This document shows positions 1-57,490 of a DNA stretch of 57,490 nt, piece after piece (position 1 is the stretch's first letter; each line of letters begins with the position of its first letter). The notes beneath the pieces are model-generated. The model was not told the origin of the DNA. It searched no databases and saw only the letters and a list, made by a program, of their open reading frames with translations. The position numbers and the translations under genes are program-made. Source of the stretch: a virus (lineage: Duplodnaviria; Caudoviricetes); IMG/VR virus record IMGVR_UViG_3300042988_000148, positions 1 through 57,490 of that record; one strand, 5' to 3'.

Positions 1-230
1 GTCAAGAACTGATAGCTGACATTGCTGTTGCTTTAAAGCAAGCAAGGGATAGTGAACTTACTGATGAAGAACGTCAGTGGGTTCGCCTTGCCATTGCCGC
101 AGAAGCTAGAAAAATCAAATTCCGTGACGCTGTTATTGAAAAAACGCTCACGGGTTTGACTTGGTCTGGCATTGTTGGTCTTGGTTACGTATTCCTAGAC
201 TTTTTCCGAAATCACGGATTAAAAGTATGA
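1..230 (+). CDS. 5'-truncated small membrane protein
   Basis: Frame 3 is open from the window edge (QELIADIAVALKQ...KTLTGLTWSGIVGLGYVFLDFFRNHGLKV*), with a C-terminal hydrophobic segment. TGA 228-230 overlaps the next ATG (ATGA). Confidence 0.75.
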   Translation, partial: QELIADIAVALKQARDSELTDEERQWVRLAIAAEARKIKFRDAVIEKTLTGLTWSGIVGLGYVFLDFFRNHGLKV

Positions 231-751
231 ATCGGTTTGTAGCAACCTGTCTGATTGCAACATCATTCAGTGTTGCTGCACAACCTATTGAGACAATTTC
301 AAACAACACCAGTACGGTGACGACAAACGGTAGCATGACTACTGTTGTTAAGTCTCCACCTCCGTCTGCAATATCACCTCAGATCGGCGCTAATGCGTCA
401 TCTGACCTTTGTACGGTTGGAGTTGCTGGCGCTGTTCAAACTCAGATTTTGGGTATCTCTGCTGGTACAACATTCACTGAAGACAACTGTGTCCGTTTAA
501 AGAACGCTAAAACGCTTTACGACATGGGCATGAAAGTCGCGGCTGTCTCTGTGATGTGCCAAGACAAAAAAGTCTTTGATGCAATGATGCATGCAGGTAC
601 TCCCTGTCCTTATGACGGAATGATCGGTCCTGCTGCTAAAGCTGCTTGGCAAGCAAACCCTAAACAAGAGGAAGTGAAGAATGAAAAGCCAACTTCGATA
701 TTCAACACTGGCTACATTCTTGGCGTTTTGGGCCTCTTGTTGTTGTTCTGA
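227..751 (+). CDS. Secreted Cys-containing protein with C-terminal membrane anchor (174 aa)
   Basis: ATG at 227 (ATGA coupling). Signal peptide MNRFVATCLIATSFSVAA, a Cys-flanked beta-hairpin (C-TVGVAGAVQTQILGISAGTTFTEDN-C) and hydrophobic C-terminus GYILGVLGLLLLF. Confidence 0.75.
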   Translation: MNRFVATCLIATSFSVAAQPIETISNNTSTVTTNGSMTTVVKSPPPSAISPQIGANASSDLCTVGVAGAVQTQILGISAGTTFTEDNCVRLKNAKTLYDMGMKVAAVSVMCQDKKVFDAMMHAGTPCPYDGMIGPAAKAAWQANPKQEEVKNEKPTSIFNTGYILGVLGLLLLF

Positions 752-1523
752 GCCTTACACCTATGGTGTCACGAAGAACGCTGCTGCTGCAGGTTTGACA
801 TGGGACATGAGCGTATTGCCTAAGGAGACAGGTTTAACGGTCAACGGTGTTGTTTATCAATACACAACTGTGAAGCGTCCAGAGGACAACATGCTTGTTC
901 ATGTTCGAAATCTAAATGCCAGAGGTGATGGTTACATCTTCAGAGAAACCGATGATTGGTCTAAGCTTCCGGGCAACACAATCAATAAAGTAGTCTCTGT
1001 TGATAATGTTCCTATTGGATATTGGGGCAAAGGGTCTATTGATGTTGAGGGACAAGGTAGAGTTGAGAAACCAAGTGTGGTCTACACCTATCGAGTAGAT
1101 CACTGTTTCAATGCAGAGATAACGCCGGGTTGTCCCGGATATAAACCAATTGTTCCAGAACAAAAGATTGAAACATATAACGCTCTTGATGATAGTGCTG
1201 TGAAGCAAGCTACCAAGAAAACAGAACAAGAATATAAGCAGGAAGTACAGAAACGAGAAGCTAAAGAGAAGGCCCTCTCACAAGCTGGTAGCGCAATTGA
1301 AGAAGCAGGTAAGTTATCACAAGAGTCATTGCTTCAGGCGATGAATAACATGACATCGTTTAGTAGTTATTATTCACTGGCAATAAAAGGTGGTGCTTAC
1401 AAAGACTCTCTAGTTCTTCTCGACACTAAACTTCCTGAAAATAGAACCGGTCTGCGAAACGGATTGGCTCAACAAGTTCTTCATACGAAGATGATTGATT
1501 TGCAATATGAAAGAAAACCATGA
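681..1523 (+). CDS. Secreted protein, beta-rich N-domain plus helical/coiled-coil C-domain
   Basis: Signal-peptide-like N-terminus, beta-rich region, C-x8-C pair (HCFNAEITPGC) and charged helical C-half. ATGA overlap with the next gene. Confidence 0.7.
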   Translation: MKSQLRYSTLATFLAFWASCCCSEPYTYGVTKNAAAAGLTWDMSVLPKETGLTVNGVVYQYTTVKRPEDNMLVHVRNLNARGDGYIFRETDDWSKLPGNTINKVVSVDNVPIGYWGKGSIDVEGQGRVEKPSVVYTYRVDHCFNAEITPGCPGYKPIVPEQKIETYNALDDSAVKQATKKTEQEYKQEVQKREAKEKALSQAGSAIEEAGKLSQESLLQAMNNMTSFSSYYSLAIKGGAYKDSLVLLDTKLPENRTGLRNGLAQQVLHTKMIDLQYERKP

Positions 1524-2005
1524 AGTATTTATTTCTACTCCTGTTACCCTTCGCCGTATGTGCTGAAGAAGTTCCAATCATTGGGAATGTTCAGTCTAAA
1601 TGTGTCATTACAACAGACACCCCCGGCGTATATGGTAACCCCACTGCTGATAAATTAAGCACATCACCTGTTGATGGTGGTGTAATGCCTATTGTTCGCT
1701 ACGATGTCTCCATTGCTAATGCATACAAGGCCCGTATCAGTACCCCTACTAGCTTCTCTACCAGCCCTTCGTTGAACGATACGGTGACATGGACAGGTTC
1801 TACTTCTATCAGTTCTGTTTCCGATGCACAAATGTCTGGTTATGAAACAAACAAGATTGTGTATGACAATGCTACCGAATACAACCTAGCACTTGCTGGT
1901 TCGACATGGTTTAAATCAAGCTCTTCCGCCAAGTACGGTTTCAATAAAGCCTTTCCCGGTGGTACATATCGTGCTGTGGTGTACGCTGAATGTATCGCTC
2001 GTTAA
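1520..2005 (+). CDS. Fimbrial pilin-like secreted protein
   Basis: Signal peptide, then N-terminal V-x-I-x-G-x-V-x-S-x-C-x-I and C-terminal PGGTYRAVVYAEC. These resemble the donor strand and conserved C-terminal Gly-x-Tyr strand of chaperone-usher pilins. Confidence 0.55.
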   Translation: MKYLFLLLLPFAVCAEEVPIIGNVQSKCVITTDTPGVYGNPTADKLSTSPVDGGVMPIVRYDVSIANAYKARISTPTSFSTSPSLNDTVTWTGSTSISSVSDAQMSGYETNKIVYDNATEYNLALAGSTWFKSSSSAKYGFNKAFPGGTYRAVVYAECIAR

Positions 2006-2361
2006 TATTGCTGCTGCTTGTGACCTGCGCACATGCACATGAAATGGTTCCTGCATATCCAAAGATGGAATCGTCCCATGTTGCTGGTGTTAGCAAAACT
2101 TCGGTTGAAGTATTCAATCGTAGAGAAGATGTGCAATATTATGAAGTTGGTGTATTTACAAAAGACTGGACACCTGTTCGGTTCGTAACCGCATACAACA
2201 TTATCAAGCTTAACTATCTAGGTCGAGTCAAGATTGATGTGTACATACGAGATGAGGATGTTGCTTCTGCCACATATATATGCTCTCAATCAAAAATTAG
2301 AAGTGATATGAACAATACAACGGCGGTGTCGTCGAAGATTTGTTCTAAGTTGATTAAATGA
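1990..2361 (+). CDS. PapD-like periplasmic chaperone (single Ig-like domain)
   Basis: Signal peptide ending AHA, then HEMVP, V-x-V-x-N, Y-x-V-x-V strands and a C-terminal Cys pair (YICSQS...SKICSK), similar to pilus chaperone N-domains. Confidence 0.45.
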   Translation: MYRSLILLLLVTCAHAHEMVPAYPKMESSHVAGVSKTSVEVFNRREDVQYYEVGVFTKDWTPVRFVTAYNIIKLNYLGRVKIDVYIRDEDVASATYICSQSKIRSDMNNTTAVSSKICSKLIK

Positions 2362-2771
2362 AAAAGTCAGTACTGGCATTGTTGTTTGCTTGTGTAAATG
2401 TGTTTGCACAGAACAGTTCATTGAACTTGCAGATGCCCTACGGTTTTTCAAACTATCAGTCTGATAAGTTCAGAGCTGGCGAACTGGATTGCTCAAACGC
2501 TATTGGTGGTGGAAAGAATCTTGAGTTTGGTGTAACAAGTATTCTTAATAACACCAGTGGTATTTTGACTAGCTCCGATCCTAGTGTTCCGAAATCAAAA
2601 GATGTTGGTGTGTATGCGCGTATCACAATTCCAATTGATGAAGTTCCTGAGCGTATCAACTGCAATTCTCTTTATCAACTTGAGCTGAAAAAGAAACGTG
2701 TTGAGATTGAGAAGCTTGAGACAGAGCTTGATAACCTACGCAAGCTAAAGAACGGAAAGTTTGAAAACTAA
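2358..2771 (+). CDS. Secreted protein with amphipathic beta-hairpin and C-terminal coiled coil
   Basis: Signal peptide. Strands NLEFGVT and VGVYARITIPI lie between two Cys, followed by a heptad tail LELKKKRVEIEKLETELDNL. ATGA coupling. Confidence 0.7.
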   Translation: MKKSVLALLFACVNVFAQNSSLNLQMPYGFSNYQSDKFRAGELDCSNAIGGGKNLEFGVTSILNNTSGILTSSDPSVPKSKDVGVYARITIPIDEVPERINCNSLYQLELKKKRVEIEKLETELDNLRKLKNGKFEN

Positions 2772-2772
2772 T

Positions 2773-3297
2773 ATGGCTGATCTTGGTGAAGAACTTAAGA
2801 AGGTTGAAGACCTTAAAAAGAAGGAGTTCACAGTCTTCGGATTGAAGATGACCCCTTTGACTATTGGTGCTTTATTCACATTGTTATCGACTGTCATCGG
2901 GACAATGTATGGTGGTTTTGTCCTGTATAAGAAGGTTGTCGCTGTAGCCAATCTTGACCTTGGTGAGTATCAACAGAAGATGGATCTGATGGATGCCAAA
3001 GTTGAAGAGGCTCTGAAGTATGCCAAAGATATTAAAGATGGTATGCGCGGTGACATCATGCGTGTTGAGTCTGCTGCTGAACGAGCCAACAATAAAGTTG
3101 ATTCTGTGTCCATGAGAACTGAAGGCAAGGTAGATCGTTTGGAAGAAAAGATGCGTAAGCTATTAGACGATGCCGATGCTAGATTTGAATCGCAACGAGA
3201 GAAGCTACGCAGCTCTCAGAAGTCTGATACCAAAGAACTAGAAGACCGCATTAATGCCAGAGTTCAAAAGGCTCTGGATAATCCATTGTCGAAGTGA
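2773..3297 (+). CDS. Single-pass membrane protein with long coiled coil
   Basis: ATG at 2773, one TM helix (IGALFTLLSTVIGTMYGGFVLY), then about 110 aa of coiled coil. Confidence 0.75.
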   Translation: MADLGEELKKVEDLKKKEFTVFGLKMTPLTIGALFTLLSTVIGTMYGGFVLYKKVVAVANLDLGEYQQKMDLMDAKVEEALKYAKDIKDGMRGDIMRVESAAERANNKVDSVSMRTEGKVDRLEEKMRKLLDDADARFESQREKLRSSQKSDTKELEDRINARVQKALDNPLSK

Positions 3298-3307
3298 AAG
3301 GTAAATA

Positions 3308-3493
3308 ATGTACGAATTTGAAACATGGTGGAAAAAACATTGGATTGATAAACCGCACTGGTTGCATAGACAATGCTTCGAAGAAGGTTATAACTGTGCT
3401 ATGGCGCAAACCAAGAAAGAGAATGTGCGAATAGCTATTGCCTCTGTTATTGCGCTTGTGGTCCTTGTTGGCCTATATTTCATTAAAGGATAA
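3308..3493 (+). CDS. Small membrane protein
   Basis: AAGGT SD and C-terminal TM helix. Confidence 0.6.
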   Translation: MYEFETWWKKHWIDKPHWLHRQCFEEGYNCAMAQTKKENVRIAIASVIALVVLVGLYFIKG

Positions 3494-3498
3494 TCGAT

Positions 3499-3795
3499 AT
3501 GACTAATATGCGAATGACACCAGAGGATATCGAAATTCGAGTTTGGGCATTTATTGTTGTATGCATTATGACAATGCTGTTTGTTATTGCCCTTGGTATT
3601 TTGTGGGCTGTTGCTTTTGAAACACAAACAATGGAACTCGCACCAATTGATGGTATCTTCCTTGAGATCTTGAAGGCTGTTGCTTACATGAGCATCGGTA
3701 CTCTTGGTGGTATTGCTGGTCGTAAAGTAGCAGCAAAGGCTGGTGCTGCTCTTGGTGAGGAAGACAAAGATGATTCCAATCCCAGCGCTGCTTGA
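3499..3795 (+). CDS. Two-TM membrane protein, possible holin/antiholin
   Basis: AAGGA SD, two hydrophobic helices, charged C-tail, located in the lysis cassette. Confidence 0.55.
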   Translation: MTNMRMTPEDIEIRVWAFIVVCIMTMLFVIALGILWAVAFETQTMELAPIDGIFLEILKAVAYMSIGTLGGIAGRKVAAKAGAALGEEDKDDSNPSAA

Positions 3796-4195
3796 GGTTG
3801 GCGGTAAGTTGCTGGATCGGTTTATGCCAGATCCTGCAGCTGCTGCTAAGGCTAAGGCTGATCTAGAACAGATGGCTGCTCAGAACAAACTGGCAGAACT
3901 CAACGTCGATCTTGAAGCATACAAGACTGAACAGAACAATCTCACAGAGCGCCTTAAAGCCGACATGGCTAGTGACTCTTGGTTGTCCAAAAACATTCGA
4001 CCATTGACGTTGATCTTCATTCTCTTTGCCTATTTCACTTTTGCAATGATGTCTGCTTTTGATCTTGAGACACGTGGCAATTATGTTGAGCTTCTTGGTC
4101 AATGGGGCATGTTGATTATGTCGTTCTACTTTGGTGGACGAACTCTTGAAAAAATCATGGACATGAAAGGAAATAAAAATGAACCTGACAAATAA
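3770..4195 (+). CDS. Holin (GTA 3TM holin-like)
   Basis: Motifs KLLDRFMPDP, SDSWLSKNIRP and FYFGGRTLEK are typical of the GTA_holin_3TM family. Directly upstream of the endolysin. Confidence 0.75.
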   Translation: MIPIPALLEVGGKLLDRFMPDPAAAAKAKADLEQMAAQNKLAELNVDLEAYKTEQNNLTERLKADMASDSWLSKNIRPLTLIFILFAYFTFAMMSAFDLETRGNYVELLGQWGMLIMSFYFGGRTLEKIMDMKGNKNEPDK

Positions 4196-4643
4196 CTTCT
4201 CACTGAGTGAATTGACTCACAGCGACACTGCTGTCAAAAAAGGATTGGACAACACTCCAACGCAAGAGATTATTGATAATCTGAAAGTGCTTTGTGAGAA
4301 AGTGTTGCAGCCTGTGCGTGAACATTACGGCAAGAGTGTTAAAGTTAATAGCGGCTATCGTGCTCCTGAAGTGAATGCATCGGTTGGTGGTAGCAAGACT
4401 AGCGATCACTGCAAAGGTCAAGCCGCTGACATTGAAATTGTTGGTATTGCCAACGGTGATCTTGCTAAATATATCAAAGATAGCTTACAATTCACACAAG
4501 TCATTTTGGAGTTTTATACTCCCGGTATTCCCGACAGTGGTTGGGTACACGTGTCATACGACCCTAAAGATTTGAAATGTCAGGTGCTGACTGCTACGAA
4601 GAAAGACGGTAAGACTGTCTATCTTCCCGGTCTGGTGCTTTAA
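4179..4643 (+). CDS. Endolysin, peptidase M15A family
   Basis: NFSLSEL, SGYR, SDHCKGQAADI (H-x6-D) and WVHVS zinc-ligand motifs. Confidence 0.9.
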   Translation: MNLTNNFSLSELTHSDTAVKKGLDNTPTQEIIDNLKVLCEKVLQPVREHYGKSVKVNSGYRAPEVNASVGGSKTSDHCKGQAADIEIVGIANGDLAKYIKDSLQFTQVILEFYTPGIPDSGWVHVSYDPKDLKCQVLTATKKDGKTVYLPGLVL

Positions 4644-4649
4644 TAAGGA

Positions 4650-4985
4650 ATGAGCATGGAATTTACAGCTAAGCAAAAAGAGATTGTTGCACGTAAGATG
4701 GGCTATGATGGCCCTATGCAAATGTTTGATGAGTTCCTTGCCGCATCCCCTTCTGACTCTCAGCGTTATTCTGCACTGACTTCTAAGTTTGCTGAGCGTA
4801 TGGCTAAAGGCGGTTTCGTTAAGAAGTACGCTGCAGGCGGTGTTGTAACAAAGATCAGTGATGCCGAGATCAAAGGGTTCTATGAACAGAACAAGGGCAA
4901 TCCGGAATTGTTGAAATCTACTGCTGCACAATATGGTGTTTCTGAACAAGACATCACCAGAGCTTTGGGTATTTCGATTCGATGA
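4650..4985 (+). CDS. Small internal virion protein / N-terminal piece of an ejection protein
   Basis: AAGGA SD. Contains MAKGG and YAAGG motifs shared with other virion proteins in this window. Confidence 0.55.
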   Translation: MSMEFTAKQKEIVARKMGYDGPMQMFDEFLAASPSDSQRYSALTSKFAERMAKGGFVKKYAAGGVVTKISDAEIKGFYEQNKGNPELLKSTAAQYGVSEQDITRALGISIR

Positions 4986-5380
4986 AATTTGAGGTTGTAT
5001 TAGATATCGATAGTGTTTGGGATGATGTTGTTGGTTTCATAGATAGCACCATTCCTTATGTTCATGGTGAATTCACAACACAAGATGTCAAAGACAAATT
5101 GTTGGATAACGAGTATAACCTAATCGTTATAAGTAATGATGATAATATAATTGGTGCTATTGTTTTTAGCACACATTTTGTTGCTAATAAAAATACTGCC
5201 TTCATTATCATCACTGCAGGCAGACACATAACAAACGATGATGCTTGGCAAAAGTTAAAAACTTTGTTTAGTAATCTTGGGTATGAATACATTGAAGCAG
5301 GAATGCGTGATAGCACCATGCGACTTTGGTCAAAGCTGGGCTTCAAAAAGAAATACAACATAGTTGGAGTTGATATATGA
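4982..5380 (+). CDS. GNAT-fold protein (P22 gp14 / T7 gp13-like)
   Basis: Beta-rich GNAT-like pattern with C-terminal MRLWSKLGF. Precedes the ejection genes, is visibly AT-rich, and has ATGA overlaps on both sides. Confidence 0.6.
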   Translation: MKFEVVLDIDSVWDDVVGFIDSTIPYVHGEFTTQDVKDKLLDNEYNLIVISNDDNIIGAIVFSTHFVANKNTAFIIITAGRHITNDDAWQKLKTLFSNLGYEYIEAGMRDSTMRLWSKLGFKKKYNIVGVDI

Positions 5381-7269
5381 GAAATGATGTGCTGTTGTCG
5401 CTCGGTATTCCTGAACTGGATACACGAGCTTTTTCGCATGATGGCGATAGGAAGATCAAACTATACGGTGGCGGCACCACCTATGTTGATCGACCAACCG
5501 GTATCACACAGGAACAGCTTGATGCTGCTAATAAAAAAGCTGCAGATGCTGAAGCTAAAGCCGCCGCTGATGCCGCTGCTGCTGCCGAAAAAGCACAAAA
5601 AGAGCAAGCTGCTGCCGTAGCCAAAGCCGCTGCTGATGCCACCAATGCTGAACGCTCTGCCAAGCCTCAGATGGATAACACAGGCACTTATTACGAAGCT
5701 GCAACAACCGACATGGCTCCCGGTATGCAGGCTACAGCACAGACAGCAGGACCAACTACAGCTGCTACAGCCGCACAGATTGATCAGACCGCTGGTGTTG
5801 CTGCTCCTAAAGCAATCACTGCCCCTACGATTACGGCAGCAACGGCAGCACCCGCTGTCACTAAAGCACTTGAGGGTGTCACGGCTGAGCAAGGTGCTGT
5901 ATCTCAACAAGCACAGGTCACTGCTGCTACACAGGCTCCTGAGACAACCGCTGTTGCTGGAGTTGAAGCAGCACAGGGTGAAGCTGCTACCGTTCAGGGT
6001 GCTCCTACTCGCACTGTTCAGGAAGGAGAACTTGTTTCGGGCTCTGCTGTTGATATGGCAAAGGTTGATACTGAGCTTGCCAAGACTCAAGCAGCACAGG
6101 GTGTTGTCACGGAAGAGATGACAACTCAAGGCCAGCTAAATAAGTTACTGACTGATTTTGATGCCGGTGCTCCTCCACCTTGGGCCGCTGCCTCGCTTCG
6201 TACTGCAACAGCACAACTTGCTGCCCGTGGTCTTGGTGCATCTAGCTTGGCTGGTCAAGCAATCATTCAGGCTACGCTTGAAGCTGCTACACCCATTGCT
6301 GCCGCTGATGCTAAAGTGTTTCAAGAGATGGGTTTTCAAAACCTATCAAACCGTCAGGCTGTCGCATTACAAGTTGGTCAACAACGCGCCCAGTTTTTGG
6401 GTCAACAATTTGATCAAGAGTTTCAGACAAAGGTGCTGAATGCCGCAAAGATTGCTGACATTGCAAACAAAAACTTCGATGCTCAGACAACCATTGCACT
6501 TGAGAATGCCCGTCTTGCTAACACAATGAACGTTGCCAACTTGTCTGCCAAGAACGCTGTTGTTCTTGAGAAGGCAGCTGCTATGTCTCGTCTTGAGACA
6601 CAGAACCTGAGCAATCGTCAACAAGCAGCTGTACAGAATGCGCAAGCTTTCTTGCAGATGGACATTAAGAACTTGGAAGCTCGTCAACAAACTAACTTGT
6701 TCAAAGCTCAAGAAATATCCGATGCCATTGTTAGTGATGCCGGTTTTGAAAATGCCGCACGCGCAACCAACGCAACCAATGCGATGGAAGCAGCTAAGAT
6801 TTCTGAAACACTAGCTCTCACTGCAAATCAGTTCAATGCAACCGAGCGCAATAAAATTAGTCTTGCTAACATGAATGCTGCCAATGAGTTGGCTAAGTTC
6901 AATGCGCAAGAAGCCAATGATCGTGCAGAGTTTAACTCTCGCCTCTCTTCTGAAATCAATGTGGCTAATGCTAAAATCTTGGCAGACATTTCGACAGCTA
7001 ATACTGCCGCTATCAATGCTGCATATGCTGTCAATGCTAAGAATGCCACCGAGTTGTCGGCAGCTAAATACGCACAGCAATCTCAAACCTACCGTGACTT
7101 GCTTGAGTATTCTTGGAAGTCTGGTGAGAGTGAAAAAGATCGAGTGACAAACATTGCTGTTGCATCCATTACAAAGAGCGCTGCCGTTGCTGCTGCTGAG
7201 ACTACAGCAAATGCCGCATCCAACGCTGCATGGGGTAAGCTTGCATATGAAATTATCAAGGACTGGTAA
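5377..7269 (+). CDS. Internal virion (ejection) protein
   Basis: Ala/Gln/Asn-rich helical protein with AARGLGASSLAG motif, located in the internal-protein block. Confidence 0.75.
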   Translation: MRNDVLLSLGIPELDTRAFSHDGDRKIKLYGGGTTYVDRPTGITQEQLDAANKKAADAEAKAAADAAAAAEKAQKEQAAAVAKAAADATNAERSAKPQMDNTGTYYEAATTDMAPGMQATAQTAGPTTAATAAQIDQTAGVAAPKAITAPTITAATAAPAVTKALEGVTAEQGAVSQQAQVTAATQAPETTAVAGVEAAQGEAATVQGAPTRTVQEGELVSGSAVDMAKVDTELAKTQAAQGVVTEEMTTQGQLNKLLTDFDAGAPPPWAAASLRTATAQLAARGLGASSLAGQAIIQATLEAATPIAAADAKVFQEMGFQNLSNRQAVALQVGQQRAQFLGQQFDQEFQTKVLNAAKIADIANKNFDAQTTIALENARLANTMNVANLSAKNAVVLEKAAAMSRLETQNLSNRQQAAVQNAQAFLQMDIKNLEARQQTNLFKAQEISDAIVSDAGFENAARATNATNAMEAAKISETLALTANQFNATERNKISLANMNAANELAKFNAQEANDRAEFNSRLSSEINVANAKILADISTANTAAINAAYAVNAKNATELSAAKYAQQSQTYRDLLEYSWKSGESEKDRVTNIAVASITKSAAVAAAETTANAASNAAWGKLAYEIIKDW

Positions 7270-7271
7270 TA

Positions 7272-7475
7272 ATGAAACACATCAAAGACTATATGAAGAA
7301 GATTGAAGCAATGCTGCTTGATCGAACTAAAGAAACTAAGTCAAACAAGAAAGGCTTGCTTGCTCCTACAAAGCCTTCAGTTGAGAAGAAAGAACAACGT
7401 AGCGAACTATCCACCATTGCTGACTTTGTGTACGGCATTCGTAGCGCACGAGAGGAAATGAAAAATGGCAAATAA
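7272..7475 (+). CDS. Small hypothetical virion protein
   Basis: Tightly packed ORF with KKGLLAP motif. Confidence 0.65.
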   Translation: MKHIKDYMKKIEAMLLDRTKETKSNKKGLLAPTKPSVEKKEQRSELSTIADFVYGIRSAREEMKNGK

Positions 7476-7968
7476 GCTTTCTGCTGCCGATGTGATTAAA
7501 CCAGTTCCTGCTGGTATTTCATGGACTGCTCCACCTAAGGGTCGTCCTTGGTCTAATCCTCCTAAGTTTGTTGATGTGTCTGATGTAGCTCAGCAATACA
7601 TCGACAAGCTTTCATCGTCTGATATTGTGAACAATGTACTTGATGCTATCGAAACTAAAGTGCCGTTGGCATCTTTGGCTGAGGCTTTGATGCTCAGTGG
7701 TGTCAATGCTGGTGCTCACAGTTTGGACACTGGTATCTTGGTGATGCCTGTTATTATTGAGATGTTGAAGACTGCTGCCGAGTTACACAATACCGATTAC
7801 ATTGTGTTTGCCGAAGAAGCAACAGAGGGTGATGCTGTTCCTGAGCGTGTCATTCGTCAAGCAATTAAAGAAGCAGCAGAGAAGAAAGACTCTTCTAACG
7901 AAGTGGTAGCGCCACAGGTCGAACTGTCTGGATTGATGTCCAGAAAACCTAAGACGGAGATTGCATAA
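7465..7968 (+). CDS. Conserved virion/morphogenesis protein
   Basis: P-A-G-x-S-W-T...PW-x-x-PP motif, GAGG SD, C-terminal GLMSRK. Confidence 0.7.
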   Translation: MANKLSAADVIKPVPAGISWTAPPKGRPWSNPPKFVDVSDVAQQYIDKLSSSDIVNNVLDAIETKVPLASLAEALMLSGVNAGAHSLDTGILVMPVIIEMLKTAAELHNTDYIVFAEEATEGDAVPERVIRQAIKEAAEKKDSSNEVVAPQVELSGLMSRKPKTEIA

Positions 7969-9314
7969 TGGGTTTCAATTTTACAGCGTTTGGTGGTGGC
8001 TTTGCTGAAGCTGCTGTCGAGGACATTCAGAAAGCAGAGAAGCTTGCTGCTGCTCGTGGTGCAGCTGGTGTTAAGCAACTCACAGAGAGCTACAAAGCTG
8101 TTGTTGAAGAGAACAACAAAGCTAAGAAAGAGTTGAAAGAGAACATCAACTTTCTTCGCACATATGATCCTACCGCCACAGAACAAGAGCTGTTCGAGGT
8201 TGCAAAGTCTAAAGCGTTTATGGGTATGATTACTGAGCGAGTTAAGAAGGATGACTTCGACGCTAGTACATTTAAGATTTCGAACTTTGCTAAGGTTGCT
8301 CAAGACAACGTTCAGTCCACAGCCTTGGAGCGTGCTGATCAGATGTTCAAGATGGCACCGGCTGCTAAGGTTGCGTTTGAGGCAGTGAAGAAAACTGGTA
8401 ATCCTTTGCGGGATCTTGCAGCCACTGCTGGCGCTCGTGCGTCTGAGCAAGCTGCCCGTGACACTGCTGCCGCTATGGGTGTTTCACTTGAGGAATTGCA
8501 GGCAGCTAAGCAATATGCAAAGCCTGTGTTGGAGAGTAATGCCACATTTAACATGGGCGCTGCTATTCGTACAAAGACATTTGATCAGCAACTCAATGAT
8601 GCGCAGGTCGCTCTGGTTAATGCTCAGAAATCTGGTGATGCTAATAAGATCAACTTGGCTAAAGCAGATCTGTTGGTGTTCAAGACTGTCAAGGATAGTA
8701 TGAGTCCTGAACAGACAACGTTTGCCAACAAGGTTGCTGACCTCAAGAACAAGATTGCTTTCGGTACTCCTGACGAGAAGAAAGCGGCGCAAGGCGAGTT
8801 CAACAAAGTGTTGCAGATCGAGCGTCAAGAAGCTCTGGCTAAGAAGACAGGTGACGGTGAAGGTAACATTCCTAAGCTAGGTACACTGAACACGTTTACG
8901 TCTGGTGCTGTTGCTCGTAAGGTTGCTGAAGTTCACGGCGATCTGATTCGATCTAAACAGCTTGCTCTGATCGAGAAGCCCGATGGCAGTGTGTCGCTTG
9001 AGTACACTGGTGACAATCCAGAAGCTCGTGCTAAGATTAATAACACAGCATACGATGCTGCTAAGAATGCTTTGTCGCTCTACACTGCGCCTAACGGAGA
9101 ACCTATGACTCGTGATGTTGCTGCTGTGTTGAACACATATGTTCCTAAGTCGGTGATGAAAACTCCTGCTGATCAAACACCAACGCCTGCCAAACCTGCC
9201 GCTCCTGTAGCCGCAGATCCAATCCGCAAAGAAGCAGAAGCCGCCATTGCCAACGGTGCTGATCGTGCCGCTGTTGCCAAGCGATATAAAGAACGAACTG
9301 GTAAGGATTTCTAA
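7968..9314 (+). CDS. Internal virion (ejection) protein
   Basis: N-terminal FGGGFA, helical composition, between other ejection genes. Confidence 0.75.
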   Translation: MGFNFTAFGGGFAEAAVEDIQKAEKLAAARGAAGVKQLTESYKAVVEENNKAKKELKENINFLRTYDPTATEQELFEVAKSKAFMGMITERVKKDDFDASTFKISNFAKVAQDNVQSTALERADQMFKMAPAAKVAFEAVKKTGNPLRDLAATAGARASEQAARDTAAAMGVSLEELQAAKQYAKPVLESNATFNMGAAIRTKTFDQQLNDAQVALVNAQKSGDANKINLAKADLLVFKTVKDSMSPEQTTFANKVADLKNKIAFGTPDEKKAAQGEFNKVLQIERQEALAKKTGDGEGNIPKLGTLNTFTSGAVARKVAEVHGDLIRSKQLALIEKPDGSVSLEYTGDNPEARAKINNTAYDAAKNALSLYTAPNGEPMTRDVAAVLNTYVPKSVMKTPADQTPTPAKPAAPVAADPIRKEAEAAIANGADRAAVAKRYKERTGKDF

Positions 9315-12300
9315 ATGGGAATGTTTGATGATCTGCTTCCGTCTTCGGGCGGAGGTAACACCTTTGACGATTTGATTCCTGCAAAGCAGCCACAACCTGT
9401 CGCTGCAAAGCCAGAAGAAGATCTCACAAAGCCTGCCTTCTTGACACCGAAGCAACCAGCTAAGGCTCTCAAGGAAGTGCAGACTGCTGCTGTTGAAGAG
9501 CGCAACAAACCAAAGTTTGATTATCAAGAACTCTACACCAATCCTGACTTGTTTAAGATTGTTCAAGACTATTCGAAAGCGTCAACTGGTGCTGTGTACA
9601 AAGAAGGTGAAGACAAAGAGAAGTTCACTGCCAACTTCATGACCAATCTTCGTGGTCAAGACTGGAACACATTCAGCAACATTGCATATCTGAATAAGCT
9701 GAAGAATGCTCCAATGGAAGACAAAGAGAAGTTGGCGCTTGGTCGTCGTCTCTTTGATCAGGTGAAGGATGCTACAGAGGCGGGTGGTCAACCCGGTGCT
9801 CGACCATTCTATGACATGGCATCGTCTGCTCTGACAGACTTGACCAACTATGTGGGTCTTGGCGTTGCAACGTTGGGTAAGAAAGCGGTCACTAAGGCAG
9901 CAACAACCACTGCTTTGCAACAAGCAGAAAAGAGCATTGCCGCTAAAGCGTTGACACCCACCACTGCCAAAGTTGTTGGTGCAACCACTGCTGTTGAGGG
10001 TACCATCGGTGCAGGTCAAAACGTTCTACAACAGAAGTCTCAACAAGAGGTGTCTAAAGCGCTTGGTGAAAAACCTTCCGATCTTGACTATACACAAGTT
10101 GGTGCCGCTGCTTTGTTGTCAGCTGTATTTGGTTTTGGTGAAGCTAAAGGTACTGCGGCAATGAAGCCTGCTCAGTCTGGTACTGAGAAGCTCAACGAAA
10201 TCTTGAAGAGTAAGGTGAAAGCGCCTGCCGATCCTAACGCACCACCCACTGCTGTTGAGCGTGTGCTGACAGATCCTGTTCAAGAGAACATGGACACTGT
10301 TGTTGAAGAGTTTATGAACATCCAAGGCGGTCGCATCTTGGACGACATCAATCCTGCTACACCGCTGACAGATGCGAAGGTGCAGAAGGACTTGTCTGGT
10401 CGCGCTGTTCGTGTTGCTCTGTATGTTATGGAACAAGACCCAACATTCCGTGTCAAGCCCGGACAGAAGACAAGCACCGCCATTGCTGAAGTGTTCTCCA
10501 ACTTGGACAAGGTTGATGATGTTGCCCTTGAGCAAGCCATTCGTAAAGAAGGTTTGACACCTGAAGAGTTTGCACAGGCTAACAAGCTGACAGTGACAGA
10601 AGCTGCTCAAGTGATGCAGCAATATTCTGCTGCCGCTAAAGCTATGTCGCGCCTGTCACAGATTGATCCTGCCTTCAAAGAACAAGCTGATCTGTTGTTC
10701 GGTAAACCTGACGAGTACACATCGGCGCTTGGTCGAGTTGGTCAGATGGTGTCCACTGTCGAGCGTGAGTCTAAGGCTTGGGTTGTTTCTGGTATTGGTA
10801 CCACCGTGCGTAACATCATCGGTACTGGTGTTGGCCTGACATACAACTCTGCTGCATCGCTGATTGAAGGTAGTCTCTACACTGTTGGTCGCACTGCCGC
10901 TGCTGCTGTCAATCCCGGTGGTCTTGGTATCAAAGACACTTTCAAGAAAGGTGTCAGCGATACAATGAAGGATGCGTTCGGTGTGTATGGACAATTGCTG
11001 CGGTCTGATTTGTCTGCTGCAACCACTGACACTTTGTTGCAACACAATCCTGCATTGCGTAACAACATCTTGAGTGCAACACAGGAAAATGCAACCAATG
11101 ACATTTCCAAAGTGGCTAAGCTGTTCAACAGTTTGAACGTTGCACAGGATGCTTTCTTCCGCCGCGCCATCTTCAACGCTTCTGTTGATAAGAACATGCG
11201 TAAGCTTGGCTTGGATATGTATGAGACTGTTGCTGAAGGCAAGACCATTCCGGCATCAATCTTGAAAGAAGCCACTGACGATACGCTGAAGGCTACGTTC
11301 TCATATACACCCAAGCAACAAAAGCACGGGATTAAATCGTTCGAAGCTGGTGCTGAAGGGTTAGGTAATTTGTTTGTTAAAGCTGCAGAGTTCCCCGGTG
11401 GTTCTTTGCTGGCAACCTTCCCTCGCTTCATGTCTAACGCCATCGCATTCCAATATCGCTACAGCGTCTTTGGTGGTGCATCTGGTGTGTCGGATGTGTT
11501 GGCTGGTTCGAAGAAGCTTGCTGCTGGTGATGAAACTGGTCGTGCTCTAGTCAACAAAGGTATGGAGAATTTCTCCAAAGGTGTTGTTGGTACAGCCGCT
11601 CTTGCTGCTGCATACGACTATCGATTGAACAACCAAGACACCGAGTGGTACAACTTCAAGACCGAAGACGGCACCACTGTCGATACTCGCGCAATCTTCC
11701 CTCTTGGTCCTACATTGGCGGTTGCCGACTTCATGGCAAAGCGTAAACAAGGACTTGAGCCAAAGACTGCAGAGATGGTGGAGTCCATTGTCGGCATGAA
11801 GATGCCTGCTGGTACACAAAACCAATTCCTTGATCAGGTGTTTGCCGCATTCTCGTCTGAGAAAGAAGCTGACAAAATGGAAATTGCTGTTGGTAAAGTG
11901 CTGGGTGATTTCACTGCACGTTTCTCTCAGCCGTTCCTGTTCAAGAGTGCCTACGAATTCTTTGACCTGTTCCGTGAAGAAGGAACAATCCAGCGCGACC
12001 CCAACGTAATTAAGGCTCAAGAGAGCGGTGATCGTTTCATTGAAGCCGCTGTCAATCGTGTGCAGTCTAAACTGCCGGTGGTGAAAGAACAACTACCTGC
12101 TGCTGTTCCTCGCCTGCGTGAAGGTCCAGTGTACAAAGAAGGTGAATTCTTCAACAGCTTGATTGGTGTTCGTGAAGCAACTGAGAAGTCTCCTGTTGAG
12201 CAAGAGATTACACGACTTGGCATTGACCCTTATCGTCTGTACGGTCCCTCTTCTGGTGATCGTGAATATGATCGTGCGTTTGTTGAAGCTGCTAACCCAA

Positions 12301-14489
12301 TGGTCATTAAGACTATTCAGCGTGTTATGGCAAACGAGCGTTATCAGGCTCTGCCAATTGCTGAACAAAAGGTAGCGTTGGCTAACACTGTTCGTGACAT
12401 CACATCTATTGCTCGTGACAAAACTGACGCTAAGTTTACTGCACAGGATCTGGACCGTGTCAAGAAGATGCGTTTCGATAAGTTGTCTGGTGAAGTGCGT
12501 AAGGTGATCAATGACCGCTACGCCAAAGACCATGATGGTGTCACTCTGGAACAAGCCAAAGACTATCGTGCCGTAGACAAGTACGAAGCTATGATGGGAA
12601 ATCTGCAGTTTGCTGCCGGTGGTTTGGTTCCTGCATTTGCCGGTGGTGGTCTTGCTGCTGCTAAAGCTGTTGGTAAAACAGCTATCAAAGCGGCTAGTGA
12701 ATCTGTGTTGGACACAGCAAAGCGCCTCGGTGGTGCAGCGGCAGATGTTGCCGATACTGAAATTGACTCCATCATCAATAAGAACTTAGGTGTTAAAGCA
12801 ACACCTGCACCGTCTCCAGTAATGGAGCAGATGACTAACGTGTTGTCTAAACCCAAAGCTGTTCCAAAACCTTTGCTGCCTGCAACGCCAGCAAAGGCAC
12901 CTGCGGCGCTTCCGACAGAAGAAGCAATACCTACCCTGACAACACAGGCGATAGAGGCTCCTGCGCCCTCAAAAGCCTTTGCCGATGAAGACTATGTCAA
13001 GGGTGAAGAGTTGATGAAGGAAAACTACGACGAGGCTTTCCTCAAGTCGTGGAAGATTGCTAATCCAGAAGATTATGAAAACACTTTGCATTCCTATACG
13101 GGTCAAGCTAAGGGTCTGAAGTATTCTGAGATGCCACCGGTTCCTTTTGCTAAGAAGATCGATGAGTCTGCCGAGTCTTTGGTGGATGAAGTTGTCTATG
13201 ACATTGACGGCAATCCAATTGTCATTGGTCAAAAACCTGCGCCTGTGAAGGAAGTGGTCGATGACTATTACGGTGTTGATGAAAAGTATTTGTCTGGTGA
13301 CATGAACGCTGTTGCTGGAAAGAACAACATTGCTCGTCGCAACGACACTATTTCTGCAATCAAAGAGAAACGCGAAGACACCTTCTTCAAGCTGCGCAAC
13401 AACACAAAGTTTGCTGACATTGATGATGATGTGTTGGGTGTGGTGTTGGGGGATTATCGTTACTCTCGTGGTGTCGAAATCAACGCCAAAGATTCTACGA
13501 TGCTCGACGATGTTGTGAAGATGGCTGGTCAGTATCAGAAACGCCTTGATGCTTTGCGCGAGAAATACAAGGATGTTCCGCCAGTGAAGTTGTTCCACGG
13601 ACAGAATGTTGAAGAAGACATCAACAAACTCAAACGAGAAGGCTTTAAAGACCCTTCGAAGCTTGACTACTTCCATTCTGAGATGATGGTGGGTGCCCCT
13701 TCGTTCACTAAGGATTTGAACCTTGGTTTCCGTGGTGGTCCTTTCGGCGGTACAAGCCCTGAGAAGTATGTTGTCACAGAGATTCCATATGCTGATTATG
13801 TGTTCAACAAAATCAACATGGCCCCTGAGAAGTATGACAACAAAGATCTGAACACAATCCTTCGTGCTGTGACTGGTGCGCCCGGTGTTGTTCGTCCTGT
13901 TGGTCTGCCACGCGCCGGGTTCTTGGAGACAGAAGACATGATGGTAGAGGCTGAGAAACTTCGTGTTAAAGGTAAAAGCGCAACATTGCGTGGTGCCGAA
14001 ACAGACATTTCTGAAGCTCTGCAACGTGGCGGTAAAGATGTCATTCGCAGTGAGGTGAAGAAGAACGAAGAGATTGTTTCAGAATACATGAAGCAGGCTC
14101 GTCAGTCTAGCGACCCTAAAGAGCGAATGAAGCTGGCGTACATGTCGTATGGTGGCATCAAGGATTTGATGAACAGCTACTTGGGCATGGGTAAAGTGAC
14201 ATCGACAAAGACAGGTCTTGGTCAACAGTATCAGGCGGCGATGAATCATCTTGCCGACTACACTGGTATTCAACGTCAGATGCGAGAAGTCGGTGATATT
14301 TTGTGGGATGGTGGAGCCAAACAGAAAGCACAGAATCTGTATGAACTCAGCGACAAGTTGAAGAAGTTTCAACAGTCGGAACCTGCAATCTCCACTGCCG
14401 CTGATGAAGCCAAACGAGTGAAGCCTCTTGATGAGGTGAGGAAGTTTGTGCCAAAGCTGGCGAAGGGTGGACTAGCAACTCGTCGGTAA
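9315..14489 (+). CDS. Large internal virion (ejection) protein, 1724 aa, with putative C-terminal ADP-ribosyltransferase-like domain
   Basis: Size and position of the last ejection gene, tandem FDDL N-terminal motif, hydrophobic Gly/Ala segments, and C-terminal LFHG / SFT / ETE motifs. Confidence 0.8.
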   Translation: MGMFDDLLPSSGGGNTFDDLIPAKQPQPVAAKPEEDLTKPAFLTPKQPAKALKEVQTAAVEERNKPKFDYQELYTNPDLFKIVQDYSKASTGAVYKEGEDKEKFTANFMTNLRGQDWNTFSNIAYLNKLKNAPMEDKEKLALGRRLFDQVKDATEAGGQPGARPFYDMASSALTDLTNYVGLGVATLGKKAVTKAATTTALQQAEKSIAAKALTPTTAKVVGATTAVEGTIGAGQNVLQQKSQQEVSKALGEKPSDLDYTQVGAAALLSAVFGFGEAKGTAAMKPAQSGTEKLNEILKSKVKAPADPNAPPTAVERVLTDPVQENMDTVVEEFMNIQGGRILDDINPATPLTDAKVQKDLSGRAVRVALYVMEQDPTFRVKPGQKTSTAIAEVFSNLDKVDDVALEQAIRKEGLTPEEFAQANKLTVTEAAQVMQQYSAAAKAMSRLSQIDPAFKEQADLLFGKPDEYTSALGRVGQMVSTVERESKAWVVSGIGTTVRNIIGTGVGLTYNSAASLIEGSLYTVGRTAAAAVNPGGLGIKDTFKKGVSDTMKDAFGVYGQLLRSDLSAATTDTLLQHNPALRNNILSATQENATNDISKVAKLFNSLNVAQDAFFRRAIFNASVDKNMRKLGLDMYETVAEGKTIPASILKEATDDTLKATFSYTPKQQKHGIKSFEAGAEGLGNLFVKAAEFPGGSLLATFPRFMSNAIAFQYRYSVFGGASGVSDVLAGSKKLAAGDETGRALVNKGMENFSKGVVGTAALAAAYDYRLNNQDTEWYNFKTEDGTTVDTRAIFPLGPTLAVADFMAKRKQGLEPKTAEMVESIVGMKMPAGTQNQFLDQVFAAFSSEKEADKMEIAVGKVLGDFTARFSQPFLFKSAYEFFDLFREEGTIQRDPNVIKAQESGDRFIEAAVNRVQSKLPVVKEQLPAAVPRLREGPVYKEGEFFNSLIGVREATEKSPVEQEITRLGIDPYRLYGPSSGDREYDRAFVEAANPMVIKTIQRVMANERYQALPIAEQKVALANTVRDITSIARDKTDAKFTAQDLDRVKKMRFDKLSGEVRKVINDRYAKDHDGVTLEQAKDYRAVDKYEAMMGNLQFAAGGLVPAFAGGGLAAAKAVGKTAIKAASESVLDTAKRLGGAAADVADTEIDSIINKNLGVKATPAPSPVMEQMTNVLSKPKAVPKPLLPATPAKAPAALPTEEAIPTLTTQAIEAPAPSKAFADEDYVKGEELMKENYDEAFLKSWKIANPEDYENTLHSYTGQAKGLKYSEMPPVPFAKKIDESAESLVDEVVYDIDGNPIVIGQKPAPVKEVVDDYYGVDEKYLSGDMNAVAGKNNIARRNDTISAIKEKREDTFFKLRNNTKFADIDDDVLGVVLGDYRYSRGVEINAKDSTMLDDVVKMAGQYQKRLDALREKYKDVPPVKLFHGQNVEEDINKLKREGFKDPSKLDYFHSEMMVGAPSFTKDLNLGFRGGPFGGTSPEKYVVTEIPYADYVFNKINMAPEKYDNKDLNTILRAVTGAPGVVRPVGLPRAGFLETEDMMVEAEKLRVKGKSATLRGAETDISEALQRGGKDVIRSEVKKNEEIVSEYMKQARQSSDPKERMKLAYMSYGGIKDLMNSYLGMGKVTSTKTGLGQQYQAAMNHLADYTGIQRQMREVGDILWDGGAKQKAQNLYELSDKLKKFQQSEPAISTAADEAKRVKPLDEVRKFVPKLAKGGLATRR

Positions 14490-14513
14490 TTGTTGATATG
14501 TACCGACAATAAG

Positions 14514-14545
14514 AAAGGGGAGCCTGTGTAGCTCCCCTTTTGTTT
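14514..14545. terminator. Bidirectional rho-independent terminator
   Basis: AAAGGGGAGC-ctgtgta-GCTCCCCTTT at the point where the two arms converge. Confidence 0.85.
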
Positions 14546-14621
14546 GGGCAGAAGGACGAGAATCGAACTCTATCTACTTGTTTCACAGACAAGTGTGCTA
14601 AACCATTACACTATCCACTGC
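14545..14621 (-). tRNA. tRNA-His(GTG), degenerate stems
   Basis: Minus strand anticodon arm CTTGT-CTGTGAA-ACAAG, TTCGA loop, G-1:C73 and encoded CCA. Mismatches in the acceptor and T stems. Confidence 0.7.
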
Positions 14622-14629
14622 ATATTATT

Positions 14630-14705
14630 TGGGATACCGGGTGTGAGTCGAACACACAACCTACGGATTTGGAATCCGTTGCTCTGCCAGTTGAGCTACC
14701 GATAT
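14630..14705 (-). tRNA. tRNA-Trp(CCA)
   Basis: Cloverleaf ATATCGG...ACGGA-TTCCAAA-TCCGT...TTCGA...CCGGTAT-C-CCA. Confidence 0.9.
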
Positions 14706-14712
14706 ACATGAA

Positions 14713-14787
14713 TGGCTCCAAAGGTAGGGATCGAACCTACGACCAACAGATTAACAGTCTGCTGCACTACCGCTGTGCTACTTTGGA
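14713..14787 (-). tRNA. tRNA-Asn(GTT)
   Basis: Cloverleaf TCCAAAG...CAGA-CTGTTAA-TCTG...GTAGG-TTCGATC-CCTAC-CTTTGGA-G-CCA. Confidence 0.95.
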
Positions 14788-14802
14788 AAGGGTATTGTTA
14801 TA

Positions 14803-15186
14803 TCACACTTTGAACGCTTCTTTCAACTGCTCTGTAGCAATCTCCACAAGCTCAGGATGACGGAACGGGTACTTGTCAGGAATCTGCAGCACATGACATT
14901 CCATGTTGTCGATCATTCCACCATAAGTGAAACGAGCAACGCGATGGTTGTCTGCGTCAACAAACACCACAGCATCGGCCCAATGAAGCTGCACCTCATC
15001 CAGAGGGGTGAGAGCATATTCACTAGATGTACCAACAGCACGAGTGTTGTAGTTGAACGGATCGTTAGACAATATCCAAGCCAACGTAGGACTACGCAGC
15101 AATCCTGCTGAGCATATACACAGCACTTTCTTTGCAGTACCCTGATGTGGGTTCTTCATATTGTGAAGACGATTGAACGATGTCAT
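14803..15186 (-). CDS. Low-molecular-weight protein tyrosine phosphatase-like protein
   Basis: CX5R P-loop VLCICSAGLLRSPT, plus WAD and IPD motifs. Confidence 0.85.
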   Translation of the reverse strand: MTSFNRLHNMKNPHQGTAKKVLCICSAGLLRSPTLAWILSNDPFNYNTRAVGTSSEYALTPLDEVQLHWADAVVFVDADNHRVARFTYGGMIDNMECHVLQIPDKYPFRHPELVEIATEQLKEAFKV

Positions 15187-15356
15187 TTCAGTTTCTCAAG
15201 ATTGTCAAAGTAGGCACGGTCCCAACCACGCTGCCACTCTTTACCGGCTGTACTATCAGCATCATACTGATTGCTCAACCATCCGCGAGTGAAAGCGTAA
15301 TAGCCTTGACCATACTGAATCTTCAGAGGCGCTGGGCGTTCTTGTTTAATCTGCAT
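15183..15356 (-). CDS. Ribosome modulation factor (Rmf)-like small protein, 57 aa (not in ORF track)
   Basis: MQIKQERPAPLKIQYGQGYYAFTRGWLSNQYDADSTAGKEWQRGWDRAYFDNLEKLK. GGAG SD, ATGA coupling and G-Y-x-A...W-x-x-GW pattern. Confidence 0.65.
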   Translation of the reverse strand: MQIKQERPAPLKIQYGQGYYAFTRGWLSNQYDADSTAGKEWQRGWDRAYFDNLEKLK

Positions 15357-15645
15357 AGATATCTCCTTCTTTCAAACGAGTTGCGAGTACATAGCCTTCA
15401 AGTTCCCATAGCTTACTGATGGCATCTTCATAGGCATACTTTTCACCGAGAGCTTGGTTGAACTTCTTAGGATCAACACAGGCGCTCTTACCAATCAACA
15501 GAAAACCATTGTCGAGATACATCAAGCACAGAGTGGTTGTTGAGTCTTCGACACGTTGATAAGCTGTTCGCTTAATCTTCGATGTGATGCCTGTAATGGT
15601 ACAGGTTGTATCACGCAGCTTAGGCTCATTCGGTTGGTTCATCAA
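15346..15645 (-). CDS. N4 Gp49/Sf6 gp66 family protein (Acb4-like nucleotide sponge candidate)
   Basis: TLC-x4-NGF-x3-G-x-SACVDP-x2-F-x4-G...KLWELEGY signature. Confidence 0.8.
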   Translation of the reverse strand: MMNQPNEPKLRDTTCTITGITSKIKRTAYQRVEDSTTTLCLMYLDNGFLLIGKSACVDPKKFNQALGEKYAYEDAISKLWELEGYVLATRLKEGDIYAD

Positions 15646-15808
15646 TCACCTCTGTGCCTTCTTTAACAGCAATGTTTCGCATCGCTTCTACCGCCACATA
15701 TGCCATGTAGTGGGCAGAGCTGTTTGAGTTGACACCTCCTTCACCGAAGTCAACATTGACACCAGTGGTGGTGTCTTCATCGGTGATGGTGATAATTACT
15801 TTACTCAT
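15626..15808 (-). CDS. Hypothetical protein
   Basis: AAGGA SD, overlaps both neighbours. Confidence 0.6.
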   Translation of the reverse strand: MSKVIITITDEDTTTGVNVDFGEGGVNSNSSAHYMAYVAVEAMRNIAVKEGTEVIDEPTE

Positions 15809-16302
15809 TAGATTTCCTTTGTGATAGAGCTATGCTCTTTGAGTTGATGGATAGGAAGATTGTAGCAATCGCTTTTGACAACATAACCATTGCTGGTATC
15901 TATTGTACCCTTTTTCATGAACACCGCATCTTTCATATAGTCTTCTTTAGGGTATATACCTAAGAACCAACCAACAGTGAAGTCGTTCTTGACACGAACA
16001 AAAGCATAGTAGTCACACTTCTGAGTTGTGTTTAAGTTTGCAATCGAGCACTCATAAGTTACAAGTGGTTTAACACTGGTCTGCTTAGTCTTCACATCCA
16101 CTGATTTGCCGTTGCACAGGATGAGATCATAGTCGTAGGTGTTTGCTAACACACCACCCATGACCTGTTGAGCAATGGCTTCACCAATGAAGCCAGCGAT
16201 GTTGCCAGCACCGTTGATGATGCTATTGCGTAGCTTACCCATTGATGCCGCCTTATCACGTGCTTCAACAAGCATGTCAGCTGAGATTGTCACTTCAATC
16301 AA
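15808..16302 (-). CDS. PD-(D/E)xK nuclease-like protein
   Basis: G-x-x-GE...YD-x-D...VDVKTK motif arrangement. Confidence 0.55.
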   Translation of the reverse strand: MIEVTISADMLVEARDKAASMGKLRNSIINGAGNIAGFIGEAIAQQVMGGVLANTYDYDLILCNGKSVDVKTKQTSVKPLVTYECSIANLNTTQKCDYYAFVRVKNDFTVGWFLGIYPKEDYMKDAVFMKKGTIDTSNGYVVKSDCYNLPIHQLKEHSSITKEI

Positions 16303-16505
16303 AACGACCCCTGTGTAAGCTCTATCGGCTTGACGACATATCTGGACTGCTCACCAAAAAGTGTCTTATTACTACGCCAACCTTGTTGTGTGTTCCAAGC
16401 ATTCTTGGCGTTGCCGACTTTCGTCCACGCAGCCTTGTGATTGATCGTCACAAACTCATTTGTTTCTGTGTCAACAATCACGTAAATGATTTTGTAGTTT
16501 GTCAT
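16299..16505 (-). CDS. Hypothetical protein
   Basis: ORF coupled to the downstream gene. Confidence 0.6.
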   Translation of the reverse strand: MTNYKIIYVIVDTETNEFVTINHKAAWTKVGNAKNAWNTQQGWRSNKTLFGEQSRYVVKPIELTQGSF

Positions 16506-16517
16506 TACATTCTTTCT

Positions 16518-16543
16518 AAGAAGAAGGGGCCGAAGCCCCTTTG
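16518..16543 (-). terminator. Rho-independent terminator after nrdJ
   Basis: Minus strand AAGGGGC-TTCG-GCCCCTT followed by CTT (short U-tract). Confidence 0.65.
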
Positions 16544-16547
16544 TTGT

Positions 16548-18464
16548 TTAGCGAATAGGGCATGCACCAGAAGCGCATTCACTATCGTCCAAGCCAATGT
16601 TGGCCTCTTCAATCGATGTGATCAACTGAGTGCTGGCAACCATAGCATTGTACTGCTCTTCAGTGATCTCTTCCAGAGGTGCCTGCTTAAAGCCGTGTTC
16701 ACTGTGCAGCAAGAAAGACAAGCTCTTATGACTGTTCTTGTAATGCTTCTTCAGATACTTACGAATCTCAGGCAACTCTTCCTTGCGGTAGTAGACAGTG
16801 CAGCTAACGCTGTTGTCGCTCCACACTTCTTGCAACCACTTCACAGTTTTGAGTTGATCAATGGCGGTCATATCCTTAGCTAACACCGCATTGTCAGGAT
16901 GTTTGAATGGGAACGACACCACCACTGTGGAATGGTCTTCGCTACCGTCAAAGTTCTGTTGATATTCAACAGGATATCCGTGATCACGACACACCTGCAC
17001 CAAGCTGTGATTGGCAGCGATGCGGATACGACGAATCATATGACGAGCATAGGCAGGGTGGCAACCGGGAGTGACACCGGGCAACAGCGACAGAGTGCCA
17101 GATGGCTTCACCGTTGTCAGCTTCACAGACTTATTGAAGCCATGCTTCTGGCTGTACCATTGATCGAAGTTACGCAGCTTCTTGTACGTTGCATCAAGCC
17201 AGCTCTTTTGTTCTGACGTTGCTTGCAGCACACCGGTGATACCAATACCCATGCGCATGTTCTCATGAACGATTGCCTCAGTAGATTTCAAATGGCAAGG
17301 TAGTGCAAGACTGTGTTTGTTGATTCGATACAGCAATGCCGCAAGTTCATACAACTCATTCTCACTGGCGATGTTAGGCAGATAGATTTCTGCAAGGCAA
17401 CATGTTTCTTTATCGGCAAGACTCTGCTCAGCACAGGGGTTGTAACCCATGACGTTTGGATCAGGGTACTGAGTCTCGCCCAAGCGACCAATCTTACGCG
17501 ACAACTCCAAGTTGATCAATCCATAGGGCTCACCCTTGCCTTCATAGCCATCCCAAAAGAAGTCATGCAGATCAGAGATGTCATTGCAAACAACAGAGTT
17601 GTTCGACATAGCTCGCCATGATGGAATGTTACCCAAGTCCCAGCGCTTAGCCAGCAAATATTCAACATCGTTTGCATCACCAATGGCGATCTGTGCAGAG
17701 CGACGAACGTTACCGGCAACAACAATAGAGCCGATGATGTTCATGATGTCAAGGCAATCGATTGGGCGCAGTTGTTTGCCTGCTCGTTTCTCCAGCACAG
17801 TGGAGATTTTGTTGATGCCGTCACACAGATCTTCGGGACCAGATGCAACACCACCAAAGCCTTTGATTGCAGCACCCTTGCCGCGAATCAGCTGTGTGCT
17901 GTAGGTGAAGGTGGCGGTCTTGCTTGTATCGCTCAACAGCGCCGCTTTAAGCGTTTTACCGAGTAGCTTAACCCAGCCCTCACGGCTATCGGGAACAATA
18001 AAATCAGCGTCAGCATTGTCGCTACGAGTAGGACGTACAAAATTAGGATTGACTGGAGGAATTTTTCTAACGTTTTCATTCTGGATGTTATAGCCTACAC
18101 CGCTACCTAGCATCAACAAATCCATAGCCCATGTGAATGGCTCAACTGGTTTATCCACCACAGTGAAGGCGCAGTTTTGCAGACTAGACAGACCCAAACG
18201 GTCAACGGTGGGTGTACCAAGCTGCCACAAGAATCGACCAGCAACAGTACCTTTCAGCTGCAACATGTAGTTGCGAAGCTTTGCTTGCTCCTCTTCGGTG
18301 AAGCCGCAACCAAGCTGCTCATTAGAGGCGGCAATGACACGATTGATTGTGTCTTCGAACTCCTCAGTTGGACCGTTCAATTGGCTGTCATCAAAGCGTC
18401 GAGAATATGTACGCTTATAAGTAATGTAACCAATGGTTGACCAAGGAATGATTGTGTTACTCAT
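16548..18464 (-). CDS. nrdJ: Class II (adenosylcobalamin-dependent) ribonucleotide reductase
   Basis: YKRTYSR, NCAF, VAGNVRRSA, NPCAEQ (thiyl Cys), TTVKPSGT and C-terminal CASGACP. No beta subunit gene nearby. Confidence 0.95.
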   Translation of the reverse strand: MSNTIIPWSTIGYITYKRTYSRRFDDSQLNGPTEEFEDTINRVIAASNEQLGCGFTEEEQAKLRNYMLQLKGTVAGRFLWQLGTPTVDRLGLSSLQNCAFTVVDKPVEPFTWAMDLLMLGSGVGYNIQNENVRKIPPVNPNFVRPTRSDNADADFIVPDSREGWVKLLGKTLKAALLSDTSKTATFTYSTQLIRGKGAAIKGFGGVASGPEDLCDGINKISTVLEKRAGKQLRPIDCLDIMNIIGSIVVAGNVRRSAQIAIGDANDVEYLLAKRWDLGNIPSWRAMSNNSVVCNDISDLHDFFWDGYEGKGEPYGLINLELSRKIGRLGETQYPDPNVMGYNPCAEQSLADKETCCLAEIYLPNIASENELYELAALLYRINKHSLALPCHLKSTEAIVHENMRMGIGITGVLQATSEQKSWLDATYKKLRNFDQWYSQKHGFNKSVKLTTVKPSGTLSLLPGVTPGCHPAYARHMIRRIRIAANHSLVQVCRDHGYPVEYQQNFDGSEDHSTVVVSFPFKHPDNAVLAKDMTAIDQLKTVKWLQEVWSDNSVSCTVYYRKEELPEIRKYLKKHYKNSHKSLSFLLHSEHGFKQAPLEEITEEQYNAMVASTQLITSIEEANIGLDDSECASGACPIR

Positions 18465-18490
18465 TTATATTTACTTTCTGTTAAGTGATG

Positions 18491-18511
18491 AAAAAGGGAG
18501 CCGAAGCTCCC
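18491..18511 (-). terminator. Rho-independent terminator-like hairpin upstream of nrdJ
   Basis: Minus strand GGGAGC-TTCG-GCTCCC-TTTTT. Confidence 0.7.
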
Positions 18512-18544
18512 GAGGAAAAACGCGGACGGTAGTTATATCTTACA

Positions 18545-18859
18545 TCAGCGATTGTCGCCTGATCCTTGAAGCATGTCACGTTGTTTTCGTGACCACAACT
18601 TCTGCAGATTTGATTGACAAATTTCAGACATAGACAATCCATTGTCCTTAGCAACTGCGGCAACCTGCCACAGGATGTCACCAAGTTCTTTCTTCATGTC
18701 TTGTTTGTAAACGTCAACATCTCCACCGTCACGGATACGCTTTGCTGCCTTGCCACAAGTCTCACCGGTTTCGGCGGCAAGATTGAGTAGAGCATACATC
18801 GCGTCTGCGGTGGGCAAACGAAGCTTCATTGCTTCTTCTTGATAGACATCAATGTTCAT
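18545..18859 (-). CDS. MazG-like nucleotide pyrophosphohydrolase
   Basis: LAAETGE...KELGDILW...N-x2-KL-x2-R...GSGDNR. Confidence 0.9.
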   Translation of the reverse strand: MNIDVYQEEAMKLRLPTADAMYALLNLAAETGETCGKAAKRIRDGGDVDVYKQDMKKELGDILWQVAAVAKDNGLSMSEICQSNLQKLWSRKQRDMLQGSGDNR

Positions 18860-19017
18860 TTCTTTTTCACGTAGTAAGTAGCTATGGAAAACAACACAGT
18901 AATCATCATCACTGCGTCAACAATCATTGGTGACACTACCCACCACCACGACCAATCGATGAAGTTCATCAGCTTCAGAGCAATGAACAACAGAGTGAGT
19001 ACAGATAGAAAGCCCAT
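18856..19017 (-). CDS. Small two-TM membrane protein, 53 aa (not in ORF track)
   Basis: MGFLSVLTLLFIALKLMNFIDWSWWWVVSPMIV..., a common phage LKL-x3-I-x-WSWWWV-x2-P family. Overlaps both neighbours. Confidence 0.75.
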   Translation of the reverse strand: MGFLSVLTLLFIALKLMNFIDWSWWWVVSPMIVDAVMMITVLFSIATYYVKKK

Positions 19018-19904
19018 TAGAACAATTCCTTTTTCAGTTCTTTAATCTTCGCTGTCACATAGTGCGACAACACCTTGAAGTCAACCTTTGGATTCTTAAA
19101 CTCCTTGATGAAGTTCCAAGTTTCTTCAGTGACTACGTCATAGTATACAGTATGAATGAGACGAGGAATATACTTCGACGACCATCCATCCATTTCGTTG
19201 ACGATCTTTGCCTGCACCTTATCGACCAATGCTTGCGTCACATACCGAGCAGCAATCTTCTCTTCAATGATTTCACCACCAATGATGGGCGCACCCATAG
19301 CAAGGTGATGTTTAGCTTTGAATTCGTTGGCAACAATCTTGGCCCAAGTCTGACGACCATATCGGTTCTTGTAGTCGTAGTTCTTGATGACAACACCCTC
19401 ACCAGCGCCTTCACCGTCCTTCACCAAGTAGTGTGCCTTGCTCAGACACTCGGTGAAGTGGTCTATGCTGCCGTTCTTGATGATGGCAATGGGGGCAATG
19501 ACGTTGATGCCAGCAGCAATGAGCGGTGCTGAGTATTCGTCATAGCTAAGCAGTCGTTCTTTCTTGCGGTCAAAGACATCGAACACATAGAACTTACGCC
19601 ACGCATCATCGTTGTAGGTCTTCAGTGTATGCGGCACAAGCCATTCACCGTAGAGGATGAGGTTGCGTTCATTGTTCAGAAAACTAGTGATGGCTTTATC
19701 AATCACCATAGCGTTCATGAAACCAGCGTTGTCGTTGTCTAGTGCAAGCTCACGATTGCGACTACCTGCTTTGACACCATCACCCCACCAGACACTACCA
19801 TTGGTACCGTCCAGCTTAGGAAAGATGTAGCATGTACCAACCTCAATGCCTTCCACTTCGGTGTTGCCGTAGCGTTCGAGGTGTTGATATTTTAGGAAGC
19901 TCAT
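19017..19904 (-). CDS. ATP-dependent RNA ligase (Rnl2-like)
   Basis: Nucleotidyltransferase motifs KLDGTN, LYGEW, FYVFDV, EGVVIK and AKIV. Confidence 0.8.
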   Translation of the reverse strand: MSFLKYQHLERYGNTEVEGIEVGTCYIFPKLDGTNGSVWWGDGVKAGSRNRELALDNDNAGFMNAMVIDKAITSFLNNERNLILYGEWLVPHTLKTYNDDAWRKFYVFDVFDRKKERLLSYDEYSAPLIAAGINVIAPIAIIKNGSIDHFTECLSKAHYLVKDGEGAGEGVVIKNYDYKNRYGRQTWAKIVANEFKAKHHLAMGAPIIGGEIIEEKIAARYVTQALVDKVQAKIVNEMDGWSSKYIPRLIHTVYYDVVTEETWNFIKEFKNPKVDFKVLSHYVTAKIKELKKELF

Positions 19905-20263
19905 TTCTTTTTCCTTTCAAGTTTCTCTTGATCAGTTTTGATTTTATGACAAGGCTTGCATAGAGTTTTCAAATTATCTTGATCACAAAATAATCTGTCA
20001 ATGTAGGTGTTCCAGTCTACAAATCCTGTCGCTGTATCAACAACAGGATTTGTATGATCGACTTGAACATCCGCACTTACAAACTGACCGTGACAAGCTG
20101 CACACTCGTAATGATAAGCTAATTTGCCTGTTTTAGCATTCACCTTTCTACCAACTAATGCATTCTTCAGCGCGTCAAACTTTGGAGGATAACGCCTAGA
20201 TGCATTGCGTAACGCAGATATGATGAATGATTTTCTAACAGCATCGGTCCATTTACGTTTCAA
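19901..20263 (-). CDS. HNH endonuclease
   Basis: CxxC...VQVDH...NLKTLCKPCH. Confidence 0.85.
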   Translation of the reverse strand: MKRKWTDAVRKSFIISALRNASRRYPPKFDALKNALVGRKVNAKTGKLAYHYECAACHGQFVSADVQVDHTNPVVDTATGFVDWNTYIDRLFCDQDNLKTLCKPCHKIKTDQEKLERKKK

Positions 20264-20774
20264 GGTGTTCCTTCTTTGCTTTCATGTATGTTACATGCGC
20301 CTCAGATGGGGTGTCAAATGTCCCCAAGTATAGTAGCTCATCACGAACCCTCAACCGTGCAACATATCTATTACCAGAAACACTAACTCCTAAAAATCCA
20401 CAGGAGTTATTCTTGTGTGCTTTCTTTTTGTTGTACATGTTAATGGTCTGAGGAACATCCCTTAGGTTACTAAACTTGTTATTCAGTTTGTCACAATCAA
20501 TGTGATCAATCTGACCTTTAGGCCACTCCTTTGTTACATAAAACCAAGCAAGTCTATGTGCTTTGTAGCGCACATAGTCAATACTGATTCGACAATATCC
20601 TTTGTTGTCAATGGAACCAGCACAGCCTTGTGTTTTATTCCACATGAATATACCAGTGTTAGGATCGTAAGTGACGAGAGTTAGTAACCTCTCGTGTGTT
20701 ACGTTGTTGTTTGTATTACGCCTTGTGTTATCGGTCACGTGGTACAGCTTCGTAAGCAAGATGACCCAAGTCAA
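20253..20774 (-). CDS. HNH homing endonuclease with AP2-like C-terminus (start uncertain)
   Basis: YDPNTGIF, AHRLAW, IDHIDCDKLNN...NLR and YLGTFDT-x2-EAH. Confidence 0.85.
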   Translation of the reverse strand: MTWVILLTKLYHVTDNTRRNTNNNVTHERLLTLVTYDPNTGIFMWNKTQGCAGSIDNKGYCRISIDYVRYKAHRLAWFYVTKEWPKGQIDHIDCDKLNNKFSNLRDVPQTINMYNKKKAHKNNSCGFLGVSVSGNRYVARLRVRDELLYLGTFDTPSEAHVTYMKAKKEHLET

Positions 20775-20916
20775 TTGGGTCTGGATTGGTTAGGACGGTT
20801 TCAATAATGGCGCACACATCACCAACATCAAGGGCAACATAGTAATAGCTAAGGTCATCGCTTTCCTTAACATTCACCACAAACCCGTTCTCTGCATTAG
20901 TAACAATAATGTTCAT
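20728..20916 (-). CDS. Hypothetical protein
   Basis: Coupled ORF with GGAGG SD. Confidence 0.6.
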   Translation of the reverse strand: MNIIVTNAENGFVVNVKESDDLSYYYVALDVGDVCAIIETVLTNPDPIDLGHLAYEAVPRDR

Positions 20917-21086
20917 TCACAACCCTCCACATCAACCTTACTGAACGTCACATCAGCATCGAGTCGATCCATCGCATAGTTGATATGCTCTTTAATCGCT
21001 TCGACCAGATAGTCTTCATTGTTGTATTCAATACCGAGATCATCAACATCAATCTCGGCTTCAAAGGTAACAACCACTTTAGTCAT
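20913..21086 (-). CDS. Hypothetical protein, 57 aa (not in ORF track)
   Basis: MTKVVVTFEAEIDVDDLGIEYNNEDYLVEAIKEH... with AGGAG SD. Fills the gap, overlapping both neighbours. Confidence 0.65.
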   Translation of the reverse strand: MTKVVVTFEAEIDVDDLGIEYNNEDYLVEAIKEHINYAMDRLDADVTFSKVDVEGCE

Positions 21087-21594
21087 TATGTTCTCCTACC
21101 TCAAAGGCCAGTAAGTATAGCAGGCAACAGATAGCGTGAGCAAGATGACTCTTACCAGTTTCACTATCGAGCTTTTCACCACCAGCATAGGCAGTGAAGT
21201 GTCTAAATCCCGCATCGATGTATCGTTGTTTTGCATTAGGAACCTTCTTCCAGTTATCAGGCGCATACTTCTTTGCGCCATAGGTCAACACATCCACCAC
21301 TTCTCGCAAAGCTTTGAAGGGTAGCAACGACCACTGTGGTTTGCCGCTATCGAACTTGATGCCAGTAGCACCAGCAATTACACCTGTGTCGATGCGCCGC
21401 TGTTCAACTCCCGTGAAAGCCACATCTCGCGGATCATATTGCAGACGAGCAGCCATGTTCTCACCGTGGTTGTCAATGTTCTTGAACACATCTCTCGACA
21501 CCCACTTACTATACTCAACACAGCTAACACAGACAGGATTTTCAAAACCATCTAGTGTCTTTCCAGCATTGAAGCAAGTGTTACATGTTTTCAT
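21079..21594 (-). CDS. dATP/dGTP diphosphohydrolase-domain (DUF5664-like) protein with N-terminal CxxC...CxxC
   Basis: KFDSGKP-x2-SLLP...GAKKY-x-PDNW...RH...DSETG-x-SHLAHA. Confidence 0.85.
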   Translation of the reverse strand: MKTCNTCFNAGKTLDGFENPVCVSCVEYSKWVSRDVFKNIDNHGENMAARLQYDPRDVAFTGVEQRRIDTGVIAGATGIKFDSGKPQWSLLPFKALREVVDVLTYGAKKYAPDNWKKVPNAKQRYIDAGFRHFTAYAGGEKLDSETGKSHLAHAICCLLYLLAFEVGEHND

Positions 21595-21926
21595 TGAATG
21601 CCTCCAACAGTTTTGGTGTCCTCTGTTAATGCTTCAGTCTTTGTCTGATCAACAACCACTTCGTTCATCAACACATAGCCACCATCTTCATAGATCTCCT
21701 CACACTTCTTCATCAGCAACTCTGTGAAGGGTTTGCTTTCTTCCATCAAAGGGACGGCAGACGCAAGCAAGCTAGCGATGCTAACCAATGTTCTGATTTC
21801 TTCTTGAGGCAGTGTGATTGGTCCAACAACACTGACCATCAATTCAAAGTCACCATTACATGTACCGTCTTTGATGACTGGTCGCAACACTACAGCGACA
21901 TCGTTTGGGTTAAAGGGGGTTGCCAT
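21591..21926 (-). CDS. Hypothetical protein
   Basis: ORF within the replication operon, with AAGGA SD. Confidence 0.65.
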   Translation of the reverse strand: MATPFNPNDVAVVLRPVIKDGTCNGDFELMVSVVGPITLPQEEIRTLVSIASLLASAVPLMEESKPFTELLMKKCEEIYEDGGYVLMNEVVVDQTKTEALTEDTKTVGGIQ

Positions 21927-22603
21927 GTTTGTCCTTCGTGTCTTCGTAAAAAAAGTAGACGGGCATTCTCAATTACCCTGTCTTCGTTACCATCATAGGC
22001 AAGTACACAACGGTGATACAACTCAGCTTCATCAACAGCATCAGTCAACATTTTTCGTGCCTTCACGTTTCCTGTGCCGTGCAATCCAATGATGTTATCT
22101 GCAGTGTCACCAGTGAGTATCTGCATATAGAACCTCAACATCCCTTCTTCAGGGGTGATGTAGTAGGACTCTTTCTTGACAAAGTTGTAGTGATATCCCG
22201 CAACCTGATCTAAGTCTTTGTCCAACGAAACAATGACGCAATCGTCACCAAGCTTTGTAGCTTCAATGGCAATTGCGTCATCTGCTTCTTGTCCTTCAGC
22301 GACAACAGCGTCCCATTCCTTAATCATATGCTCACGTAATGCAGGCAGATGTTCAGGCTTAGGAGCCACCCTGTTTCCCTTGTAGACCGCTGTTGTCGCA
22401 ATTGCCTCACGGAAGTTTCCTTTACCAGTGAGAAACAATTGCCAACGATCTACAAAGCAACCGGGGTAGGCGTTGTCTACTCCACACATAAGGATGTCGG
22501 TGATGTAACTATCCAAGCGATACTTGGCAATCTTCTCATCTTCATCCTTACATGCAAAAGCTATGCGATAACCCAGTATGTCTGAGTCAAGCAATGCTTT
22601 CAT
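21890..22603 (-). CDS. 5'-3' exonuclease (T7 gp6-like)
   Basis: LLDSD, NFR, YKGNR, EADD, DKDL and GDTADNI-x-G. Confidence 0.95.
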   Translation of the reverse strand: MKALLDSDILGYRIAFACKDEDEKIAKYRLDSYITDILMCGVDNAYPGCFVDRWQLFLTGKGNFREAIATTAVYKGNRVAPKPEHLPALREHMIKEWDAVVAEGQEADDAIAIEATKLGDDCVIVSLDKDLDQVAGYHYNFVKKESYYITPEEGMLRFYMQILTGDTADNIIGLHGTGNVKARKMLTDAVDEAELYHRCVLAYDGNEDRVIENARLLFLRRHEGQTWQPPLTQTMSL

Positions 22604-22788
22604 CAGTCACTCAAGCCAGCAGACTCTGTAGCTTCAGCTTTAGCAGCAGCCTGTGCAGCATCAAACTGAGGTGCTGCCTGTTGCTGAATAACATTGATGT
22701 GTTGTGCAGCAAACTCATAAGGCAATTTGCCAAGAGCGGTCAAGCAAGCATTGACTGTATCGAGATGGAGGTCTAGTTTAATTTGCAT
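22603..22788 (-). CDS. Hypothetical protein
   Basis: AAGGA SD, ALGKLPY motif. Confidence 0.65.
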   Translation of the reverse strand: MQIKLDLHLDTVNACLTALGKLPYEFAAQHINVIQQQAAPQFDAAQAAAKAEATESAGLSD

Positions 22789-22806
22789 AATGTTTCCTTT
22801 GTTGTA

Positions 22807-23217
22807 TTACAGAACGTCTTCGTCGTCAGCAGAGATGTTGCTATCACTACCATACGCAACCAAGTCGGTGATGACCAACTTAGCAAGTGAAGGGCTAACG
22901 CCTTTCTTATTCTTGTAGGTCCAGCTATAAGCACCAACCAGACAGACAGCTTTGCTGCCGTTACCAATGTCTTCGACAATGTCGATGCCATCAGTATCAA
23001 ACGCCTTGATTGGTTTCTGAGACTTGCAAGTAATGTACTTACCTTGCTCTGGTTTATTTTCGGCATTCTCCTGAACAGAGATACCCATGTCTTCCAGTGC
23101 CGCTACAGCTTTGTCAGACAGATTACACAGATCAATGGTGTACGCATCAGCCATCTCATTCTTACGATTGATTTGTGCCCAATACACATCAGCTTTGATT
23201 TTCAACTTATCACTCAT
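22807..23217 (-). CDS. Single-stranded DNA-binding protein (T7 gp2.5-like)
   Basis: ATG at 23217 with AAGGA SD, IGNGS motif and acidic C-tail (ADDEDVL). Lies between polymerase and exonuclease. Confidence 0.75.
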   Translation of the reverse strand: MSDKLKIKADVYWAQINRKNEMADAYTIDLCNLSDKAVAALEDMGISVQENAENKPEQGKYITCKSQKPIKAFDTDGIDIVEDIGNGSKAVCLVGAYSWTYKNKKGVSPSLAKLVITDLVAYGSDSNISADDEDVL

Positions 23218-23276
23218 TTGAGTTTCCTTCGGTTTAATGCTGACCAATTTAACAGGGGTCAGCTTCCTGCATAGCG

Positions 23277-25346
23277 TCATTGTATCACTAGCTTTGCAGC
23301 AGCGTCAATGTAGTATTGATGATCAAGATCTTTCCATGTGAAGTCATTGATATCGTTGCATGTCCACATACCGTAGCCTTCACCAATACCTATACGGCGT
23401 GGCTCAGCTTCTTCCTTCAGAGGTGGCATCACTTTGACAAGGCTACCACCGGCATTGCATGCATAGAACCTGCACATATTCTGTTGAACAACCTCGGTGC
23501 CATCAGCCATAACCATGACAAGCTTACTGCTGCGTGGCACTTTAACACGCAGCATAAAGTCATACATGTTCTTATGACCCTTGACATATACATCAAGAGG
23601 AATGCCGTGAAGCATTGCAGCCTCAGCAGCTTTTGGAATGATGAGCCCACCTTGATCTTGATGCCAACCCAAGTCTTCGTACTGATACGCACCCTTGCGT
23701 TTCACCTTACCATTGGTATACACAGCAATGTAGTTGTTCACATCACGGATGATCATCTTGGAATACTCAGCATACTCAAGCTGCAAACCAACTTGTCTCT
23801 GCCAAGCATCACAAATGTTGATGTAATCATCGTGCTTACTGCGTGGCAGCTTCACAGTGATACCGTCAGTGTTGACCTGCACAATGGACAAGCCTTCAAT
23901 ATCCATTAGCTTCTCAGCCAACAGACACAGACTAAGCTGACCGTTGATGGTGATTGACATCGTATACTGAGGGTCATAGAAGGGACTGTACCGGTTGTTG
24001 CTATCACCGTACACACCGTTCAATGCTAGCTTCAGCATGGCATTCTCAGCACTACCTTTAGGGTAGCTCTTGCGCTGATTGTATACATCCTGATAGATGT
24101 CACAGAACTTCTCAGACAAGTGCTCGGGATAGACACGGTTAGCAATGGCAATGTTTGGATACATCGAAGCAACGTCAGCGTCAACGATCATGTGAGTATC
24201 ACTGTCACTGACAACAGCGCTTTCGATAGACCCGTGAATGCCACCAGTGCCAAAGTCGAAACGAAAGCCATTGATCACAACGTTCAAGTTGGTAGCAACT
24301 CTCCAGTTCTTCCAATAGCTATACTGCTTCTCACCCTTCTTCTTAGCCTTCAGCTCTTCCTCTGATACCCACCCCATTGGATGCTGTTCTTTGAACAAGG
24401 CAACAACATCATCGCTTGGCTTGTTGAACCACTTCTGACGCTTTGTCACCATCTCAGCATAGGCAGCTAAGTCACCGAGGTCATGCTCTTCAATGTCCGA
24501 CAACGCGCCCTTTGTTTCTGTCAAAGACTGTGCAGCAAACCAGTCAAGTACAAGCTTGAACTCGGGACGTTTGAAGTCGTAGTAGTTGAACAGACAGTCC
24601 TTGATGTGAATGACATCACGTTTAGTTTGGTTGAGGTGGCGCTCACCCTTCTTACCAACACGATAGCAACTACCCGGCATGTCCTCTTCAAGGCGCATGA
24701 TGAAGTAGTCTTTACCAATCTTGGTATCGTTGTGGTTGAGGAAGTTGCGGTTGTATTTCACAGACAACTCTTCACGGAACGTGATTTGTGACAGGCATTC
24801 TTTGTAGAATAACAAGGTCATCTTCACATCGTGCATGTTGTACACAAGCAACACATCCACTTCATCGTCCGTCAAATCACTGTGTGGATCATAAGGCAGA
24901 TCAACAATACTGTCGGCTTTCATATTGAACTCAAGCGCCTTCAATGATGTGGCTCGTGAGGGATTGTCGAAGTGCATGATCTTGAACAAGTCAACTTGCT
25001 GCACATAACATTGGTTATCACGAATGATGTGACCAAACCTGTCGTCGCTACCAATGATCGACTGAGCTTTCTTGTATGCACGAGTAGCAACAGCCTTACC
25101 AGATACAGTGAGGGCTTTGTCACGCACAGACAGCAGATCATGCAACACAGGGTAGTCAAAGCCTATGTTGTTGTAACCCACCATCCTGTGCTTCTTACGC
25201 TTCAGCTCGTCAAGGAAACTGAACAGCTTGTCGGCTTCATTCTTTCGATGTGAGCATTCAAACGAAACAGCATGTGACTCATCAGCGCTGATCGCTGAGA
25301 ACGTGAAGGCCGTCTTGTAAGTTTCTATGTCCCATACGTAATCCAT
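23277..25346 (-). CDS. DNA polymerase, family B type with 3'-5' exonuclease
   Basis: Exo motifs WDIET, GYNNIGFD and YNMHD. Pol motifs DVASMYP, KLALNGVYG and NTDG. Confidence 0.9.
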   Translation of the reverse strand: MDYVWDIETYKTAFTFSAISADESHAVSFECSHRKNEADKLFSFLDELKRKKHRMVGYNNIGFDYPVLHDLLSVRDKALTVSGKAVATRAYKKAQSIIGSDDRFGHIIRDNQCYVQQVDLFKIMHFDNPSRATSLKALEFNMKADSIVDLPYDPHSDLTDDEVDVLLVYNMHDVKMTLLFYKECLSQITFREELSVKYNRNFLNHNDTKIGKDYFIMRLEEDMPGSCYRVGKKGERHLNQTKRDVIHIKDCLFNYYDFKRPEFKLVLDWFAAQSLTETKGALSDIEEHDLGDLAAYAEMVTKRQKWFNKPSDDVVALFKEQHPMGWVSEEELKAKKKGEKQYSYWKNWRVATNLNVVINGFRFDFGTGGIHGSIESAVVSDSDTHMIVDADVASMYPNIAIANRVYPEHLSEKFCDIYQDVYNQRKSYPKGSAENAMLKLALNGVYGDSNNRYSPFYDPQYTMSITINGQLSLCLLAEKLMDIEGLSIVQVNTDGITVKLPRSKHDDYINICDAWQRQVGLQLEYAEYSKMIIRDVNNYIAVYTNGKVKRKGAYQYEDLGWHQDQGGLIIPKAAEAAMLHGIPLDVYVKGHKNMYDFMLRVKVPRSSKLVMVMADGTEVVQQNMCRFYACNAGGSLVKVMPPLKEEAEPRRIGIGEGYGMWTCNDINDFTWKDLDHQYYIDAAAKLVIQ

Positions 25347-25470
25347 CTTGCTGTTCCTTTTCTTCTCTCAGTCGTCGTTCAAGTTTACTTTCGCCAAAGA
25401 TGGTGCGATAGTTGTTGTCCCATTCCTTAGAGCGTGGTCGCTGGGTATGACCTTTACCACCGTCACTCAT
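25282..25470 (-). CDS. Hypothetical protein
   Basis: MSDGGKGHTQRPR...NYRTIF, a common small phage ORF. Confidence 0.55.
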   Translation of the reverse strand: MSDGGKGHTQRPRSKEWDNNYRTIFGESKLERRLREEKEQQDGLRMGHRNLQDGLHVLSDQR

Positions 25471-25581
25471 AACGATGCTCTCCAAGTCTTTGCAGATCAT
25501 CAAGCTTAGCATAAAGCTTAGCAAGCTCTACGTCACCATTGATGTAGGCTTCACGTTCAAGTTCTTTGTAGGTTTTCATGG

Positions 25582-26055
25582 TTAGTCCCAAAGGTTCTGA
25601 AAGAAAATACCAAACAGCTTAGTGCCGTTGGCAACACGCATGCGGTGTGCTTCCAACGCAGGGTAGTCACACTTGATTTGTGCAAGCTGCTCAAAGATGT
25701 CAACTTCTTCATTGACCTCAGAGTGATCAAAGAATTGGTCTTCACCGTTATCACTAACGATCTGTTCCATTGCCCAAATCATTTCATCAAGTACATAGTC
25801 CCATCGTTTGAAATGATTGTTGTCAGTGTACCACTCATTCTCTTTAAGTGGTGCTGCTGTAGAGCGAAGATGCTCTGGCACATACTCGTCAGCAATCAAT
25901 GGCGCACCATGCTTTGTGACCTTCAATTGCTTGAGCATCGGCACAATCAGCAAAGCTAACGTATGATCCATGTTCCATGAATCGTAGGGGTCGATGGTGA
26001 TTTCAACTTGACGAGGGGTGTCATCATCCGGATAGGGTCCAATATTTACTTTCAT
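25582..26055 (-). CDS. Conserved phage hypothetical protein
   Basis: IDPYDSWNMDHTLA...KHGAP...RWDYVLDEMIWA...LWD. Confidence 0.75.
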   Translation of the reverse strand: MKVNIGPYPDDDTPRQVEITIDPYDSWNMDHTLALLIVPMLKQLKVTKHGAPLIADEYVPEHLRSTAAPLKENEWYTDNNHFKRWDYVLDEMIWAMEQIVSDNGEDQFFDHSEVNEEVDIFEQLAQIKCDYPALEAHRMRVANGTKLFGIFFQNLWD

Positions 26056-27653
26056 AATACATCCTGTTCCACTTCAACTTCAAACATTCTACCTGTCTCT
26101 TTGTTGTACAGCAAGTGACAAGCAGGACCAGTGACACCAGCGTATCGGTTCTTCAGAACACGAACGTGTGTGGTGTTGCGCTCAATTGGATCTTCGGCTT
26201 GACCATTACGCTCCAATCCAAGCACCATGTCGCTAAGCTGTGCAATTGATGCTGAGCCGCGAAGCTGTGCCAACGATGTGGCTGCACCTTCCTCATGACC
26301 CTTATCAGATGGTCGCTTCAAGTGGCTGACCAAGATGAGAGCAATGTTGGTTTCTTGCACCAGCATTCGCAGCTTCGTCATCACTTCGTCCAAGGCTTTG
26401 CGTTCATCACCGCTCTCTTGGCTAGAGATGATGATGGACAAGTGGTCGAGGAAGACATACTTGCACGACATACCCTTTGCCAGATAACGAACACGGTTGA
26501 CGATGTTCTCAATGCTCGTGCTTCCGAAGTGGTCGAACAGGTACAGGCGACCAGTGCCAAGCGTTGCATCGAAAGCGTTCTTGCGTTCTTCATCAGACAA
26601 TGTGGCATCAGGCAAATGCAGCGGCGCATTGGCAGCAAGCGACATCATGGACAGCGCAGTCTTACGAACACTCTCTTCCAAGAACATCAAGCCAATGTTG
26701 TCCTGTGTGTTCTGAATCAGATGCCACACCAACTCACGCAACACCTGTGACTTGCCCAAACCTGAGCCTGCTGTGACAGTGACAAGTTCACCAAGTCGAA
26801 TGCCATAGGTCAGTTCATTCAAACCTTCCCACGGATACTTGCAATCTGCAGGTGCCATTGGCTCAGCAACCAAGTCCCACAGCGAACTACCAGAGACGAT
26901 GCCGTCTGGTACAAACTGTTCAGCCCTCCACCAGCGATCAACAAACTGTGCTTCCTTGCTTGCTGACAACCAGTCACATGCATCCTTCATGTCAGGCATG
27001 GGTTTGAAGATCTTGCACTTGCTACCAAACAACTCAGCCACTTCCTTTGCAGCCTTGATGCCGGGTTCATCGCCATCAAAACAAACAACAACAGTTTCAA
27101 AGCTGTTGATGTATTCGTAGTTGGCCTTGCAATCTTTCAATGCAGAAGCCGCACCATTACGAATGGATACAACAGGCCATTTAGATCCTGTCATTTGGAA
27201 TGCAGCCAGTGCGTCGAACTCGCCTTCGGTGATGGTCAAGTATTTACCACCAGAGGGATAGAGGTTTTGACCGAACAGCGTTGCAGCTTTCCAGCTACCG
27301 ACAGCGCTGAAGTCTTTGCGATCAACAGGTCTGACCTTTGCTGCCACCAGCACAGAGTCTTTGTCGTAATAGGGGAAGTAGTATTTCCCGTTGTCACGAA
27401 CAACGCCATACTTCTCCATTGTTGTTTTGGTGATGCGTCTTTCTGACACAGACACTGAGTTGCCTGTACTGAAAGCTTTGATGAAGCTGTTGTCTACAGC
27501 TGCGGGAGTGATAGGTTCAACCACAATGATTCCTTCTGTACCGGGGGTGAGTGTTGAGCAGACAAAGCAATAGGTGCTACCGTCTGCGTTGATTGATGCG
27601 CCATCACTGCTGCCACAAGCAGGACATGACACATGGGTTTTGATGAATGTCAT
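26052..27653 (-). CDS. DNA primase-helicase (T7 gp4-like)
   Basis: N-terminal zinc ribbon (CPACGSSD...CFVC), TOPRIM (TEGEFDA, FDGD), Walker A AGSGLGKS, LDHL and LRGS. Confidence 0.97.
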   Translation of the reverse strand: MTFIKTHVSCPACGSSDGASINADGSTYCFVCSTLTPGTEGIIVVEPITPAAVDNSFIKAFSTGNSVSVSERRITKTTMEKYGVVRDNGKYYFPYYDKDSVLVAAKVRPVDRKDFSAVGSWKAATLFGQNLYPSGGKYLTITEGEFDALAAFQMTGSKWPVVSIRNGAASALKDCKANYEYINSFETVVVCFDGDEPGIKAAKEVAELFGSKCKIFKPMPDMKDACDWLSASKEAQFVDRWWRAEQFVPDGIVSGSSLWDLVAEPMAPADCKYPWEGLNELTYGIRLGELVTVTAGSGLGKSQVLRELVWHLIQNTQDNIGLMFLEESVRKTALSMMSLAANAPLHLPDATLSDEERKNAFDATLGTGRLYLFDHFGSTSIENIVNRVRYLAKGMSCKYVFLDHLSIIISSQESGDERKALDEVMTKLRMLVQETNIALILVSHLKRPSDKGHEEGAATSLAQLRGSASIAQLSDMVLGLERNGQAEDPIERNTTHVRVLKNRYAGVTGPACHLLYNKETGRMFEVEVEQDVL

Positions 27654-27907
27654 CAGGCTCCAGCCTTGCTATAGATGTGAAAGAGTTTTGATCTGATCAC
27701 AGCGTCCTCTCGTTCTTTAACCAAACCGTAGATTGTGCCATGATTTGCATTCTCTGCTCGTTTCTTTTTCACAACCTCAGTCATGATTTGTCCACTCGTC
27801 AAAGCGCTGTTGGTCTTTGCCTTGAAGGCAGGATCATCGGCAAAGATGGATGGTCGAATATTTTCTTTCCAATGGAATGGAGAAGAGGGGTGGCAATTGC
27901 AGGTCAC
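27653..27907 (-). CDS. Hypothetical protein
   Basis: Coupled ORF. Confidence 0.6.
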   Translation of the reverse strand: MTCNCHPSSPFHWKENIRPSIFADDPAFKAKTNSALTSGQIMTEVVKKKRAENANHGTIYGLVKEREDAVIRSKLFHIYSKAGA

Positions 27908-28548
27908 GATTGTTCCTCAAAGAAAGCAGACATGGTAACTGGTGCAACATCACGCAACACCACCAACACATCCTGTGCAACTTGTCGATGTTCCTTTTGT
28001 GTAGCTACATCGAGTCGTGCTTGCAGATAAGTAATCCAGCTACGCACAGTACCAGTGATGTACAGCTTAGATGGTGTCAGTCCTTCAGGCAACAGAGCAC
28101 GAGCCTGTTCTTTGGCAATGCCACGCTTGAGCGCTTCACTATACAGGAACTGAGTCTCGTCAATCATCCTAGCTTGTACTGCGTCCCACCAAACGATGAG
28201 GGCAGAGTCGTCTGTTGCTAAAGAGTTCTGACGATTCTTGTTGTCCTGCATTCGGCATTCTCGAATAGCGAATTCACCAAGCTGTGTAGCGTCAGCATAG
28301 CGCTGGCTAAATTCTTGGAAGCTGAAGCTGCGATGACGCAAGAGTTGTCGTGCAATATCGCGGGTGGTGGACACTTCAATACATGCACTTGCCATTTCAA
28401 ATACAGACCAGTGTGCGTTACGAGCGCAGTAGCTGAGCAGTCCTGCCACGTTGGGATTGTCTTGGTTAGCAGGGTTGCTGACACGGGCGCAATAGCCGAT
28501 GTGTTTGTCAGCATCAGGTGTTGCCCAAATAAGTTTTGCGGTTGTCAT
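27904..28548 (-). CDS. thyX: FAD-dependent thymidylate synthase
   Basis: ARVS, HWSVFE, RHRSFSFQEFSQRY, EQAR and TQKEHR. Confidence 0.97.
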   Translation of the reverse strand: MTTAKLIWATPDADKHIGYCARVSNPANQDNPNVAGLLSYCARNAHWSVFEMASACIEVSTTRDIARQLLRHRSFSFQEFSQRYADATQLGEFAIRECRMQDNKNRQNSLATDDSALIVWWDAVQARMIDETQFLYSEALKRGIAKEQARALLPEGLTPSKLYITGTVRSWITYLQARLDVATQKEHRQVAQDVLVVLRDVAPVTMSAFFEEQS

Positions 28549-28820
28549 TTTGTTTCTCCAATTTGTAGTGGTGACATGCGGCGTGAAATGTCTAATGCTG
28601 CTCTTTCGACGAGCCTATAGAAATCATCAACGTCAGCAACAATCACACGACAAGAGTATGTCGTGGAAAAGTCACCGACCTCTTCTTTGATTGTGCAGTC
28701 GGCAATATGCCGTGCCAGTTCTTTTGCAATTTGATCACGCACGAGGTATTTAATACGAACTTGATCAGTGTTTTTTTGCAGATTACTGACGACATGTTGT
28801 ACTGAGAATGTTTCTTTCAT
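28545..28820 (-). CDS. Hypothetical protein
   Basis: ATGA-coupled ORF. Confidence 0.6.
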   Translation of the reverse strand: MKETFSVQHVVSNLQKNTDQVRIKYLVRDQIAKELARHIADCTIKEEVGDFSTTYSCRVIVADVDDFYRLVERAALDISRRMSPLQIGETK

Positions 28821-29005
28821 GTTGCTGCCACTCCACCGGCTAAGAACAGTCCGAAGAGTGCTCCGATAGCTGCGGTTGTACCTCTATCAATAGCGTTCCA
28901 GTTACCGGGGTTGATGTCCCATTGAATGAATGAACCAAACAAATAGACAACAACGTTAGCACCAGCAAAAACAATCAATACGTTTCTGTCTTTCTTATGC
29001 ATCAC
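28817..29005 (-). CDS. Small two-TM membrane protein
   Basis: Two hydrophobic segments around WDINPGNW. Confidence 0.6.
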   Translation of the reverse strand: MMHKKDRNVLIVFAGANVVVYLFGSFIQWDINPGNWNAIDRGTTAAIGALFGLFLAGGVAAT

Positions 29006-30084
29006 ATCATTCCTCTCATTTCTTGTGCAACTGTTGCACTCTTTAGTGTGTGTTTCATATATGGCACCAAGCTTTGTGGTGTGGCATGTCCTGTCAAAGA
29101 CATGATGTTGGGTACAGGTACACCAACAGATACCATCTCAGTCACTGCTGTCCTGCGTAGATCCATCAGCTGCAACTCTTCAGGAAGACCTGCTTGTTCC
29201 ATCAAAGCACGACCAGCCTTAGCCAAGCCCGTCAGTGTATACGGTTTCATCTTCTCAGGCAAGGGGAACATGTATTGTTGCCAACCAAGTTCGTCGTGTT
29301 GTTGCTTCAACATTTGCTGCAGGTCTTGCGGCAGTGGCACTGACACCCTAGCTCGTCGCTTGCTTTGCTCCAACTGCAGCACACCAGTGTTAATGTCGTA
29401 GCTGCTCCATGTCAGCATACGCATATCACCTAAGCGCTGTGCTGCACAATAGGCAGTGTAGATAATGAGTCCCAAGCTACGGGTTGCATAGTTGCTGAAC
29501 GCCACAGACATGAAAGCCTTGATGTGTTCACGCTCCCACACTACTCGTCTACTCTTCACAGCCTGTGTCTTCACCGCCTTGAACGGATTGAATGTAGTGA
29601 AGCCATTGCGAATGGCATAGCTTAGCATCAGCTTGTACACAGCAAGTGTGTGGTTGGCAAGGCTTACACTATGCGCAGCAAAGCCATCATACAAGCGCTG
29701 ACATATTGGTGCAGACAAGTCACACAGTCGTGTCTTCAATAGCGTTGCACCGGCTGTCTTACCAGCGAACCACCCTTTCACGTAGTAGGGGTAGTCGTAT
29801 TTGCTTTTGTCAGACAGCTTGTTATAGTCAAGGCTATTGATGTAGCTTTTATACAGGTCTTCGATTGTAGATTTCTCAGACAAGTTTTTGAGATAGCGAT
29901 GTTCTCTTCGCCACTCATCAAGCTTTTCATTCTCTGTGTTGCAAAAGTTGACGGCATCACACAGGTTAGGACCAAGTGTGACACGCTTAACAATGCCTGC
30001 TTCAATGGCATCGGCGGGTGGGTTGTATCGATAGGACACGACACCAGCCCTGTCAACAAGCTGCATGTATCGTGCAAGTTTCAT
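29002..30084 (-). CDS. Tyrosine recombinase/integrase
   Basis: Catalytic set R (QRLGD), K (QSKR), DLRRT, TGH and Y (PY), plus N-terminal arm/SAM-like region. Confidence 0.9.
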   Translation of the reverse strand: MKLARYMQLVDRAGVVSYRYNPPADAIEAGIVKRVTLGPNLCDAVNFCNTENEKLDEWRREHRYLKNLSEKSTIEDLYKSYINSLDYNKLSDKSKYDYPYYVKGWFAGKTAGATLLKTRLCDLSAPICQRLYDGFAAHSVSLANHTLAVYKLMLSYAIRNGFTTFNPFKAVKTQAVKSRRVVWEREHIKAFMSVAFSNYATRSLGLIIYTAYCAAQRLGDMRMLTWSSYDINTGVLQLEQSKRRARVSVPLPQDLQQMLKQQHDELGWQQYMFPLPEKMKPYTLTGLAKAGRALMEQAGLPEELQLMDLRRTAVTEMVSVGVPVPNIMSLTGHATPQSLVPYMKHTLKSATVAQEMRGMM

Positions 30085-30746
30085 GTGTTCTTCTCCTTGA
30101 GTTTGGCTTCGATGGCTCTCAAAAACTGATGCGCCGTCTGTGCCGATTTCATGTATTCATTTTCGAGTTCGTCTATGTTGAAATCACTAAGCCCAACCCA
30201 TTGCCGCTGTGCTGCGGGTGGGGTGGTGTTGGTCAGTCCTTCCCAAGTTCCTGCGTTGTTGTTCCAGCGCCATTCGGTGATTGGAATCCACGCCACAGGC
30301 TCCTGCACAGGTGCTGCAACTGGCACTGCATACTCAAGCGGACCAATGTCTTTCTCGTACTTCGCCACCCACATTTCACTGCGCCGCTTTTCCTTCTCGT
30401 ACATATCTTTCCAGTCAACATCCTGCACAGGTGCTGCGGGTGGCAGGCTGTGATACTCATGCGGCCCCGGCCCCCAGTCTTCTTGCACAGGCGCTGGCTG
30501 TGCGGGTGGGGTGGTGTAGAGCGTGTGCTCTCCGTCTGGCAGCTTAAACAACCCAAGCTCCCAATCCCCCAGCTCGGCATGTCGATCGCCGTTCATGTGC
30601 CATGTACGAACAGTTGCCACAGGTTCCTGCACAGGTGCTGCAAGGGCTTGCTTGATGGCGGTGATTAGCTCAAACGCATCTTGACCTCCAAAGTGATTTG
30701 CCTCTACAAACTTTAGCGCCTGCTTCAATGCTTCGTCTTTATCCAT
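30081..30746 (-). CDS. Modular repeat-containing hypothetical protein (APVQEPVA family)
   Basis: Start MDKDEALKQ with AAGGAG SD, four APVQ(E/D) units, C-terminal RAIEAKLKEKN. Confidence 0.7.
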   Translation of the reverse strand: MDKDEALKQALKFVEANHFGGQDAFELITAIKQALAAPVQEPVATVRTWHMNGDRHAELGDWELGLFKLPDGEHTLYTTPPAQPAPVQEDWGPGPHEYHSLPPAAPVQDVDWKDMYEKEKRRSEMWVAKYEKDIGPLEYAVPVAAPVQEPVAWIPITEWRWNNNAGTWEGLTNTTPPAAQRQWVGLSDFNIDELENEYMKSAQTAHQFLRAIEAKLKEKNT

Positions 30747-31242
30747 TGTTCTTCTCCTTGAGTTTGGCTTCGATGGCTCGGGCAAAGTCATGCTCAAAGC
30801 GGATTGAGTCGCCATGTTGTATTACGGCGGCTACGATGTCATCCATTGAAATCCCAACCCATTGCCGCTTTGCTGCGGGTGGGCTCAATTCATTGGTGCT
30901 ATCAATCGTCATTCGATTAACCCACGCCACAGGCTCCTGCACAGGTGCTGGCTGTGCTGCCAGTGGTGTAGCCACGTTGGGTGGGGTGGTGTAGAGGGGT
31001 TTTAGCTTGCGTGACTTCTCAGGATATGTCATGTTTAATCGCTCAAACTCCAGCATTGCCTCGTCTTTGTTCATAAACACCAGAACAGGGCCATGCGTCC
31101 AGATGATCCACGCTACAGGCTCCTGCACAGGTGCTGCAAGGGCTTGCTTAATGGCGGTGATGGCTGTGTCCATTTGGTGGATGCTGAACTCCTCCTTTAC
31201 TCGCAACAACGCCTCCAGTGCCAGCTTCAATGCTTCGTCTTT
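30091..31242. repeat. Interspersed direct repeats shared by two paralogous ORFs
   Basis: TCCTGCACAGGTGCTG-like units at 30301, 30421, 30481, 30625, 30935 and 31121. TTCTCCTTGAGTTTGGCTTCGATGGCTC at 30091 and 30752. CTTCAATGCTTCGTCTTT at about 30723 and 31225. Confidence 0.9.
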
Positions 31243-31248
31243 GGTCAT
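30739..31248 (-). CDS. Paralog of the modular APVQEPVA protein
   Basis: MTKDEALKLALE...APVQEPVA...RQWVG...RAIEAKLKEKN. Confidence 0.75.
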   Translation of the reverse strand: MTKDEALKLALEALLRVKEEFSIHQMDTAITAIKQALAAPVQEPVAWIIWTHGPVLVFMNKDEAMLEFERLNMTYPEKSRKLKPLYTTPPNVATPLAAQPAPVQEPVAWVNRMTIDSTNELSPPAAKRQWVGISMDDIVAAVIQHGDSIRFEHDFARAIEAKLKEKNNG

Positions 31249-31544
31249 TTGGTTTCTCCAATTTCTCGAATTACTTCGGCGCAGTTTTCAGCGAAATTCA
31301 TAGGATGGCTGCTGTTTTTCGCATACATATCACACACCTTTGCACACGCCTCACGTTCAGCTTGCACAATGGCTTGTTCGTATTCAGTCCAGTGTTCTTG
31401 CGTCCATGTGCGGTTGCGCTCATCAGCACGAACAAGGGCTTCAAAATCTTTAATGCAGGTCATGTATTCTTCCGGTACGCTGCTCCAGTCATCGCGTCCA
31501 TCCAATAGCCCGACCTCACGAGCCATGTCTATGGTGTCTCTCAT
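31245..31544 (-). CDS. Hypothetical protein (AEREACAK family)
   Basis: Start MRDTIDMARE with GGAGG SD and ATGA couplings. Confidence 0.65.
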   Translation of the reverse strand: MRDTIDMAREVGLLDGRDDWSSVPEEYMTCIKDFEALVRADERNRTWTQEHWTEYEQAIVQAEREACAKVCDMYAKNSSHPMNFAENCAEVIREIGETK

Positions 31545-31831
31545 ACTACCTCCCAAGGTACAGGACCACGCCATACAGATTTGTACTTTGTTTCAATCTT
31601 CATTACAAAATTTTCAGAATAGCCAATCAAGCACCACTTATTTTCAGTGGCAGCACCACGACCATGACGAGAAACCTTACCCATCTTCTTGATGAGATTG
31701 TCTTTCGCAAGAGTCTTCAGGTAATACTTAACTTGATCAGTCGAATACGATGTTGCTTCACGCAACTGGCCTGTTGTGTATGGCTTATGTTTAAGCAGAG
31801 CATACAACTCATTACGAATATTGTGTGTCAT
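31541..31831 (-). CDS. Winged HTH DNA-binding protein
   Basis: TTGQLREAT-x-YS-x2-QVKYYLKTL-x4-LI helix-turn-helix pattern. Confidence 0.55.
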   Translation of the reverse strand: MTHNIRNELYALLKHKPYTTGQLREATSYSTDQVKYYLKTLAKDNLIKKMGKVSRHGRGAATENKWCLIGYSENFVMKIETKYKSVWRGPVPWEVV

Positions 31832-31985
31832 GTTCACCCAATCGTTTCTTGCATTGAACAACACAGACACCACAGATATATTTACCAGAAGTGCCTGCAA
31901 AGAATTGCTTAGCTACGCTCTTTGGTGTGCCACAAAAGCTACACTTAGGATCGTGCTCCTTGAAAGGAACAATGTTATTTGTCAT
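31812..31985 (-). CDS. Stand-alone ClpX C4-type zinc finger protein, 57 aa (not in ORF track)
   Basis: MTNNIVPFKEHDPKCSFCGTPKSVAKQFFAGTSGKYICGVCVVQCKKRLGEHDTQYS matches the ClpX N-domain pattern CSFCG...AG...YIC-x2-CV-x2-C. ATGA coupled. Confidence 0.8.
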   Translation of the reverse strand: MTNNIVPFKEHDPKCSFCGTPKSVAKQFFAGTSGKYICGVCVVQCKKRLGEHDTQYS

Positions 31986-32812
31986 ACGTTACCCATGTCA
32001 TAGAGTTTGTTGGCTGTGCTGAACAACACATCGTGCTGCATCAAAGCATCAAGCCAGCGTTGAGGAATGCTGTTGTACCCATAGATACGACCAGCAATCA
32101 TACCTGTCACAGCACCAACTGTATCAGCGTCACCGCCCTTGTTGACAGCGTGAATGAGAGCGTCTTCGAAGGACGATGTTGCTGCGACAGATTGCCACGC
32201 CGATGCATAACATCCCATCACTGTGCCGCTTTCTTCCTTGATGCCTTTGTCGAACAGGTCTTGGTTGCCTACGACAGCACCATCGAACAACTCTTCAGCC
32301 AGTGCAGCACTGTAGACAACACACTTACCAGTGCCGTGAGTGATGAGCCCACCAGCAACAGACTCAGCAATCGCCATCGTCTTGTTGTTGTGGTTGAACA
32401 GGATGTGTGGAGCCATTCTCATGATCGCACCGTTACCGTCTGTCATGAGAGCACAAGAGCCACCATAGGGACGCTTGTTGGACGATGCACTCAGCGCTTC
32501 AGCAGTAGTAGTTCCAATATCAAAACAATAATTGCGAGTACCGAAAGTTCCATTGTTTCTCCACTGTTTGAAGTTCTGTGCAATGATGCCGGGAGCAAAG
32601 CGTTTGTAAGCAAGGTAGCTGTCAGCAATAGCCATTGCCATAGCACCATCGTCTGTCCATTCACCCGGTGATGTTTCATGAACACCGCCACCGATCATAT
32701 CCTTGAGTGGAGAGCCAGTGTTTGGCTCAGTGAATTCCAGTGGGGCACCGAGTGCATCACCGATGAACAGACCCATGAACATACCGATAGCGTTGTCTTT
32801 ATTCATTAACAT
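31982..32812 (-). CDS. ADP-ribosylglycohydrolase (DraG/ARH family)
   Basis: GDALG, GEWTDD, DIG-x-TT, GNGAIMR and GGDADT motifs. Confidence 0.95.
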   Translation of the reverse strand: MLMNKDNAIGMFMGLFIGDALGAPLEFTEPNTGSPLKDMIGGGVHETSPGEWTDDGAMAMAIADSYLAYKRFAPGIIAQNFKQWRNNGTFGTRNYCFDIGTTTAEALSASSNKRPYGGSCALMTDGNGAIMRMAPHILFNHNNKTMAIAESVAGGLITHGTGKCVVYSAALAEELFDGAVVGNQDLFDKGIKEESGTVMGCYASAWQSVAATSSFEDALIHAVNKGGDADTVGAVTGMIAGRIYGYNSIPQRWLDALMQHDVLFSTANKLYDMGNV

Positions 32813-32834
32813 TTCCTGTGCTGAGTGTGTTGAT

Positions 32835-32909
32835 TGGTGTTACGTACTGGATTCGAACCAATGACCAAGCGATTATGAGCCGCCTGCTCTACCACTGAGC
32901 TAACGTAAC
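32835..32909 (-). tRNA. tRNA-CAT (probably Ile2/lysidine type; elongator Met not excluded)
   Basis: GTTACGT...GGCGG-CTCATAA-TCGCT...TTCGA...ACGTAAC-A-CCA. G1:C72 argues against an initiator tRNA. Confidence 0.9.
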
Positions 32910-32984
32910 AAGTGCATGTCTCTCCATGCTGTCACCGATTGTCTAACCAGAAGAACCCCATAGCGGTCAAGGCCATTCAACAAA

Positions 32985-33785
32985 TCATTTAACGTGGATG
33001 AACGGTGTCACACCGCCAGCATTTGTAGTGGGCAGCTTACCGTCCCACTTCTTGATCGCCTCAAGCTCAACGTACTCTTTACCACCCTGTGCAGAGATGG
33101 CCTGTGCCTTGATGCGGATGGCATCAGCAATACCTTGTGCTTCAACACGATTGCGTTCAGCCTCAGCCTTAGCAAGCTCCACTTCTTTTTGCTTTGCAGC
33201 AATTTGGAAGTTGCGATTGGCAGCTTCTTTGATGGACGCTTCCAGTGCAGGATCTGTCACGAGGTTACGAACGTTAGCAGAGCGAACAAAGAACCAACCC
33301 TTAGCGCTTGCATCCAACTCAGCCTGCAACATCTTCACAATGTCAGCAGAGATTTCGTTGCGCTCAGTGTGGACAGTGGCGCTACCTCGTTTGGATACAG
33401 CGTTGTAGATAACCTCACGGGCTTGACGAGTGGCGTAGTTGAAACCGACACGCTCAGCGTCTTCACCCTTCACCTCAGAACGATCACCGGGCCAACGAGT
33501 CAGGATGGCAGGTGCCTTCGACGCATCAATCTGCAGGTAGATGTCAACGTCCATGTCAGCCAGTGTAATTTTGTCACTGGTCTGTGGCTTCATGTCATTC
33601 AGTTGTAGCGGCAGCTCTTTGCCTGAAACTTCAATGACTTTCTTGAACAGCGTGAAGTAGGTGCCGGGTGACAATGTCTGGTCTTTGACCTGACCCATCG
33701 TAGATTCAACACCTACGTTGCCAGTATCAATTTGTGTACAGGCAGCAAGGCTAGCAACAAGAGAAGCGAGAATAAGTTTTTTCAT
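32985..33785 (-). CDS. SPFH/band-7 (prohibitin-like) lipoprotein
   Basis: ATG at 33785, lipobox LAAC, IDTGNVGV, AE-repeat coiled coil and IKKWDGKLP. Confidence 0.85.
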   Translation of the reverse strand: MKKLILASLVASLAACTQIDTGNVGVESTMGQVKDQTLSPGTYFTLFKKVIEVSGKELPLQLNDMKPQTSDKITLADMDVDIYLQIDASKAPAILTRWPGDRSEVKGEDAERVGFNYATRQAREVIYNAVSKRGSATVHTERNEISADIVKMLQAELDASAKGWFFVRSANVRNLVTDPALEASIKEAANRNFQIAAKQKEVELAKAEAERNRVEAQGIADAIRIKAQAISAQGGKEYVELEAIKKWDGKLPTTNAGGVTPFIHVK

Positions 33786-33973
33786 AAAATTGCAATCGAA
33801 ACAAGGTTGAGTTGAACCACCAGCACAACAAGGATGGTGGTGATGATGAACGCTACCACAGGTAGGTGCTCTGACAAGAAGCGCTTGGTTGCCTTCTTGT
33901 CTTTGCTCGGCAGGTATGACCATGAGAAGTACATGATCAACGACATGATGACGAGTAGTGCAAGATGCTTCAT
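33782..33973 (-). CDS. Small two-TM protein coupled to the SPFH gene
   Basis: Two hydrophobic helices and ATGA overlaps. Confidence 0.65.
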   Translation of the reverse strand: MKHLALLVIMSLIMYFSWSYLPSKDKKATKRFLSEHLPVVAFIITTILVVLVVQLNLVSIAIL

Positions 33974-34806
33974 GCTGTCACCATCTCGTCAGCAATATTC
34001 CACAAGGCAGTGTTGATGCGCTGGTGTTCCTTGATCGAGTTGACTGGTCGAGCCTTACGCATCACACCCTCAGGATGTGTCTCGGTGATTGACCTGATCA
34101 TGGCATTGCCACGAATGACACCTTCTTGAATGCGATTGAACACGGTCCAAGCATCGTAGCCTTCGTCACCAACACGGCGGACATTCATCACATCCTTGAC
34201 GGTCTGTGCAACAGCATAAGCACCCTTGGTTTGACCTGTGTAGTCAGCCCAACGAGTAGCTACACCAGCAATTGCCATGTCGTGTGCCTCACCAGTGGTC
34301 AGGGTAAGACCACGCATCTTCTCAATGCGATCCATCAACAGGGGCAGGGTGGCTGTAGTGGTACGCAACATCTCTTCGAAGCCGTTCAATGCTTTGCTGT
34401 GATAGATGCGAGACTGGAAACCATCACCTGCCACGATGCCGTTAGAGCAGATGAAACGGAACAGACCAGCGAACAACTTCACAGAGCCTGTGCCATCGTG
34501 AGAGTTGTACAAGATGATTTCAGGACGAACATCACCAGTCTCTGCAATGTCATGAGCACTGCTGAAAGCAAGCATGTGGGCAGTGTGTTCCGGTGAAGCT
34601 TTGCGACTACGCTTTTGTGCAGCCTGTGTTGGGAAGTAGCCATAGTCCGCCATGATGGGCAGCACATCGCTGGTTGTGAGGGATACGTAACGATCTGACA
34701 AGCGCTCAGCTTTGGTTGTGCTGAACACGGCAGGAGCACGATGTTGAATCTGTTCGGGTGTCAGGATGGAGTTGTCAGCGTTGCGAGAGAAGATAACGTG
34801 AGCCAT
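33970..34806 (-). CDS. DUF932/DUF945 family protein
   Basis: APAVF...SDRY...NSHDG...GLFRFICSNG...W-x-VFNRIQE...N-x2-LW. Confidence 0.85.
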   Translation of the reverse strand: MAHVIFSRNADNSILTPEQIQHRAPAVFSTTKAERLSDRYVSLTTSDVLPIMADYGYFPTQAAQKRSRKASPEHTAHMLAFSSAHDIAETGDVRPEIILYNSHDGTGSVKLFAGLFRFICSNGIVAGDGFQSRIYHSKALNGFEEMLRTTTATLPLLMDRIEKMRGLTLTTGEAHDMAIAGVATRWADYTGQTKGAYAVAQTVKDVMNVRRVGDEGYDAWTVFNRIQEGVIRGNAMIRSITETHPEGVMRKARPVNSIKEHQRINTALWNIADEMVTA

Positions 34807-34856
34807 TGTGTTTCCTTAGCGAGAGAGTTGTGGCAACATTGCCGAGATGGGCCTTC

Positions 34857-34886
34857 AGTGTAAAGGCTTTTGAAAGGTGTTGTCAA
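34857..34886 (-). promoter_or_regulatory. Sigma70 early promoter
   Basis: TTGACA-N18-TACACT upstream of the DUF932 gene. Confidence 0.7.
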
Positions 34887-34902
34887 ATAAAAACCCAACA
34901 AA

Positions 34903-35148
34903 TTAGTCGGGCTTTGCTTTCTTCACAAGTGGAATTACCTGTGCTGTTGCGCTGATGTGCAACAACTCATTGTTCATGTTCAGGCAATAGCTGTACATAC
35001 CGTCGATGTGATCAAAGAAGATGACCTCATCAATGCCTGTGCCTTCCATCCACGGCAGCTTGATGTAGCTACGTGGCTTGGTCTTGTACAACTCACGCAG
35101 TGGCAGCTGTTCGTAGTCGGCTAGATCGAATTCGTTTATCATGTTCAA
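34903..35148 (-). CDS. Hypothetical protein
   Basis: FDHIDGMYSYC motif. Confidence 0.6.
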   Translation of the reverse strand: MNMINEFDLADYEQLPLRELYKTKPRSYIKLPWMEGTGIDEVIFFDHIDGMYSYCLNMNNELLHISATAQVIPLVKKAKPD

Positions 35149-35308
35149 TGTCTTTCTGTGTCGAGGCTACACCGTCTGCATAGCCTTTGTTGTATCGGTT
35201 GTACTCATGACAACCAACGGGAGAGAAGATGTAAGCATGGTTGATCTGTCCTCTCATACCGTGTGCCTTACCTACCATGTAGGCAATGTCACGAGACGTG
35301 TCACTCAT
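35093..35308 (-). CDS. Hypothetical protein
   Basis: ORF starting MSDTSRD, overlapping neighbours. Confidence 0.45.
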   Translation of the reverse strand: MSDTSRDIAYMVGKAHGMRGQINHAYIFSPVGCHEYNRYNKGYADGVASTQKDIEHDKRIRSSRLRTAATA

Positions 35309-35510
35309 CTCTGATCTTGCACAAGGCATCAGCAATCTTGTAGCAGTAGCGACTCAGCGCCGCAGCATCCGATACTTCTGCACCACTGGACAACACACCC
35401 TTCATAAGTTCAAGGGCGAAGTCGTCTCGCAATTCACGTGGTGCCTTCTCAGCATAGGCAGGACGACCACGACTACGTGTTGTTTTCTCTGGAGTTGCTT
35501 CATCGTTCAT
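35301..35510 (-). CDS. Hypothetical protein (LRDDFA family)
   Basis: LRDDFA...YKIADA motif and AAGGA SD. Confidence 0.65.
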   Translation of the reverse strand: MNDEATPEKTTRSRGRPAYAEKAPRELRDDFALELMKGVLSSGAEVSDAAALSRYCYKIADALCKIRDE

Positions 35511-35955
35511 TTGATTTTCCTTTGTAAAAAATGTGGTTGTTTATGACAACAACTTTGTCCAGTGCTTTGCGCCACACCGGCTTAACCTTTGTGGTGTGGT
35601 AGTGGGTGGCACCACCGGTGAAGTCATGCAAGGTGCCTGTCATAGCGGCTGACGCTACAGCATAAGCATCGTTGATGTTGCCGCTGAGCGGCTTGTCACG
35701 ACCCTTCGCTGTGTTAGCCCAGCTAAATTGCTTACGCTGGTACACAACATCACACACTGTTTTGTTTTGCTGAGCAGCCCTGTTCAGGGTGACCAGTGCC
35801 ACAGACTGCATACCTTCAACACCTTCACCACGTGCTTCGTGATAGATGTTCTTGAGCATACACATAAACTGCGTTGCCTGTGCTGTCGATGGCGGTGCTT
35901 TGTGAGTGCATGATGTAGCAGACAAGAGCAGCACGACAGCGACAACCACTCTCAT
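35500..35955 (-). CDS. Cell wall hydrolase, SleB (Hydrolase_2) family
   Basis: IYHEARGE, VTLNR, VVYQ-x2-QFSW, GATHYH and HIFY, with an N-terminal signal/lipoprotein-like segment. Confidence 0.92.
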   Translation of the reverse strand: MRVVVAVVLLLSATSCTHKAPPSTAQATQFMCMLKNIYHEARGEGVEGMQSVALVTLNRAAQQNKTVCDVVYQRKQFSWANTAKGRDKPLSGNINDAYAVASAAMTGTLHDFTGGATHYHTTKVKPVWRKALDKVVVINNHIFYKGKSNER

Positions 35956-35978
35956 TCACACACCCTGCTCTTCAGCCA

Positions 35979-36257
35979 TCAGTGCTGCCCATTTGAGCCA
36001 CATGTAACGCATACCTTGAACAGCTGACTTGATGTGGTGTCACAACCCATCGCTCTTAACCCTTGAAATACAGTACTGAGCGGTACTTTCAAAGCAACAG
36101 CGGCATTACACACAGCAACGCAGCTATATCGAACAGCACAGGGGCTCGTGTCGTAGTGATGATTGTCAGCGGCAAGGTATTTGTCAGCAGCCAAGTGCAA
36201 CACATCTGCAATTGTCGCGTTGCTTCTTGTCACTGCGCTCCGGTTGTTCTTTGTCAT
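35979..36257 (-). CDS. Hypothetical protein
   Basis: GAGG SD, early-region ORF. Confidence 0.5.
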   Translation of the reverse strand: MTKNNRSAVTRSNATIADVLHLAADKYLAADNHHYDTSPCAVRYSCVAVCNAAVALKVPLSTVFQGLRAMGCDTTSSQLFKVCVTCGSNGQH

Positions 36258-36320
36258 AACGGTGCATCCTCATGGTTGTTGGGGTTGAACGGTGGACGTT
36301 TCCGTCCGGTGTCGAGTGGA

Positions 36321-36632
36321 TTAGGAAATGCCGGAAACGGCCATGTCATTTTGCTCTCCCTTGTAGCCGTATTCATATCGAATATAGCTACGTATACGGC
36401 TATCTCGGTCGGTGTGCTTCTCAACAAACTTGACTCGGGTGTCTCGTTCGTTCAGTGCCATGCACAAGGTGGTCAGGTCACAGTCTTCTTCGAGATAGGC
36501 ATAGTCGCCACGCTGGTAGCTGTAGCGGCTAATCTTGTCGGCAATGCCGAGGTTGATCAGCACAGACTTCTTAACCTTTCCCCAAGCATGACCGGGGTCA
36601 GCGTAGACGATGATGGTGAATGTTTTGCTCAT
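36321..36632 (-). CDS. Conserved phage hypothetical protein
   Basis: DPGHAW...IS-x-YSY...YLEEDCD. Confidence 0.7.
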   Translation of the reverse strand: MSKTFTIIVYADPGHAWGKVKKSVLINLGIADKISRYSYQRGDYAYLEEDCDLTTLCMALNERDTRVKFVEKHTDRDSRIRSYIRYEYGYKGEQNDMAVSGIS

Positions 36633-36817
36633 GCTTGTTCTTTCTTCTCAAAGCCTGTGCAATTCTGCAACCAGACAGGATCAAAGTTGATGGGCCAGAA
36701 GAACCACCCATTACGTACACCGTGTGCATTGCCTACAACTTCAGCTTCGCCATTAGCACAGCGAGAGTGACAGTTTCCGGGAAGATCACGACGATGTTTA
36801 CATTCGTAGCAATTCAT
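36629..36817 (-). CDS. Small Cys-rich protein
   Basis: CYECKH...HSRC...GWFFWPINFDPVW-x3-C. Confidence 0.65.
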   Translation of the reverse strand: MNCYECKHRRDLPGNCHSRCANGEAEVVGNAHGVRNGWFFWPINFDPVWLQNCTGFEKKEQA

Positions 36818-36904
36818 TTTGTTTTCCTACGGAGAAGGACGTTAGTCCAACAACTCAACAGCGAGTCAGTAATGCTACTGATGCAATAGCATTACAAAGC
36901 GCTG

Positions 36905-37267
36905 TCACATTAGATTAGACGGTACATCTACTGTGTCACCCAGCTTGGATGCGACATAGCAGCGCATAGCGGCGATCAGGGGTGTGGGGCCGTAACACAT
37001 TGCACTTTGATTGCTGTCGCAGCTTGCGCACCATATGGTTAAGTCTGAATCGATGGTTATCCTCTCCCGCTCAATGATCGGTCCGCCTTGTGCCCAGTCT
37101 GTTGAGGGTGCAAAGTTGACGCCGATTTGTTGGAGTCCCTCCGTTTCATAGATACGCTTGGTGTTAGGGTTGAAGCATGGGGAGCCGTATTTGTGACGCT
37201 TGATGGTGTGCTCACACTTCGCCACTGCCCAATCAAGGGCGGCTCCTGTCAGTTCTGATGTTTTCAT
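36905..37267 (-). CDS. DUF2591/NinX family protein
   Basis: ELTGAALDWAVA...PSTDWAQGGPIIE...GPTPLIAAMR. Confidence 0.85.
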   Translation of the reverse strand: MKTSELTGAALDWAVAKCEHTIKRHKYGSPCFNPNTKRIYETEGLQQIGVNFAPSTDWAQGGPIIERERITIDSDLTIWCASCDSNQSAMCYGPTPLIAAMRCYVASKLGDTVDVPSNLM

Positions 37268-37268
37268 A

Positions 37269-37655
37269 TTAGTTCCAGACGTTGATGCTAGGGCGACTAC
37301 TGTCGTTTGTTGTCAGTGCCACAAGACGGGCAAGACCGACAGGATGCTCACCGTGACGATGCACAAATGTGCTGTACTTGTATGGGTTGTAGGTGATGGC
37401 AGAGCCATTGGTGGCGACCATGTCGATGGTGACGTTGTCACTGCTACTGTCAGTCCAGTCACCGACAACACCGGCATGGACATTCTTGCGTTGCTCTTTC
37501 AAGACACGCTGACGACCCGCCTCAGACACCTTGAACTTGGCATCGAAAAGCAAAGCTTGGTCACGATGTGCAATGACACGACCTTTCATCGCACCCTCAA
37601 GAGCTTTAATGCTAAAGCATTTCTTATGCAGGTTGAAGTAGACGAATACTTTCAT
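37269..37655 (-). CDS. Conserved phage hypothetical protein
   Basis: VYFNLHK...FS...GRQRVL-x4-KNVHA...YNPYK. Confidence 0.75.
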   Translation of the reverse strand: MKVFVYFNLHKKCFSIKALEGAMKGRVIAHRDQALLFDAKFKVSEAGRQRVLKEQRKNVHAGVVGDWTDSSSDNVTIDMVATNGSAITYNPYKYSTFVHRHGEHPVGLARLVALTTNDSSRPSINVWN

Positions 37656-37894
37656 GTGTGTTTCCTTTCAGGAAGGTTGGCTTGATATAAACCCTGTAAC
37701 ACTGTGTCACAAGGCTTATGAAAGCCACATCGTCTAGCGCCGACCCCAACGCCACGATGTGATTCCTATGCACATTATCATCCTCATGTGCTATGAGCAG
37801 TGTAAGACGTTACGTGCTTACAATCACGCTGATCTATTTCAGGCGGCAACATGTTTTGTTGTACATGTTGCATCCATACTGATATCACGCTTGC

Positions 37895-37907
37895 TTTTTA
37901 AAGAACA
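37895..37907 (-). promoter_or_regulatory. boxA-like antitermination site
   Basis: TGTTCTTTAAAAA about 30 nt downstream of the promoter -10 (rrn boxA consensus TGCTCTTTAACA). Confidence 0.5.
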
Positions 37908-37938
37908 ATTTGGTGATGCCGATGCATCGATGGCCTCA

Positions 37939-37968
37939 ATTATGCAGACCTTTACAAAACCCTGTCAA
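37939..37968 (-). promoter_or_regulatory. Sigma70 early promoter (repeat family)
   Basis: TTGACA-gggttttgtaaaggtctg-CATAAT-tgaggcca. Confidence 0.8.
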
Positions 37969-38031
37969 GCAATACCTGACCATTTTGTAGGGGCTTTGTG
38001 AAGGGGGCTGTATTGCTACAACCCTCATGCA

Positions 38032-38769
38032 TTATGCACTGATGTACTTAGCACCAGTGCCATGTGCCACAACAGCAATCGACTTGGCTTTCACGCTGGT
38101 ACCAGCACACAATCCGCACTGTTCGCATGTCGTCTTCGCACCGCCTTCTGGTGTAGCAGGACACACAATCTCGCTACCCTTGACTACGTCATTGACGCTA
38201 GTGACAATGCGGAATGTACGACGACCGACTGACCAAGACAGCGAAGCTGCAGCGACAGACTCCACGCTTTCCATGTAAAGCGATGCATCGAATGCAGCAC
38301 CTTCGGTGTTAGCTTGGTGACTGTAACCGGTGTGACCTTCAGCTTCGCTGAGTAGCTCATTCCAGACCGATGCAGGCACTGCAGCACCATCACCGTAGGT
38401 GCCGATTCTCACCATACGACCCTTACCGACAGCGGCAAGGCTTTCAGCCTTAGGATATTTGCCAGCGACAAAGCCTTTGTAAACAATGACCGGGCCTTGA
38501 CCAATGACGACATAGCATGAACGATTCTTTGCCAGCTTCGCTGTAGGGTCATCGGTGGCAGTGCCACGGTGTGGACAATCGCCACAAATAGCCCTGTCAG
38601 CACCGGTTTTGGATGCATCACGTGGGTCCATATCGCTACGGATGATGTATGTCTGCACCATGTCGGCTGTCTTGGTATTGCTTGACTTCGTCAAGGCGAT
38701 GGCGACAATTGGGCTGCCATCGATCAGCGATGGGCCTTCATATACTACGTATCCGGTTGGTTTGCTCAT
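38032..38769 (-). CDS. Cys-rich conserved phage protein (possible Fe-S binding)
   Basis: ICGDCPH...CYV...RIGTYGD...TGYSHQ...CPA...CEQCGLC. Confidence 0.7.
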   Translation of the reverse strand: MSKPTGYVVYEGPSLIDGSPIVAIALTKSSNTKTADMVQTYIIRSDMDPRDASKTGADRAICGDCPHRGTATDDPTAKLAKNRSCYVVIGQGPVIVYKGFVAGKYPKAESLAAVGKGRMVRIGTYGDGAAVPASVWNELLSEAEGHTGYSHQANTEGAAFDASLYMESVESVAAASLSWSVGRRTFRIVTSVNDVVKGSEIVCPATPEGGAKTTCEQCGLCAGTSVKAKSIAVVAHGTGAKYISA

Positions 38770-38818
38770 GTTGTTTACCTTCGGTAAGTGACAGCGACCA
38801 TCGCCGTCGATGCTTTCA

Positions 38819-38848
38819 ATTGTACGTCAAGTCAAATAACCAAGTCAA
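38819..38848 (-). promoter_or_regulatory. Sigma70 early promoter
   Basis: TTGACT-N18-TACAAT-tga. Confidence 0.75.
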
Positions 38849-38856
38849 GCGAAGGG

Positions 38857-39087
38857 TTATTTCGAAGCCTTCAACGCAACGAAGTTGCCACGGCGGTACA
38901 CAGTTGCAACGTCATAGCATGCAGCCCATGTCACAGCTTCGCTGAATGTGAAGGTGTAATGACGCTTGGCAAAGCCTTGACCGATGACAGCAAAGCCAAA
39001 GGCTTTTTTGAGCATCAAAGCGATTTCGTCTTGCACCATGTACAAAGCAATGGCGGCTGATGTGAGGGAAATGAATGCATAAATCAT
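38857..39087 (-). CDS. Small early membrane-anchored protein
   Basis: ATG at 39087 after the hairpin RBS, N-terminal hydrophobic segment. Confidence 0.55.
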   Translation of the reverse strand: MIYAFISLTSAAIALYMVQDEIALMLKKAFGFAVIGQGFAKRHYTFTFSEAVTWAACYDVATVYRRGNFVALKASK

Positions 39088-39135
39088 GATGTTTACCTTC
39101 GGTAAGTGTCGCAGCAAAATCGCTGCATGGCCTCA

Positions 39136-39165
39136 ATTATACAGACCTTCGAAAAACCCTGTCAA
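39136..39165 (-). promoter_or_regulatory. Sigma70 early promoter (repeat family)
   Basis: TTGACA-gggtttttcgaaggtctg-TATAAT-tgaggcca (both hexamers perfect). Confidence 0.9.
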
Positions 39166-39191
39166 GTGCAGGGTCTTTCAAAAGCTCTGCT

Positions 39192-39395
39192 TCAATACGC
39201 AATGTCTGTATCGATTGTGAGCATCACGGCATTATGCAACGCATAGCTACGTTGCAATTGACGACCGATGATGGCATTGACAGTGAAACTGTCTGTCGCT
39301 TTTTGCTCAGCAAGCAAAGCTTGAATTCGGTCACGGATGATGATTTCAAGCTCATAAGCTAAAGCTTTGTCGATGGTGATGTTGACGTTTTGCAT
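39192..39395 (-). CDS. Small early hypothetical protein
   Basis: ORF preceded by a hairpin RBS variant. Confidence 0.6.
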   Translation of the reverse strand: MQNVNITIDKALAYELEIIIRDRIQALLAEQKATDSFTVNAIIGRQLQRSYALHNAVMLTIDTDIAY

Positions 39396-39404
39396 TGTTT
39401 ACTT

Positions 39405-39596
39405 TCAGTAAGTGAAACCGACGACGACGACTTTGTCGGCCTTGACGTAGATGCAACGGCAAATGTCTTCGACATCCTTCAGCTCAAACGACTTCGTCGT
39501 CTTGTCGTATGCACCTTTGATGTACACCTTGGCGGCATCGGCTTTCCGTTTGACGTAGTCACCGGGTTTGACGTTTCGCAGAGTGATGTTTTGCAT
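39405..39596 (-). CDS. First early gene, small beta-rich protein
   Basis: ORF after the first promoter and hairpin RBS. Confidence 0.7.
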   Translation of the reverse strand: MQNITLRNVKPGDYVKRKADAAKVYIKGAYDKTTKSFELKDVEDICRCIYVKADKVVVVGFTY

Positions 39597-39645
39597 GATG
39601 TTTACCTTCGGTAAGTTGTGACAGCACCGCTGCTGTCTGGCCTCA

Positions 39646-39675
39646 ATTGTAGCGACCTTGCAAAAGCCCTGTCAA
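39646..39675 (-). promoter_or_regulatory. Sigma70 early promoter (repeat family)
   Basis: TTGACA-gggcttttgcaaggtcgc-TACAAT-tgaggcca. Confidence 0.85.
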
Positions 39676-39679
39676 CTGT

Positions 39680-40569
39680 AGGGCTATTTAACCTTGTCGA
39701 TTGTAGGGGCTTTGTTGGCTGTCTCGCGTGGGTGATCTTCGATGGACTGGGTAGGTCGATAGGAAATCTCTATCGTATACCGCCCTTCGATTGTACCCGG
39801 TATGGCTGCAAATGAGAATCATTCTCAACAACTTATCATTCGGAAACCGATTTCGAATCAGTTTCTCACATGCGTTAACGTGTTGATTTCATTACACATA
39901 TGCATCATGCGGTAAAAATACACACACACAAGCGTATTACCCAGCGCTGTAAACACGCATGCATGATCGCCTGCGCTGCACGTGCCTAAGGCGGGGGTGG
40001 GCGTGGGCCACCGGGGGTACCCGCGCTAGTTGTATACACGCATTTCCACAGAACAGGTTTTTTAGTCTGTTAACCACTACCAATTCTAGCAACCTACACC
40101 ACCTATAATGCTGCCCCACCAACACAGCAAAACAGCGCTACAATGAGTTTTCACAGACAACCAAGGGCTAGGTAGCTCCACTACGCGATAGCGCCCTACA
40201 GAGCCTTTAAAGCCTTCACCACTCATACAGGTGTTGCAAAGCTACAACACTGTATGCAATTACAGTATTGACAAGATTGGCAATAACGGTAAAACTATAG
40301 GCAATGAGGGGGTAGGGGGAGTGATATAGCTCTATAGAGCCCTATAGCAATATAGAGTCCTTATAGAACAATTAACCATATAGACAATAACAACCTATAT
40401 AGATATAGTCTATACAGTCTATATAACCCCTAAAGCAATCTCGACTATAAACATTTTTGTTTCTCTTTTTGTTTCTTTCTTTTATTCTTCTTCTTGTTGT
40501 AACTTAGTGATATACTCTTTTATAGCAAGCCTACACAATATCAATAGGCAGCTATAAAGACTATACAGT
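39680..40569. other. Non-coding region between divergent arms; probable genome termini / packaging or origin region
   Basis: No credible ORF. Contains G-tracts, a CTATAG-type short-repeat cluster and a T-rich stretch, and is the point where the arms diverge. Confidence 0.6.
39808..39827. promoter_or_regulatory. Fur box-like palindrome
   Basis: Perfect 7-1-7 palindrome TGAGAAT-C-ATTCTCA, 15/19 match to GATAATGATAATCATTATC. Confidence 0.6.
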
Positions 40570-40869
40570 ATGAAACCAAATAGAAAATCTCTTATTGATT
40601 TGTTGCTTAGAAAGAGTGAGTTGTTGCTTTCTAAAGCTGAAGTAGAAGCTAAAGGTTTGTTGTCAGTACCACCCTATTCTGTTGTATCGACAATATATAA
40701 AGCGTTGCATCGTGGCAATTTAGACAACGTTCACATTCCTCATTCAGATGTTTATTATGTAAGGTGTGCTGTTGAACAACATACAGGATATTACTTCCCG
40801 TTAGATGTTGTTGAAGAAGCCATGAGAGCTAATGGATGGCGAGATAGACGTAATACGTGGAGATATTGA
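40570..40869 (+). CDS. Hypothetical protein
   Basis: First ORF of the rightward arm, HIPHSDVYYVR motif. Confidence 0.65.
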   Translation: MKPNRKSLIDLLLRKSELLLSKAEVEAKGLLSVPPYSVVSTIYKALHRGNLDNVHIPHSDVYYVRCAVEQHTGYYFPLDVVEEAMRANGWRDRRNTWRY

Positions 40870-40870
40870 T

Positions 40871-41125
40871 ATGGCGATAAAGCGTGGTAGTGAAGAATTC
40901 AGTGGCTATAACAAACCTAAAGCAACACCCGATCATCCAACAAAGAGTCATGTTGTGTTGGCTAAAGAGGGTGACAAGGTTAAGTTGATTAGATTTGGTC
41001 AGCAGGGTGTTAAAGGCAGTCCAGATGGTAGTAAGCGCAATGAAGCGTTTAAGGCTAGGCATGCCGGTAACATTGCAAAGGGTAAGATGTCTGCTGCATA
41101 TTGGGCAGATAAGGTGAAGTGGTGA
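40871..41125 (+). CDS. Small basic conserved phage protein
   Basis: ATG at 40871 with GGAG SD. KLIRFGQQG...FKARH...SAAYWA-x4-W. Confidence 0.75.
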   Translation: MAIKRGSEEFSGYNKPKATPDHPTKSHVVLAKEGDKVKLIRFGQQGVKGSPDGSKRNEAFKARHAGNIAKGKMSAAYWADKVKW

Positions 41126-41193
41126 GTTGTAGCAATAAGTGCTATAACTAAATGTATGAGGCAATATGTCTCTCTTTAACAAGGAAAATTGAA

Positions 41194-41445
41194 ATGGCTA
41201 CAGAAGCAGAAAAAGTTGCAAAGTATCGTGAGATGGCAAAGGACAAGACGTTGCCTCAAGATGTTCGCAATACCTATTTGGACAAGGCTAACGAGATTGA
41301 GCAGAAGGCTGCTGAGAAAGCTGGTGTTAAGTTTGCCAAGGGTGGCGCTGTTGCTAAGAAGGCTCCAATGAAGGCTGCAGCTAAGCAGCCAATGAAGGCT
41401 CCTGCAAAGCTTGCCAAGGGTGGTATGGCTAAGAAGAAGTGTTGA
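41194..41445 (+). CDS. Small Lys/Ala-rich protein with AKGG motifs
   Basis: ATG at 41194 with AAGGA SD. FAKGG and LAKGG motifs. Confidence 0.7.
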   Translation: MATEAEKVAKYREMAKDKTLPQDVRNTYLDKANEIEQKAAEKAGVKFAKGGAVAKKAPMKAAAKQPMKAPAKLAKGGMAKKKC

Positions 41446-41446
41446 C

Positions 41447-41602
41447 ATGGCTACAAAGAAACAAACAGCGAAAATTGCTAAAGTGATGGGTGAGTTCAAG
41501 GACAAGAGCCTTCACAGCGGTAAAGGCGGTAAGGTTGTGAAGAGTCCTAAGCAGGCCATTGCAATTGCTTTGTCTGAAGCTAAAGTGAAGGCTAAGAAGT
41601 AA
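41447..41602 (+). CDS. Small basic protein (DUF6496-like)
   Basis: KVMGEFK-x3-LHSG...PKQAIAIALSEA. Confidence 0.7.
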   Translation: MATKKQTAKIAKVMGEFKDKSLHSGKGGKVVKSPKQAIAIALSEAKVKAKK

Positions 41603-41964
41603 TGGCGCTGGGTAACGGTAAAGCTGCCAAGATTCGCAGCATTGGCACCAACTTAACAGCCGGTGTAGCCAATACCATCTACACTTGTCCGCCAAATCAC
41701 ACTGCCAAAGTTGAATTGCTATTTGTTGCTAATACAACCAGTGGTAATAAAACTGTCAGTATCAAATGGCATGACGAAAGTTTAGGTACCAGCTATTACA
41801 TTGTTGGTGGCTATACCGTTTCTTCTTATAGCTTTTTGAAGCTTGATGGTAGTTATTTGGCATTGAGTGCTGGTGACACTATGGTGATTACACCGGAAGC
41901 TGGATCAACAATGGATGCCACTGTAAGTGTTGAAGAATATTTTGATCCTATGAATGGTGGATAA
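41602..41964 (+). CDS. Beta-rich putative virion protein
   Basis: IYTCP...ANT...L-x2-GD pattern, coupled ORF. Confidence 0.6.
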   Translation: MALGNGKAAKIRSIGTNLTAGVANTIYTCPPNHTAKVELLFVANTTSGNKTVSIKWHDESLGTSYYIVGGYTVSSYSFLKLDGSYLALSAGDTMVITPEAGSTMDATVSVEEYFDPMNGG

Positions 41965-42332
41965 TGGCTAAAGAACTAACAGAACAACATAAGCGATTTC
42001 TTGAGGTGTTGTTTGCTGATGCACAAGGCAACATCAATCAAGCTATGAAGATGGCAGGGTTCTCTGATGGCTATAGTCGTCGTCAGCTTACCAACTATCT
42101 CAAAGAAGAAATCATTGAAGCAACACAACTCTATATTGCTATGACAGCACCAAAGGCTGCTATGGCTATGATTGGTGCCATTGATGATCCCACAGAGCTT
42201 GGCTTGAAAGAGAAGATGTCTGCAGCTAAAGATTTGTTGGACCGAGCAGGTCTTGTTAAGACTGATAAAGTTCAGGTAGAATCTGGTGGTGGTGTTATGT
42301 TGTTGCCTGTAAAGGAACGTGAGGAAGACTGA
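41964..42332 (+). CDS. Putative terminase small subunit
   Basis: LTEQHKRFL...A-x3-AGFS helix-turn-helix start and AAKDLLDRAG, upstream of TerL. Confidence 0.6.
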   Translation: MAKELTEQHKRFLEVLFADAQGNINQAMKMAGFSDGYSRRQLTNYLKEEIIEATQLYIAMTAPKAAMAMIGAIDDPTELGLKEKMSAAKDLLDRAGLVKTDKVQVESGGGVMLLPVKEREED

Positions 42333-42784
42333 TGGATGCACTTGGAGTTGGAGTTTGGATATTACCTAAACCAAATCCTAAAAAGGCATATGTCAAAATT
42401 CCAAGAATGGCTCGTACCATTCCTTTTGGATATAAGGTTGATGAGGACGATCCTAAATGGCTTGCTCCTATTCCTGAAGAACTTGAAGCGTTAGAAAAGG
42501 CAAAGCAATACCTAAAGCAATACAGTCTACGTAATGTGGCTGCATGGCTTAGCAAGGTTACTGGCAGAGAGATTAGCCATGTTGGCCTAACCAAACGCAT
42601 AAAGAATGAACAGTCCCAACGACAAAGAACAGCTGCTTATCGAAAGCTTGCCAAGCGGTACAAAAAAGCCCTTGAAAAAGCGCAAGAGTTCGAACAGCGC
42701 ATCGGCACAGCGCAAGACGAAGGATACTTCGCAAGCGACGAATATAGTCGTACAAGAGATAGCTTCGCCAAACTCCCCGATTGA
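42332..42784 (+). CDS. Putative DNA-binding protein
   Basis: RTIPFGY...YSLRNVAAWL...ISHVGL HTH-like segment. Confidence 0.65.
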   Translation: MDALGVGVWILPKPNPKKAYVKIPRMARTIPFGYKVDEDDPKWLAPIPEELEALEKAKQYLKQYSLRNVAAWLSKVTGREISHVGLTKRIKNEQSQRQRTAAYRKLAKRYKKALEKAQEFEQRIGTAQDEGYFASDEYSRTRDSFAKLPD

Positions 42785-44195
42785 AGAAGCAACACCAACT
42801 GAAAACGTCATCTTCAAACCCAACCCCGGCCCACAGACATTCTTTCTAGCCGCTGGTGAACGTGAAGTGTTGTATGGTGGTGCTGCTGGTGGTGGTAAAA
42901 GCTATGCTATGTTGGCTGATCCACTTCGGTATATGGCTCATCCACAGTTTTCTGGGCTGCTCCTGCGTCACACGACAGAGGAACTGCGTGAACTGATTTG
43001 GAAATCGCAGGAGATGTATCCGAAAATCTACCCCGGCATCAAATGGTCGGAGAGAAAGATGCAGTGGCAGCATCCTTCTGGTGCTAGATTGTGGATGTCC
43101 TACCTTGATAGAGACGAAGACGTACTGCGTTATCAGGGTTTGGCCTTCAGCTGGATTGGTTTTGACGAATTGACACAGTGGCATAGTCCGTTTGCGTGGA
43201 ACTACATGCGTTCTCGCTTGCGTACACCTGCTTCAGACCTCCCAATTTTCATGAGAGCCACCACCAACCCCGGTGGACCCGGTCATGCTTGGGTGAAAAA
43301 GATGTTCATTGACCCGTCTCAGCCCGGTAAAGCGTTCTACGCTACCGATTTGGAGACTGGAAAGACCATGACCTACCCAAAAGGTCACAGTAAAGAGGGA
43401 CAACCTCTGTTTAAACGGCGGTTTATCCCCGCTATGCTGACTGATAACCCCTATTTGGCTGAGGCTGGTGACTATGAGACGATGTTGTTGTCTCTTCCAG
43501 AGCACCAACGCAAGCAATTGTTGGAAGGTAACTGGGATATCTCTGAGGGTGCTGCGTTTCCTGAGTTCAACAGGGCAATTCACGTGGTTGAACCCTTTGA
43601 CATCCCTAAAACGTGGGCGAAATTCAGGGCTTGCGACTACGGCTATGGTAGCTATAGCGCTGTTGTGTGGTTTGCTGTCAGCCCAAGTGACCAACTCATC
43701 ATCTATCGTGAGCTTTATGTCAGCAAAGTGCTGGCAAAGGACTTGGCACACATGGTGTTAAGGGCTGAAGAGAACGATGGTGTCATTCGCTACGGTGTAT
43801 TGGACAGTAGTTGCTGGGCAAAGCGTGGTGACACAGGTCCATCGTTGGCTGAACAGATGATTTTGGAAGGATGCCGGTGGCGACCTGCAGATCGTAGCGC
43901 TGGTTCTCGTGTTGCTGGTAAGAATGAGTTGCATCGTCGCCTGCAACTTGATCAATTCACAGAACAACCGCGATTGGTCATCACTAGTAATTGCATTAAC
44001 ACAATTGCGCAGTTGCCTGTTATACCTCTGGATAAAAAGAATTCAGAAGATATTGATACTCGCTCTGAAGATCACCTTTATGATGCTATTCGTTATGGCA
44101 TTATGAGTAGGCCACGTAGTAGTTTGTTCGACTACAATCCTCTCACTACATCTCATGCGGGAATGCGTATGGCAGACCCCACTTTTGGATATTAA
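42606..44195 (+). CDS. terL: Terminase large subunit (start uncertain)
   Basis: Walker A GGAAGGGKS, Walker B IGFDE, ATTNPGG, nuclease DYG and DHLYDA. Confidence 0.95.
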   Translation: MNSPNDKEQLLIESLPSGTKKPLKKRKSSNSASAQRKTKDTSQATNIVVQEIASPNSPIEEATPTENVIFKPNPGPQTFFLAAGEREVLYGGAAGGGKSYAMLADPLRYMAHPQFSGLLLRHTTEELRELIWKSQEMYPKIYPGIKWSERKMQWQHPSGARLWMSYLDRDEDVLRYQGLAFSWIGFDELTQWHSPFAWNYMRSRLRTPASDLPIFMRATTNPGGPGHAWVKKMFIDPSQPGKAFYATDLETGKTMTYPKGHSKEGQPLFKRRFIPAMLTDNPYLAEAGDYETMLLSLPEHQRKQLLEGNWDISEGAAFPEFNRAIHVVEPFDIPKTWAKFRACDYGYGSYSAVVWFAVSPSDQLIIYRELYVSKVLAKDLAHMVLRAEENDGVIRYGVLDSSCWAKRGDTGPSLAEQMILEGCRWRPADRSAGSRVAGKNELHRRLQLDQFTEQPRLVITSNCINTIAQLPVIPLDKKNSEDIDTRSEDHLYDAIRYGIMSRPRSSLFDYNPLTTSHAGMRMADPTFGY

Positions 44196-44198
44196 TAT

Positions 44199-46277
44199 AT
44201 GGCACTTGCTGATAAACCTACAGATGATAAGACATTGGTTCTTGATGATACAAAGAGTGTTGATGCTCAAGACACATTTAAACCCGGCTCCATCATTGCG
44301 TTTATTAATGAGCGATATTCTCGCTCTGAAGAAAATCGTCGTACCGATGAAGATCGTTGGTTGAAAGCCTACCGTAACTATCGTGGTATTTATGGCAGTG
44401 ATGTTCAGTTTACAAAGACTGAGAAGTCACGAGTGTTTATTAAGGTGACAAAGACAAAGGTGCTGGCTGCTTATGGTCAGATTACCGATGTGTTGTTCTC
44501 CAACAATAAGTTTCCTATCAGTATCGATCCATCTGTGTTGCCAGAGGGTGTTGCTGAGTCTGTTCATTTCGATCCTAAAGATCAAGCTGCTGCCACTATT
44601 CCTTTTGGTGAAGAAGGTAGTGCCAACATTCCAAAAGATTTTGACCTCGACAAACTTGAGGAAATGCTTGGCTCTCTCAAGGATGAGCTGAAAGAAGTTC
44701 CCGGCCTCAAAGTTGGTCCGGGCAAGACAGCATCGTCTGCCACTTTCTATCCAGCACTTGTTGCTGCGAAGAAGATGGAGAAGAAGATTCACGATCAGCT
44801 TGATGAAAGCAGCGCAAGTAAGCATCTACGTGCTAGCGCCTTTGAAGCTGCGTTATTTGGTACCGGTGTGATGAAGGGTCCGTTCGCTGTCAACAAAGAA
44901 TATCCAGATTGGTCAGAAGACGGCACGTATAAGCCTCGCATCAAAACTGTCCCTGAAGCGTCTCATGTTTCTCTTTGGAATTTCTATTGGGACCCTGATG
45001 CAAACAACACAGATGAGTGTCAGTATGTTATTGAGCGACACAAACTGTCGCGCAGTCAGCTTCGTGCGCTGAAGAAGCGTCCTCACTTCCGTAAGAATAT
45101 TATTGATCAACTCATCGCTGAGGGCGAAGGTTATGTCAAGAAGTATTGGGAAGACGACTTGAAAGACTATGCTCCAAACTTTGGAGTGCAGCGATTTGAG
45201 GTGTTGGAATATTGGGGCAACGTTGATGTTGACATGCTCATCGAAAACGAAATCGATATTCCAGAAGAGTTGATGGACTCTGGTGAATTGCAAGCCAACA
45301 TTTGGTTCTGCAATAACAAAATCTTGCGGCTTGTATTGAATCCGTTTAAGCCAGCCAAGATTCCGTACTACGCTGTACCTTACGAATTGAACCCCTACTC
45401 TCTGGCAGGTGTCGGTGTCGCTGAAAATATGGACGACACTCAGACCCTAATGAATGGTTTCATGCGTATGGCAGTGGACAACGGTGTCTTGTCTGGCAAC
45501 CTTGTGTTTGAGATTGACGAGACAAACCTTGTTCCCGGTCAAGATCTTGAAGTGTATCCCGGTAAAGTGTTCCGCCGCCAAGGTGGTGCTCCGGGTCAAG
45601 CATTGTTTGGTACCAAATTCCCTAACGTGTCGCAAGAGAACCTGCAGTTGTTCGACAAAGCTCGACAGCTTGCTGATGAATCTACAGGCATGCCTTCATT
45701 TGCACACGGTCAAACTGGTGTGAGTGGTGTTGGTCGTACTGCTTCTGGCATCTCTATGTTGATGAACGCCGCTGGTGGTTCCATCAAAACTGTCATCAAG
45801 AACGTCGATGATTATCTGTTGTCTCCGCTCGGTAAAGCGTTCTTCAACTTCAACATGCAGTTTGATTTCGATCCTGAAATCCGTGGCGATCTTGAAGTGA
45901 ATGCTCGCGGTACAGAATCGTTGATGGCTAACGAGGTTCGTAGTCAGCGACTGATGCAATTCTTGCAGATTGTTAGCAATCCTGCATTGGCTCCGTTTGC
46001 TAAGATGCCTTACATCATTCGTGAGATTGCTCGTTCGATGGATCTGGACGAAGACAAAGTAACCAATAGCATGGAAGAGGCTGCTCGTCAGGCTGCTCTG
46101 AATCCTCCTGCTGCTCCTGCGCCCGGTGGTGCTCCAGCACAAGGTGTTGCTGCACCTCCCGGTGTTGCTGACATGACAGGTGGCGGTGGTGGTAACATTG
46201 GTGTTGGTGCGGCTCCTACGCCGGGTATGCAAGGATTTAGTGGTAATGCACAACAAGCAGTTCCTCCCCAAGCTTAA
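44199..46277 (+). CDS. Portal protein
   Basis: Follows TerL, 692 aa, with motifs GTGVMKGP, GVGVAE and RTASGISML. Confidence 0.9.
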   Translation: MALADKPTDDKTLVLDDTKSVDAQDTFKPGSIIAFINERYSRSEENRRTDEDRWLKAYRNYRGIYGSDVQFTKTEKSRVFIKVTKTKVLAAYGQITDVLFSNNKFPISIDPSVLPEGVAESVHFDPKDQAAATIPFGEEGSANIPKDFDLDKLEEMLGSLKDELKEVPGLKVGPGKTASSATFYPALVAAKKMEKKIHDQLDESSASKHLRASAFEAALFGTGVMKGPFAVNKEYPDWSEDGTYKPRIKTVPEASHVSLWNFYWDPDANNTDECQYVIERHKLSRSQLRALKKRPHFRKNIIDQLIAEGEGYVKKYWEDDLKDYAPNFGVQRFEVLEYWGNVDVDMLIENEIDIPEELMDSGELQANIWFCNNKILRLVLNPFKPAKIPYYAVPYELNPYSLAGVGVAENMDDTQTLMNGFMRMAVDNGVLSGNLVFEIDETNLVPGQDLEVYPGKVFRRQGGAPGQALFGTKFPNVSQENLQLFDKARQLADESTGMPSFAHGQTGVSGVGRTASGISMLMNAAGGSIKTVIKNVDDYLLSPLGKAFFNFNMQFDFDPEIRGDLEVNARGTESLMANEVRSQRLMQFLQIVSNPALAPFAKMPYIIREIARSMDLDEDKVTNSMEEAARQAALNPPAAPAPGGAPAQGVAAPPGVADMTGGGGGNIGVGAAPTPGMQGFSGNAQQAVPPQA

Positions 46278-46461
46278 AAGTCTACTCAACACCCCACACA
46301 TGTGGGGTGCCTTTGTAGAGAAACTCGAATACGACATTTCGATGCAGCAACGAAAACTAGAACAAGCATCTGAGATGTCGGACGTTTATAAGGCACAGGG
46401 TGCCATTGCTGCATTGCGTCAGCTTAAATATTTGAAGGATGAGATCGATGCTCACAAATGA
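46246..46461 (+). CDS. Small conserved post-portal protein
   Basis: ATG at 46246 with AAGGA SD. YKAQG-x4-LR-x-L motif. Confidence 0.7.
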   Translation: MHNKQFLPKLKSLLNTPHMWGAFVEKLEYDISMQQRKLEQASEMSDVYKAQGAIAALRQLKYLKDEIDAHK

Positions 46462-48295
46462 AATGAATCAGATGTTCGCTGATGGTGGCGTAATGCAAGA
46501 GGGCGGCACCGTCGATCCTGTATCGGGTAATGATGTACCTCCCGGTGCTATGAAGGAAGAGGTTCGTGATGACATTGACGCTAAGCTAAGCGAAGGTGAG
46601 TTTGTCATCCCGGCTGATGTTGTTCGCTACATCGGTCTTGAAACATTGATGAAGCTTCGTGACAAAGCCAAAGAAGGTCTGAAGCGCATGGAAGAGATTG
46701 GTCAGATGGGTAATGCTGACAGTGTTCCTGATGCTGAAGCAACTCATGGTGGTGCTATGGACGATGACAGTTTTTCTTCTGAGATTGACTCCATCATGGA
46801 AGAAGAACGTCAGTATGCTAAAGGCGGGTGGGTTGCGCCAAAGAATGATGCCGCTCCTGCCTCTTCAAGCACCGAGGCATATATCTTACCTGAGAACAAA
46901 CAGACGTATAGCAACGCACCAATTCGTGGATTTGAAATGGTTCCGATGGTGAACAATGCTGGTCAAACTATTTATATTCCATTTATTAATGGCGTTGCTC
47001 AATTGAGTATTCCTCCGGGTTATACAGTTCGTACCGGTGGTGCTGCCACAACAACTGGTACAGCTTCTACAACAACCGGCGGTACTACAGCAACCGGTGG
47101 TGGTGATAGTGGTGGAGCAGGTGCCGGTGATGGCGGTACTGGTACAGGTACTGGTGTTGGTAGTGGACTTGGTAGTAGCACTAGTGTTGGTCCTGATGGC
47201 ACAGTCAGTGCTAACTCAGTAAGTCCAACAGCAATGGGTATTGCCGGTGCTGTTGTTGGTACAGCGCTTGGTCTTGGTCCTACTCTTGGGTTTGCCATCG
47301 GTAAGGGTATTGCCAACTCCGCAAACTCAGCAGCCGCAACCACTGCTGCAGCCGCTACAGCCGCCAACGTTGATTCTGTTAGTCAGAGTATTGATGGTCA
47401 AAATACTGCAACCGAAGGTGTTGGTGGTACAGGCGGTGCTGCCGCCGCCGCAGCCGCTGCTGCCGCCGCTGCTGCTTCTGCTGCTGGTATGTCTGATGCC
47501 GCAATTGGCGCTGCTTCTCAGGCTGCTGCCGATTCTACTGTTGCAGGTAATGATGCTGCAACTGCTGCCGCTGCCGCTGCTGCTGCAGCTGATGCTGTTG
47601 ATGGCGCAACATCCCCGTCGAGTGCAAATGCTGTAAACGGCATGGATGCACAGAGTGATGCTGCAACTGCTGCTGCCGCTGATGGTTCTTCTGGAGATAG
47701 CAGCACAGGTGACAGTACAGGTGATAGCGGTCCCGGTGGTTCTTCTGGCGACTCGGCTGCTGCTGCCGCTGGTGCCAGCGCTGCTGGTCCGGGCGATGGT
47801 GGTACCGGTGATGGTGGTACCGGTGATGGTAGTTCTGCTGCCGGTGACGGCGGCGCTGCTGCTGCTTCTGGTGATGGAGGTGATGGTGGTGGCGGTGGTG
47901 GCGGTGGTGGCGGTGGTGGTTGCTTTATCACAACAGCTGCTGTTGACTACTTGAATGAAAAAGATGAAGGTGAAACACTGAGTGTTCTTCGAAAGTTTCG
48001 AGACGAATACATGATGAGTGATCCGAAACTTGTTTCAGATATCAAATGGTATTATGATAATTCTCCAACAATTGTTGATAATCTCAATGATCGAGAAGAC
48101 GCACGAAAAGTATATACACGTATCTATCATCAATATCTCCGACCTGCAGTAAGTGCAATTAAAAATGGAGATGAAAAGAAGGCATATTCTTTGTACAAGA
48201 GAGTGATTGAATATGCTGCTGATATGGCTGGTGTTAAAGAAAAAAGCTTTGAGAAACAGACTGAGAAAAAAAGTCTAGGTACTCGTCGCAAATAA
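46448..48295 (+). CDS. Virion protein: LSEGEFVIPADVV domain, Gly/Ala-rich linker, C-terminal CFI-box-like domain
   Basis: DDIDAKLSEGEFVIPADVVR, low-complexity linker, then poly-Gly-CFITTA...LRKFRD...YY-x2-SP. Confidence 0.75.
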   Translation: MLTNEMNQMFADGGVMQEGGTVDPVSGNDVPPGAMKEEVRDDIDAKLSEGEFVIPADVVRYIGLETLMKLRDKAKEGLKRMEEIGQMGNADSVPDAEATHGGAMDDDSFSSEIDSIMEEERQYAKGGWVAPKNDAAPASSSTEAYILPENKQTYSNAPIRGFEMVPMVNNAGQTIYIPFINGVAQLSIPPGYTVRTGGAATTTGTASTTTGGTTATGGGDSGGAGAGDGGTGTGTGVGSGLGSSTSVGPDGTVSANSVSPTAMGIAGAVVGTALGLGPTLGFAIGKGIANSANSAAATTAAAATAANVDSVSQSIDGQNTATEGVGGTGGAAAAAAAAAAAAASAAGMSDAAIGAASQAAADSTVAGNDAATAAAAAAAAADAVDGATSPSSANAVNGMDAQSDAATAAAADGSSGDSSTGDSTGDSGPGGSSGDSAAAAAGASAAGPGDGGTGDGGTGDGSSAAGDGGAAAASGDGGDGGGGGGGGGGGGCFITTAAVDYLNEKDEGETLSVLRKFRDEYMMSDPKLVSDIKWYYDNSPTIVDNLNDREDARKVYTRIYHQYLRPAVSAIKNGDEKKAYSLYKRVIEYAADMAGVKEKSFEKQTEKKSLGTRRK

Positions 48296-48416
48296 GCTAC
48301 AATATGAATACCAAAATCTGTGGTGGGCAGATTGGTACTCAATAACACCCACCATCATTGGCTACCTGACTCCCCGATGTGTCGGCTACAGCGCAGCCCC
48401 AACTTAAAAGGCATAC

Positions 48417-49286
48417 ATGTCTACTATTGCAACAGAACCAAGTTCGCAGAAAACTGCAGTTCAACCTTTCGGTAAGCGTAACGCAAACCGTGAACGGATT
48501 AATCAAGATGAGGAAGAGCTGAAAGCACTGCTCACTCAGAATAAAGAAGAATCAGATCCGTCTATTAAACCTGATGATGGTGATGAAAATCTGTCACCTG
48601 AAGAGAAGAGTTTTAAAAAGCGTTATGGCGATCTTCGCCGTCATTCGCAACAACAGGCAGCAACTCTGCAGAAACAAATTGATGAGCTGAAAGAACAACT
48701 CACTCAGTCTACTCAGCAACAGATCAAACTTCCAACAAGTGAAGAAGATCTGGCTACTTGGGCAAAGACATACCCTGATGTTGCAAAGATTGTTGAGACT
48801 ATTGCAATCAAGAAAGCCAAAGAACAAGCTGCTGTGTTGGAAGAGCGGTTTAAAGCTTTAGATGAAAAAGAAAAGATGACGGCTCGTGAGTCTGCAGAGT
48901 TTGAATTGTTGAAGATTCATCCTGACTTTGACAAGATTCGAGACACCGACGACTTCCATGATTGGGCTGAAGAGCAACCTAAGTGGGTGCAACAAGCTCT
49001 GTATGAGAATGACACTGACGCTCGTGCCGCTGCTCGTGCCATTGATCTGTACAAAATTGATCGTGGCATTGGTAAGAAAGCTACCAAGAAAGACGACAGC
49101 GCTGCACACAGTGTTGGTGCTCGTAGTGGTAAGTCTGCACCGTCTGGTGAAAGCAACGATGGTGTCATCTATGAGTCGCAAGTGGCTAAGATGTCTAGTC
49201 GTGAATATGAAGCTAGCGTAGAAGCAATTCAGAAAGCTATGCAGACTGGAAAGTTTGTTTACGATTTGTCAGGCAATGCCCGATAA
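48417..49286 (+). CDS. Capsid scaffolding protein
   Basis: Charged helical protein with FKKRYGDLRRH and HPDF, upstream of the major capsid gene. Confidence 0.8.
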   Translation: MSTIATEPSSQKTAVQPFGKRNANRERINQDEEELKALLTQNKEESDPSIKPDDGDENLSPEEKSFKKRYGDLRRHSQQQAATLQKQIDELKEQLTQSTQQQIKLPTSEEDLATWAKTYPDVAKIVETIAIKKAKEQAAVLEERFKALDEKEKMTARESAEFELLKIHPDFDKIRDTDDFHDWAEEQPKWVQQALYENDTDARAAARAIDLYKIDRGIGKKATKKDDSAAHSVGARSGKSAPSGESNDGVIYESQVAKMSSREYEASVEAIQKAMQTGKFVYDLSGNAR

Positions 49287-49289
49287 ATA

Positions 49290-49319
49290 TTGACACGGGC
49301 TAAAAAAGTCTGGTATAAC
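49290..49319 (+). promoter_or_regulatory. Sigma70-type promoter with extended -10
   Basis: TTGACA-N18-TATAAC, with TG at -15/-14. Confidence 0.75.
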
Positions 49320-49401
49320 TTTTAATAGGACGAAGAGGGTAGCTCCCCTGACTGTGCTAACTCACAGCCTAGTCCTTTGTTGAACCTAGTTAGGGGTTGT
49401 T

Positions 49402-49914
49402 ATGAATGATGTTGTTAAGACTTGTCGCGTGTGTGGCGAGACTAAATTATTGAGTGAGTTTTATGGTACACGTAATGACTGTAAAGTCTGTACTAGAAAA
49501 ACAACAGCTCGTAATAGAATAGGATATGTTCCTCTGCATGAGCGAGATGTTACTTCAAGACTGAAGAACCTTCGAACAAAAGCAAAGCTTAGAACTAAAA
49601 ATTTTAATCTTATAGATCAGGATCTTATTGATTTATGGGATAAACAAAATGGTCAATGTGCTTATACAAAACTGCCGCTGCTTGCAACAGCCAACCAGTT
49701 TAATACAATAAGTCTTGACAGAGTGGATAGCAGTAAAGGGTATGTTGTTGGTAACGTTCAACTTGTCTGTGCTGCTATCAATAAGATGAAGCAAGAGTAT
49801 ACAGAAGATCTGTTCATACTGTTGAGTCATTTTGTAGCGCAAAACAATAAACTGTCAGAAGTACCTGAAGTTTTGTTAGCCCGTTATTTTCCATTGGGCA
49901 CTTTGGAAGAATAA
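49402..49914 (+). CDS. Free-standing HNH-like (His-Me finger) endonuclease
   Basis: CRVC...CKVC zinc motif, QNGQCAYT and SLDRVDSSKGY-x2-GNVQLVC-x3-N-x2-K. Confidence 0.75.
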   Translation: MNDVVKTCRVCGETKLLSEFYGTRNDCKVCTRKTTARNRIGYVPLHERDVTSRLKNLRTKAKLRTKNFNLIDQDLIDLWDKQNGQCAYTKLPLLATANQFNTISLDRVDSSKGYVVGNVQLVCAAINKMKQEYTEDLFILLSHFVAQNNKLSEVPEVLLARYFPLGTLEE

Positions 49915-49992
49915 TGTACCTAGCGAAGTCAGCCTCTGTAGTGGTGTTAGCGTATTTAACTATATGCCAATATATCTATAGGAGATTTAAAA

Positions 49993-51063
49993 ATGGCTTT
50001 TCCTTCCGCATCCGGTCACGGCTCACTTCCAAATGGTAATTTTTCGCCCGTAATCTATTCCAAGCAAGTACAGCTTGCTTTCCGTAAATCGTCTACCGTT
50101 GAAGACATCACTAACAATGACTACTTCGGTGAAATCGCCAACATGGGCGACAGCGTCAAGATCATCAAAGAACCTGAAGTGTCGGTGCAGGGTTATTCCC
50201 GTGGTACTCAGATCACTGCTCAAGACCTGAACGACGAAGACTTCACCTTGGTTGTTGACCAAGCGAACTACTTTGCCTTCAAGATTGACGACATCGAAGC
50301 CGCTCACTCTCATGTAAATTTCATGCAAATGGCTTCTGACCGCGCTGCTTATCGCCTGCGTGACCAGTATGACCAAGACGTTCTCGGCTATCTGTCGGGT
50401 TACACTCAGTCTGCCAAGCACTCTAGCCCTGACACTGCTCGTACCACTATCCCCGGTACCAAGGCTGTGTCCGCTGCCGGTGCTGACGAACTGTTGGCTT
50501 CGATGAAGTTGAAGAAAGGTAGCTTCGGTAACATCACTACCTCTTCGGCTGGTGATCACTCCATCCCTGTGGCTCCTCGCCTGCCCGGTGCTACTTCGGT
50601 TCCTACCGCTACTGCCTCGCCTTTGCAAGTGATTGCTCGCATGGGTCGTCTGCTGGATCAACAATTCGTTGACTCGCAAGGTCGTTGGTTGGTGGTCGAT
50701 CCAGTGTTCATCGAAATGCTGAAGGACGAAGACAGCCGCCTGTTGAATGGTGACTTCGGTGGTTCCGGTCTGCAAAACGGTCTGGTGATCAACAACCTGC
50801 ACGGTTTCCGTGTGTATGTGTCTAACAATCTGCCTAAGATTGGTGGCGGCGCTGGCACTAGCGGTACTGCTAACCAGAACACCGACTTCGGCGTGATCGT
50901 TGGTGGTCATGACTCCGCTGTGGCAACTGCTCAGCAGATCAACAAGACCGAAACATATCGTGACCCCGACAGCTTTGCTGACGTCGTGCGCGGTATGCAC
51001 CTGTATGGTCGTAAGATCCTCCGCCCCGAAGGCATCGTTACTGCGAAGTACAACGCTGCTTGA
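49993..51063 (+). CDS. Major capsid protein (HK97 fold)
   Basis: GGAG SD, FSPVIYS, GDSVKI and C-terminal RGMHLYGRKILRP. Codon usage looks like a highly expressed gene, and a terminator follows. Confidence 0.92.
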   Translation: MAFPSASGHGSLPNGNFSPVIYSKQVQLAFRKSSTVEDITNNDYFGEIANMGDSVKIIKEPEVSVQGYSRGTQITAQDLNDEDFTLVVDQANYFAFKIDDIEAAHSHVNFMQMASDRAAYRLRDQYDQDVLGYLSGYTQSAKHSSPDTARTTIPGTKAVSAAGADELLASMKLKKGSFGNITTSSAGDHSIPVAPRLPGATSVPTATASPLQVIARMGRLLDQQFVDSQGRWLVVDPVFIEMLKDEDSRLLNGDFGGSGLQNGLVINNLHGFRVYVSNNLPKIGGGAGTSGTANQNTDFGVIVGGHDSAVATAQQINKTETYRDPDSFADVVRGMHLYGRKILRPEGIVTAKYNAA

Positions 51064-51070
51064 TGAAATA

Positions 51071-51099
51071 GGGGAGGCTCAAAAGGCTTCCCCGTTTCT
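51071..51099 (+). terminator. Rho-independent terminator after the major capsid gene
   Basis: GGGGAGGC-tcaaaag-GCTTCCCC-gttt. Confidence 0.7.
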
Positions 51100-51122
51100 A
51101 CATTTTTAAAAGGAAATATTAA

Positions 51123-51611
51123 ATGTCTACTGTTACTACTCTGGCTGCTGGCTACACTGCTGGTCGTACCGCTGGTTCCGTTCCCTACTTGGTTGATGTG
51201 AATATCGACTTCGCTGCTGCCGCTGCTGCTAAAGGCAGTGATTTGGCTGCTGCCGACATCATCCAATGTATCAACGTTCCTGCTAATACCCTCATCCTGA
51301 ATGCTGGTATCGAAGTCATCACCGTCACTGGTGGTGAGTCTTCTGACACCACTTACGACTTGGGCGTGACCGGTGTTGAAGCTGATAACTTCGTTGACGG
51401 CTTTGATGGTGATGCTGCTACTGCTGGTGCCTACGCACAGAACGCTGCTGCTTATCAGCCTCTCGTGAACGCAACCGCCGACACTATCGACTTGCTCATC
51501 GCAACCGCTACCACCGCACCTACCTCTGGTGTGTTCCGTGTGTGGGCTGTGCTGATGGATATCGATGGTCGTATCGGTGCCGCTTCGGTTGACCGCGAAC
51601 AACTGGCCTAA
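51123..51611 (+). CDS. Capsid decoration/minor capsid protein
   Basis: Follows the major capsid gene, beta-rich, AAGGA SD. Confidence 0.65.
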   Translation: MSTVTTLAAGYTAGRTAGSVPYLVDVNIDFAAAAAAKGSDLAAADIIQCINVPANTLILNAGIEVITVTGGESSDTTYDLGVTGVEADNFVDGFDGDAATAGAYAQNAAAYQPLVNATADTIDLLIATATTAPTSGVFRVWAVLMDIDGRIGAASVDREQLA

Positions 51612-51624
51612 TCTCCAGTGAAAT

Positions 51625-51659
51625 AAAAGGGGAGGGTCTTACTCAAGGCTCTCCCTTTT
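51625..51659 (+). terminator. Rho-independent terminator
   Basis: AAAAGGGGAGGGTC-ttactcaa-GGCTCTCCCTTTT. Confidence 0.7.
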
Positions 51660-51684
51660 GTTGTTTATACATACAGGAAATATC

Positions 51685-52128
51685 ATGTCCATTACCTCTG
51701 CCGTCTGCACTAGCTTCAAAAAAGAACTGTTGGAGCGTAAGCACGACTTCAACGCCACTAGCGGTCATACGTTTAAAATTGCTTTGTATACATCGTCGGC
51801 CTCACTTGATGCTTCTACCACCGATTATTCAACCACTAACGAAGTGACGGGTACTGGTTACACTGCCGGTGGTGCTACTTTGACTAACATTGATCCGACA
51901 TCTAGCGGCACTACTGCCTTCATTGACTTTGCTGATGCTACTTGGCCTAACGCTACAATCACCGCTGCAGGCGCTTTGATTTACAACACAACCACTGACG
52001 GTGGTACTGGTACAACCGATGCTGTTGCTGTCATTTCATTTGGTGGTGATAAAACATCTACTAATGGTGACTTTGTTGTACAGTTCCCAGCAGCTGACGC
52101 TTCTAACGCTATTGTTCGTCTTGCTTAA
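51685..52128 (+). CDS. Virion structural protein
   Basis: ATG at 51685. SFKKELL...FKIALY...NEV-x-GTGYTAGG...GALIYN. Confidence 0.75.
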   Translation: MSITSAVCTSFKKELLERKHDFNATSGHTFKIALYTSSASLDASTTDYSTTNEVTGTGYTAGGATLTNIDPTSSGTTAFIDFADATWPNATITAAGALIYNTTTDGGTGTTDAVAVISFGGDKTSTNGDFVVQFPAADASNAIVRLA

Positions 52129-52141
52129 TAGATAGGCATAG

Positions 52142-53791
52142 ATGTCTACAACAGTTCGTTCTGGCGCTATATATGGCATCGGCACCTATGGTGCTGTGCG
52201 CTATGGTGTCAGTAGCGTTGCATATACACTAGATGGTGTACAGGCTACTGTTACATCCGATAGTGGTGTGATCATTACTGGTGATGCCAATCATGTCGTT
52301 GTCAGTCTTGTCAGTCCCGCTGTTGTAGGCTCAGTTGGTGTTGTCGGTGTTGCTGTCACTAGCGTTGTTGGTGTTCAAGCCACCGCCTATGTTGGTGACA
52401 ATGTAACATTTAGCTTAGGTTGCACAACCAATATAACTGGTCTGTCTACTACATCCTCGATTGGTTCTGTTGTTGTAACAGCCGGTGCTGATGTAGCAAT
52501 GAGGCTTGCTGGTTGGCCCGATGAGTCATGGACTTCGATTTCGTTTGAGCCGGTAACACGAGAAGCGCCATTTACTTATTGGTATAATGCTTATGTTGGT
52601 CCTTCAAGCATGCCAAACGGCGGCCTTGGATATTTACCAACGAATCAAAGCAGCTCTGTTACAACCGGCGCTGATTATATCGGCTCTATTCCACCTTCTC
52701 CTGATATCGGAGAACACATCTACTTCCACAAACGAAGTAGTGTTGGTGGTCCTGTCATTGCTACATATGACTTGGGTGTAGTTGTTGGGTTCCCTTATGA
52801 CTACAGTTACATGTCGAGGTATAGTAGTGTTACCACTACAACGCCTTCTGTATATTTGCCACCAAACTCTGGTGGTTCGTATCCTGTAGCTATCGGTACT
52901 GTCAATAACAAGAGTGTCGGTGTCGTTGTTGTTCCTGATAACACAATCTATCAGAATGCTGTTGATGCTTCTGCTTGGAGTGATTGGGTAAACACTACAA
53001 TTTCTATTGGTGATCCTCTATACCTGACAGCCGGTGGTGTTCGTAGATATTACGGTGTGGTGACGGCTAAGCCGCTAATCACTGGTATGTCTAGCTCTCC
53101 TCAGTATGGGATAACAGTATCCAACCCAGACGCTTATGTTTCAGTATTGGATACTGCAGCGTTGTTTGAAACAACCGACAGTGGTTATGCTCTTGGTGAA
53201 GTTGGTGAAATCTCTATTGTTGGTGATTCCAACACTGACACTATTGGTTCTGACGCAACGTTCAGTGTTGGACAAGTTGATGTTCGTTCTATCAACCGCA
53301 TACCTGTAGATGGTGTTGCTGTTACACTATCTATTGGTAATGTAACAACTATTGCAGCTGCTAACATTGCTCTTGTTACAAGTGCTATCAGTGTTACGTT
53401 AGGTGATGTTGTTGTAAAAGCCGGTGCTACTATAGAAATTGGTAGCGTATATACTTCTAGTTATATTGGTGACGTTGTTGTTGCCAATAACGCTCGACCA
53501 ACATTTGATGGTGTTACTGCCACTGCGTATGTCGGCAATGTTGCTATAACTACTGTAGTATTCAATTACAATGCAATTGCTCATCTGTATGACAGACGAA
53601 GAGTGGCGTATGTAGATAGACGAAGTAGCAGTAGTGATAGAACAATAGCTGTTGCTGCTCACAACCGTACGGTATATGTCGATAAAGTATCTGCTCCATC
53701 AACACGTTCTGTTTATGTGTCGATGGTTGACAGAAAAATGTACACGTATAGAAAGCCAAGCTCATCTGATCGATCAGTGATGGTTGCTTAA
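52142..53791 (+). CDS. Virion structural / fibre-like protein
   Basis: Val/Gly/Thr-rich repeats flanking an aromatic-rich central block. Confidence 0.65.
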   Translation: MSTTVRSGAIYGIGTYGAVRYGVSSVAYTLDGVQATVTSDSGVIITGDANHVVVSLVSPAVVGSVGVVGVAVTSVVGVQATAYVGDNVTFSLGCTTNITGLSTTSSIGSVVVTAGADVAMRLAGWPDESWTSISFEPVTREAPFTYWYNAYVGPSSMPNGGLGYLPTNQSSSVTTGADYIGSIPPSPDIGEHIYFHKRSSVGGPVIATYDLGVVVGFPYDYSYMSRYSSVTTTTPSVYLPPNSGGSYPVAIGTVNNKSVGVVVVPDNTIYQNAVDASAWSDWVNTTISIGDPLYLTAGGVRRYYGVVTAKPLITGMSSSPQYGITVSNPDAYVSVLDTAALFETTDSGYALGEVGEISIVGDSNTDTIGSDATFSVGQVDVRSINRIPVDGVAVTLSIGNVTTIAAANIALVTSAISVTLGDVVVKAGATIEIGSVYTSSYIGDVVVANNARPTFDGVTATAYVGNVAITTVVFNYNAIAHLYDRRRVAYVDRRSSSSDRTIAVAAHNRTVYVDKVSAPSTRSVYVSMVDRKMYTYRKPSSSDRSVMVA

Positions 53792-53810
53792 ATAGTATAA
53801 GAGGAAGTAT

Positions 53811-54128
53811 ATGTCATTTAAATGGCCTTCAAAAGATAAAGATGAAACGCTTGACTATAGTGTTGATTGGTCCAGATTCCTAGATGGTGCAACTATTAGT
53901 TCCGTCACATGGTATGTTGACGATGCTGATGGTATCGCCACTATTATTAGTGCAGGCTCTGTTGTCAACGGTATTCAGAATGTTGCACAGACTATTAGTG
54001 GTGGTGTAGCCACTATCAACCTTGGTCTTGGGACCAACAACTATGACTATAAGTTTACGTGCCGCATATCGGACAGCACAGGTAATGTTGCTGAGCGAGT
54101 TATTCGACTAAAGATTAAGGAACAATGA
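53811..54128 (+). CDS. Putative fibre-tail adaptor protein
   Basis: WP-x-KDKDETLDYSVDW motif and GAGG SD. Confidence 0.65.
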   Translation: MSFKWPSKDKDETLDYSVDWSRFLDGATISSVTWYVDDADGIATIISAGSVVNGIQNVAQTISGGVATINLGLGTNNYDYKFTCRISDSTGNVAERVIRLKIKEQ

Positions 54129-54129
54129 T

Positions 54130-54852
54130 ATGGCGTATGACTACATCGGCCTTGTTAATGAAGTGAATCGACGACTCAATGAAGTTGAACTTACGTCCGT
54201 GAACTTTGATAATGCCTCTGGTTTCTATTCACAGATCAAAGACTCTGTTAATTCCGCACTGCGTGATTTGTATGATGCTGGTCAAGACTGGCCTTTCAAT
54301 CATGTCATTGCTGAAGATACATTGTCTGTTGGTGAAACTCGTTATGCTTTTCCGTCTGATGCTTCTACTATTGACTTTGATACATTTCGTATTAAGGCTG
54401 ATGCGACATTGGGTAATGAAACAACGAAGCTTGCGATTATGCAATATGAAGATTATCTTCAGACTGCGGTAGATCAAGAATATTCGAACGACACTTCAAA
54501 GCTTTCTGTTCCAAACAGTGTAGTACATGCTCCTAGTCTGGAATGGCTTGTTGTTCCTCCGCCAGATCAAGAGTATGAAGTTGTATACGAATACTACCGA
54601 GCTCCTGTAGATCTTCTAAACTCTACAGATGTTCCTGCTGTACCAGAACGATTCAGGCATGTTGTCATTGATGGTGCTATGTATCACGCATATATGTTCC
54701 GCAGCAACGAACAGGCAGCTAATCTGGCGAAGAATAAGTTTGAAGAAGGTATCAAGCGTATGCGTACTATGCTTGTTAATCGCGTTAGTTACGTGCGCTC
54801 TACCGTCATTAATCGAGGCTCGTTCTCTGCGTTTGGTGAGAGGGTTAAGTAA
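54130..54852 (+). CDS. Head-tail adaptor (tail tubular A-like)
   Basis: LVNEV-x-RRLNE...WPF...P-x-PD...P-x-VPERF, upstream of the nozzle gene. Confidence 0.8.
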   Translation: MAYDYIGLVNEVNRRLNEVELTSVNFDNASGFYSQIKDSVNSALRDLYDAGQDWPFNHVIAEDTLSVGETRYAFPSDASTIDFDTFRIKADATLGNETTKLAIMQYEDYLQTAVDQEYSNDTSKLSVPNSVVHAPSLEWLVVPPPDQEYEVVYEYYRAPVDLLNSTDVPAVPERFRHVVIDGAMYHAYMFRSNEQAANLAKNKFEEGIKRMRTMLVNRVSYVRSTVINRGSFSAFGERVK

Positions 54853-56831
54853 TGGCTGATGGATGGCAAACATATCCCTTTGAGTTTCGAGGAGGTCTTG
54901 TTTCGAACCTGTCACCTCTACAGCATGGAACTCAATTGCCCGGAAGCGCTAGGCTTCTAAAGAACTTTGAACCGTCTGTTGATGGTGGATATCGTCGCAT
55001 TGAAGGTTTTGATAAATACTCAAGCTCTTTTGTTCCAGCTTATGGTGAGCCTGTTGTGCAGGGTAGTGGTCAGACAGGGACAACACTGGTTGTTTCAAAC
55101 TTGTTCACTGCTCCGGTAGACGGTGATACGTTCACTATTGCTGGTGTAACTGGTACATACACGGTTGCTTCTGCCGGTGTTAGCTATAACAGCACATATA
55201 AACAAGCAACATTAACCTTAACCTCGTCATTGGCTTCTAGCCCTGCCGATAAAGCAGTCATTACTTTTACCAGCCATCAAGGACTCATCAAGGGTGTTGT
55301 TGCTTGGAACGAAACGGTATTGGCTTACAGAAACGGCGATATCTATTTCACTACTGGCAACTCTTACACTAAGATAAGTAAGCCTACCTACGGAACCGTT
55401 TTGGTTAATGGTGGTTCTCAGACGGGTACAACACTGGCTATTGACGGCCTTACAAGTGTTCCGCAGATTGGTGATACCTTTGTGGTTGCCGGTATTGAGA
55501 AGGTTTATACGGTATTGGCTGTACCAACCGTTACGTCCACAGCAGCATCTATTTCAATCTATCCTGCTTTAGCGTCTAGCCCTGCTGATAACGCTGCTAT
55601 CACTTGGAAATCTGTTAGTCGTTCTAATGGTGGCGTGATGCGAACTACAAAATATCGCATTGCTGGTGTTGATAAAGTAATGGGTGTTGATGGATACAAC
55701 TTTCCGTTCACATGGGACGGTACAACATTCACTGTACTTTCTTCTGCTCCATCTGATGTGGTTGGTGCTGAGTTTGTTGTCCACCACAAAAATCAGGTGT
55801 TCTTTGCTAAAGGCGAAACCGTAGTGTTCACCTCACCATACACTGACTCAGACTTTTCAGCCGCCAATGGTTCTGGTGTTATTAATGTTGGTGGTGCCAT
55901 TACCGGAATGATCGTGTTTCGTGAGGCACTCATCATCTTCACTGAAAAAACAATCAGTCAGATAACAGGCAATACGTTGCAAGACTTTGTACTGCAGCCT
56001 ATTACACGCAATGTTGGTTGTGTTGCCCCCGATACCATTGAAGAAATTGGTGGTGATGTCATCTTCCTTGGTCCTGATGGTTTGCGTTTGCTAAGCGCTA
56101 CAGATCGAGTTGGTGACTTCAACTTGGGTGTGGTGTCAAAGACTATTCAAGATGAGATGACTTCTTTGATTGCATCCAGTTCGTCTTTCTCAAGCTGTGT
56201 CATTAAACAAAAGAGTCAGTACCGCATCTTTGGATATAACAGTAGCGTTACATCATCGAACGCAAAGGGTGTTATTGGTACACAAACTGTTGGTAATGAT
56301 ACTGGTACCATGTCTTGGGCGGAAACTGTTGGTATCAAAGCCTACGTGTGCGACAGCGACTACTCCAATCAGACAGAGACATTGGTGTTTGCTCACTCCG
56401 ATGGTTATGTTTATCAAATGGAGAGCGGTAATAGTTTTGATGGTAGTAACATCATTGCTTCATTTGCTACCCCTTTTGTTTACATTAATGATCCTCGTGT
56501 GCGTAAAACATTTTATAAGATGGTGCTCTATACCGATCCTCAGGGTGGTGTTACAACGTCTGTTAATTTGAAGCTTGACTTTGACAACACTGGCTCTATT
56601 CAGCCTGCCACCATCAACTTGTCCAATGAGACAGGCACTGTAGGTTTCTATGGTAACAGTGGTGCTAAGTATGGCACTACAGTTTATGGTAGCAAGTTGA
56701 TGAAACAGTTTGAGACACAACTGATTGGTTCAGGCTTTAGTGTTTCGATTCAGTTTGTCTCTGATAGTCAAAACCCACCGTTCTCTCTTGATGCTGCAAC
56801 GATTGAATATAGTACACACGATAGACGCTAA
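54852..56831 (+). CDS. Tail nozzle (tail tubular B-like)
   Basis: GGL...NFEP-x3-GGYRRI-x-G and GCVA-x-DTI-x-EIGGDVIFL-x-PDG, beta-propeller-like composition. Confidence 0.8.
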   Translation: MADGWQTYPFEFRGGLVSNLSPLQHGTQLPGSARLLKNFEPSVDGGYRRIEGFDKYSSSFVPAYGEPVVQGSGQTGTTLVVSNLFTAPVDGDTFTIAGVTGTYTVASAGVSYNSTYKQATLTLTSSLASSPADKAVITFTSHQGLIKGVVAWNETVLAYRNGDIYFTTGNSYTKISKPTYGTVLVNGGSQTGTTLAIDGLTSVPQIGDTFVVAGIEKVYTVLAVPTVTSTAASISIYPALASSPADNAAITWKSVSRSNGGVMRTTKYRIAGVDKVMGVDGYNFPFTWDGTTFTVLSSAPSDVVGAEFVVHHKNQVFFAKGETVVFTSPYTDSDFSAANGSGVINVGGAITGMIVFREALIIFTEKTISQITGNTLQDFVLQPITRNVGCVAPDTIEEIGGDVIFLGPDGLRLLSATDRVGDFNLGVVSKTIQDEMTSLIASSSSFSSCVIKQKSQYRIFGYNSSVTSSNAKGVIGTQTVGNDTGTMSWAETVGIKAYVCDSDYSNQTETLVFAHSDGYVYQMESGNSFDGSNIIASFATPFVYINDPRVRKTFYKMVLYTDPQGGVTTSVNLKLDFDNTGSIQPATINLSNETGTVGFYGNSGAKYGTTVYGSKLMKQFETQLIGSGFSVSIQFVSDSQNPPFSLDAATIEYSTHDRR

Positions 56832-56862
56832 TGCGTTATAACTAACTAGCTAAGGAAAACAT

Positions 56863-57490
56863 ATGACAGGCTACGTACGTACAGACACGACCAACAACAT
56901 CGCAGACGGGAATATTATTTCAGCCGCAGACCTCGACAACGAGTTCGATGGTATTCAATCGGCGTTCAATAGCTCCACTGGTCACAACCATGACGGTACC
57001 ACTGGTGAAGGCGCTCCTATTCTTGTGTTGGGTCCGACACAGGACGTAGTGGTTGGTGCCACCACTGTCACACCAAAGACAACTAACACTGTTGACATCG
57101 GCTCTAGCTCTCTGAAGTTTAAAGACTTGTTCTTGGCAGGCAATGCTAGCATTGGTGGTACATTGGCTGTTACAGGTGTAGCCACCCTGACCGCACAACC
57201 AATCTTGTCTTCGTTGACAGCCAGCCGCGCTGTGTTCACCGATAGTTCTAAAGGGCTTGTGAGCAACGCCATCACTGGTACCGGTAATGTTGTGATGTCG
57301 GCAAGCCCTACGTTGACAGGCACGATTAACGCTGAAGCGCTGACAACCTCGTCAACTGTGACACTGAACGCTGGTACTGCTAACGGAGTTGCTTACCTGA
57401 ACGGTTCTAAAGCACTTACCACTGGTACTGCGCTGACGTTTGATGGGACGAGGTTGACGGCTACCTACGCTGCAAATTATGTTGCGCGTT
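56863..57490 (+). CDS. Tail fibre protein, 3'-truncated
   Basis: AAGGA SD. MTGYVRTD...IADGNII-x-AADLDNEFD...GHNHDGT N-terminal anchor, open to the window edge. Confidence 0.8.
   Translation, partial: MTGYVRTDTTNNIADGNIISAADLDNEFDGIQSAFNSSTGHNHDGTTGEGAPILVLGPTQDVVVGATTVTPKTTNTVDIGSSSLKFKDLFLAGNASIGGTLAVTGVATLTAQPILSSLTASRAVFTDSSKGLVSNAITGTGNVVMSASPTLTGTINAEALTTSSTVTLNAGTANGVAYLNGSKALTTGTALTFDGTRLTATYAANYVAR

Follow-up and report, generated by a model that had tools for sequence, protein, structure and literature searches.

The closest precedent for the six-gene cassette (o1 to o6) described here is the curli (T8SS) module of pelagiphages. Phage-borne fibre-secretion modules of this kind are already in print (PMC9599517), where they are outlined as Sec-dependent, multi-gene envelope modules with conserved gene order that are exchanged between phage families and absent from the host. 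Within that outline, the present cassette resembles them in being multi-gene, Sec-dependent, conserved in order, exchanged, absent from the host and carried by abundant aquatic phages; however, it lacks CsgG, CsgF, curlin-repeat, FecR, kinase and cyclase domains, is linked to lysis genes, and consists entirely of unannotated families.

Two-component spanins such as lambda Rz/Rz1 share with the cassette an N-terminal anchor followed by a periplasmic coiled coil (the layout of o6) and a position beside holin and endolysin genes, whereas the cassette has no outer-membrane lipoprotein partner, comprises six proteins instead of one or two, is strongly conserved, contains predicted Ig-like and lectin-like parts, and matches neither the Rz/Rz1 Pfam families nor any spanin PHROG. 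The unimolecular spanin gp11 of phage T1 combines an exported N-terminus with a C-terminal membrane anchor, as does o1, but o1 carries no conserved lipobox Cys. Chaperone-usher pili (Fim, Pap, CFA/I, and Csu) are likewise built from small Sec-exported subunits, and o3 resembles these most closely in predicted fold and in a conserved N-terminal extension, where hydrophobic residues alternate with Gly ahead of a Cys. In contrast to these pili, the cassette showed no usher, two-domain PapD chaperone or Pfam membership, and in o3 the disulfide links the first strand to the last. TNF-like trimeric lectins and knob-plus-coiled-coil proteins (the BC2L-C N-domain, PLTL, Pgp3, and the Sf6 needle knob) show a jelly roll followed by a long helix, as predicted for o2, but o2 has a signal peptide and its own conserved C-terminal domain, and the likeness is at fold level only (TM 0.2-0.3 across the whole chain, 6-13% identity).

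Organization of the cassette

The window, that is, the whole 57,490-nucleotide stretch of DNA analysed, derives from an HMO-2011-type podovirus whose capsid protein is 74.6% identical to that of Puniceispirillum phage HMO-2011. The cassette (227-3297, + strand) consists of six translationally coupled ORFs: o1 (227..751, 174 aa), o2 (681..1523, 280 aa), o3 (1520..2005, 161 aa), o4 (1990..2361, 123 aa), o5 (2358..2771, 137 aa), and o6 (2773..3297, 174 aa from its ATG, or 178 aa from an alternative TTG start at 2761). ATGA start/stop overlaps occur at 227, 1520, and 2358, o1 and o2 overlap by 71 nt and o3 and o4 by 16 nt, and the o6 ATG lies 1 nt past the o5 stop. The overlap at 227 is with a 5'-cut gene (3..230, + strand) whose small product carries a hydrophobic segment at its C-terminal end and gave no match in a Pfam search. 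A complete homologue (81 aa) lies at L003:3717-3962; with one occurrence in 80 related loci, the gene does not count among the constant components of the cassette.

Downstream on the same strand, two small membrane-protein genes (3308-3493 and 3499-3795, the latter matching phrog_25359 at 1e-7; both found in 0/80 loci) separate the cassette from a holin gene of the GTA_holin_3TM type (3743..4195; PF11351, 6.7e-9; phrog_3427, 2.6e-21), which starts 446 nt after o6 and is followed by a peptidase M15 endolysin gene (4179..4643; PF08291, Peptidase_M15_3, 2.2e-22; phrog_894, 1.2e-44).

Signal peptides were called by a crude heuristic of our own (basic n-region, uncharged hydrophobic core, and small residues at -3/-1), which all five of o1 to o5 passed, as against 10 of 79 other ORFs in the window. 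Among distinct full-length homologues, with sequences below 0.85 x the median length left out, it was passed by 43/49 for o1, 54/55 for o2, 45/45 for o3, 52/52 for o4, and 46/46 for o5; across these homologues the N-termini vary in sequence while keeping their signal-peptide character. The mature parts hold invariant Cys residues, four in o1 and two each in o2, o3, o4, and o5, with none in o6, and a conserved Cys near the cleavage site, looked for among the homologues of o1 to o5, was absent. The first-pass annotation, which had read the locus as six tightly coupled ORFs just upstream of holin and endolysin, five with signal peptides and paired Cys and one with a TM helix and long coiled coil, is confirmed by the ORF calls, the heuristic, the TM segment and charged helical tail of o6, and the downstream gene assignments; its view that the products are exported or membrane proteins rather than typical virion proteins is also supported. 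It had overlooked a C-terminal hydrophobic anchor in o1, present in 48/49 homologues.

Conservation, mobility and distribution

Gene order and strand are kept in 80 related viral contigs, with o1 present in 74, o2 in 79, o3 in 80, o4 in 79, o5 in 76, and o6 in 68 of them. Failure of the genes to co-occur in other genomes, which the first-pass annotation had named as grounds for refutation, is thus decisively contradicted. The flanks, by contrast, vary, with five or more phage backbones represented: none of the 80 loci has the window's holin, endolysin or neighbouring genes, and the upstream position is taken, depending on the locus, by genes for tail fibres, portal/scaffold/capsid, terminase or nucleotide metabolism. 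Across 45 distinct loci, the six families show correlated matrices of pairwise identity (Spearman 0.38-0.81), with o2-o6 as the strongest pair (0.81). A single scan covering 185,579 genomes of bacteria and archaea returned one relative, a 3-kb contig with o2-o6, whereas the same peptide patterns found 86 relatives in viral contigs. The cassette is a widespread, conserved mobile unit common to different phage types and almost confined to aquatic phages, a finding that is new here and that the first-pass annotation had missed.

This distribution bears on the idea that the products are virion or tail accessory proteins. Tail-fibre genes (c13, c44) lie upstream in several loci, and the Sf6 needle knob and one fibre domain of a cyanophage are among the structural matches of o2; nevertheless, head, terminase or nucleotide-metabolism genes precede the cassette elsewhere, and five of the proteins bear conserved cleavable signal peptides and two bear membrane anchors, which makes such a role highly improbable.

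Predicted folds of o3 and o4

The AlphaFold model of o3 (pLDDT 91) predicts an Ig-like, pilin-like beta-sandwich closed by the invariant pair C28-C158, and the family reaches 66% mean column identity. At E<=0.001, a database clustered at 90% identity contains 2401 o3 relatives; the 120 that were listed are all without a Pfam domain and are named, at most, 'hypothetical'. The best Foldseek PDB matches of the model are chaperone-usher pilins, although these are weak (E 4e-3, TM 0.41-0.46, rmsd 7-10 A); matches include CfaB, FimG/F, the PapG pilin domain, CsuA/B, CS17, archaeal cannulae, and bundling pili. A conserved N-terminal extension (VPIIGNV; residues 17-27, with conserved I20, G22, and V24) lies outside the modelled fold, and hhalign against FimA/I/F/G (31% probability) aligned only this motif, onto the Fim N-terminal strand and Cys. 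Distant relatives retain the N-terminal F-x-G-x-V...C and C-terminal G-x-Y-x-A...C patterns. The earlier pilin claim hence stands in part, through the predicted fold and the extension, but not as family membership, as no Fimbrial or SCPU Pfam match was obtained.

The o4 product, probably a beta-sandwich, has about 105 residues in its mature form, arranged as one domain, and its nearest named Atlas cluster is a PapD_N-type chaperone (0.80, a language-model lead only). The proposal that o4 is a chaperone gained no further support, since PF00345 has no match in the window at E<=10 and hhalign against FimC gave 0.05% probability. Nor was an usher or other demonstrated outer-membrane pore found for the pore once suggested: an usher has about 800 aa, whereas all six ORFs have at most 280 aa and no Pfam match, and no large conserved neighbour is common to the 80 loci. 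More broadly, searches of o1 to o6 against Pfam, NCBIfam, PADLOC and PDB sequences gave no family match (PADLOC returned coiled-coil noise only), a Pfam scan at E<=1 gave no Fimbrial, SCPU, PapD, Usher, CsgG, CsgF or curlin match and no FecR, kinase or cyclase domain, and none of the six belongs to a pilus, curli or spanin sequence family.

These results frame the usher-less surface fibre envisaged by the first-pass annotation. In such a fibre, o3 would polymerize by donor-strand exchange through its N-terminal extension, o4 would serve as cap or chaperone, o2 as lectin tip, o5 oligomers as the outer-membrane passage, and o1 and o6 as base anchors, with cell aggregation or shielding as the outcome, as proposed for phage-borne curli. 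The donor-strand pilins from several families among the o3 matches, the conserved extension outside the modelled fold and its alignment to the Fim N-terminal strand, the terminal patterns of distant relatives, the Atlas lead for o4, and the resemblance of o2 to trimeric lectins all point this way, and the T8SS modules moved between phage families, as outlined in PMC9599517, supply a precedent. Weighed against the missing usher-sized gene, the empty pilus, curli and PF00345 searches, the FimC result, the weakness of the o3 fold matches, and a pelagiphage core that dispenses with o3, o4, and o5, a surface fibre is possible but doubtful.

The first mature residue of o4 is an invariant His (H17) in 30/30 aligned sequences, in the context H..TP.YP (AHEMTPTYP). 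A His exposed at the N-terminus by signal cleavage is a feature of histidine-brace proteins, such as CopC, YcnI, and LPMOs, so that a periplasmic metal (copper) handling module centred on o4 might be considered. However, the alignment contains no second invariant His, o4 matches none of the CopC, DUF1775 and LPMO Pfam families, and copper handling would leave the other five proteins and the lysis neighbourhood unexplained; we regard it as very unlikely.

Features of o1, o2, o5 and o6

The o1 product comprises a signal peptide, a Thr/Ser-rich stretch, an SPPPSAISP motif, a near-invariant four-Cys core, a variable charged linker and the C-terminal anchor, with longer forms containing about 180 aa of T/S/N-rich sequence. 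Its N-terminus is of the signal-peptidase-I type, with no conserved lipobox Cys of the T1 gp11 kind. It matches phrog_20531 (6.4e-16), has homologues in 19 phage records, six Pelagibacter phages among them, and shows 60% mean column identity. In o2, a C..DP.CPGY motif and an acidic helical linker are accompanied by a conserved C-terminal helical domain ending in QY; the AlphaFold model (pLDDT 79.7) predicts a TNF-like/lectin-like jelly roll with long helices, matching PLTL, BC2L-C, BcsB, Pgp3, and the Sf6 knob (E 3e-4 to 3e-3) as well as the cyanophage fibre domain. The o5 product (phrog_37374, 3.6e-5) has two amphipathic strand-like segments with a loop of variable length between them, together with two invariant Cys and a leucine-zipper helix at the C-terminus that often ends in FEN; judged from sequence, it may form a barrel. 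In o6, a single hydrophobic segment (residues 33-51 of the 174-aa form) precedes a helical tail that is 43% charged and carries an invariant C-terminal LDNPL motif; coiled-coil database matches are weak, and gp49 of HTVC115P is a homologue (E 7e-26). This anchor-plus-charged-tail, i-spanin-like layout is unique to o6 among the 85 ORFs of the window.

In pelagiphage versions (and in P0180) the o2 head is swapped for unrelated domains while the C-terminal part is kept. Together with the variable o5 loop, the export of all parts and the restriction of the module to phages, this would suit superinfection exclusion or receptor masking, in which an envelope complex bars other phages or stops progeny sticking to debris and the variable o2 head reads a host surface or periplasmic glycan. 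Known exclusion genes, however, are mostly early, whereas the cassette is placed with late genes: an ATGA overlap couples it to the gene before, and it shares its strand with the tail and lysis genes. Moreover, o1 and o3 are so highly conserved from backbone to backbone that a universal target seems more fitting than particular rival phages, and PADLOC found nothing beyond the noise noted above. Exclusion or masking is thus unlikely.

Linkage to lysis genes

The cassette is frequently placed directly before holin and endolysin genes. Among the loci with at least 2 kb of downstream sequence (n=64), 46 have c6, c7 or c8 within 2.5 kb downstream and 18 do not; c7 is an endolysin (phrog_181), c8 is phrog_2524, and c6 is a membrane protein and putative holin with no Pfam or PHROG match. 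Cultured pelagiphages carry a reduced core beside the endolysin, consisting of o1, an o2-like gene (C-terminal domain) and an o6-like gene, without o3, o4, and o5. The order in HTVC023P is o1 (gp45), a 461-aa secreted protein (gp46), gp48, with a TM segment and a coiled coil ending DNPLAQ (by eye), and then peptidase M15 (gp49), and in CRP-207 and CRP-810 an o1-like gene lies two genes ahead of lysozyme. Neither this reduced core nor the recurrent partnership with lysis genes had been recognized in the first-pass annotation. Since the cassette is mobile, its reduced core dispenses with the 'pilin' and 'chaperone', and its regular partner is lysis, a lysis-linked trans-envelope role is at least as likely as a surface appendage.

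The tail/lysis junction is itself a variable hot spot, as in CRP-345, which has five unrelated small genes there, so cassette synteny may be positional rather than functional. This junction also bears on whether o6 alone is the lysis protein (i-spanin-like or holin-associated), with o1 to o5 an unrelated secreted module travelling alongside: CRP-345 gp46 is a TM plus coiled-coil gene at the same site without o1 to o5, and in many loci o6 is parted from o5 by inserted genes (lipase_3, endonuclease, and c6 in L052-L060; c14 in L012-L020). Such a division is nonetheless decidedly unlikely, as even the reduced loci of pelagiphages combine o6-like genes with o1 and o2-like ones, and o2-o6 is the most strongly correlated family pair.

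Canonical spanins were sought as well. PF03245 and PF06085 (Rz/Rz1) have no match anywhere in the window at E<=10, o1 to o6 have no spanin PHROG match, a regex scan near 2761-4700 found no small lipobox ORF near the lysis genes, and the genome offers no spanin candidate besides o6. Small-lipoprotein candidates of any kind occur near o6 in 8/66 loci, plausible ones in 3/66 (L044/L045 and L065).

A possible trans-envelope complex

The six genes match no known machine, and late in infection their products probably form a complex that traverses the host envelope. The reading we favour, tentatively, is that this complex is anchored in the inner membrane, spans the periplasm and has a spanin-like role linked to lysis. 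On this reading the six genes are inherited together as a module specific to phages, and its Sec-exported products are made along with those of the late (virion and lysis) genes. In the periplasm, these products may combine into a fibrous assembly that o6 (N-terminal anchor, coiled coil and LDNPL tip) and o1 (C-terminal anchor) fix to the inner membrane, with o2 as a probable trimer, joined through its long helix and bearing a host-specific carbohydrate-binding head, and with o3, o4, and o5 as add-on beta-rich parts extending toward or into the outer membrane. As infection ends, the complex could act on the outer envelope as a lipoprotein-independent counterpart of, or accessory to, spanins, helping to breach or detach the outer membrane after the endolysin has cut the wall.

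Inheritance as a unit, linkage to lysis genes (cultured phages included), the lack of a canonical spanin, the layout of o6 and the restriction to phages all argue for this lysis reading. Against it stand the lack of an outer-membrane anchor and the rarity of plausible lipoproteins near o6, the loci without c6, c7 or c8, the opposite-strand genes flanking the cassette in L012 and L018, the junction hot spot and the putative status of c6 as holin. The conservation of o3 and o1 is also much above expectation for spanins, and we know of no lysis mechanism that needs pilin-like or lectin-like folds.

Biological significance

The cassette is abundant, almost phage-only and common to unrelated backbones, including relatives of the HMO-2011-type and pelagiphage groups, which published descriptions portray, in outline, as dominant and widely distributed in the ocean. 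Speculatively, and with low probability, it could represent a third device with which lytic aquatic phages breach the outer membrane, in addition to spanins and cationic disruptins. Such a machine would span the periplasm with no need for a lipoprotein or ATP, assembling itself from coiled coils (o2, o5, and o6), a host-specific lectin head, and Ig subunits of the donor-strand type (o3, o4, and the Thr-rich N-terminal part of o1), and would be exchanged as a cassette among genomes of the podo-, sipho-, and myovirus-like kinds. It is poorly known how exported phage proteins expressed late affect the dying cell, be it through lysis, aggregation, shielding or masking of debris, and six new protein families with a clear genomic signature and reduced versions in cultured pelagiphages and roseophages turn this into a directly testable question.

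Virus type and limits of the record

The record, 57,490 bases long and spanned in full by the window, codes for a family-A DNA polymerase, a primase-helicase, a ribonucleotide reductase, a terminase and a portal protein, together with a capsid protein that shares 74.6% identity with its counterpart in Puniceispirillum phage HMO-2011 and 73% with those of Roseobacter phages CRP-1, CRP-9 and CRP-13. Capsid identity and gene content therefore place it among the HMO-2011-type podoviruses; megablast of positions 1-5000 gave no match. Genes are cut at both ends, a small membrane-protein gene (3-230) at the 5' end and a tail-fibre-like gene (56863-57489) at the 3' end, and their frames would join across the record ends. 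The resulting 285-aa ORF was rejected, as one of the compared loci, L003, carries the 5' piece as an 81-aa gene of its own, and further genes stand between it and the tail fibre; because of this separation, the record is probably missing sequence and not simply permuted. In the minus-strand arm, two genes carry lipoprotein-type signals with a lipobox Cys (32985-33785 and 35500-35955, both minus strand), of which one encodes an SPFH/Band_7 protein (PF01145, 4.8e-12) and the other a second cell-wall hydrolase (Hydrolase_2, PF07486, 1.7e-21), distant from the holin-endolysin pair.

Gene organization and export features of the cassette

The six cassette genes, o1 to o6, lie on the plus strand at 227-751, 681-1523, 1520-2005, 1990-2361, 2358-2771 and 2773-3297, in agreement with the first-pass annotation. 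They are tightly packed, with ATGA overlaps at 227, 1520 and 2358, overlaps of 71 nt between o1 and o2 and of 16 nt between o3 and o4, and a single base separating the o5 stop codon from the o6 ATG; two small membrane-protein genes, a holin gene (PF11351; phrog_3427) and an M15 endolysin gene follow. Within the 71-nt overlap (681-751), the C-terminal anchor of o1 and the signal peptide of o2 are encoded in different frames, and the same two-frame overlap recurs over 68 nt in L003 (L003:5195-5262), so that this arrangement is conserved.

Signal peptides were scored by a crude home-made rule based on a basic/hydrophobic/small-residue pattern, combined with conservation. All five of o1-o5 pass this rule, compared with 10 of the 79 other ORFs of the window, and so do most distinct full-length homologues (o1 43/49, o2 54/55, o3 45/45, o4 52/52, o5 46/46), whose N-termini vary in sequence while keeping the pattern. 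The mature parts contain invariant Cys residues, four in o1 and two each in o2, o3, o4 and o5, in agreement with the paired Cys first noticed in the window. A hydrophobic C-terminal anchor is present on o1 in 48 of 49 homologues, and o6 is alone among the 85 ORFs of the window in having one hydrophobic segment, at its N-terminus, ahead of a long tail that is 43% charged. A virion role for these products is the least probable reading considered.

A conserved mobile unit in aquatic phages

The cassette is both conserved and mobile. Scanning viral contigs with o3 yielded 86 relatives, from which 80 loci were kept, and tblastn recovered the genes with order and strand preserved (o1 74, o2 79, o3 80, o4 79, o5 76, o6 68), many missing genes being due to loci cut by contig ends; the co-occurrence that had been anticipated thus holds at 68-80 of 80 loci per gene. 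The holin, endolysin and adjoining small genes of the window occur at none of the 80. Clustering of all flanking ORFs, with PHROG scans of cluster representatives, placed the cassette in at least five different backbones, characterized respectively by tail-fibre genes; by another kind of portal, scaffold and capsid genes; by small and large terminase genes with a different portal; by a lambda-J-like tail protein; and, on 63-114 kb contigs, by genes for thymidylate synthase and helicase. Across 45 distinct loci, Spearman correlations between the families' identity matrices are 0.38-0.81, with o2-o6 at the top, a pattern that fits joint inheritance, although some of the correlation would arise from common ancestry alone. 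A sequencing-run search listed six runs, all of DNA type, and the carriers are termed aquatic rather than marine because the run labels encountered were freshwater. At eleven loci (cluster c15, e.g. L053:7295-8011 and ten others), o5 and o6 are separated by the insertion of a class-3 lipase gene (PF01764, 2.2e-20), with no evident signal peptide, and an endonuclease gene (phrog_452).

In a 90%-cluster database, o3 has 2401 relatives, and none of the 120 matches listed among them is named informatively or has a Pfam domain; with clusters at 50% identity, the matches fall to 117 representatives, many being fragments. Run against 185,579 species genomes, the same peptide patterns retrieved one relative: in a Rhodobacteraceae bin, a contig of 3 kb carries o2-o6 in order. 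Because the scan reaches close relatives only, this points to rarity of the cassette in cellular genomes and is no proof of absence. Neither o2 nor o3 matched INPHARED phages by tblastn, and the literature searches recovered no published description of this cassette.

Sequence and fold of the cassette proteins

For all six families, Pfam searches at E<=1 returned nothing beyond noise, NCBIfam and PADLOC gave coiled-coil noise only, and PHROG matches were confined to families of unknown function. Profiles A1-A6, from family alignments in which a length filter and a <85% identity cut left 19-30 of 66-79 sequences, retrieved nothing significant from PDB sequences. AlphaFold models cover o2 and o3. 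The o3 model is a beta-sandwich starting at C28 (pLDDT 91); residues 17-27 lie outside the modelled fold, yet include the conserved I20, G22 and V24. In the PDB it most closely resembles donor-strand pilins from several families, at weak scores (E 4e-3, TM 0.41-0.46), and a BFVD search gave no fold match at E<=0.001. In hhalign, o3 showed no relationship to FimA, and a profile including distant relatives reached 31% probability against FimA/I/F/G, with only the signal peptide and a G-x-V...C motif aligned. A complex prediction with three mature o3 copies scored 0.21 against a mark of 0.42 and is evidence neither way. Distant o3 relatives carry no Pfam domain. Another search relative, the 1609-aa P0336, contains five repeats matching o3 residues 19-63 together with DUF7619 and a T9SS Por_Secre_tail sorting domain, and may be a relative, of cellular origin, of the N-terminal region of o3.

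The o2 model (pLDDT 80) comprises a jelly roll (26-140), a long helix (182-224) and a terminal helix, and matches TNF-like lectins, BcsB carbohydrate-binding domains, Pgp3 and phage knob domains. Taken together, the pilin-like o3 and lectin-like o2 keep alive the proposal that the cassette builds a surface fibre, for which the movement of curli/T8SS modules between pelagiphage families, as reported in PMC9599517, offers a precedent. However, three hallmarks of chaperone-usher or curli systems were looked for and not found, and the fibre model appears unlikely. Exclusion or receptor masking seems a little less probable again.

Mature o4 begins with an invariant His and contains two Cys that are likewise invariant, and the sole outside lead is a PapD_N-like Atlas cluster (0.80). 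A chaperone role for o4 is not supported by comparison with PF00345 or FimC, hhalign detecting no relationship of o4 to FimC or to o3. Metal handling by the cassette is highly improbable. In o5, two amphipathic strand-like segments flank a length-variable loop, accompanied by a Cys pair and a leucine-zipper helix, and hhalign found no relationship to o6. We infer a barrel for o5, as well as all contacts between cassette proteins. The o6 C-terminus bears an invariant LDNPL motif, and o1 has a near-invariant four-Cys core with a Thr/Ser-rich N-terminal stretch reaching about 180 residues in longer homologues.

Reduced cassettes and the lysis neighbourhood

The o1 core is present in 19 deposited phage records. 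In pelagiphage HTVC115P, gp54 corresponds to o1, a 466-aa protein matches, at its own C-terminus, the profile of the o2 C-terminal part (E 7e-5), and gp49 is an o6 homologue (E 7e-26), the only match of o6 among phages apart from noise. HTVC023P has the order gp45 (o1), gp46 (secreted, 461 aa), gp48 and gp49 (peptidase M15); by eye, gp48 has a TM segment and coiled coil and ends in DNPLAQ. In roseophages CRP-207 and CRP-810, a lysozyme gene stands two genes after the o1-like gene. These gene sets reveal a core of o1, the C-terminal part of o2 and o6 that exists without o3-o5, beside the endolysin. A split function for the cassette is improbable. CRP-810 gp53 (L086:6827-7582), deposited as an 'OmpA family protein', lacks Pfam support for that label, which was rejected; it resembles o1 but lacks the anchor at the C-terminus. 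The four-Cys core alone also occurs in Achromobacter phage JWAlpha JJJB_0025 (L087:6470-7384) and Ralstonia phages RSP15, RSL1 and RsoM2USA, N4-like and jumbo phages of soil- or plant-associated hosts in which it lies outside any lysis region, so that the o1 core would be older and wider than the cassette.

Within 2.5 kb after the cassette, 46 of the 64 loci with enough downstream sequence carry one of three flanking-ORF clusters: c6, c7 (endolysin, phrog_181) or c8 (phrog_2524). The c6 products are membrane proteins of about 106 aa, and their CRP-207 counterpart gp72 (L085:3870-4226) adjoins the lysozyme gene. Found at 46 loci (e.g. L031:9433-9753), usually directly after o6, c6 has an acidic DxDxDG-like N-terminus and hydrophobic segments, with no Pfam or PHROG match, and is a candidate new holin family that may act as such. 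In L003, holin-like and lysozyme-like genes follow o6 (by eye). The window yielded neither an Rz or Rz1 match nor a small lipoprotein close to its lysis genes, and across the loci a plausible lipoprotein partner in the vicinity of o6 is rare (3/66 loci).

Against a functional link to lysis, 18 of the 64 loci lack c6, c7 and c8 neighbours, at two loci the flanking genes lie on the opposite strand, and the site is a hot spot, occupied by five unrelated small genes in CRP-345, the closest cultured relative by tail protein (55.8% identity). Nevertheless, an inner-membrane-anchored, periplasm-spanning complex that may have a lysis-linked, spanin-like or accessory role is tentatively favoured, given the o6 architecture, the lack of any canonical spanin, the occurrence of the pelagiphage core next to endolysins and the frequency of lysis genes around the cassette. 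Most safely, the cassette can be described as a phage-specific, presumably late-expressed, Sec-exported multi-protein module that would act in the host envelope.
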